Below, piece by piece: positions 1-34,882 of a stretch of 34,882 nt of DNA; position 1 is the stretch's first letter, and the number at the start of each line of letters is the position of its first letter. Under the pieces are notes generated by a model. It did no database searches. It was given only the letters and a program-made list of their open reading frames with translations, and had not been told where the DNA came from. The position numbers were made by a program, and so were the translations under genes. This DNA comes from a bacterium (GTDB lineage: Bacteria; Acidobacteriota; Blastocatellia; HR10), in assembly GCA_041640655.1 (NCBI GenBank), contig JBEPZV010000028.1, positions 1-34,882 of the forward strand, read 5' to 3'.

Positions 1-103
1 GCGTCTTGCGGTCGTCGGCTCGGGGCCTCCCCGTCCGGGCCTTCCGAGGTCGCAGGGGCCCGATGAAAGCCCACGGCTCATCCCTCAGCTCCCGGCATTC
101 CAT
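1..103 (-). mobile_element. IS5-family transposase N-terminus (DUF4096-like), apparently degenerate, running off the left edge
   Basis: Not in the ORF track. GGAGGTG precedes ATG at 103, and the frame reads MECRELRDEPWAFIGPLRPRKARTGRPRADDRKT, matching the IS5 N-terminal pattern eLsDeqW..I.plLP....GRPr.DdR with several non-consensus residues. Confidence 0.75.
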
Positions 104-149
104 CCTTCACCTCCGTCCCAGCCAGGGCGGGGGGTATCTTAACACGTCA

Positions 150-168
150 GGAGTTTTGAGACGAGTTC
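150..168 (-). repeat. Putative terminal inverted repeat of the IS5 element
   Basis: The minus strand reads GAACTCGTCTCAAAACTCC about 50 nt upstream of the transposase start and resembles GTCTCAAAA-type IS5 ends. The partner repeat would lie outside the window. Confidence 0.45.
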
Positions 169-282
169 ACTGTCAGAGAAGGGGAGTGCATCGCTCTGAT
201 CGGTGCGAACGGTTCGGGGAAAACGACCTTGTTGAAGCTACTTGCCGGTTTGATTCGCCTGCGTGAGGGGAAGGTGACCTGA
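160..282 (+). pseudogene. ABC-transporter ATP-binding protein fragment (Walker A region only)
   Basis: Reads [40 protein letters not shown]. It is bounded by TGA at 157-159 and 280-282 and has no plausible start before the P-loop. Confidence 0.8.
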
Positions 283-601
283 TGGCCTCGGCGTTCGTTT
301 CGGCTCTCCTGTGTACTGAGCCAACGATTTTCCCTGCCGAAATGTTCATGGTCGTGATGGTGGGACTCCCTCTGTGTACGAGCATGCAATTTTGGGCCAT
401 CTTTCGAGTCACCTCTCACACTGAGCTCTGGCGCATCCCTCGTTCGGTCTGTGCTTTCGGTCCTCTGTGCAAGCCTGCTGATCTCGCCGCTACTGATAGG
501 ACTTTTCCTGCAGAGGACGGCGCAGGAGATTGCACGCGGGGAGTAAAGGGAAGGGGGCGTGCTTCGGCTGGTTCCCCTTTGGATGGACTGAAGGGATGTG
601 T

Positions 602-3600
602 TCATCGGAGGGTGAGTTCGTAGGTGAAGGTCGGTCCTCCTTGACCTCGAATTTCGGTGAGGCGCACGAAGTAGCGGCCAAAGAGCGGAAGCGTCGTGAA
701 GGTGAGCGTGGGATCGCGCGTGTCCGACGCGACGCTCTCCTCCAGTTTCACAGTGCCGAAGAAGAGTTCGAGCTTGAGCATGGCGGGGGAGGGCGGCGTG
801 AGCGTCCGCGCTCTCACCGTGATGGTCACCGTGCGGTTGCGCTCGCTATCGAAGTAGAAGACGTCCGCGTCTCCGGCCGGATTGATCGTTCCGGCGATCG
901 GGGTATCCGGGAGCAGATGGTTCGCTTGCGCGAGGTGATCATTGGGCTCAGTTTCTTGAAGAAGGGCGGCACCGGAGAGCGTCACGGTGACACGATAGAC
1001 GTAATCGGGTCCGCCCTTGCCTTCGAAGCTGCGCACGCGGAAGAAGTAGCGGCCGTCGGCGGGGATCGTGTAGCGGAGCAGGGAGTCCGTCGAGCCGTCA
1101 GCATCGTCGTTCTCGGCCAGTTGTTGCCCGCGGCTGTCAAAGAGCGTGATGACGGTATCGAGCGGCGACGGGGGCGTGAGCGAGCGCGCGTCCACGTCAA
1201 TGAGGAGCTGTTGACCCCGCCGCGCCTCGAAGGCGAAGATGTCCACATCGCCCGTGGGATTGATCGTCCCGCTCACGGTCACGTTCGGTGTGAGGGCGTT
1301 GGCTTGGGCGAAGGCGTTATTGGGTTCCGATTCCGTCACCATCCCAGGCGGTGAGGCTGCTCCCGTCAGTGTGATGACGGCCTCATAGGTGTAGGTCGGT
1401 CCGCCTTTGGGACTGAAGTTGCGGATGCGCACGAAGTATCGTCCGGTGCGCGGGATATCGAACGTCAGCAACGAATCGAGCGAGCCACCTGCGTCATCGT
1501 TCTCGGCGAGCTGCGCCCCGTTGTTGTCAAAGAGCGTCACCACCGTATCGGCCTCAGAGGGCGGAGTGAGCGTGCGCGCGTTGATGTCCACCGTCAGCCG
1601 TTGGCCGGCGCTCGCCGTGAAGGCGAAGACGTCCACGTCGCCCGCCGGGTCGAGGCGTCCGACGAGGATGACGTCCGGAATGATCGTCTGCGCCTGCGCG
1701 AACGTGTTATTGGGCTCGGATTCGTTCAGTCGCGCGGGGGCGCCGCCGGTGAGAGTGACCGTGGCCTCGTAGGTGAAGGCCGGCCCGCCTTTGTTCGCGA
1801 AATCGCGCACGCTGAAGAAGTACCGCCCGGGGGCCGGGAGGGTGAATTCGAGCAGGGAATCGAGCTGTCCGCTCGCGCGATCGTCGTTCTCGGCGAGTTT
1901 TCGCCCGCTGCTGTCGAAGAGGGCGACAACCGTGTCGGCGGCCGAGGGGGGAGCGAGCTGCTTCGCCGCAATGTCAATGCGCACACGTTGGCCGGCGGCG
2001 GCCTGGAAACTGAAGAAATCCACATCACCCGTCGGATCGAGCACACCGCGAATCGTCGCGTTCGGCGTGATGGCGTTCGCTTGTGTGAGGGAATTATTGG
2101 GCTCGGACTCGACGATGCGGCCAGGCGGTGCTCCTCCGGCGAGGGTCACGCGCGCTCGGTAGGCGAAGGTCGGTCCGCCGCGCTGCGCGGCGTCGCGAAT
2201 CCGAAAGGCGTAGCGTCCCGTCGTGGGCAGCGTGAAGCGTAAGAGCGAATCCCGCGTATCCACCGACTCATCGTCGTTTTCGGCGAGCGGGCGCCCGTTG
2301 CTGTCGTAGAGCGTGGCGACGGTATCCGCGGGAGACCTCGGCGTGAGCGATTGCGCGTCCACATCAATGGTCACCTGTTGGCCGGCGCTCCCCTCGAAGG
2401 CGAAGACGTCCACATCGCCCATCGGAGTGAGCGTGCCGATGACGGTGACGTCGGGGAGGATGAGATTCGCCGTCGCGAGGGTGTTGTTCGGCTCCATTTC
2501 GGTGAACGTCCCGTCGCTCATCGTCTCAAGGAGAGATGTGGGCTCGGCTTCAAAGGGCGCACCCGTGCTGCTGAAACGGAAGGTGAAGACGAGCGTTGCG
2601 TCCTGTGGCCTGGGAACTGGTCCCCCTGCGCTCGTGATCTCGATCAGATAGGTCGTTCCGGCGCGCACGCTCATCGTGAGCTGGGAGGTGGCGAGGAATC
2701 CCCAATCATCATTGCACGCCAGCTCCTGAAGTGCGGGGCACGAGCCGGTGTAGACGGCGATGGCCGTGTCGTATCCGCTTCCGAGCGTGCTCAGTGTGAT
2801 CGTCCCGTCGCCTGGCGGAGTGAAGCGATACCAGACGCTCTGGCTGTTTCGTCTCCCGAACGTGCAGGACTGCGGGGGATCGGTCGCGGCTGATGTCGCC
2901 ATCCAGATGTTCACGCGATCCGTGAATGATGAGGCGGAGATCGGCGTCGCGGAGGCGCACTCATCGTTCGGCGGACGAGTGACCGTCGTGTTCAAGATGA
3001 TGTTCACGTCCTCGACGATCAGACCGGGGAAGATCGTGATGAGGGTTCGATCGTTGGGATCATCGCGATCGGATTCACCCGGACCGCTGTAGAACTCGCG
3101 TGGCGCTGGCAGCGGGGCCGGTGGATCGAGCGGGCCGACGCGTCCGGCCTCGGTGAAGCGTGGATCAATGGGCTCGATCTCGACCGTGTACGTGCCGGGA
3201 GGAAGCCCGCGAATCTCGTAGAAGCCGAGCAGATCGGGATCATCGGCGCCCACGTATCCCAGGCGGAACGGCTTGTCCGTCTTGGGGATCGTCCCAATGT
3301 GTCGGTATCCGGAGACGGTGGAGATGGCCGTGAGCTGCGGATCGTCCACTTTGCGCGCGATCACGTTGGCGCCCATGAAGCCCGCGCCGTCAGCGTAGAG
3401 GATGCGCCCGCGAATCGTCCCCGTCGTCAGGTCGAAGTCCGGGGCCGGGTAGAGGCTGGAGATCGCCGCTTGATCATCCAGATGCAGTGTGGCCCATTCC
3501 TCCACGCGGAAGCGCGAGCTGAAGACGGGGAACATCGTGGGGACGGCGCGATCGTTCTCGGGATCGGCGTCGAAAGCCGCTTCCGTGTTGAGCTGCGCGT

Positions 3601-4192
3601 GATCGAGGCCGAGGAAGTGTCCGACTTCATGCGTGAGGATTCCCCGAAGTCGCTCGGGCGTTGTGGCGAAGCGCCCGTTGATGATGATGAGCCCCTGGAG
3701 GATTTCCCGCTCCGTCATCGCAAGCAGCTGGGCCCATGCCCCCATGCGCGTGCTGCTTCCCCATCCGAGGAGGGCGTCTATGACGCTTCCATCGGAGTCG
3801 AAGATCACGGGATTGAGGCAGAGGCGTTGCTCCTGACATCGGCGCATGATCTGGTTGACGAAGGCGAGCGCATTCGCCCCGGTCACATCCACGTCCGTGA
3901 AGCCGGCCATACGGAAGCGCACGCGCGCGGTGGGCACGCTCGCCCAGGTCTGGAAGACCTGTTCGGCGAGCGCCGCTGCCTGCTCGTTCGTGAGTGGGCC
4001 AAGTGGGCCGCGATCGAGCGTGTACGGGATCGGTTGCGCGGGATTCCATCGAAACGGCACGCCCTCTCGGGTGACGGCTAAGGGGCCGCTGGCCCGAGGT
4101 TCAAAGGGCGAGAAGCGGGGCAGGACGACATGCAGGCTGAAGAGGAGGCTGAGGATGAGCGCGGCTTTGCGAGACATACGGCGAACCTCCAT
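602..4192 (-). CDS. Secreted matrixin/metzincin-type zinc metalloprotease with a carboxypeptidase-regulatory-like domain and tandem PPC-like C-terminal domains
   Basis: Signal-like N-terminus, HEVGHFLGLDH (HExxHxxGxxH), Met-turn VPTMFP, an Ig-like segment (GFYEIRGLPPGTYTVEIEP), then repeated ExEPNN...GDVD.F.F...LAENDD modules. The start could be 4177. Confidence 0.9.
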   Translation of the reverse strand: MEVRRMSRKAALILSLLFSLHVVLPRFSPFEPRASGPLAVTREGVPFRWNPAQPIPYTLDRGPLGPLTNEQAAALAEQVFQTWASVPTARVRFRMAGFTDVDVTGANALAFVNQIMRRCQEQRLCLNPVIFDSDGSVIDALLGWGSSTRMGAWAQLLAMTEREILQGLIIINGRFATTPERLRGILTHEVGHFLGLDHAQLNTEAAFDADPENDRAVPTMFPVFSSRFRVEEWATLHLDDQAAISSLYPAPDFDLTTGTIRGRILYADGAGFMGANVIARKVDDPQLTAISTVSGYRHIGTIPKTDKPFRLGYVGADDPDLLGFYEIRGLPPGTYTVEIEPIDPRFTEAGRVGPLDPPAPLPAPREFYSGPGESDRDDPNDRTLITIFPGLIVEDVNIILNTTVTRPPNDECASATPISASSFTDRVNIWMATSAATDPPQSCTFGRRNSQSVWYRFTPPGDGTITLSTLGSGYDTAIAVYTGSCPALQELACNDDWGFLATSQLTMSVRAGTTYLIEITSAGGPVPRPQDATLVFTFRFSSTGAPFEAEPTSLLETMSDGTFTEMEPNNTLATANLILPDVTVIGTLTPMGDVDVFAFEGSAGQQVTIDVDAQSLTPRSPADTVATLYDSNGRPLAENDDESVDTRDSLLRFTLPTTGRYAFRIRDAAQRGGPTFAYRARVTLAGGAPPGRIVESEPNNSLTQANAITPNATIRGVLDPTGDVDFFSFQAAAGQRVRIDIAAKQLAPPSAADTVVALFDSSGRKLAENDDRASGQLDSLLEFTLPAPGRYFFSVRDFANKGGPAFTYEATVTLTGGAPARLNESEPNNTFAQAQTIIPDVILVGRLDPAGDVDVFAFTASAGQRLTVDINARTLTPPSEADTVVTLFDNNGAQLAENDDAGGSLDSLLTFDIPRTGRYFVRIRNFSPKGGPTYTYEAVITLTGAASPPGMVTESEPNNAFAQANALTPNVTVSGTINPTGDVDIFAFEARRGQQLLIDVDARSLTPPSPLDTVITLFDSRGQQLAENDDADGSTDSLLRYTIPADGRYFFRVRSFEGKGGPDYVYRVTVTLSGAALLQETEPNDHLAQANHLLPDTPIAGTINPAGDADVFYFDSERNRTVTITVRARTLTPPSPAMLKLELFFGTVKLEESVASDTRDPTLTFTTLPLFGRYFVRLTEIRGQGGPTFTYELTLR
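605..2500 (-). repeat. Five intragenic tandem PPC-like modules of about 126-130 aa
   Basis: ExEPN starts at 2500, 2110, 1723, 1333 and 955 (spacings 390, 387, 390, 378 nt). The last module is the most diverged. Confidence 0.9.
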
Positions 4193-4194
4193 GA

Positions 4195-4779
4195 TCAGTG
4201 CCGGGCATTCACCAAGCTCGTGATGAGCGCGGCGAACGCGTCGTATTCGATGGGGCCGCGCTCGTGGCGCGCGGCGAGCACGCGTTCGGCGGCTCTGATG
4301 GACGTGCGTGGCAGATCGCGAAGGAGTTCGAGATTCTCGAACCCGTTCGCGACCAGGCGACGTTTCGTCCGTGGGTCCACGAAGATGCGGAATTTCCCGG
4401 CCGCTCCGCCGACGGGGCTCGTCAAGCCGTAGGCGCTTTCCGGATAGAGGAAGAGCACGACGTCTTCTCCCTCATGATACCTGGGGAGGTCGAACGAGCG
4501 GAACAGCTTCGAACCGCCGATTTGGAAGAAGGTGAAGCGCCCGGACGGCGCGCGCCGTCTGGCCTCACCTGTGAACGCGCGCTCGACGGTGAGCGTGACG
4601 CGCGTGATGATCACATAGGGGTACTGCGGATGCTGCTCTTCGCGAACCTCGACGATACGTCCGGCGACGATGGTGCCTGCGCTCTGGACCAGTTCGGCGA
4701 GCGTCATGGGTGCGTTTTGAGCTGGCGCTCCGAACGCCAGCGCGCTGAGGAGCGCGGGGGCGAAAGCAGCGCGTCTCAT
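4195..4779 (-). CDS. Secreted hypothetical protein (possible OB/TIMP-like fold), co-transcribed with the protease
   Basis: GGAGG precedes ATG 4779. Signal peptide MRRAAFAPALLSALAFGAPA-Q, then LAELVQSAGTIVAGRIVEV and GEDVVLFL motifs. The stop lies 2 nt before the protease start. Confidence 0.8.
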   Translation of the reverse strand: MRRAAFAPALLSALAFGAPAQNAPMTLAELVQSAGTIVAGRIVEVREEQHPQYPYVIITRVTLTVERAFTGEARRRAPSGRFTFFQIGGSKLFRSFDLPRYHEGEDVVLFLYPESAYGLTSPVGGAAGKFRIFVDPRTKRRLVANGFENLELLRDLPRTSIRAAERVLAARHERGPIEYDAFAALITSLVNARH

Positions 4780-4938
4780 AGATGGTCCTCCGACTTGAGG
4801 ATCGCTGTCTCCGGTGCGCTCGACCTGAGCGCGCATTGCGATTGGCCGACCGATACTCATTCGCATAACCGGCCCTCATCGTAGACCGGGCATCGAGCGT
4901 CGGCAAGAGGGGCGTTCTTCGGCGGGTGGGGACAGGGC

Positions 4939-4968
4939 TTGCGCGACTGCGGAAGCGGGGTCTATGAT
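4939..4968 (+). promoter_or_regulatory. Putative sigma70-type promoter
   Basis: TTGCGC (4939-4944), 18-nt spacer, TATGAT (4963-4968), 8 nt before ATG 4977. Confidence 0.45.
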
Positions 4969-4976
4969 CGAGGACG

Positions 4977-5513
4977 ATGCGACGAGCAGCCGTTCCTCAG
5001 CCGACGCCCTCTTCACCGAAGGGCCTTGTGGCGCGCGTGCGGGAGCGCGTGCGGGCGATCGAGCGCGAGATCATGGAGGAGTTCCCGGAGTGGCCGCAGT
5101 GGAAACGGCGCGTCCGACGAGGGGGGATGATCGCGTTGGCGCTCGGCCTGGGAGGGATCGCGCTCGCGCAGCTTCTCGGATGGCTCGCGCAGCAGGAGGA
5201 GATGCGGCGGCGGCTGGAGCGAGCGCGCGTCATCCAGCTCATCAGCCCGGTGAGCGAGGTGCGCGAGGAGGTCATCGAATTCGTTTGGCGGCCCTCGCCA
5301 ATCGCCGATCATTATGTCGTCGAGCTGAGCGATGTGCGGTATCGCCTGATTTGGCGGAGTCCTCCGGTGAAGGAGGTCGAGGTGCGGCTGCCCGAGGCCG
5401 TGCGTCGCGGACTGCAGCGCGGCGAGCGGTATCTCTGGCAAGTGCGCGGCTTCGATGCGCGGGGGAATGAAGTGGCCGATTCGTTCTTTGAGGAGATCCT
5501 CATCCTGCGGTGA
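4977..5513 (+). CDS. Single-pass membrane protein with a C-terminal Ig/FN3-like domain
   Basis: One hydrophobic helix (MIALALGLGGIALAQLLGWL), then an FN3-like pattern: IEFVWRP...YVVELSD...LQRGERYLWQVRGFD. Confidence 0.7.
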   Translation: MRRAAVPQPTPSSPKGLVARVRERVRAIEREIMEEFPEWPQWKRRVRRGGMIALALGLGGIALAQLLGWLAQQEEMRRRLERARVIQLISPVSEVREEVIEFVWRPSPIADHYVVELSDVRYRLIWRSPPVKEVEVRLPEAVRRGLQRGERYLWQVRGFDARGNEVADSFFEEILILR

Positions 5514-5626
5514 CGCGTGCGAATCCCTCCCAGGCGCGTCGGTCAGGTAGATGGGGGAAGGCCCTCTTTGATACCATATGTCTGCTCGAGCGTCGGAGGA
5601 CAGTTCGCGCGATCGTGGGGTGGGAC

Positions 5627-6244
5627 ATGAGCGGACGCCTGTGGAGGAGGGTCGGCCTCGCTCTGGTCGTGATCGGAGCGTTCCTGATGGGCGTGTGGGC
5701 GCGCGGCGAGCTTTCACCCGGTGAGGCGCGGCGGTTGATCGCGACCGTGGGTGGGATTCGGCTCCCCAAGGAGAATGTGCACATTCGTCGGATGGATACC
5801 CTCGGCGGGCGCGATGCCGTCGTGGAGGCGTTCGTCCTGACGGCGTTCAAGTTCACGCGACGCGATGATCGGTGGGAGATCACCGAGGTGCGCGTCGGAG
5901 ATCGAGAGTGGGAGAGCGTCGAGCTGGTGACGACGGCTGTGCGCGCAGAGAAGATTCGGCGCACGATCGCCGATCTGCGCGAGGTCGCCACGGCCTTGGA
6001 AGCGTTTCGCCAAGAGCGCGGCTTCTATCCCCAGGTCGGGGATTTCCCGGCTCTGGTGGATCATCTGGTGCCGACATATTTGACGCGGGTGATCCGCGAG
6101 GATTGGTGGCATCACCCGCTTCGCTACGTGGTCACCGCGAGGGGGTATCGCCTGGAGTCCTGGGGGCCCGATGGGAAGCCGGATACCGGCGATGAGATCA
6201 TCATCGAGAACGGGGAAGTCACGGCTCCGCGTCCCGCGTCGTGA
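5627..6244 (+). CDS. Membrane-anchored protein with a C-terminal GspG (T2SS pseudopilin)-like domain
   Basis: TIADLREVATALEAFRQERGFYP...DWWHHPLRY...YRLESWGPDGKPDTGDEI matches the GspG C-terminal pattern. Start placed at MSGRLWRR. Confidence 0.8.
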   Translation: MSGRLWRRVGLALVVIGAFLMGVWARGELSPGEARRLIATVGGIRLPKENVHIRRMDTLGGRDAVVEAFVLTAFKFTRRDDRWEITEVRVGDREWESVELVTTAVRAEKIRRTIADLREVATALEAFRQERGFYPQVGDFPALVDHLVPTYLTRVIREDWWHHPLRYVVTARGYRLESWGPDGKPDTGDEIIIENGEVTAPRPAS

Positions 6245-6255
6245 GGAAGGCGGCC

Positions 6256-6723
6256 ATGGATGAGCTGAGACATTTCGAGATGCGCCATCGGCTCGCCGTG
6301 CTGATCCATACGGCCTTGATCTCAAGCGGGCTCCTCGCGTTTCTGGTGAGCTACCTCCTCAGCCAGAGAATGGGCATCCCCGTCGGGGAGCAGGTGACGT
6401 TGCGGCGGGCGATCTATGGATCGGCTTTCGTCGTGAGCATCGGGGTGATTCTCTTGCGCCGATGGGTGCTGAGCGCCGGGCGATTGGGGCGTATTGCGGA
6501 GACGCGAGGGGTTGAGGGGGTCATCGAGCATCTGCGGCGGGCGACGCTCCTTTTGGGCGTTGCGAGCGAAGCGGTGGTGATGCTGGGACTGGTGTTGAGC
6601 GTGCTCACGCGGGTGTTCGAGGACATGTGGCGCCTGGGGGGGATCGGCATGGTCCTGCTCCTTTACACCTATCCGTGGCGCTCGGTGTGGCGTCGTGGGA
6701 TCGAGCGCGCGCGTCGGGTATAG
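6256..6723 (+). CDS. Hypothetical integral membrane protein (about 4 TM helices)
   Basis: Four hydrophobic segments, GAGGAAGG before ATG 6256, tightly packed between its neighbours. Confidence 0.75.
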   Translation: MDELRHFEMRHRLAVLIHTALISSGLLAFLVSYLLSQRMGIPVGEQVTLRRAIYGSAFVVSIGVILLRRWVLSAGRLGRIAETRGVEGVIEHLRRATLLLGVASEAVVMLGLVLSVLTRVFEDMWRLGGIGMVLLLYTYPWRSVWRRGIERARRV

Positions 6724-6727
6724 GGGG

Positions 6728-8758
6728 ATGAGGATGGGGCAGTTGTCACACGGGGTACATCGGAGGGCCATCGCTGCGCTCGGCCTCGCGCTGCTGTGGG
6801 GAGGTGCAGCAGGGGCGACTCAAGTGATCCTCAAGGGGAGATCGGCGGCTCCCCGGGAGCTGCGCGAGGAGCCGAAGCGGAAGCCTCGGGTCGAAGCGCT
6901 GCTGACCTATGGCGAGGCCATGCGCGCGGCCATGCGGGGTGATTACATGCGCGCGCTCGATCTGTTTCGGCGCGTGACCGCGCTTGATCCGGCAGCGCCG
7001 CAGCCTCATGTGGCGATGGCGGAGCTGTACTATCAGCTTCGGAATCATCCGCAGGCGCGACGCGAGGCGGAGTTGGCCTTGGAACTGAATCCACGCGAGG
7101 TCGGCGCACACCGCATTCTGGGGCGTTTGCTTCGGGAAGAAGCGCTCGCGACCCGCGATCGGGAGAAGGCGCGGCGGGCGGTCGAGGCGTTTCGGAAGGT
7201 CGTGGCCGAGGATGATCTGGACATCGAGGCGTGGCAGTCGCTGGCGCAGCTCTATGCGTTTTTGGAGGACACGGAGGGGCTGAAAGAGGCGCTCGAGCGC
7301 TGGACCGGCGGTGATCCGACGGCTGATGAGGCGTTCTATCGGCTGGCGCTGATCTACTTCGATCGGCGGCAATATCGGCAGGCGGCGGAGAATGCGGCGC
7401 GCGCGTTGATGACTCAGCCGGAATCGGAGTATGCGATCCTGCTGGCGAAATCGCTCCTCTATCAAGGGCACACGACCGAGGCGCTGCAGGTGTATCGCGA
7501 GGCTCTCGATCGCGATCCGAGCAACAGCGAGCTGCGGATCAATTATGCGGAGGCGCTCATCTTCTCGGGCCGATACGACGAGGCCATTGAGATCCTGGGG
7601 CGTATCCTCACCGAACAGCCGCGCAATCTGGAAGCCTTGCGCTTGACGGCGCAAGCGCATCGTCGGGCGGGACGTCGCGCGGAGGCCATCGAGACCTTGA
7701 AGCGGGCGCTCACGGACAGCGCGCCCGACGAGAGTTTGAACGTGCGCTTCGTCCTGGCGCAGACCTATGAGGAGGTCGGGCAGGTAGATGAAGCCATTGC
7801 GACTTACGAGGAGATCTTGAAGGCCTTGCTCGCTCCCGACGGCACAGTGCCCGAGCGTCATCGAGAGGCCGTCGAGATGGTCTTGACGAACATGGCGCTG
7901 GCCTATCGGCACGCGGGACGGCGCGCGGAAGCGTTCCGCATCTTGGAACGAATGCGGCGCGTGCTGGGAGAGAAGAATCCTCGGGCGGACCTGCTCACTG
8001 TGGACACCTTCCGCGAGGAGCGCGATTTCGAGGCGATGCTCGCGCATGCGCAGGAGGCGGCCCGGCGATATCCCGAGGAGCGGCGGTTTCGCTTGCTGCA
8101 GGCGCAGGCGCTTGGGCGGCTGGGGCGCATCGAGGAAGCCCTGCGGCTTCTGGACAGCTTGCTCACCGGGCTCAGCGAGGACATCGAAGTGCTTTCGACG
8201 AAAGCGCTGGTGCTCAGCGATGCCGAGCGGTACGCGGAGGCCGAGGCCGTCGTGCAAGAGGCCTTGCGGCGCGATCCGCGCAACAACGGATTGCTCATTC
8301 AATTGAGTCTGATCCAAGAGCGATTGGGGCGCTTCGCCGAAGCTGAGGCCGCGTTGCGACAGGTCTTGGAACGCGATGCTGATAATGCGACGGCGCTCAA
8401 TAACCTCGGCTACTATCTGGCCGAGCGGGGCGAACGATTGGACGAGGCGCTGGAGCTCATCCGTCGCGCTGTGAATATTGAGCCGACCAATGGCGCGTTC
8501 CTCGACAGCTTGGGCTGGGTCTATTTCCAGTTGGGGAATCTCGATGAAGCTGAGCGGTATCTGGAGCAGGCGGTACTCTATCAGCCGCGCGATGCGACGA
8601 TTCACGAGCACTTGGGTGACCTCCATCAGCGGCGGGGTCGGCTCGATCAAGCGCTTCGCGCGTACGAGCGCGCCTTGCAACTGGCCACCGAGTCGCGCGA
8701 GCGCGAGCGCCTTCAGCAGAAGCTGGAGAAGTTACGACAGGTGAAGGGGCAGAAGTAG
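6728..8758 (+). CDS. Exported tetratricopeptide-repeat protein
   Basis: Signal peptide, many TPR helical repeats, and C-terminal ALNNLGYYLAERGERLDEA...FLDSLGWVYFQLG typical of TPR proteins found upstream of ispE. Confidence 0.9.
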   Translation: MRMGQLSHGVHRRAIAALGLALLWGGAAGATQVILKGRSAAPRELREEPKRKPRVEALLTYGEAMRAAMRGDYMRALDLFRRVTALDPAAPQPHVAMAELYYQLRNHPQARREAELALELNPREVGAHRILGRLLREEALATRDREKARRAVEAFRKVVAEDDLDIEAWQSLAQLYAFLEDTEGLKEALERWTGGDPTADEAFYRLALIYFDRRQYRQAAENAARALMTQPESEYAILLAKSLLYQGHTTEALQVYREALDRDPSNSELRINYAEALIFSGRYDEAIEILGRILTEQPRNLEALRLTAQAHRRAGRRAEAIETLKRALTDSAPDESLNVRFVLAQTYEEVGQVDEAIATYEEILKALLAPDGTVPERHREAVEMVLTNMALAYRHAGRRAEAFRILERMRRVLGEKNPRADLLTVDTFREERDFEAMLAHAQEAARRYPEERRFRLLQAQALGRLGRIEEALRLLDSLLTGLSEDIEVLSTKALVLSDAERYAEAEAVVQEALRRDPRNNGLLIQLSLIQERLGRFAEAEAALRQVLERDADNATALNNLGYYLAERGERLDEALELIRRAVNIEPTNGAFLDSLGWVYFQLGNLDEAERYLEQAVLYQPRDATIHEHLGDLHQRRGRLDQALRAYERALQLATESRERERLQQKLEKLRQVKGQK

Positions 8759-8799
8759 CGCCCCGCTTGTCGGACAGGACGCGTGAGGCTCGTGGGACG

Positions 8800-9354
8800 A
8801 TGCGCAGAGGATGGGGAGGGCGTCAGCGAATCGCTCTCGGGCTCAGCCTGGCCTTATCGGGGGCGATCGTCTTCTCTGACTATGGGCTCACGGCTGGGGC
8901 GCGTCTCCGCACCGTTGAGAGGCCTCGCTCGGAGCGCATCGAGTGGATGCGATTTCCACCGGCGCAGTTGGAGTGGTGGATCTTCGAGGAGGTCAATCGG
9001 GAGCGAGCGCAGCGCCATCTGCCTCCGCTTGCGTGGGATGCGCTGTTGGCCGAGATCGCGCGTCAGCACAGTTGGGATATGGCCGTGCGGGGATTCTTCG
9101 GCCACGTCACGCCCGAGGGGGTGGATGTGGAGACGCGCCTGCGGCAGCGTGGCATTGGGCGATACCGCTCGGTGGCCGAGAATCTCGCCCTCAATTTCGA
9201 TCCCATCTATCCGGTGGGGACGACGATCCATCAGTGGATGATGAGCCCCGGGCATAAGCGGAACATCCTCGGGCCGTTCCGATACACGGGAGTTGGAGTG
9301 GCTCTCGCCCCGAGTGGGGCCTATTACATCACGCAAATCTTTCTGGATCGGTGA
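8800..9354 (+). CDS. CAP (SCP-like, YkwD-type) domain protein
   Basis: VNRERAQRHLPPLAWD, ARQHSWDM, FFGH, AENLA, WMMSPGHKRNIL, GVGV and YITQIF motifs, with an N-terminal hydrophobic anchor. Confidence 0.9.
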   Translation: MRRGWGGRQRIALGLSLALSGAIVFSDYGLTAGARLRTVERPRSERIEWMRFPPAQLEWWIFEEVNRERAQRHLPPLAWDALLAEIARQHSWDMAVRGFFGHVTPEGVDVETRLRQRGIGRYRSVAENLALNFDPIYPVGTTIHQWMMSPGHKRNILGPFRYTGVGVALAPSGAYYITQIFLDR

Positions 9355-10271
9355 TGCGCGTGCGCGTTCCTTCTTTCGCGAAGATCAACTGGATGTTGGA
9401 GGTGCTCGGCGCGCGCCCGGATGGGTATCATGAGGTGCGCACGGTGTTGCAAACCGTTGACTTGACCGATGTCCTCGACGTGGAGCGGACCGAGGAGGAG
9501 ATCGAAGTCCTCTGCGCTCATCCGGATGTTCCCGAGGGCGAAGCGAACCTCGTCTTTCGCGCCGCTCATCTGCTTCGGCGCGCGAAGGGGGTGAAGGCTG
9601 GCGCCCGAATTCGGATCGAGAAGCGAATTCCCGTGGCGGCGGGGCTGGGCGGCGGCAGCAGCAATGCGGCCGTCGCGCTGTTGGCGCTGGCGCGCCTGTG
9701 GGGGGTCGCGCTTGAGGTGGGGGAGCAACTTGAGCTGGGGCGCGCACTCGGCTCCGACGTCCCCTTCTTCCTGCTGGGGGGGACGGCGCTGGGGATCGGA
9801 CGCGGGGACGAGGTCTACCCGTTGCCGGAGGTGCGCGCCGGTCTGCTGGTGCTCGCCAATCCGGGCTTCCCCATCGCCACGGCGTGGGCCTATCGGCAAT
9901 TGACAAAGCGAGGTACAGTCGGTAACATTTCGGTTTGCTCAAGGGCATGGCATCGCGCTGTGAGGGAGGGGGATCCCCCGCCCCTCTCCGAGATCGTCGT
10001 GGGGAATGCTTTCGAGGAGATCGTGCGAGAGCGGTATCCGGAGCTGGCGCGCGGGCTCGATCGGATGCGGGAGTTGGGGGCGGTGGCCGTGGGCCTCTCG
10101 GGCAGCGGGCCGACAATCTTCGGGGTCTTCGACAGCGAGAGCACCGCGATCCGAGCGGAGGTCGCCTTCGCGACTCTCGGATGGTGGCGCGCGCGGACTC
10201 AGACGGTGAGTCGCCGGCAGTATTGGGAGCGCCTGTCGGCCGCCCTCTCGACTGAGGCGAGCCGCCCTTGA
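9351..10271 (+). CDS. ispE: 4-diphosphocytidyl-2-C-methyl-D-erythritol kinase
   Basis: AKINWML, RPDGYHE, KRIPVAAGLGGGSSNAA, LGSDVPFF and LSGSGPT motifs. The start may be ATG 9354. Confidence 0.97.
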   Translation: MMRVRVPSFAKINWMLEVLGARPDGYHEVRTVLQTVDLTDVLDVERTEEEIEVLCAHPDVPEGEANLVFRAAHLLRRAKGVKAGARIRIEKRIPVAAGLGGGSSNAAVALLALARLWGVALEVGEQLELGRALGSDVPFFLLGGTALGIGRGDEVYPLPEVRAGLLVLANPGFPIATAWAYRQLTKRGTVGNISVCSRAWHRAVREGDPPPLSEIVVGNAFEEIVRERYPELARGLDRMRELGAVAVGLSGSGPTIFGVFDSESTAIRAEVAFATLGWWRARTQTVSRRQYWERLSAALSTEASRP

Positions 10272-10303
10272 GAGACATTCGGTGTCGGACAGTCGGACAA
10301 TGC

Positions 10304-10378
10304 TGGAGGGTGGTGAAACTGGCATCACACCGGCCTTTGGAGCCGAGGTTGAAGGTTCGAGTCCTTCCCCTCCAGCCA
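10304..10378 (+). tRNA. tRNA-Gln (anticodon TTG)
   Basis: Acceptor stem TGGAGGG/CCCTCCA, D arm GTGA/TCAC, anticodon loop CT-TTG-GA, T arm GAAGG-TTCGAGT-CCTTC, discriminator G and encoded CCA, in the usual ispE-prs position. Confidence 0.96.
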
Positions 10379-10485
10379 TTTCCCTCCTGCGTTCCCGAGG
10401 CATGCGATCCTCGCCTCGAGGTCTGTGGAGCGTCGCGCGGACGAGAGCGTCATGAGCGATTCCCAATGCGGCGAGGGCGAAACCG

Positions 10486-11424
10486 ATGAACGGGATGAAG
10501 ATTTTCTCCGGGAACTCCAATCGAGCCTTGGCGGAGGAGATCTGTCGGTACCTGAAGGTTCCGTTGGGCGACGCCTTCTTGGGGCGCTTCAGCGACGGGG
10601 AGATTCAGTTCCAGATTTTGGAGAACGTGCGTGGCGCCGATGTCTTCGTCATTCAGTCCACGTGCCCTCCGGTGGATTCCAATCTGATGGAGCTGCTCAT
10701 CATGCTGGATGCTTTCCGGCGCGCGTCGGCGCAGCGAATCACGGCTGTGATCCCGTACTTCGGATATGCTCGCCAGGACCGCAAGGATAAGCCGCGCGTG
10801 CCCATCTCGGCCAAGCTCGTGGCCGATTTGCTGACGACGGCTGGGGCCTCGCGCGTGCTGACTATGGATCTGCATGCCGGGCAGATCCAGGGGTTCTTCA
10901 GCATTCCGGTGGATCATCTCTTCGCCGCGCCGGTGCTCGTCGAGTATTTCCGAAAGAAGGCGATCCCGGATCTGGTCGTCGTCTCCCCGGATGCTGGAGG
11001 GGTCGAGCGAGCCCGCGCCTATGCCAAGCGTTTGAATGCCGAGCTGGCCATCATTGACAAGCGGCGCGAACGGGCCAACGTCGCCGAGGTCTTGCACATC
11101 ATTGGGGAGGTTCGGGGGCGCACGGCGCTCATCGTGGACGATATGATTGATACCGCGGGCACGTTGACCGAAGTGGCTCAGGCCTTGCTCGAGGGCGGGG
11201 CGCGCGAGGTCTACGCCTGCTGCACGCACGCGGTCTTCTCCGGACCGGCCATTGAGCGGATCGAGCGCGCGCCGTTGAAGGAGGTCGTCGTGACCAATAC
11301 GATTCCGCTCTCGCCCCGTGGTCAGGAGGTCCCGAAGATCACGTGCTTGAGCGTCGCGCCGCTTCTTGGCGAGGCGATTCGTTCGATCCACGAGGAGACA
11401 TCCGTCAGTCGGCTGTTCATTTGA
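10486..11424 (+). CDS. prs: Ribose-phosphate pyrophosphokinase
   Basis: [35 protein letters not shown] and DDMIDTAGT motifs. Confidence 0.98.
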
Positions 11425-11458
11425 GGAGCATTCGTGTGGTGTTGAGGAGGGAGGTCGT

Positions 11459-12106
11459 ATGGGGCTGTTGGAGGTGACCATACCGGCGGAGATTCGGACG
11501 CGCCTGGGCAAAGGGGGCGCGCGACAGTTGCGTCGCGCGGGGAAGATTCCGGCGATCCTCTATGGCAGCGCGGAGCCGCCGGTGCCGATCGCCGTGGAGA
11601 AAGGGCGCGTGTTGGAGATCTTCCGCAAGTACGGGCATACGAGCATCTTCTCGCTGGCTCTGGATGGGCGGACCGTGCCCGTGATCATCAAGGATTGGCA
11701 GCTGGATCCAGTCACGGGCATGCTCCTTCATGTGGACTTCCTGCGCGTGGATCTCACCAAGCCCACGCGCGTGAAGGTCCCGGTCGAGGTGGTCGGTGAG
11801 GCCATCGGGGTCCGGCATGGCGGGCTGCTTGACTTCGCGACGCACGAGGTGGAGATCGAGTGCTTGCCGACGGAGATCCCGCCGCGCCTTCAAGTGGACG
11901 TGAGCGCTCTGGAGATCGGCGATCACATCGCGGTAAAGGACCTGCAGCTCGGCGATCGCGTTCGCGTCCTGGATGATCCCGAGCGCGTGATCGTGAGCGT
12001 GCTCGCGCCGCGTGTGGCCGAGGAGGAGGTGGCGGCGCCAACGGCCCCCACCGAACCCGAGGTCATCAAGAAGGGCAAGGCGGAGGAAGCCGAGGAGAAG
12101 GAGTGA
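11459..12106 (+). CDS. rplY: 50S ribosomal protein L25/Ctc (long form)
   Basis: GKGGARQLRRAGKIPAILYG, LLHVDF and C-terminal EPEVIKKGK. Strong GGAGG before ATG 11459. Confidence 0.96.
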   Translation: MGLLEVTIPAEIRTRLGKGGARQLRRAGKIPAILYGSAEPPVPIAVEKGRVLEIFRKYGHTSIFSLALDGRTVPVIIKDWQLDPVTGMLLHVDFLRVDLTKPTRVKVPVEVVGEAIGVRHGGLLDFATHEVEIECLPTEIPPRLQVDVSALEIGDHIAVKDLQLGDRVRVLDDPERVIVSVLAPRVAEEEVAAPTAPTEPEVIKKGKAEEAEEKE

Positions 12107-12122
12107 CGCGGGGGAAAGGGGG

Positions 12123-12767
12123 ATGAAGGCGGTCGTCGGGTTGGGGAATCCGGGCCGGGCCTATGTTCGAACGCGGCACAATCTCGGATTCCGCGTCGTG
12201 GATCGTCTGGCGGAGATCACGGGCGCGGCCCTCGAGCGCGTGGAGGCGGAGGCGCTCGTGGGAGAAGCGCGCATAGCGGATGTCGCCGTCCTTCTGGTCA
12301 AACCGCAGACGTACATGAACCTGAGCGGGCGCGCTGTCGGGGAAGTGGTCCGGCGCTACGGGATCCCGCTGCCGGAGTTATTGGTCGTGCTCGACGACCT
12401 CGATCTCCCGCTGGGGACAATTCGAATTCGGCGGAAGGGGAGCGCGGGCGGCCATCGGGGCCTACAATCGGTGATCGAAGCGCTCTCCAGTTCGGCATTC
12501 CCCCGACTGCGGTTGGGCATTCGACCCATGAGTCCGATCGAGGATACGGTCGCGTTCGTCCTCTCTCCGTTTGAGCCGGATGAGGAGCCAATCGTGGAAG
12601 GGATGATCGAGCGGGCGGTCGCCGCCGTGAGCGTGTGGGTGCGAGAGGGGATCGAGCGGGCGATGGCTGAATTCAATGTCCGACGAAGCGGGCCAGAGGG
12701 GCTGGTCGCCGAGCCGTCTTCGGTCGGACGCGCCGCGCGCGAGGCAGAGGGGGAGGGGAGAGCGTGA
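12123..12767 (+). CDS. pth: Peptidyl-tRNA hydrolase
   Basis: VGLGNPG, TRHNLGF, KPQTYMNLSG, DDLDLP, GSAGGHRG and RLRLGI motifs. Confidence 0.97.
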   Translation: MKAVVGLGNPGRAYVRTRHNLGFRVVDRLAEITGAALERVEAEALVGEARIADVAVLLVKPQTYMNLSGRAVGEVVRRYGIPLPELLVVLDDLDLPLGTIRIRRKGSAGGHRGLQSVIEALSSSAFPRLRLGIRPMSPIEDTVAFVLSPFEPDEEPIVEGMIERAVAAVSVWVREGIERAMAEFNVRRSGPEGLVAEPSSVGRAAREAEGEGRA

Positions 12768-12798
12768 TGGCGAGCGCGCCGGAGAAGGATCCGGCTGA

Positions 12799-12860
12799 CT
12801 CCTCGCTCCGCCCAGTGAGGCGGAGCTGTTCGACGTCAGGAGAACATCCGTGAGGAGGTG
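12799..12860 (+). promoter_or_regulatory. S6:S18 ribosomal-protein autoregulatory leader RNA
   Basis: CTCCTC (12799-12804) pairs with the SD GAGGAG (12852-12857). This stem encloses the hairpins GCTCCGCC/GGCGGAGC and TGTTC/GAACA, with an unpaired CCG (12848-12850) just before the SD strand. Confidence 0.75.
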
Positions 12861-12868
12861 AAGTGGGC

Positions 12869-13282
12869 GTGAGGAAGTACGAGCTACTCTTCATCGTTCG
12901 TCCGACGCTGTCGGATCAGGAGGTCGCCGCCCTCATCGAACAGGTGAAGGGGCATATTGGGAATGTGGGAGCGACGATCACGCAGGTCCAGAACCTCGGG
13001 CGTCGCCAGCTCGCGTACGAGATTGATCATGTGCGCGAGGGGACGTATGTGCTCATGCATTTTGAGGGGAGCGGGGTGGAGATCGCGGAGCTGGATCGCC
13101 GCTTGCGCGTCTCCGATGTCGTCCTGCGCCACATCATCATTCGTATCGACGAAGAGCTCAAGCGCGCGGAGCGGATGAAGCGCCGGCGGCAACGGAAAGC
13201 CGCGCGTCGCGCGCGCGCTGCTTCCCGACCCGCGCGCGAGGGAGCGAAAGGGAAGGGGGGAAGTGGAGAGGAGAAGTCATGA
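12869..13282 (+). CDS. rpsF: 30S ribosomal protein S6
   Basis: RKYELLFIVRP, GRRQLAYEI, EGTYVL and VLRHIIIR motifs. GTG 12869 fits the GGAGGTG spacing better than 12863. Confidence 0.96.
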   Translation: MRKYELLFIVRPTLSDQEVAALIEQVKGHIGNVGATITQVQNLGRRQLAYEIDHVREGTYVLMHFEGSGVEIAELDRRLRVSDVVLRHIIIRIDEELKRAERMKRRRQRKAARRARAASRPAREGAKGKGGSGEEKS

Positions 13283-13313
13283 GGCGAATCTCGCAGGAGG
13301 GAGGTGAGGGAAG

Positions 13314-13583
13314 ATGGCGGCTGCGGAGAATGTGAGTGCTTCGCCGACGACAAGTGCGAGTCCCCCCCAGCGGGTGCGCCGTCGTCGCGAATGCCGGTTC
13401 TGTCGGGAGAAGATTGATCTGATTGACTACAAGGACGTGGAGACGTTGAAGGCATTCACGCCCGAGCGGGGGAAGATCATGCCCCGCCGTCTCTCGGGCG
13501 TGTGCGCGCCGCATCAGCGCATGTTGACGCGCGCCGTCAAGCGCGCGCGCAATATGGCGCTGCTGCCCTATGTGACGGATTGA
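13314..13583 (+). CDS. rpsR: 30S ribosomal protein S18 (zinc-ligand-containing form)
   Basis: CRFC...IDYKDVETL...[19 protein letters not shown]...[13 protein letters not shown]. Confidence 0.97.
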
Positions 13584-13636
13584 GCGCTCGGGCGGGACAT
13601 CTCCTGACCCGTGAGTTCAGATCGGGAGGGAGAGCG

Positions 13637-14101
13637 ATGGCGACGGTGGAGGTCTTGTTGCGAGAGGACATCGAGCATCTGGGGCGCCGGGGGGAGGTCG
13701 TGCGCGTGAAGGCCGGGTACGCGCGGAACTATCTTCTGCCGCGCGGGCTGGCCGTGCTCGCCACGTCCGCGAACGTGAGGGCGGTCGAGCAGGAGAAGCA
13801 GCTCCTGCAGCGGCGCGAGGCGCGCGAGCGCGCGCAGGCCGAGGCGGTGGTTGAGCGGCTTCGGGATCTGGTGCTCACGTTCCCACGCAAGGTCGGCGAT
13901 CAGGATCTGCTCTTCGGTTCGGTCACAGCGCTGGACATCGCGCAGGCGCTGGCCGAGCGCGGGATCGAGGTGGATCGTCGGAAGATCCTCCTGGAGCATC
14001 CGATCAAGTACCTGGGAGAATACACGATCCCGGTGAAGTTGCATCGCGAGGTGACGGCCGAGGTCAAGATCCAGGTCGTTCGCGAGGAGAGTGAGTCCTG
14101 A
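13637..14101 (+). CDS. rplI: 50S ribosomal protein L9
   Basis: LGRRGEVVRVKAGYARNYLLPRGLA, LFGSVT and VKLHREV motifs. GGGAGG precedes ATG 13637. Confidence 0.97.
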   Translation: MATVEVLLREDIEHLGRRGEVVRVKAGYARNYLLPRGLAVLATSANVRAVEQEKQLLQRREARERAQAEAVVERLRDLVLTFPRKVGDQDLLFGSVTALDIAQALAERGIEVDRRKILLEHPIKYLGEYTIPVKLHREVTAEVKIQVVREESES

Positions 14102-14124
14102 GACCCAGCTCGTCGCCCGAATGT

Positions 14125-14167
14125 GAGGAGGCCCTCGGCGCCGCGCGCATCGTCGGAGGACCTCCTC
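14125..14167. terminator. Imperfect GC-rich hairpin between the convergent rplI and TonB receptor genes
   Basis: GAGGAGGcCCTC-GGCG pairs with CGTCgGAGGaCCTCCTC. There is no U-tract, so terminator function is uncertain. Confidence 0.35.
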
Positions 14168-14171
14168 CGGC

Positions 14172-17168
14172 TCAGAATACGACTTTCACCGCCACCTGCA
14201 GGATGCGCGGATCGAACGTTTCGGTCGGCGTGCCGAAGTCGGCGCGGCGCACGAGCTTCCCAGCATTCGGTCCACTTGTAGCGAGCGTGTAGAGGATCGC
14301 GTTCACGCTCGGCAGGGCTCCGGAGAGGGAGATCGTCCGGAAGTTCGTCCGATTGAGGATGTTGAACCCTTCGAAGATGAGGTGAAGCTTGGCCCGTTCT
14401 CCCAAACCGATCTCGCGCGTCACCCGCGGATCGAGGCTGACGAAGTTGAACCCCCGGAAGGTATTGCGTCCGAAGCCGGGCACACGATCCGTCCGCGCGT
14501 TGGTATCATTATTGAGATCGGTTCCGACGAGCGCCGAGTATGCCGGAGCCGAGTGCGCCGTCAAGATGCCGCTGACGGACCATCCGCCGAGGATAGCGCG
14601 CGCAGCGCGATTCTGAAGGTTGCGCGCATAGGCGAGGTCCCAGATCCAACTCAGAACGAATCGCTGGGGGATGTCCGTATAGCTGATCCCACGATCGTCG
14701 CGGAGATTGAAGGGATCTTGCACCTGCTTGGCGTCATCCCCGCTGCTGAAGGCGACGACCGAAGTGGCGTCCGGCGTGTCATCAATCGCTTTTGAGATGG
14801 TGTAGGAGAGAAGGAACTGAACGTTGTGCGAGAATCGCTTTTGGACTTGAAAAGTAGCGCCGTGATAGATCGAATTGGCCGTGCTCTCGAACAGACTGAT
14901 GCGCACGAACTGCGGGAGCAAGCGCCCCGGGAAACGACGGTATGTGCGAATCCCTTCTCCGACCAGCTCGATCTGGGCGAGCACCGGAGGCAGCAGGTTG
15001 ATATTGCGCGTGCGGTGCAGATGCGTTCCCTTGACGGCGAGGTAGCTCGCCGAGATGGAGAGATTCGGCAGGAGCTCGTATTCGAGTCCGAAGCTCCCTT
15101 GCTGGACGTACGGATTCACGTAATCCGGAGCGAAAACGAAGATGCTCGGTGGGGAGGGGATGCCCCCCGCAGGGGGGCGATCAAAGCGCTGGGGATACGT
15201 CGGCACGAGGTCACCGGTGAACGTGAGCACGCGCACGTTGATGGCGTTTTGTGAGTGAGCTTGAGCGGCCATGATCGAAGGCGTCCGTGCGTAGAAAATG
15301 CCGTAGCCACCACGGATCACCAAGCGATGGCTCGCGAGCGGACTCCAGGCGAAGCCGAAGCGCGGGGCGACATTGTTCGTATCCAGATTGATGCGATCAG
15401 TCCGCAGGCCGAGGGCCGCCAGGCCCGGATCCGGATTCCGCGTCGGCGGATCGGCGATGTCCTGCAGGTCGTAGCGAATCCCGACGTTGAGCGTGAGACG
15501 CGGAGTCACGCGCCAATCATCCTGGAAGAAACCCGCAAATTCGCTATTGTGAGGGAAGGTGAGCGGCCCCGTCGTCCCCTCTCCAGCGAAGGCTTGAACA
15601 TAGCGTGAGGGACGGCCCGTCGCGAATTGGGCGAGGCTGTCGAAGAAGTATTGCCCCCCAAACTGTCCCGGGAAGAAGTTCTTGATGCGATCAATGTTGA
15701 TGTCCACGCCGAGCTTGATCCCGTGACGTCCGATCAAGGCGGAGAGGTTGTTGACGATCTGATACCGGCGGATCGTCGTCTCGCGCGGGCTGAAGAAATT
15801 GCGCCCGATCGTCAGCACGACGCGCCCACGTTCGCGGATCTCCGCCTCGGGCTTGTCGCTGTTGGCCTTGCCCGGTTGTTTATCGCGCGCGATCTGAAGG
15901 CGAAATTCGTTCGCCCATCGAGTCGTGAGCGTTGAGCTGAGGGAGAGCGTGAGCGTGTCCGTCTGCACTAAGCTGTCTCCTGTGTGTTCCAGAGCGCTCG
16001 TCTGCCCAGGATTCTCCAGGTTCCCCCCAGTGAAGCGCTGCGCATTATATCGCCCGCTCAGGCGATGGGCGGTCGAGATCTGCCAGTCGCCCTTCCCCAT
16101 GAAGACATCCTGATCGAACGTGCGCGTGTAGCTCTGCGCGAAGGCCAAAAGCGATTGGAAAGCGCGTTGTGAATCTGGATCTGAAGGGGGGACGAATCCC
16201 GGCCCTCCAGGGATGACGACATTCGGGAGTTTTTGCCGCTGGCCATCGTAGAGGAAGAAGAAGAACGCTTTGTCTTTGCTGATGGGACCTCCAACATTAC
16301 CGCCAAATTGGTTGATGTGGAATGGAGGTTTCGGCAGACGGCGCGCGTTGCTGAAGAAGTCCGTAGCGTTGAGCGCCTTATCGCGGTAGTACCAGAAGGC
16401 CGTGCCGTGAAATTCATTCGTGCCCGACTTGGTTACGACGTTGATGACGGCTCCTCCGGCTCGACCGAACTCCGCCGAATAGCTGTTCGTGTTGACCTGG
16501 AACTCCTTGACCGCGTCAATACTGAACTGATAGGGAGCGCGCCCGGAACCCGTGCGGCCAAGCGTCTGGCCGAAGAACGTGTTGTTATTATCCACGCCAT
16601 CGATCTGCAGGCTATTGAGCGGTCCACGCAATCCCCCAAAGCTGAGATCACCGGCGCGATGGTCGCGCGTCACGCCCGGCGTCAAGAGAACGAAATCGAG
16701 GAAATTGCGACCCTGAGCGGGCAGATTGGCGACGGCGATGTCGCCGACTGACGTGGCGACGTGCGTGCGGGTGACGTCAACAGTCGGAGGCTCAGCCGTC
16801 ACCGTCACGGTCTCCGCAACAGCCGCTGCTTGAAGCGTGAGATCAAGGGTGAGCGTTTGCCCAACCGTGAGCCGAATGCCGCTTCGCTTGAGCGTGGCAA
16901 AGCCCGGAGCTTCTGCAATGAGCTCATACTCGCCGACCGGCAAGAGCGGCAGGTAATAGTATCCGACCTCATTAGTCCGCGTCGTGCGCTCCAGTCCGGT
17001 ATTCACGTTCCGCACGGTGACCACAACATTTGGGATCACAGCTCCTGTCTGATCCGTGATGGTTCCTTTGAGAGCTGCGTCGGCAGCCTGAGCGCAGACC
17101 ACTCCCATCAGTCCTCCGAGAAGAACAATCCCCCTGCACAATCTCTGTGGGAATCTCACTCGCCGCAT
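14172..17168 (-). CDS. TonB-dependent outer-membrane receptor (Oar-like, with an N-terminal carboxypeptidase-regulatory-like domain)
   Basis: LKGTITDQTGAVIP, GRNFLDFVLLTPGV, VKEFQVNTNSYSAEFGRAGGAVINVVTKSGTNEFHG, QDDWRVTPRLTLNVGIRY, APRFGFAW and a terminal F. GAGGAGGAG precedes ATG 17168. Confidence 0.95.
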   Translation of the reverse strand: MRRVRFPQRLCRGIVLLGGLMGVVCAQAADAALKGTITDQTGAVIPNVVVTVRNVNTGLERTTRTNEVGYYYLPLLPVGEYELIAEAPGFATLKRSGIRLTVGQTLTLDLTLQAAAVAETVTVTAEPPTVDVTRTHVATSVGDIAVANLPAQGRNFLDFVLLTPGVTRDHRAGDLSFGGLRGPLNSLQIDGVDNNNTFFGQTLGRTGSGRAPYQFSIDAVKEFQVNTNSYSAEFGRAGGAVINVVTKSGTNEFHGTAFWYYRDKALNATDFFSNARRLPKPPFHINQFGGNVGGPISKDKAFFFFLYDGQRQKLPNVVIPGGPGFVPPSDPDSQRAFQSLLAFAQSYTRTFDQDVFMGKGDWQISTAHRLSGRYNAQRFTGGNLENPGQTSALEHTGDSLVQTDTLTLSLSSTLTTRWANEFRLQIARDKQPGKANSDKPEAEIRERGRVVLTIGRNFFSPRETTIRRYQIVNNLSALIGRHGIKLGVDINIDRIKNFFPGQFGGQYFFDSLAQFATGRPSRYVQAFAGEGTTGPLTFPHNSEFAGFFQDDWRVTPRLTLNVGIRYDLQDIADPPTRNPDPGLAALGLRTDRINLDTNNVAPRFGFAWSPLASHRLVIRGGYGIFYARTPSIMAAQAHSQNAINVRVLTFTGDLVPTYPQRFDRPPAGGIPSPPSIFVFAPDYVNPYVQQGSFGLEYELLPNLSISASYLAVKGTHLHRTRNINLLPPVLAQIELVGEGIRTYRRFPGRLLPQFVRISLFESTANSIYHGATFQVQKRFSHNVQFLLSYTISKAIDDTPDATSVVAFSSGDDAKQVQDPFNLRDDRGISYTDIPQRFVLSWIWDLAYARNLQNRAARAILGGWSVSGILTAHSAPAYSALVGTDLNNDTNARTDRVPGFGRNTFRGFNFVSLDPRVTREIGLGERAKLHLIFEGFNILNRTNFRTISLSGALPSVNAILYTLATSGPNAGKLVRRADFGTPTETFDPRILQVAVKVVF

Positions 17169-17226
17169 AAGCTCCTCCTCATCGGATCTCTCCGGCACGT
17201 TGATTCGCCTAATACGCACGCCAGAA

Positions 17227-17255
17227 GGTGTAGCAGGTAGCCTCCGGTGTGTCAA
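17227..17255 (-). promoter_or_regulatory. Putative sigma70-type promoter for the TonB-dependent receptor
   Basis: Minus strand: TTGACA, 17-nt spacer ending in TGc, then TACACC (imperfect -10 with an extended TG). Confidence 0.45.
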
Positions 17256-17732
17256 TGCAGGAGGCGGCGTGGTTCCCGGTGGTCGTTGATCAGCTGGCCA
17301 TCAAGCAGATGGTCATGAAATTCCGCAGCTGATGGCGTTCTTTGCAGGGCTCTCGCGGACATTTGGGCAGCCAAGGCGAGAGCAGCAGCGGCATGGGCGA
17401 GGGCGCTCATTGGGCGCGGTGAAGGCCGCCTCGGCGTCATGGTTATAGCGCAGGGATGTTCGACTGATCCCGTGGGCTTGAGCGGAGACCGATCGCGTGG
17501 GGGCATCCCTCCGAATGCCCTGCGTGTACCGGTCGGCCTTATCTGGTTGGCACAAGCTTTCAGCTCACGGAGGTTACTCCTTGACAGAGCGCGCTGATCT
17601 GTCGGCTGCGTTCCGGATGGTTTTTCAGGACGCCCTCCGAGCTCGCGTTCATCCTGGCTCCGATCTCGATCGGACAGCAGAGGGGGATGTTCGTCCAGTG
17701 CTCTGGATTGCAGTATAATGCCTCATCGGGAC

Positions 17733-18923
17733 ATGATGATTGATGGCATTCTCTTGGCGGCGGGGCTCTCGCGGCGATTCGGACGACCGAAGCAACTGGT
17801 GGAATGGCGGGGGAAGCCGCTCGTCCGGCACGTGGCGGAGACGGCGTTAGCCTCTCGGCTGCGGCATGTCGTCGTCGTCCTCGGTCATGCGGCCCTTGAG
17901 GTGCGTCGCGCATTGGCGCCCCTTCTGCCGAATCCGCGTCTTCGCATCGTCTTCAATGCTGAATATGAGGAGGGACAGGCCAGCTCCATTCGTCGCGGAT
18001 TGCGCGCGCTCGAGCCCGGAGCGGATGCGGCGATGTTCCTCACGTGTGATCAGCCGTTGCTCACCCCCGCTCTGCTGGATGCGCTCATTGAAGCCTTCGT
18101 TCGGCATCGCCCTCTGATCTGCTATCCCGTTCACGAGGGGATGCGGGGGAGTCCGGTGATCTTCGCCGCCGCATTGTTCCCGGAGCTTCAGGCGCTCTCG
18201 GGCGATGTCGGGGGGCGCGTCCTGATCGAGAAGTATCGGGCTCGCGTGCACGAGCAGAAGATTCCGTCCGCCGAGCCACTCGCGGACGTGGATACGCCGG
18301 ATGATCTTCGTGCTCTGGCAGACGAGGCTGATCCGCCGGGAGGGACTCGCGTGACCTCACGTGGGTCATCGCGCTCGCTGCGCGCCGAGGGGAGCACTTC
18401 TGCGGGGGAAGTGCGCGCGGTCTCCCTCCCCTTCCCCGATCCTGTGCCGGATGCCGCCGATGTTCTCGTCGTCTGCGACGGGAGCAGTCGGCGTCTGCCG
18501 TCTGGAGAACGTCGCGCGGCGGCCGCCGCGATTGTGAAGCGGGGATCGGATGTCGCGATCGTCGGCGAATATTTGGGCGCGGCGACCAATCAGCAAGCGG
18601 AGATCGTGGCGGCTTGCTTGGGTTTGGAGGCGCTCGCGGCGCCCTCTCGCGTGCGCGTGCTCACGGACTCCGCATACGTGGTGCGCACGATGCAAGGGCT
18701 CTATAAGCGGCGGGCGAATCACGCTCTGTGGGAGCGCTTGGAGCGCGCGGCTCGGCCCCATGTGGTCGCGTGGGTGTGGACGCCGGGGCATGCGGGACAT
18801 CCGCTGCAGGAGGTGTGCGATCGCGCCGCGCGACTCATCTCCCGAGAGGGTCGGGTGGATCCGGCGAAGTTAACGGCGCTTCTTGATCGCCATTTCGCGT
18901 CGCGTGAATCGGCACCCGAGTGA
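17733..18923 (+). CDS. Fusion of a MocA/MobA-like nucleotidyltransferase and ribonuclease HI
   Basis: N-half has ILLAAGLSRRFGRPKQL, GQASSI, CDQP, GDVGGR and DVDTPDDL. C-half has CDGSS, TNQQAEI, LTDSAYV and GHAGHPLQEVCDRAAR. TATAAT at 17714-17719 favours ATG 17733 or 17736 over 17718. Confidence 0.88.
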   Translation: MMIDGILLAAGLSRRFGRPKQLVEWRGKPLVRHVAETALASRLRHVVVVLGHAALEVRRALAPLLPNPRLRIVFNAEYEEGQASSIRRGLRALEPGADAAMFLTCDQPLLTPALLDALIEAFVRHRPLICYPVHEGMRGSPVIFAAALFPELQALSGDVGGRVLIEKYRARVHEQKIPSAEPLADVDTPDDLRALADEADPPGGTRVTSRGSSRSLRAEGSTSAGEVRAVSLPFPDPVPDAADVLVVCDGSSRRLPSGERRAAAAAIVKRGSDVAIVGEYLGAATNQQAEIVAACLGLEALAAPSRVRVLTDSAYVVRTMQGLYKRRANHALWERLERAARPHVVAWVWTPGHAGHPLQEVCDRAARLISREGRVDPAKLTALLDRHFASRESAPE

Positions 18924-18936
18924 GCCTCACCGCAGC

Positions 18937-19656
18937 TCATGCGCCACGCTGACGGCGCCGCGTGGCGATCTCCTGACGAAGCGTCTCAAGAATATGGGCT
19001 CCGGGCGCGATCTCCTCCAGGCGCTTGAGCAGGGCTTCGGCTTCTTCTAACTCCCCCTTCTCGGTCAACGCCACGATGAGATTGTGCAAGGCCTGCGGAT
19101 GTTTCGGCTCCGCGGCGAGCGCCCGCCGATATTCGGCGATCGCGCGCTCCAGCTCGCGCGGCTGGCGCTTGTAGAAGGTGAGGCCATAGTCCGTGCGCAC
19201 GTTCACGTCGTCGGGGTTTCGAGCGAGCGCGCGCTCATACCAGCGCCCGGCCTCCCGGAAGTGCGCGTTCGCTTGAGGCACGTCCTGGTGCTGCAGATAA
19301 TGATCGCCGAGGTCGAAGTGGATATTCCCCAGTTGGACGAGCGTGTTGTAATCGTCCGGCCGAAGTGCGTTCGCCCGCTCGAAGTATGGCAACGCCTGCT
19401 CCAATCGGCCCGCGCGATAGAGCAGGGTCCCCGCCGTGATCTGCGCGTCGAAATTCTGCGGCTGCTCATCGGCTCGTCGCACCGACTGAGTGATCTCGCT
19501 CTCGCTCGGACCGATCGGGGGGTGTCCCGGAGGCAATTGTCCCGTCATGGTCGGTGAGGGGGACGGGGCGTTCGCCCGATTGTAGTGGTTCGCGTAGAAG
19601 AAGCCCGCGATGAAGCCGATCAGAAGCCCGATGATCCCGAAATAGAGGTTTCGCAT
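18937..19656 (-). CDS. Membrane-anchored TPR protein
   Basis: GGAGG precedes MRNLYFGIIGLLIGFIAGFFYAN, followed by LPPGHPPI and TPR repeats. The upstream half of the tracked ORF is antisense to the cupin gene. Confidence 0.88.
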   Translation of the reverse strand: MRNLYFGIIGLLIGFIAGFFYANHYNRANAPSPSPTMTGQLPPGHPPIGPSESEITQSVRRADEQPQNFDAQITAGTLLYRAGRLEQALPYFERANALRPDDYNTLVQLGNIHFDLGDHYLQHQDVPQANAHFREAGRWYERALARNPDDVNVRTDYGLTFYKRQPRELERAIAEYRRALAAEPKHPQALHNLIVALTEKGELEEAEALLKRLEEIAPGAHILETLRQEIATRRRQRGA

Positions 19657-19680
19657 CTCTGGTCTCCTCCAGAGCCGGGA

Positions 19681-19794
19681 ATTATACCGCTTGTGGGCGG
19701 CTTGGTGCCACCGCTCCCGGCGTCGGCATCTGAGTGAGGGGGCATTCGCGGGAGCGCGAGAGCGGTTCGCTCCCTCGGCGCCCCGGTGTACAAT
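19681..19794. promoter_or_regulatory. Divergent -10 boxes
   Basis: TATAAT on the minus strand (19681-19686) and TACAAT on the plus strand (19789-19794) in a GC-rich intergenic region. No clear -35 boxes. Confidence 0.5.
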
Positions 19795-19839
19795 TACCCT
19801 CTCTCGCGAGGATGCTGGAGACTGCGAAAGGAGCGGGCT

Positions 19840-20295
19840 ATGATCGAGGGAGTCCGAGTGAAACCACTGCGCATGATCCCCGATGAACGGGGACGTTTGA
19901 TGGAGCTGCTGCGCGCCGACGATGAGCTCTTCATCAAATTCGGGCAGGTGTACATGACGACCGTCTATCCCGGCGTGGTGAAGGCGTGGCACTATCACAA
20001 GAAGCAGTACGACAACTTCGTGGCCGTTCGTGGGATGATCAAGCTCGTGCTCTACGATGCGCGCGAGGATTCGCCCACGCGGGGGGAGATCAACGAATTC
20101 TTCATCGGCGACTGGAATCCCCAATTGGTGCAGATTCCGCCTGGCGTCTATCACGGCTTCAAGTGCATCAGCGAGACGGAAGCCATCGTCATCAACATTC
20201 CGACGGAGGTATACGACTACGCCCAGCCGGACGAGTATCGCCTTGATCCGCACACGGGAGGCATTCCTTATGATTGGGCGAGGAAGGATGGGTGA
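19840..20295 (+). CDS. dTDP-4-dehydrorhamnose 3,5-epimerase family (RfbC/RmlC-like cupin)
   Basis: IPDERGRLMEL, GVVKAWHYH, LYDAREDSPTRG and IPPGVYHGF motifs. AAGGAG precedes ATG 19840. Confidence 0.9.
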   Translation: MIEGVRVKPLRMIPDERGRLMELLRADDELFIKFGQVYMTTVYPGVVKAWHYHKKQYDNFVAVRGMIKLVLYDAREDSPTRGEINEFFIGDWNPQLVQIPPGVYHGFKCISETEAIVINIPTEVYDYAQPDEYRLDPHTGGIPYDWARKDG

Positions 20296-23278
20296 GGCGC
20301 GCGGGAGGAGGCACCTCCTCGGCGCGTTGGGGCTCGTGGGGGCCATGCTCCTCGGCCTTTCGAGCAATGTGATGGCGCAGGCCGGGCGACGGCGTCAACC
20401 GCCACCCCCCCTTCCCAAGGCCGAGCAGAAGCGGACGCCGCCGACGGAGGAGAAGGCCGCGGCTGCTCCAGTGGTGAAAAAGGGTGCGGAGATCATCGAA
20501 GAGCTGAACCTGCCGGAGCAGGCGACGACGCGGGTGCGATTGCGCAATGGCCTGACGCTTATTGTGCGCGAGCGGTATCGGTTTCCGCTCGTCGGCATCG
20601 TCGTCGTCGTGAAGACGGGTCGCTTGGCCGAACCACCGGGGATCGCTCGGCTTGTCGGGAGGCTCGTGTTCCAGGGGACTCTATCGCGCCCGGGCCTTCG
20701 ACCGCTTGAGGACATGCGCGCGCTCGGCGGCGAGCTGGTCGTCGAGGAGCATCTGGATCGAACGTACTTTCGGGTGACCGTTCCGGCCGAGCGCGTCCGG
20801 CAGGCGCTCGACATCCTCGCGGATGGGCTTCAACATCCCGCGTTTGATGAAGCGACCATGCGGCAGGAGATCGAGCGGCTCCTTCACGAGGAGCAGGTGC
20901 GAGACGATCAGCCCGAACGGTTCGCGCGCGAGCGCGCGCGGGCACTCGCCTGGGGGGAACAGCATCGTGGATTCCGTCCGCTCCGCGAGCAGGAGGGGGC
21001 GCTGCGCGCGCTCACGCGCGATATGCTCGTGGATTTCCATCGGCAGCACTATCGCGGTGAGAAGATGGTGATCGCCCTGGTAGGCGCTGTCAACACGCCC
21101 GAGGTCCTGGAGCACGCGCAGCACCTCTTCGGGGATCTCCCCTCTGTCGAGAAGGAGGCCGTTCCCGAAGCGCAGAAGCCGGCAGACGGCGGGGCAGCCC
21201 CATCACCCGTATCTGCACGTGTGGTCGCGCAGGAGGCGCCTCAGGCGACGGGGCCATCGGTTCCGAACGTGCGATACGGTTTCGATCAGGGGGATCTCGG
21301 GGTCGCGGTGCTCACAATCCTGCACGAGATTCCGGAAGCGCTCGTCTCTGGCGATCCGAAGGGGGATTGGCGCCCCCTGCTTCACCTGTTGGCGGCGGCT
21401 TTGGCGCAGGGACGTGCTTCGCGAAGTGCGCTCAGTGTGCGCGAGGATCGGCGAATCGCGGCCGAAGTGACGGCTGAACCTCTGATGGTGGAGAGCGGCG
21501 GCGCGCTTCTCGTCCAATGGCGCGTGGATCCGGCCGATCGGGAGCGCGTCCTGTGGGCGTACCTGGAAGAGGTTGGGCGGCTGCGGCGCTTACGGCTCTC
21601 GCCCGGGGAACTGCAGCGCGCGCGCTCGCTCGTGGAGCGGCAGGGGCTCCAGCGTACGATGACATATGTTGGTGAGGCCGAGCAGCTGGCTGTGATGGAA
21701 GCAGATTCCGGCGACTTTCGCCTCGCCGACCAGTGGATCGCTCGACTGAATGAGATCACTGCGGAGCAACTGCGCGCATTCGCCGAGCGTTGCCTTTACA
21801 TCGGTCAGATGACGCTCCACGAATATCTGCCTCCGGAGATCGCTCCCCTGCCGAGCGGGACCGAGCTCGCGGCTCGGATCGCAGCGCGCGTTCCCGACCT
21901 GACGGAGCGGGAAGTTCCGGCGGATCGCGTCGCTCAGTCCCCCGAGATCTCGATGGCGCCGCCGGGGAGCCGTCGCGGGCACGAAGGCGAAGGTGAGGCT
22001 GTCGTCTTCTCCCTCCAACCGGAGCCGCTGCGCGACTTCTCCGTGTTCGAAGGGCCACGCGCATTCGTGCGAGAGGATCGGTCGCGCCCGATCCTGAGCA
22101 TCGGCGTCTTCTTCCAGGGCGGGCGAGTGGCCGAGACCTCGACGACGGCGGGTCTGACCGAGCTGATGTTGCGCGCGGTGCTCCGGGGCGCGCGCGGTCG
22201 CCCGCCGCTCTCGGCGGTGGAAGCGGCCATGCGTCTGGAGCAATGGGGCGCCGATGTCGCGCTCGTCAATGCGCCCGACTTCTTCGGATATGTGCTCACG
22301 GTTCCCTCGCGGAATCAGGATCACGCGCTGCGGCTGCTGCTGGAGTTGCTGGAGCGACCGGCTCTGGCCGATGAGGAGATTCGTCTGGAGCAGGCGCGCC
22401 TGCTGTTGGCGCTGCGCGCGCGACGCGCGGATCCCATCCGGCGGGCTCGCGATTTGGCCGCGCGCGCCCTCTATGGAGAGACGCCCTACGGGAGGCCGCC
22501 CGAAGGCGAGGAGGATGCGGTGCGCGCGCTCACGCCCGAGCAGGTGCGCGCTTGGTATGCGCAGACGATCGCGCGGCAGTTCCCCCTCATCCTCATCGTC
22601 GGGGACACGGACGGATCGGCGTTGATCTCGAATATCGTCGCGCGGGAAGTTCGCCGTCAGGACGTGGCCCGCGTGGTTCACGCCGCGTTGCCGAAGCCTT
22701 CGACGGAGGCGCGCTCGCTCGCGGAGGAGATGGGGGCGCGCGCCGTCGTTCAAACATTCGCATGGCCTGGGCCGTCGAGCCCGAATGAGGACGAGGCGGC
22801 GCTTCGCGTGTGGCGCGCGCATCTGGCCGGATGGGGAGGCGAGCTGTGGCGAGCGCTTCCCTCGGCGGCGTCTGTGCTCGAGGTCAGCGTGGAGCCGCGC
22901 CGGCTCGGCGGGATGATCGCCCTCACGATCGCAACCGCGCCTGAGCATGCAGCGCGCACGCAGCAGAGCGTTGAGCACGTCCTGATGCAGCTGGCTAAGA
23001 ACGCGCTCGGCGAGGATGCGCTGCGCCGCGCCGTCCAGCGCGCCCTCGTGGAGCAGGTCGAGCTTCTCGAGGATCATGCGGCGCTCTTGCTCGCCTACGC
23101 GCGGGAGTTCTTCATGTCGGCGCGTCCTCAGCAGGTCGAGCAGGTCACGTCGAAGCTGCGAGCGGTGACGCCCGCTGATCTCCAGCGCGTGACCGCGACG
23201 TACGCCTCGCTCTCGCGCGTGGCCATCGGCCGCGTGCGCGTTCGGGCTCGGGGCGGAGGAGCGGAGCGCATCCCTTGA
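20288..23278 (+). CDS. Exported M16 (pitrilysin/insulinase) family protein, predicted catalytically inactive
   Basis: Signal peptide, RLRNGLTLIV, two M16 halves (DFHRQHYRGEKMVIALVG; LYGETPYGRP). The HxxEH position reads RLVGR. The start overlaps the cupin stop. Confidence 0.85.
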   Translation: MGEARGRRHLLGALGLVGAMLLGLSSNVMAQAGRRRQPPPPLPKAEQKRTPPTEEKAAAAPVVKKGAEIIEELNLPEQATTRVRLRNGLTLIVRERYRFPLVGIVVVVKTGRLAEPPGIARLVGRLVFQGTLSRPGLRPLEDMRALGGELVVEEHLDRTYFRVTVPAERVRQALDILADGLQHPAFDEATMRQEIERLLHEEQVRDDQPERFARERARALAWGEQHRGFRPLREQEGALRALTRDMLVDFHRQHYRGEKMVIALVGAVNTPEVLEHAQHLFGDLPSVEKEAVPEAQKPADGGAAPSPVSARVVAQEAPQATGPSVPNVRYGFDQGDLGVAVLTILHEIPEALVSGDPKGDWRPLLHLLAAALAQGRASRSALSVREDRRIAAEVTAEPLMVESGGALLVQWRVDPADRERVLWAYLEEVGRLRRLRLSPGELQRARSLVERQGLQRTMTYVGEAEQLAVMEADSGDFRLADQWIARLNEITAEQLRAFAERCLYIGQMTLHEYLPPEIAPLPSGTELAARIAARVPDLTEREVPADRVAQSPEISMAPPGSRRGHEGEGEAVVFSLQPEPLRDFSVFEGPRAFVREDRSRPILSIGVFFQGGRVAETSTTAGLTELMLRAVLRGARGRPPLSAVEAAMRLEQWGADVALVNAPDFFGYVLTVPSRNQDHALRLLLELLERPALADEEIRLEQARLLLALRARRADPIRRARDLAARALYGETPYGRPPEGEEDAVRALTPEQVRAWYAQTIARQFPLILIVGDTDGSALISNIVAREVRRQDVARVVHAALPKPSTEARSLAEEMGARAVVQTFAWPGPSSPNEDEAALRVWRAHLAGWGGELWRALPSAASVLEVSVEPRRLGGMIALTIATAPEHAARTQQSVEHVLMQLAKNALGEDALRRAVQRALVEQVELLEDHAALLLAYAREFFMSARPQQVEQVTSKLRAVTPADLQRVTATYASLSRVAIGRVRVRARGGGAERIP

Positions 23279-23339
23279 CCCGCGCAGGCGTGGGTGCTTT
23301 AATCCGCGTCTCGGCAGTCACCGCAGGCGAGGAGGGGAG

Positions 23340-24050
23340 ATGGAGACGACACATTTCGCCTTGATGCTGGTTCTCGGATTCGTCTCCGGGATGCGGCACG
23401 CCTTGGATCCGGATCATGTCGCGGCGGTCTCGACGATTGTGGCCGAGCATCGTGATCTCTGGCGCTCCTCGCGCATCGGCGCGTTCTGGGGCGTGGGGCA
23501 TACGGTGACGTTGGCCGCCGCTGGGATCATCGTGCTGGCCTTCAAGCTCGTGATCCCCGAGCGGCTCGCCGCCGGTTTTGAACTCGCCGTCGGCGCGATG
23601 CTCGTCGTCCTGGGCGGACAGATCCTCTGGCGCGTCGTGCGCGATCGCCTTCATATTCACACCCATGAGCATGGAGGGGAGCGACACATCCACTTGCACT
23701 CGCACCGGCATGGTCCCGATCATCACCATGCGCACGGTGGGCGCTATGAGCGTCGTTCGCTCGTGGTCGGTATGGTGCATGGCCTGGCGGGCAGCGCCCC
23801 GCTCACCGTCCTCGTGCTCTCCTCCATGCGATCGCTCGCCCAGGGCCTCCTCTATCTGGTGATGTTCGGGATCGGTTCGATCGCGGGCATGGTGCTCATC
23901 AGCACGCTCATCGGTTCGCCGTTCGCCTATACGGCCTGGCGGTTCGAGCGCGCGAATCGTGTGCTGCGCGTCTTGGCTGGGCTGGCGAGCCTCGGCATCG
24001 GCCTCGCCATCATCTACGAGATGGGATTTCGCTCGGGGCTCTGGTCGTGA
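23340..24050 (+). CDS. UreH/NiCoT-like nickel/cobalt permease
   Basis: GMRHALDPDHVAAV, WGVGH, a His-rich loop, GMVHGLAGS and about 6 TM helices. Confidence 0.88.
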   Translation: METTHFALMLVLGFVSGMRHALDPDHVAAVSTIVAEHRDLWRSSRIGAFWGVGHTVTLAAAGIIVLAFKLVIPERLAAGFELAVGAMLVVLGGQILWRVVRDRLHIHTHEHGGERHIHLHSHRHGPDHHHAHGGRYERRSLVVGMVHGLAGSAPLTVLVLSSMRSLAQGLLYLVMFGIGSIAGMVLISTLIGSPFAYTAWRFERANRVLRVLAGLASLGIGLAIIYEMGFRSGLWS

Positions 24051-24077
24051 TGATGCCCCTCTTTTCGGGAGGAGGAG

Positions 24078-26330
24078 ATGAGGTCCACAGGCCCACGCTT
24101 CAAGCCGCTGGGAGCGACAGCGCTGGCGCTGTCACTTACTCTCGGTGGCGCCTGGGGGAGCGAGCGCTCTCAAGAGCGGGCGCTCACGGTCGAGCGCATC
24201 TACCGTCCGCCGAGTTTGAGCGGTCGGGTGCCGGCCAATGTGCGATGGTCGCCCGATGGGCGCTGGGTCACGTTCCTGGCCAGTAGCGCGGGAACCGAAG
24301 TCATGGACCTGTGGGGATACGACGTGGCCCGCCGAGAACGCGTGTTGCTTCTGAAGGCCGAAGCGCTGGTGTCAGGCGAGCCGCGCATCTCGCCCGAGGA
24401 AGAAGCCCTGCGCGAGCGCTTGCGAGTGACGTTCACAGGGATCACGAGCTATTTTTGGTCGCCCTCGGGCGCACATATCTTCATCCCCATCAGCGGCGAG
24501 TTCTATCTTTACGAATGGGCGACGCGACGCCTCGCGCGGTTACTCCCCCGCGATCTCTCCCGATTCGATCCGCAATATTCCCCCGACGGGCGCTTCATCG
24601 CCTATGTCAAGCGCAACAACCTCTTCCTCGTGGATGTGTCGAGCGGTCAGGAGCGACAGCTCACGTTCGACGGGACGGAGGACGTGCAGAACGGCGTGAG
24701 CGAGTACGTCGCTCAGGAAGAGATGGATCGCTTCACGGGCTACTGGTGGTCGCCCGATGGGCGGCGCATCGCCTATCTGCAAGTGGACAATCGTCCGGTG
24801 AGGGATTTTCACATTCCGGATTATCGGTCGAACTCCGTGGAGATCGAGAGGCAGAAGTATCCGAAGGCGGGCGATCCGAATGCCATCGTGCGCGTGGGCG
24901 TGCTCTCACTGGAGGAGGGCAGGACGGTATGGATGGACACGGGGCCGGAGACGGACATCTACATCCCTCGCGTCCACTGGCTCCCGGATGGTCGGACCTT
25001 GAGCATTCAGATTCAGAGTCGAGATCAAGATCGGCTGAGCCTCTATCTCTTCGACGCGACGACGGGGAAGGGGCGACTCGTCCTCACGGAGGTGGAACCG
25101 GGATGGGTGAATCTGCACGATCATCTCTATTTCTTCAAAGATGGCCGGCACGTCCTCTGGTCGTCGGAACGCACGGGCTTTCGCCATCTCTATCTCTACG
25201 ACATCGAAGGGCGGCTTGTGCGGCAGCTCACCCATGGGGAATGGCAGGTGGAGGCGCTCTGCGGCGTGGATGAAGCGCGAGGCGTCGTCTATTTCACGGC
25301 GACGGAGAAGAGTCCCCTGGAGCGCCATCTCTATCGCGTCGCGCTGGATGGGACGGGATTGACGCGGCTCTCGACCGAGGAGGGGTGGCACGTGATCACT
25401 TTCTCCCCGACGTTCGAATACTATCTCGACATCTACTCGAACATCACGACGCCTCCGCGGCTCAGCCTTCATCGCGCCGATGGCGCGCGTGTGGCGTATA
25501 TCGAGGAGAACGTCGTCGAGGAGTTGCAGGAGTATGCGCTCGGTCCCGTCGAATTCCTCACGGTGCGGGCCGAGGACGGGACGCCATTGCCGGCCATGAT
25601 GATCAAGCCGAAGGGGTTCGATCCCCGGAGGCGGTATCCCGTCATCGTCTACGTCTACGGGGGACCGCGCGCGCAAGTGGTAGTCAATCGGTGGGGCGGG
25701 GACCGGTTCCTCTGGCATCAGCTCATGGCTCAGCGCGGATTCCTCATCTTCAGCCTGGACAATCGCGGCTCGTGGGGGAGAGGGAAAGCGTGGGAGCTGA
25801 AGATCCATCGGCGGCTCGGATATTGGGAGGTGAAGGATCAGCTCGCGGGCGTCGCGTATCTGAAGTCGCTCCCTTATGTGGACCCGCAGCGGATCGGCAT
25901 TTGGGGCTGGAGTTATGGGGGGTATATGACGCTCATGGCGCTCTTCACGGCGCCGGAGGTGTTCCGAACGGGGATCGCCGTGGCTCCGGTGACCGACTGG
26001 CGAAACTACGACACGCACTACACGGAGCGATACCTCGAGCGCCCGCAGGAGAATCCCGAGGGGTATCGGCTCAGCTCGCCGATCACTTACGCTGCTCAGG
26101 TGAAGGTCCGATTCCTGCTCGTGCACGGTATGGCCGATGACAACGTGCACGTCCAGGATACGGTTCAGCTTGTGGATGCGCTCATCCGCGCGCGACGCCC
26201 CTTCGATCTGATGCTCTATCCTGGGGAGAAGCATGGCATCCGTGGCCCTGACGCGCGAATCCACCTCTTCACCCTAATGACCGACTATTTCCTGCGCCAT
26301 CTCGCTTCGCTGAAGGAGGGGGGATCATGA
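24078..26330 (+). CDS. Dipeptidyl peptidase IV (S9B family)
   Basis: Propeller motifs (WWSPDG, YPKAGDPN), nucleophile GWSYGG, HGMADDNVH and YPGEKHGI. Confidence 0.96.
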   Translation: MRSTGPRFKPLGATALALSLTLGGAWGSERSQERALTVERIYRPPSLSGRVPANVRWSPDGRWVTFLASSAGTEVMDLWGYDVARRERVLLLKAEALVSGEPRISPEEEALRERLRVTFTGITSYFWSPSGAHIFIPISGEFYLYEWATRRLARLLPRDLSRFDPQYSPDGRFIAYVKRNNLFLVDVSSGQERQLTFDGTEDVQNGVSEYVAQEEMDRFTGYWWSPDGRRIAYLQVDNRPVRDFHIPDYRSNSVEIERQKYPKAGDPNAIVRVGVLSLEEGRTVWMDTGPETDIYIPRVHWLPDGRTLSIQIQSRDQDRLSLYLFDATTGKGRLVLTEVEPGWVNLHDHLYFFKDGRHVLWSSERTGFRHLYLYDIEGRLVRQLTHGEWQVEALCGVDEARGVVYFTATEKSPLERHLYRVALDGTGLTRLSTEEGWHVITFSPTFEYYLDIYSNITTPPRLSLHRADGARVAYIEENVVEELQEYALGPVEFLTVRAEDGTPLPAMMIKPKGFDPRRRYPVIVYVYGGPRAQVVVNRWGGDRFLWHQLMAQRGFLIFSLDNRGSWGRGKAWELKIHRRLGYWEVKDQLAGVAYLKSLPYVDPQRIGIWGWSYGGYMTLMALFTAPEVFRTGIAVAPVTDWRNYDTHYTERYLERPQENPEGYRLSSPITYAAQVKVRFLLVHGMADDNVHVQDTVQLVDALIRARRPFDLMLYPGEKHGIRGPDARIHLFTLMTDYFLRHLASLKEGGS

Positions 26331-27247
26331 ACGCGCGGGACGTCGGGAGAGTGGGTCTGGTGTCCGGGCTCCTCATGCTTCTCTCTCCTGGGATGTGGCC
26401 GATGGCGCCTCCCTCGCAGGTCGCCGAGTCGGCTCCGATCCTCTCCGGATACGAGATCGTGCGGGTCTATCCGCATGATCCGGAGGCGTTCACGCAAGGC
26501 CTCGTGTACGATGGAGGATACCTCTACGAGAGCACGGGACTACATGGGCGATCCTCGCTGCGAAAGGTGGAGCTGGAGACGGGACGCGTCGTGAAGATTC
26601 ATCACCTTCCTCCGGAATTCTTCGGTGAAGGATTGACGCTCTGGCGGGACCACCTCATCCAGCTCACCTGGCACGAGCGCACGGGGTTCGTGTATGAGAA
26701 GGAGACGTTCCGTCTGCTCCGGACGTTCACCTACGCGACCGAGGGATGGGGACTCACCCACGATGGCCGGCATCTCATTCGGAGCGATGGGACGGCGACG
26801 CTTTATTTTCTGGACCCGGAGACGTTCCACGAGGTGCGGCGCCTGCAGGTGCATGACCGCGGCCGACCCGTGCGGTTCTTGAACGAACTGGAATACGTGC
26901 GGGGGGAGATCTACGCGAACGTGTGGCAGACGGAATGCATCGCGCGCATCTCGCCGCGGACGGGGCGCGTCCTGGGCTGGATTGATCTCACCGGACTGCT
27001 GAGCCCGGAGGATCGCGCGCGTCCGGTGGATGTGCTCAACGGCATCGCGTATGACGCCGAGCGCGATCGGCTCTTCGTGACGGGCAAGCTGTGGCCGAAG
27101 CTCTTCGAGATCCGCGTGACGAAACAGATCGTTTCGTCACGCGATGGTCGGGTCAGGTGTTCGCTTCCCGGGGAGGAGGTGCCCCATGCCGCGCATCGTC
27201 TCTCTGATCGCGAGCGCGACGGAGATCATCTGCGCGCTCGGTTTTGA
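26327..27247 (+). CDS. Glutaminyl-peptide cyclotransferase (plant/bacterial beta-propeller type)
   Basis: YPHDPEAFTQGL, ESTGLHG, FGEGL, QLTW, EGWGLT, LNELE, ANVW, VLNGIAYD and VTGKLWP motifs. ATGA overlap with DPP-IV. Confidence 0.95.
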   Translation: MNARDVGRVGLVSGLLMLLSPGMWPMAPPSQVAESAPILSGYEIVRVYPHDPEAFTQGLVYDGGYLYESTGLHGRSSLRKVELETGRVVKIHHLPPEFFGEGLTLWRDHLIQLTWHERTGFVYEKETFRLLRTFTYATEGWGLTHDGRHLIRSDGTATLYFLDPETFHEVRRLQVHDRGRPVRFLNELEYVRGEIYANVWQTECIARISPRTGRVLGWIDLTGLLSPEDRARPVDVLNGIAYDAERDRLFVTGKLWPKLFEIRVTKQIVSSRDGRVRCSLPGEEVPHAAHRLSDRERDGDHLRARF

Positions 27248-28106
27248 AGAGCATCTGGTCGGGCGGTCGCACGAATGCGATTACCCGGAATCGGTCCGAC
27301 GATTGCCCGCGTGCACGGAGCCGAAGTTCCCCGTCGAAGGGTGGAGCTATGAGATTGACGAGCGGGTGAAGGCGATCGTGCAGGAGGGCCTCTCGGTCTA
27401 TCGCGTGCACGGGGAACGCCTGCGCGCGCTGCGCCCCGATGTGATCGTGACGCAATCGCAATGCGTCGTGTGCGCCGTCAGCGTGAACGCGGTCGAAGAA
27501 GCCGTGCGGGAGTGGCTCGACCACCCGGTGCGCGTGGTCTCCTTGGAGCCGAATGCTCTGGCCGATGTGTGGGAGAGCATTCGACAGGTCGCGCAGGCCC
27601 TGGGCGTCCCTGAGCGGGGAGAGGAGTTGATCGTCATATTGCGCCGTCGGATGGCGGAGATCGCTGAGACGGCGCGCGCGCTCTCTCCCAAACCCACGGT
27701 CGCGTACATCGAATGGATCGAGCCGCTCATGGCCGGGGGGAATTGGATGCCGGAGCTCATCGAGATGGCCGGTGGGGTGAATCTCTTTGGCGAAGCGGGT
27801 CGTCACGCCCCTTGGTTGAAATGGGAGGACGTGGTGGCGAAGGACCCGGAGGTGATCGTCATCGCGCCCTGCGGGTTCGATATCGCGCGCACGCGTCGGG
27901 AGATGCCCCTCCTCACGCGGCGGCGCGAGTGGCCGCAGCTTCGCGCCGTGCGCGAGGGTCGCGTCATCATCGCCGATGGGAATCAATTCTTCAATCGGCC
28001 GGGACCGCGCTTGGTCGAATCCCTGGAGATTTTGGCCGAGGCCCTGCATCCGACGATCTTTCGATTCGGTCATGAGGGGAGCGGTTGGGAGCGATGGGCG
28101 GAATGA
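27186..28106 (+). CDS. BtuF-like cobalamin/Fe-siderophore substrate-binding protein
   Basis: RIVSLIASATEI, VGRSHECDYP, LRPDVIVTQ, PCGF and FFNRPGPRLVESLEILA. GGAGGT precedes ATG 27186. No signal peptide is visible. Confidence 0.88.
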   Translation: MPRIVSLIASATEIICALGFEEHLVGRSHECDYPESVRRLPACTEPKFPVEGWSYEIDERVKAIVQEGLSVYRVHGERLRALRPDVIVTQSQCVVCAVSVNAVEEAVREWLDHPVRVVSLEPNALADVWESIRQVAQALGVPERGEELIVILRRRMAEIAETARALSPKPTVAYIEWIEPLMAGGNWMPELIEMAGGVNLFGEAGRHAPWLKWEDVVAKDPEVIVIAPCGFDIARTRREMPLLTRRREWPQLRAVREGRVIIADGNQFFNRPGPRLVESLEILAEALHPTIFRFGHEGSGWERWAE

Positions 28107-28117
28107 GTCGCCTCAGG

Positions 28118-28480
28118 CAAGCCTCCCGAAGCGAACGACCGGATTCAGCTCGGGGTGAGCGAGAGCGAACTCACGTTATGAGACTGACCCACTTCCGCAC
28201 GCGAGCCCGCGCACGGGCGACCGAAAGTGCTCGGGATGAGCGAAGTGAACCCACGTTATGAGCCCCACTCTCTTCTGCACGCGAGCCCCCGAAGGGGGCG
28301 ACCGAATGTAGCCTGGGGCGAGCGGAGCGAGCCCTAGGGAGGAGGAAGCCCCAACCCCATTTCACGCCCGTGTGAGCGGGCGGCCCATGCGGAGGCAAAA
28401 CGTCACGTCGTCCGCACGAACGCGGCGTGTGACCGCGCGGATGGACCGCCCCCTTCGGGTCCTAGGGCTCGCCCCAGGCG
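28118..28480. repeat. REP-like array of about 3.3 degenerate 82-nt tandem units plus a partial inverted copy
   Basis: CGACC anchors at 28136, 28218 and 28299; CACGTTATGAG at 28172 and 28252; GCACGCGAGCCC at 28197 and 28277; a GTAG-prefixed hairpin at 28308-28338; inverted matches at 28447-28479. Confidence 0.8.
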
Positions 28481-28558
28481 AGCTTCACACGCCTGCTTCG
28501 CGGGCTTTATTCTGTCGCGAATCTGCGCGCACAAAGGTGCTGGACGGATACACGCGTC

Positions 28559-28588
28559 TTGACAGAGCCTCGAGCGGGTCCTTATGCT
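28559..28588 (+). promoter_or_regulatory. Putative sigma70-type promoter
   Basis: TTGACA (28559-28564), 18-nt spacer, TATGCT (28583-28588), 10 nt before ATG 28599. Confidence 0.6.
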
Positions 28589-28598
28589 TAGGACGGCG

Positions 28599-29018
28599 AT
28601 GCGGGCTCGGAGCAAGCGATGGCGATTCCGGGAAGAGGGGATTCATCCTCGAATCCTCGTGACTGTTTTTTTGTGTCTTCTGCTGGTGCCCGCATTCGCT
28701 GGGACTGCTCTTGAAGAGGAGAGTGGGCAAGTCTGGCTCCGATGTCCGTTTCGGACGATGTCCGGGGCCGCGCCTTCGCCATTTTCGGCAGATCCTTCAA
28801 AGCCGGCTCTCCGGAACGCTCAGCCCGAGAAGCATCTCCAGAGCAAGAGCATCTTCTCCCCCTCATGCGCTCAGCTCTCATGGCCGAAGCCATGCGCGAG
28901 CCGATTCGGTGAGGAAGCGGGCGCGAGCCTCTTGCTCCCATCGGACATTCATCGCCTGCCGATCAAACGCGCCCCTCCCATGTCGAAGGACATCTCGCCT
29001 CCGATAACGATTCGGTGA
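28599..29018 (+). CDS. Putative leader/arrest peptide with a signal-like segment and a RAPP motif
   Basis: ILVTVFLCLLLVPAFAG hydrophobic segment, a low-complexity spacer with three further Cys, and IKRAPP 12 residues before the stop. It lies directly after a good promoter. Confidence 0.6.
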   Translation: MRARSKRWRFREEGIHPRILVTVFLCLLLVPAFAGTALEEESGQVWLRCPFRTMSGAAPSPFSADPSKPALRNAQPEKHLQSKSIFSPSCAQLSWPKPCASRFGEEAGASLLLPSDIHRLPIKRAPPMSKDISPPITIR

Positions 29019-29073
29019 TCCTTCGGCATCTTCCTTCGCTCTCGGCGAAGGTCTACATCGGGGAGGGGGGCGT
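28967..29073 (+). promoter_or_regulatory. Putative SD-sequestering mRNA structure
   Basis: ACGCGCCCCTCCC (28967-28979) is a 12/13 complement of GGGAGGGGGGCGT (29061-29073). It encloses hairpins 28980-28990/29019-29029 and 29033-29039/29045-29051. Confidence 0.6.
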
Positions 29074-29269
29074 GAACGTGGAGTTGATCGTCGTCATACT
29101 TCTGGTCGCCGTCTTCTATGGCGGCATCGCCTTTTTGATCTGGAAGAACAGAAGACAGCGGGCGACTTCGGCGGAGCGCCCATCGGAACCGAGGGAGGCG
29201 GCGTCGCCGGAGGTCGTGGATGACATGCCGGTCTCCCGCCGTCGGAGGGGGAACAGAGCCGCTCGCTGA
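29072..29269 (+). CDS. Small single-pass membrane protein (about 65 aa)
   Basis: GGGAGG precedes GTG 29072 (alternative 29078). LIVVILLVAVFYGGIAFLIW is followed by basic KNRRQR, fitting the positive-inside rule. Confidence 0.7.
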   Translation: MNVELIVVILLVAVFYGGIAFLIWKNRRQRATSAERPSEPREAASPEVVDDMPVSRRRRGNRAAR

Positions 29270-29328
29270 ACGCGGCGGGCGCTGGGGCGAGTCCACCTGC
29301 GCCTTCCTGCGCGGAGAGGAGGACGACG

Positions 29329-30537
29329 ATGGCCGATTTCCATCAGACGGGAGTGGTCGCGACGTTGCACCGCTTGGTGCCGGGAGGATTGGAGCGATTG
29401 GAGCGCGAACTGGCGATGTATGCCGAGCAGCGACCGATCGCGCTCGTCTTGCCGGCCCTCTACAGTGAATTCGAGGGAGACGCGATGCCGCGCATCGTCG
29501 AGGAGTTGCGGCACGTCCCCTATGTGCGGCAGATCGTCGTCACCGTGAGCCGCGCGACGCCCGAGCAGTATGCGCATGCGCGCCAGATGATGGCCGGCTT
29601 GCCGCAAGAGGTGACCTTCATCTGGAACAACGGGCCGCGCCTACAGCGGCTGTACGAGAAGCTCCAGGCGAACGGCTTGCCCGTCGGCGAAGATGGCAAG
29701 GGGCGCTCCTGTTGGATGGCCTATGGCTATGTGCTCGCCAGCGGCAAGAGCGATGTCATCGCTTTGCACGATTGCGACATCCTCACGTACACGCGCGAGA
29801 TGTTGGCCCGCTTGTGCTATCCGGTCGTGAATCCCAACATTGATTTCGAGTTCTGCAAGGGCTATTACGCGCGCGTCACCGATCGGCTGCACGGGCGCGT
29901 GACGCGGTTGTTCATCACGCCGCTTGTTCGCTCGCTGCGCAAGATCTTCGGCCCTTTGCCGTTTCTCGAATTCCTGGACAGCTTTCGCTACCCCCTCGCC
30001 GGGGAGTTCGCGATGATGGCCGATTTGGCGCGCATCAATCGGATCCCCGGCGATTGGGGACTGGAGATCGGCGTCCTCGCCGAGATCTATCGCAATCGCG
30101 CCACCCGGCGCATCTGCCAGGTGGAATTGTGCGACACCTACGAACATAAGCACCAGGCGCTCTCTCCCAATGATCCGACGCGCGGATTGATGAAGATGGC
30201 CGTGGACATCGCGAAGACGCTCTTTCGCACGCTCTCGGCCGAAGGGGTGGTGTTCACGTCGGGAGTCTTTCGCACGCTGCGCTCCACCTACATCCGCGCG
30301 GCCGAGGACATGATCTCGCGCTATCACGCTGACGCGCTCATCAATGGGCTCTTCTTCGATCGGCATGAAGAGGAAGTGGCGGTGGAGGCGTTCGCGCGCG
30401 CGCTCTCGCTGGCGGCGGAGGCGTTCATGGAGGATCCGCTCGGTGTGCCGCTCATCCCCAATTGGAATCGCGTGACGGCGGCCTTGCCCGATTTCTTCGA
30501 TGAGCTGCTGCAGGTCGTTCGAGAGGATAATTCATGA
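29329..30537 (+). CDS. gpgS: Glucosyl-3-phosphoglycerate synthase (about 400-aa type)
   Basis: MADFHQTG, LPALYSE, GKGRSCW, HDCDI, FCKGYYARV, GRVTRL, FRYPLAGEF, DWGLEIG and YEHKHQ motifs, adjacent to the cognate phosphatase. Mannosyl specificity is not excluded. Confidence 0.85.
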   Translation: MADFHQTGVVATLHRLVPGGLERLERELAMYAEQRPIALVLPALYSEFEGDAMPRIVEELRHVPYVRQIVVTVSRATPEQYAHARQMMAGLPQEVTFIWNNGPRLQRLYEKLQANGLPVGEDGKGRSCWMAYGYVLASGKSDVIALHDCDILTYTREMLARLCYPVVNPNIDFEFCKGYYARVTDRLHGRVTRLFITPLVRSLRKIFGPLPFLEFLDSFRYPLAGEFAMMADLARINRIPGDWGLEIGVLAEIYRNRATRRICQVELCDTYEHKHQALSPNDPTRGLMKMAVDIAKTLFRTLSAEGVVFTSGVFRTLRSTYIRAAEDMISRYHADALINGLFFDRHEEEVAVEAFARALSLAAEAFMEDPLGVPLIPNWNRVTAALPDFFDELLQVVREDNS

Positions 30538-31382
30538 AGGCGAAGCTCGCGGGCCAACAGCTCGTCATCTACACGGATCTGGACGGGACGCTGCTCGATG
30601 CCGAGACCTATGCGTATGAAGCGGCGCGCCCGGCACTGGAGGCGCTTCGTCGCCATCGCGCACTTGTGATCCCCTGCTCCAGCAAGACGCGCGCGGAGAT
30701 GGAGCCGTTGCTCCGCGAGCTGGGGATTCACGCTCCATTCATCGTCGAGAACGGCGGAGCGATCTATCTCCCGCGCGAGGAATTCGCGGCGTTCGCGCCG
30801 GAAGCTGAACCATGTGGCACGTGGGCGCGCATCGCGCTCGGCGTCTCGCACGCGCGATTGCGCTCCTGCCTGGAGGAACTCAGGCGGCGCCTGGCTGTGC
30901 CCATTGTCGCCTGGAGCGAGCTGACGCCCGAGGAGATCGCCGCCGAATGCGGCTTGAGTCGTGAAGAGGCCGAGCGGGCGAAGCAGCGAGAATATGATGA
31001 GCCGTTTCGCGTGATGAGTGATGATCCGACGGTGTTCTCCCGCCTGGAGGCGATCGTCGCCGAGCACGGCCTTCGCCTCACGCGCGGTGGGCGATACGTT
31101 CATCTCATGGGACGGACCGATAAAGGGCGAGCTGTGCATGTGCTCACGGACATCTTGCGACGCCGATTCGGTCCGATCTTCACCGTCGGGATCGGCGATA
31201 GTGAGAACGATGTCCCCATGCTGCAGGAGGTAGCCCTTCCGATCCTCGTGCGCCGGCCTTCGGGAGAGCCCGATCCTGTCGCGCAGCGTCTCGTCCCTCA
31301 GGCGCACATCACCCGGGGGATCGGTCCGATCGGGTGGTGTGAGGCCATCTGGCACATTCTCGCGGAGGCGGAGCAGGGGTGA
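30534..31382 (+). CDS. gpgP: Glucosyl/mannosyl-3-phosphoglycerate phosphatase (HAD IIB)
   Basis: YTDLDGTLLD, CSSKTRAE, FIVENG, REYDEPF, GGRYVH, DKGRA and GDSENDVPML motifs. ATGA overlap with the synthase. Confidence 0.88.
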   Translation: MKAKLAGQQLVIYTDLDGTLLDAETYAYEAARPALEALRRHRALVIPCSSKTRAEMEPLLRELGIHAPFIVENGGAIYLPREEFAAFAPEAEPCGTWARIALGVSHARLRSCLEELRRRLAVPIVAWSELTPEEIAAECGLSREEAERAKQREYDEPFRVMSDDPTVFSRLEAIVAEHGLRLTRGGRYVHLMGRTDKGRAVHVLTDILRRRFGPIFTVGIGDSENDVPMLQEVALPILVRRPSGEPDPVAQRLVPQAHITRGIGPIGWCEAIWHILAEAEQG

Positions 31383-31385
31383 CCC

Positions 31386-33029
31386 TCAAGAGCGGGCGAG
31401 GAAGCGGCGGAATGCCGCCTGCGCCATCTCCAGTTCCCTCACGCGAAGGATTCGGCCGACGAGCAGAAAGGTGACCAGGCCCAATCCCACGGGCCCAAGC
31501 GCCGTGAGCGTGTGTCCGAGAAGACCGCGCGATCCCATGTGCGCCTCCAGCTCCCTGAAGCTCGCGTAGCAGATCGCGGACATCACGCCCGAGGCGAGCG
31601 CGATCTTGCCCAGCGAGTGAAGAAGGCGCCGCTCCTCCAGGTGACCGATCTTCCGGTGCATGAGCCCGAAGAGCGCGAGGAAGTTGAAGAGCGCCACGAG
31701 CGACGTCGAGAGCGCCAATCCGCGATGGCCAAATCCCAGTTGGCGCACAAGCAGATAGTTGAAAGCATAGTTGGTCGCGATCGAGAGGAGGCTGATGCGC
31801 ATCGGCGTGCGCGCGTCGTTCAGGGCATAGAACGCGGGCGCGAGCACTTTGATCGCCGCGTACCCGGCTAGTCCGATGGCGTAGAACGCCAGAGCTGCGG
31901 CCGTCTGCTCGGTATCGAAGCTCGTGAATCGGCCGCGTTCGTAGATGAGGCGGATGATCGGCTCGCCGAGGACGGCGAGCCCACAGGCCGACGGAATGCA
32001 CAGGAAGAAGACCAAGCCCACTGAGGCCGCGAGCGTTCGTCGAAATTCCGCGAGATCTCCGCGCGCCGCGGCGCGCGAGACTGCCGGCAGCGTCGCCATG
32101 CCGATGGCGACGCCGAAGACGCCGATGGGGAATTGCATGAGGCGAAACGCGTAGTTCAGCCAGGAGACCGGCCCATCTCCCAGATATGAGGCGAAGTTCG
32201 TGTTCACGAAGACGTTGATCTGAACGGCTGCCGCGCCGATGATGGCCGGCCCCATGAGCCGAACGATCTGCCGCACGCCCGGATCGCGGAAGCTCACAAT
32301 GGGCTCATAGCGAAAACCCACGCGATAGAGCGAGGGGACCTGAATCAAGAATTGCAATGCCCCGCCGATGAGTGTCCCGATGGCCCACCCCACGATAGCC
32401 CGCGGTCCGAAGCTGGGATCCATGACGTGAGCGAATCCGAGTCCGCCGAGGATCGAACCGATGTTGAAGAAGGTCGAGGCGGAGGCCGGGATGCCAAAGC
32501 GATCCCGGCTGTTGAGGATGCCCATAGCCACGGCGGCCATCGCCACGAGGATGATGAACGGGAACATGAGGCGCGTCATCTCGATGGTGAGCGCCATCTT
32601 CCCCGGGATCGCCTCGAATCCTCGCGCGATGAGCCCGACGATCTGCGGAGCGAACACGATGCCGAGCAGCGTCACGCCCGTGAGGACGAGCACCAGTCCG
32701 TTGAAGACGAGGTTCGCCAGGCGCCAAGCGGCGCGTTCGCCCCGCGTGACGATGAGCTGGGAGAAGGTGGAGACGAAGGCCGCGCTCAAGGCGCCCTCGG
32801 CGAAGAGGTCGCGCAGCAGGTTGGGGATGCGAAAGGCCGCGATGAAAGCATCCGAGTGCATGCCGACGCCGAAGACGGCGGCGAAGACCTGCTCGCGAAC
32901 GAGTCCCAACAGGCGGCTGCCCATGACGGCCAGGCTGACGACACCCGCCGAACGGGTGACGCGCCCGGCTGTCTCCTCCGCGATCGGCGGAGCGACCGGG
33001 GCAGAGGACTGTGGACCCGCCGTGTTCAT
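31386..33029 (-). CDS. murJ: Lipid II flippase MurJ (MviN)
   Basis: SRLLGLVRE, AFRIPNLLRDLFAEGALSAAFV, RLMQFPIGVFGVAI, ERGRF and AFYALNDARTP motifs. GGAGG precedes ATG 33029, with TACAAT at 33053-33058 on the minus strand. Confidence 0.96.
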   Translation of the reverse strand: MNTAGPQSSAPVAPPIAEETAGRVTRSAGVVSLAVMGSRLLGLVREQVFAAVFGVGMHSDAFIAAFRIPNLLRDLFAEGALSAAFVSTFSQLIVTRGERAAWRLANLVFNGLVLVLTGVTLLGIVFAPQIVGLIARGFEAIPGKMALTIEMTRLMFPFIILVAMAAVAMGILNSRDRFGIPASASTFFNIGSILGGLGFAHVMDPSFGPRAIVGWAIGTLIGGALQFLIQVPSLYRVGFRYEPIVSFRDPGVRQIVRLMGPAIIGAAAVQINVFVNTNFASYLGDGPVSWLNYAFRLMQFPIGVFGVAIGMATLPAVSRAAARGDLAEFRRTLAASVGLVFFLCIPSACGLAVLGEPIIRLIYERGRFTSFDTEQTAAALAFYAIGLAGYAAIKVLAPAFYALNDARTPMRISLLSIATNYAFNYLLVRQLGFGHRGLALSTSLVALFNFLALFGLMHRKIGHLEERRLLHSLGKIALASGVMSAICYASFRELEAHMGSRGLLGHTLTALGPVGLGLVTFLLVGRILRVRELEMAQAAFRRFLARS

Positions 33030-33201
33030 CGCCTCCACTCACGCGAGATGGGATTGTAGCCCAAAGCGCGCGCGCGACGCACGCCCCGAATCCGTGGCGA
33101 TTGCGGGTGGGATGCTCTGTCGGGGTTGCCAACGGGGGGCCGCTTTGGGGATCATTCTTCGCGCTCCCCTTGGGCGAACGTCGGGGAGCGCAGAGGAGGG
33201 G

Positions 33202-34882
33202 ATGATGAGGCGGACAAGAAGGTGCGCTTTGTGGATTCGCCGATACGTTCTCCTCATCGTCATCGCGGGCGCAGGCGTGTGCGCGCGCGCATGGGCGGAC
33301 GAGGGGATGTGGACATTCGACAATCCCCCGCTGGCGCAGCTCCGCGAGCGGTACGGGTTCACGCCGACTCAGGACTGGCTCGATCATATTCGACTCGCCA
33401 GCGTGCGCTTCAGCGATGGGGGGTCGGGAGCGTTCGTGAGCCCGAATGGACTTGTGCTCACCAACCATCACGTCGCGCTCATGCAGTTGCAGAAGATGTC
33501 CACCCCCGAGAAGGATTACGTGCGCGATGGCTTTTACGCCCGCACGCCGCGGGAGGAGTTGAAGTGTCCGGACTTGGCGCTTGACGTGCTCGTCCAGATG
33601 GAGGACGTGACGGCGCGGGTGAACGCCGTGGTTCGATCCGGCATGAGCGAGCGCGAGGCGTTCGAAGCTCAGCGGGCGGAGATCGCGCGCATCGAGCGGG
33701 AGAGCCGCGAGGCGACCGGCTTGCATTCGGAGGTGGTGGCGCTCTATCACGGAGCCGAATATTGGCTCTACCGCTACAAGCGCTATACCGATGTGCGTCT
33801 GGTCTTCGCGCCGGAGCAGCAGATCGCCTTCTTCGGTGGCGATCCCGACAATTTCACGTATCCCCGATACTGCCTGGATTTCGCGCTCTTTCGCGTGTAC
33901 GAGAATGGGAGGCCGATTCGCTCGGCGCACTACCTGAGGTGGAACTCGCGAGGGGCGAGCGAGGGAGAATTGGTCTTCGTCTCCGGTCATCCGGGGCGGA
34001 CGAGCCGCTGGCTGACCGTCGCGCAATTGGAGACGCTGCGGGACGTCGTCTATCCGCGGACGATCAAGACCCTGCAGCACCGACTGCGCGCGTTGCGGCA
34101 GTATGCGGCGCAGGGTCCAGAGCCGGCGCGGCAGGCCGCGGAGTTGATCTTCAGCTTGGAGAACGCGGTGAAGGCCTATGTGGGCGAATGGAATGGCCTT
34201 CGCGACCCGGCGCTCATGGCGAAGAAGCAGCGGGAGGAGGAGGCGTTGCGCGCGCGCCTCGCGAGCCGACCCGAGTGGCAAGCCGAATATGGGAGCGCGT
34301 GGGCGGAGATCGCCGCCGCCGAAGCGCGCTACCGCGAGCAGGCCGTACCACTGCTCTATCGGTCGGTGCGTCGCAGCTTCTCTGACCTGATCGAGCACGC
34401 CCTGACGCTCGTGCGCTACGCGACGGAAGTGAAGAAACCGGATGCCGAGCGTTTGGACGGGTTTCACGATGCGCAACTGGAGGCGGTCCGATTCCGCGTG
34501 CTCTCGCCCGCGCCGATCTATCCGGGACTGGAGGAGGTGCTGATCGCGGCCAGCTTGCAGGAGTCTCTTGAAGAGTTGGGGCCGAATGATCCGTTCATCG
34601 AGGCCGCTCTGGGGGGACGGTCGCCCGAGGTCGTGGCTCGCGAACTGGTGCGGGGGACGCGCCTCACCGATGTCGCCGTTCGGCAGGCTCTTCTGAACGG
34701 AGGGGAAGAAGCCATCGCGGCGTCTCCTGATCCGCTGATCCAATGGGCGCGGCGTGTGGACCCGATCCTCCGCCAGATGCAGCGCTGGTTCGAGGAGAAC
34801 GTCGCGAGCGTGCGTCAGGCGGCCGGGGCGAAGATCGGGCGGGCGCGATTCGCCGTCTTCGGCAAATCGGTCTATCCCGATG
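33202..34882 (+). CDS. S46 family dipeptidyl peptidase, 3' end outside the window
   Basis: Absent from the ORF track because it has no stop. Reads MMRRTRR...ARAWA-DEGMWTFDNPP...GGSGAFVSPNGLVLTNHHV...DVRLVFAP...FGGDPDNFTYPRY...GHPGRT...YPD. Confidence 0.93.
   Translation, partial: MMRRTRRCALWIRRYVLLIVIAGAGVCARAWADEGMWTFDNPPLAQLRERYGFTPTQDWLDHIRLASVRFSDGGSGAFVSPNGLVLTNHHVALMQLQKMSTPEKDYVRDGFYARTPREELKCPDLALDVLVQMEDVTARVNAVVRSGMSEREAFEAQRAEIARIERESREATGLHSEVVALYHGAEYWLYRYKRYTDVRLVFAPEQQIAFFGGDPDNFTYPRYCLDFALFRVYENGRPIRSAHYLRWNSRGASEGELVFVSGHPGRTSRWLTVAQLETLRDVVYPRTIKTLQHRLRALRQYAAQGPEPARQAAELIFSLENAVKAYVGEWNGLRDPALMAKKQREEEALRARLASRPEWQAEYGSAWAEIAAAEARYREQAVPLLYRSVRRSFSDLIEHALTLVRYATEVKKPDAERLDGFHDAQLEAVRFRVLSPAPIYPGLEEVLIAASLQESLEELGPNDPFIEAALGGRSPEVVARELVRGTRLTDVAVRQALLNGGEEAIAASPDPLIQWARRVDPILRQMQRWFEENVASVRQAAGAKIGRARFAVFGKSVYPD

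Follow-up and report, generated by a model that had tools for sequence, protein, structure and literature searches.

Does the 139-codon open reading frame that precedes a small membrane protein gene in this contig of the Acidobacteriota lineage HR10 encode a leader peptide that arrests its own ribosome, and would such an arrest control the gene behind it? RAPP-type arrest peptides were tied first to Sec/YidC genes and later to metal homeostasis; diverse other functions were added in late 2025. The gene regulated by ApdA and ApdP is secDF, and in SecM and MifM the ribosome stalls within a stem that sequesters the downstream SD. We examined the locus within a window of 34,882 nucleotides, in which all features described below lie on the forward strand. 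On comparative evidence, we favor the reading, to which we would assign a probability of about 0.65, that the open reading frame is a candidate RAPP-type translation-arrest leader predicted to gate the small gene.

The locus opens with a sigma-70-type promoter, TTGACA-N18-TATGCT (28559..28588), which matches the consensus at 10 of 12 positions; two promoter-like sites occur in 28100-31600, where 0.3 would be expected. The leader ORF (28599..29018; 139 aa, or 144 aa if read from 28584) starts with an ATG that lies 10 nt past the end of the -10 hexamer, suggesting that its mRNA is probably leaderless or nearly so. The promoter and this spacing are retained at 9 of the 13 loci of the clade. At another locus (L037) the promoter is present with its -10 hexamer ending 5 nt before a GTG, and in one subclade (L045-47) the hexamer precedes a new, SD-led start by 60 nt. 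The RNA-library contig X20 (511 nt, 8 differences) covers 28642-29152, beginning in the leader, crossing the junction and ending in the small gene; it could derive from DNA present in the library, and a contig of this kind cannot show a single transcript. The leader stop at 29018 is 53 nt before the start of the small gene at 29072. An earlier note, made from the sequence of this stretch, had proposed a promoter followed by a 139-aa ORF with a signal or transmembrane segment, a spacer and KRAPP, and all of these were found at the positions it gave.

The GC content of the leader by codon position (0.60/0.56/0.64) lacks the coding signature of the neighboring genes (about 0.63/0.45/0.80), and the reality of the ORF therefore rests on comparison with related loci. 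This weak GC3 signature, and the abundance of spurious long ORFs at 64% GC (20095 of at least 50 aa in 3.1 Mb), are what might be expected of a chance open frame in GC-rich DNA, whose complementarity to the downstream SD would then be coincidental. However, in a nucleotide-level MAFFT alignment of 11 distinct related loci all 13 gap runs up to the end of RAPP are divisible by three, as against 1 of 13 after it. The leader has a pN/pS of 0.57 (0.49 for the small gene) and a median dN/dS of 0.38, which is indicative of selection working at the peptide level. The ORF is found at 13 loci and analogous ORFs at loci of two further genera, and the duplex that its codons form with the SD ranks 7th among 1400 candidates (see below). 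In the L045-47 subclade the ancestral leader start is shut by a stop codon after 10 codons, and a new AAGGAG-N5-ATG start gives the same signal-like segment. The chance reading, which we regard as extremely improbable, is effectively refuted by the dN/dS value, the indel pattern and the analogous ORFs in the two other genera.

The leader consists of a signal-like N-terminus, a Ser/Pro-rich spacer, the sequence LPIKRAPP and a 12-residue tail. Its hydrophobic segment, at approximately residues 19-34 (I19-A34, 28653..28700; Kyte-Doolittle 15-mer mean 2.91), is preceded by an n-region with a net charge of about +5 and ends in AFA-G, and could from its sequence be either a Sec signal peptide or a membrane anchor. 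Such a segment was found in all 11 aligned leaders, and an AlphaFold2 model of the leader (mean pLDDT 55.5) predicts a helix at residues 17-29 only. The spacer from A34 to R124 spans about 89 residues, well over the 30 residues that a screen for RAPP-like (RQH/RAPP/RGPP) arrest peptides looks for (Fujiwara et al. 2024/2025), and the sequence-level traits sought in that screen are likewise present: fewer than 300 aa, the same orientation, a localisation signal judged by hydrophobicity and a C-terminal RAPP-like motif. The invariant columns of the 11-sequence alignment are M1, P31, G35, W46, L47, S55, G56, L71, K78, P121, I122, R124, A125, P126 and P127, and no conserved Cys pair is seen in it. 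Searches with the leader recovered no Pfam or NCBIfam match, and no Pfam family at E<=0.01; its relatives form 4 clusters, all annotated as hypothetical. By these criteria the leader appears to define a new family.

The putative arrest module LPIKRAPP is encoded at 28956..28979, KRAPP at 28965-28979 and R124-A125-P126-P127 at 28968-28979. At every one of the 13 clade loci RAPP is retained, separated from the stop by 3-17 residues, and both the spacer and the tail behind RAPP are variable in sequence. The proposal that the ORF, its hydrophobic segment and RAPP would be conserved while the spacer varies thus holds across the 13 loci. The motif is also rare in its context: the supplement of PMC12992588, as far as it was available to us, gives a mean observed/expected ratio of 0.117 for RAPP in Acidobacteriota, and a crude estimate of bias in the long ORFs of the host genome gives 0.41 for RAPP versus 0.86 for AAPP. 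R[AG]PP occurs within the last 30 residues of 68 ORFs of 50-300 aa in this genome, and among these only the 139-aa leader has a strongly hydrophobic segment.

The RAPP codons (28967..28979), which include CCUCC, are the reverse complement, at 12 of 13 positions, of 29061-29073, within the stretch (29061..29074) that holds the SD GGAGG (29062-29066) and the GTG start (29072-29074) of the small gene. Folding of 28940-29100 gave a structure of -67.9 kcal/mol (z = -3.4), matched in stability by 1 of 200 shuffles, in which the SD is the sequestered strand and the RAPP codons and SD close a three-way junction. Its two hairpins are at 28980..29029, overlapping the tail of the leader and its stop codon at 29016-29018, and at 29033..29051 (CCTTCGCT-CTC-GGCGAAGG, with 85.7% of alignment cells paired). 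Both the complementarity and the junction had been claimed before and are confirmed here. At -30.9 kcal/mol the duplex of SD and anti-SD ranks 7 among the 1400 GGAGG-led candidate starts of the genome (median -19.6), and at least 3 of the 6 better-ranked sites are false starts inside longer ORFs. At 12 of 13 loci no other segment makes a better duplex with the SD window than the RAPP codons, and all six relatives that were folded singly have the same closing helix. The sequence of the first hairpin varies among relatives, with a hairpin present in the minimum free energy folds of 6 of 6, and the second is replaced by a different hairpin in L045-47.

A stable and conserved fold of this kind would also suit an RNA-only switch, that is, a thermometer or a ligand- or protein-responsive structure that hides the SD, with the upstream ORF an ordinary small secreted protein whose C-terminus overlaps the switch by chance. 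The host lives in hot springs, and the compatible-solute genes further downstream could respond to temperature or salt. Against a thermometer, the predicted probability of the SD being unpaired is about 0.00-0.12 at 37 C and at 70 C remains near 0.12, so that with the SD some 88% paired in silico the structure seems too stable for such a role. Nothing in the window reaches an Rfam gathering score, and a search with 28450-29400 gave one spurious match (E 0.25). Furthermore, the free variation of the first hairpin and the replacement of the second are not what a switch made of RNA alone would lead one to expect, and such a switch leaves the peptide-level constraints on LPIKRAPP unexplained. We accordingly judge it improbable.

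Compensatory pairing, which the earlier note had proposed as a test, was seen as one double change in the SD helix, from C-G to U-A in L036. Covariation was not significant, in that 89.1% of alignment cells are paired and 184 of 500 column shuffles reach that value; the pairing could thus arise because the SD and the Pro-Pro codons are each conserved on their own account. This bears on the proposal that there is no programmed arrest, and that ribosomes passing through the leader briefly open the junction in ordinary translational coupling, with Pro-Pro there only because CCUCC complements the SD. CCU-CCC is indeed the natural complement of GGAGG, the conservation of the pairing is statistically inseparable from that of the sequence, and, according to the text of PMC10987492 available to us, the majority of the natural RAPP-like sequences assayed in E. 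coli and B. subtilis fail to stall. However, the Arg is invariant at 13 of 13 loci and is also present in non-homologous leaders of two other genera (g78 and g94, below), in which no pairing links the RAPP codons to the SD. Moreover, the residues L, P, I and K that precede RAPP are encoded outside the pairing helix and are still kept through synonymous changes (11 synonymous and 2 non-synonymous codon variants of LPIKRAPP in the clade alignment windows), frame conservation stops exactly at RAPP, and the avoidance of RAPP in Acidobacteriota proteomes noted above is strong. Taken against these points, coupling without arrest strikes us as unlikely.

A second layer of constraint is seen in the codons. 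All 13 loci use pairing-compatible codons, CGY for Arg, GCY for Ala and CCT for the first Pro, in a genome where CCT makes up 8.7% of Pro codons, GCG 49% of Ala codons and CGG+CGA 39% of Arg codons. The restriction at R, A and the first P is thus best read as an RNA-level constraint that runs against the codon preference of the genome.

The gene behind the junction (29072..29269) encodes a 65-aa protein with a single N-terminal transmembrane helix (ELIVVILLVAVFYGGIAFLIWK), followed in turn by basic and acidic stretches and a basic tail. Its GC content by codon position is 0.61/0.50/0.79 and its dN/dS 0.34, and relatives have ATG where this locus has its GTG start. A longer reading of 84 aa is excluded by an in-frame stop 3 codons upstream in L005. 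The protein belongs to no named family, matching only FixQ (E 0.0065) and CcoM (E 2.7e-4) below threshold; it is found in 12 clusters of a set of 5.8 billion proteins and as 44 representatives at E<=1e-3 among 1.84 billion proteins. The immediate neighbor of the leader is a family-less small protein and not a recognisable component of the protein-localisation machinery, though it could conceivably play a part in membrane biogenesis.

The favored reading would operate as follows. Transcription would start from the conserved promoter and the leader would be translated, probably from its leaderless or near-leaderless AUG. In free mRNA, where the SD is strongly locked in silico, the codons CGC GCC CCU CCC would pair with the SD and start and close the very stable junction, keeping the small gene translationally off. 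By analogy with ApdA, ApdP and CruR, peptide-bond formation would be blocked once R-A-P has been made and the A site holds the second Pro codon; CCT (28974-28976) is predicted to occupy the P site and CCC (28977-28979) the A site, an assignment taken from the accounts in PMC10951233 and PMC12992588. A ribosome parked there would cover the anti-SD strand and so make the RBS available. The signal-like segment, about 89 residues upstream, would by then be outside the stalled ribosome, and if the export or insertion machinery engaged it, the resulting pull on the chain would end the stall; we infer from this a direction of regulation in which the output of the small gene rises when the leader is slow to be exported or inserted. 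In silico, masking the footprint of the stalled ribosome costs 8-33 kcal/mol and raises the accessibility of the SD. The prediction that forcing this footprint single-stranded would free the SD was borne out in direction and only partly in extent: the SD becomes more accessible and yet stays mostly paired (unpaired probability 0.01-0.35 at 37 C, reaching at most 0.48 at 65 C), since other C-rich tracts take over. Any influence on the gpgS-like and phosphatase genes further on could only be indirect, by way of mRNA protection or polarity.

The first of these genes (29329..30537) has its own SD (GGAGAGGAGGA), masked by no conserved structure, and matches NF040724 (GpgS of the Methanococcoides type) over its full length (E 1e-108, 364 bits). 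As this score is below the equivalog cut-off of 700 bits, the product is best called GpgS-like, with a putative sugar specificity; PDB GpgS chains match it at E 1.2e-4. The second (30534..31382), whose start overlaps the gpgS stop by 4 nt, encodes an HAD-IIB phosphatase of the mannosyl/glucosyl-3-phosphoglycerate phosphatase family (TIGR01486, 234 bits against a cut-off of 164.75). The 59-nt gap before gpgS holds no promoter-like or terminator-like site, and both genes are most probably on the same transcript as the leader. Homologues of the small protein were detected in two other genera of Acidobacteriota, in 4 of 4 genomes of g78 and at 2 loci of one genome of g94, where they sit behind ORFs of 127-141 aa that have a hydrophobic N-terminus and end in LPLRRAPP, LPGKRAPP or HPRSPP. 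The module of leader and small protein recurs in this way in other lineages. The g78 leaders have no detectable homology with the present leader (hhalign probability 1%). Both g94 loci have gpgS-gpgP downstream, whereas the four g78 loci do not. A link of the leader to gpgS-gpgP, as had been suggested, is plausible given its recurrence in a distant genus and the lack of any other sigma-70-like promoter up to gpgS in the 9 loci scanned, but it is not obligatory, since g78 has the leader and small gene by themselves.

A distance of 171-242 nt separates the RAPP codons from the small gene in g78 and g94, where these codons are not paired with the SD of that gene (duplexes of -6.6 to -11.3 kcal/mol), which makes the exact coupling of RAPP codons and SD appear specific to the present clade. 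This arrangement would fit a model in which the stall is real and its main effect transcriptional, as in CruR (PMC9426467, in the part available to us), with the RNA shielded from Rho, or polymerase allowed to proceed, so that the whole operon of small gene, gpgS and phosphatase is read through and the SD pairing is secondary. With the SD of gpgS itself unmasked, this would be the simplest route by which the leader could influence that gene, and the promoter scan of the 9 loci is in keeping with it. On the other hand, the interval between leader and small gene is highly structured, unlike a C-rich unstructured rut site, a Rho model offers no explanation for the pairing-compatible codons at R, A and the first P, and in the consensus fold of g78 the SD also pairs with the last codons of the leader, just 3' of RAPP, and is thus predicted to be sequestered beside the stall site. 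The transcriptional route and SD unmasking are not mutually exclusive; as the main effect, we consider the former unlikely.

Among known systems, the closest are the RAPP/RGPP small secretory proteins that Fujiwara et al. (EMBO J 2025; PMC12992588) describe upstream of diverse genes, seven of which, from Streptomyces lividans, stall according to the available text. That report also renders outdated the statement of the earlier note that the known targets of such leaders are translocation or metal-uptake genes. Like these proteins, the present leader has fewer than 300 aa, an N-terminal localisation signal, RAPP near the C-terminus and a next gene in the same orientation that is not a Sec or YidC component; unlike them, it belongs to a new family, and its putative immediate target is the uncharacterised 65-aa single-helix membrane protein, with gpgS and gpgP behind it. 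A search of 9 of 10 available supplementary files of PMC12992588 gave no occurrence of 'phosphoglycerate', 'glucosyl' or 'mannosyl'. With ApdA and ApdP, which are reported to regulate protein-localisation machinery (PMC10951233), the leader shares a signal or membrane-spanning segment followed by a long spacer (PMC7897499, PMC10951233, as far as their available text goes), making release by export force plausible. It differs from them in having no adjacent Sec or YidC gene and no sequence similarity outside RAPP, and from the Sec/YidC monitoring substrates in general (SecM, MifM, VemP, ApdA, ApdP, ApcA) in that no localisation gene lies downstream.

In the present leader, as in uDF_RQH_Enterobacterales, the stall site (predicted, in our case) belongs to a stem concealing the downstream SD; for uDF_RQH, disruption of that stem gives arrest-dependent induction of secDF2 (PMC10987492). 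In contrast to uDF_RQH, SecM and MifM, the four putative arrest codons here themselves form the anti-SD (CCUCC), and the output differs; the portion of PMC10987492 available to us contains no case of arrest codons serving in this way. CruR (Bp2923, DUF2946) of Bordetella pertussis, an exported leader of some 140 aa in which RAPP comes shortly before the stop, is similar in layout, and controls the next gene in a RAPP-dependent manner (PMC9426467), its arrest having been demonstrated in PMC12992588, by the available text of both. It combines a copper-sensing CxxC motif at a fixed distance from RAPP with Rho-dependent termination (PMC9426467), whereas our leader has neither a DUF2946 match nor a conserved Cys pair.

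As the class of RAPP/RGPP leaders is already published, this locus leaves the concept of RAPP arrest unchanged, and looks like an addition to that class with a new leader family and a new output. To our knowledge, the evidence for RAPP arrest comes almost entirely from Proteobacteria, Actinomycetota and Bacillota, and the locus would add a well-supported case in thermophilic Acidobacteriota, with a new and very small output gene and a recurrent link to compatible-solute genes. Its design is compact, in that four putative stall codons are also the anti-SD, and it offers a short and clean object for testing whether RAPP stalls the ribosomes of another phylum. Given that the small-protein family recurs behind unrelated RAPP leaders, it is a good candidate for a function related to the state of the membrane or of export. 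More tentatively, and with considerable doubt, RAPP leader and small protein may act together in Acidobacteriota as a portable cassette of sensor and output that monitors the membrane or protein export, and that now stands in front of gpgS-gpgP operons in two or more lineages: the HR10/HR08 clade, and genus g94 with both its copies. If this were true, the synthesis of glucosylglycerate in these organisms would be governed by a force sensor acting on a nascent chain rather than by a classical osmosensor, and the small protein would be a membrane-side effector or an unrecognised accessory of the insertion machinery.

Contig C28 of a metagenome-assembled genome (3.1 Mb, 64% GC) makes up the window. 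Close relatives of this genome, from hot springs, carry the record names 'bacterium HR10', 'bacterium HR08' and 'uncultured Blastocatellia'; this statement on habitat is restricted to the run label 'hot springs metagenome', and word shares in other runs were left unused. The elements placed in this locus by an earlier note were all recovered. A sigma-70-like promoter (TTGACA-N18-TATGCT, 28559-28588) precedes a leader ORF of 139 residues (28599-29018), which combines a basic N-terminus, a hydrophobic stretch at about I19-A34, a Ser/Pro-rich middle and an LPIKRAPP motif followed by 12 residues. Next is a small gene of 65 codons with a GTG start (from 29072), whose product has a single transmembrane helix at its N-terminus and a charged tail, and then a GpgS-like gene (29329-30537; NF040724, E 1e-108, under the equivalog cut-off) and an MPGP-family phosphatase gene (30534-31382; over the family cut-off), hereafter gpgS-gpgP. 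The leader promoter is separated from the periplasmic-binding-protein gene by a dispersed intergenic repeat (28140-28510) with 10-24 BLAST matches across the genome and internal copies of ~80 nt; it is missing at the same position in most relatives of the same genus, and its word depth in one DNA run is 2506 at 28400-28500 vs 142 in the flank. As listed, the ORFs for a glutamine cyclotransferase (26327-27247) and the periplasmic-binding protein (27144-28106) overlap by 104 nt, and the latter gene probably has a later start codon.

Judged from the window sequence alone, the reality of the leader ORF is doubtful, and its GC content by codon position (0.60/0.56/0.64) is unlike that of the neighbouring genes. 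True homologues of the small gene were found in 7/7 genomes of the genus, as well as in further genome and metagenome loci. Loci L038, L039, L048, L056 and L031, along with weak matches, proved to be unrelated proteins having a hydrophobic stretch alone in common, and were excluded before all counts. In each of the 13 loci of the HR10/HR08 clade (11 distinct) the small gene is preceded by an ORF with a hydrophobic N-terminus and the motif LPI(K/E)RAPP, which lies 95-119 nt from the small-gene start, and gpgS comes next wherever the contig extends far enough. The 11 distinct loci were aligned as plain nucleotide sequence and the distinct gap runs counted: every one of the 13 that fall before RAPP ends is divisible by three, as against 1 of the 13 that lie from there to the start of the small gene. 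The pN/pS of the leader (0.57; median dN/dS 0.38) is similar to that of the small gene (0.49; 0.34), and the eight codons of LPIKRAPP, read by eye from the aligned loci, have 11 variant codon states that are synonymous and only 2 that are not, both in a single locus. Past RAPP, the tail is 3-17 residues long, and its sequence too differs among relatives. Taken together, the conservation of the ORF, the gap-run pattern, the pN/pS values and the synonymous changes in LPIKRAPP indicate, at the level of sequence comparison, that the leader is translated and that selection on the peptide stops exactly at RAPP. A constraint that ends at RAPP is what an arrest peptide would be expected to show. In the L045-47 subclade, reading from the ancestral leaderless start (GTG CGG...) hits a TGA after 10 codons, and a new AAGGAG-N5-ATG start is seen 60 nt past the -10 hexamer, giving a much shorter n-region before the same kind of hydrophobic segment; here the start codon has been swapped and the function retained.

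The leader has no Pfam or NCBIfam match, and its family forms 4 clusters, all labelled 'hypothetical'. AlphaFold2 modelling with 11 sequences produced only the hydrophobic helix at a mean pLDDT of 55.5, which makes the model unusable for a fold search. The features used in screens for RAPP-like arrest peptides, namely a small upstream ORF, a localisation signal, a conserved C-terminal RAPP-like motif and a spacer of >30 residues, are all present, and by these the leader is a putative member of that class. It differs from Sec/YidC monitoring substrates in the strict sense in that no Sec/YidC gene lies downstream, and the DUF2946/CruR type is excluded by the lack of a Pfam match and of a CxxC motif. 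The general kind is already known, as Fujiwara et al. (EMBO J 2025, PMC12992588) describe RAPP/RGPP small secretory proteins that precede functionally diverse genes, with seven from Streptomyces lividans causing stalling.

At the RNA level, 28967-28979, spanning the RAPP codons, is the reverse complement of 29061-29073, spanning the small-gene SD and start, at 12/13 positions, and the fold of 28940-29100 is the three-way junction previously described (-67.9 kcal/mol, z = -3.4). The RAPP codons pair with the SD in all six relatives folded singly, and when every 21-nt window of the leader transcript is compared as a partner for the SD window, the RAPP window comes out on top in 12 of the 13 clade loci. 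In a genome-wide control, the strength of this anti-SD duplex ranks 7th among 1400 GGAGG-led candidate starts, and at least three of the six higher-ranked sites fall within longer ORFs. Codon choice in RAPP is restricted in 13/13 loci to CGC/CGT for Arg, GCC/GCT for Ala and CCT for the first Pro; genome-wide, CCT accounts for 8.7% of Pro, GCG for 49% of Ala and CGG+CGA for 39% of Arg codons. This exclusive use of helix-preserving synonyms for R, A and the first P is telling. The covariation test did not reach significance (the share of paired cells is 89.1%, a value equalled in 184 of 500 column shuffles) and is uninformative because both strands are too conserved, with a single double change in the SD helix among relatives. 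Rfam had nothing at the gathering score in the region, and an E-value threshold applied to 28450-29400 returned a spurious lncRNA match alone (E 0.25). Elsewhere in the genome, upstream anti-SD duplexes of equal strength occur at C10:14994 (-33.2 kcal/mol) and C2:178141(-) (-31.3 kcal/mol), and these might be further SD-masking leaders. The G run of the SD (29060-29070) varies in length, an extra G after 29064 being present in two DNA runs and in one further locus (L040), which shifts the SD-to-start spacing by one base.

The expectation that a ribosome on these codons frees the downstream SD was borne out in part. Forcing either 28955-28990 or a footprint of -12 to +15 around the P site into a single-stranded state cost 8-33 kcal/mol and freed the SD somewhat, but release was partial: the unpaired probability of the SD rose from ~0.00-0.12 in the free structure to 0.01-0.35 at 37 C, and up to 0.48 at 65 C, with other C-rich tracts partly recapturing the SD in silico when the footprint was masked. 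A simple RNA thermometer, in which temperature would itself expose the SD, is unlikely since the SD of the free structure is predicted to be still ~88% paired at 70 C.

The preferred reading is ribosome arrest. The leader's translation start would be leaderless or nearly so, the distance from the end of the -10 hexamer to the leader ATG being 10 nt in 9/13 loci, and the 5' end of the transcript is predicted at about 28594-28597. By analogy with the ApdA and ApdP structures, as presented in PMC10951233, and with the CruR toeprint in PMC12992588, the ribosome would stall with R124-A125-P126 occupying the P site and the P127 codon in the A site. It would then cover 28967-28979, releasing the small gene's SD and GTG from the junction, and the stall would be ended when the N-terminal segment, ~89 residues upstream, is exported or inserted. 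We give this arrest-and-unmasking model a probability of roughly two in three; the earlier note had interpreted the locus as such a switch, and the conservation of the ORF, RAPP and the hydrophobic segment in 13 loci supports this in silico.

As to the reach of the switch, the interval from the leader to gpgS contained no other sigma-70-like promoter in 9/9 loci scanned (for L045 and L047 the leader's own promoter lay outside the scanned stretch) and no terminator-like site, and gpgS-gpgP is probably on the leader transcript. One contig of the RNA library X20 spans 28642-29152 with 8 differences, and is compatible with, though no proof of, the leader and small gene sharing one transcript; parts of the 3-kb stretch are uncovered by X20 contigs, a gap that carries no evidential weight. 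The stretch from the stop of the small gene to the SD of gpgS has no consistent SD-masking fold in 9 loci, so that relaying of translation from the one gene to the other is unsupported. Since gpgS-gpgP has its own SD and no conserved masking fold, any effect of the leader on it would be indirect, or Rho-mediated like that of CruR, which acts through such a route according to PMC9426467.

An exhaustive profile search with the small protein recovered an unnamed family of 44 representatives at 50% identity (~55-70 aa), typified by MxLDxIVVLxLAxxFFGGIxxLxWKxR, a Pro/Glu/Gln-rich linker and a low-complexity K/R-rich end; the best ESM Atlas score of 0.86, to no named family, is a lead only. Matches at E<=1e-4 occur in 8/401 sampled Acidobacteriota genomes, including the one studied here. 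In all four genomes of one other genus (g78), the small gene lies 141-157 nt past the stop of a 130-133-aa ORF with a transmembrane-like segment and the C-terminus ...LPLRRAPPA(PANS); a convergent gene of the OmpA family comes next, and gpgS lies 83 kb off. These leaders have no detectable homology to those of the clade (hhalign probability 1%). The RAPP codons are unpaired with the SD in both g78 and a second genus, g94. In the RNAalifold consensus of g78, which comprises four close sequences only, the partner of the SD is instead the end of the leader, its last codons and stop, directly 3' of RAPP, and the small gene's first codons pair with those immediately 5' of RAPP. The predicted anti-SD in L051-L054, the leader's last sense codons and stop (AACTCCTGA), lies 18-24 nt after RAPP; G216 (L054) has AGA GCT CCT CCC and a GGAGG SD instead. 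The genus g78 is predicted, from these four close sequences, to reach the same SD-masking logic through a different sequence.

The g94 genome, of a different Acidobacteriota class, has two loci (L065, G233:C4, and L066, G233:C3). One copy is behind ...LPGKRAPPA, directly before gpgS-gpgP, and adjoins a gene for a CLC channel that bears a CBS domain; the second copy is behind a signal-bearing ORF with HPRSPP (RSPP, not RAPP), followed by a GGDEF gene and then gpgS-gpgP. Their GpgS proteins are 75-76% identical to that of the window, exceeding the 70-72% of same-order relatives, which suggests transfer of the whole module. A true small-protein homologue in another genome (L050, G466) lacks both a RAPP ORF within 900 nt upstream and an adjacent gpgS. 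In other families of the same order or class, the gpgS loci (L008-L012) have neither leader nor small gene upstream, so the cassette is not general to gpgS. No paper linking arrest peptides with glucosylglycerate genes was found in the literature searched, as judged from the records listed. New features here are the leader family itself, an output in the form of a small-protein family that is found repeatedly downstream of unrelated RAPP leaders, the repeated association with gpgS-gpgP and, in the clade, an anti-SD that consists of the stall codons themselves. The g78, g94 and G466 contexts indicate, by gene neighbourhood, that the stable unit is the RAPP leader with the small membrane protein, and that its link to gpgS-gpgP is frequent yet optional.
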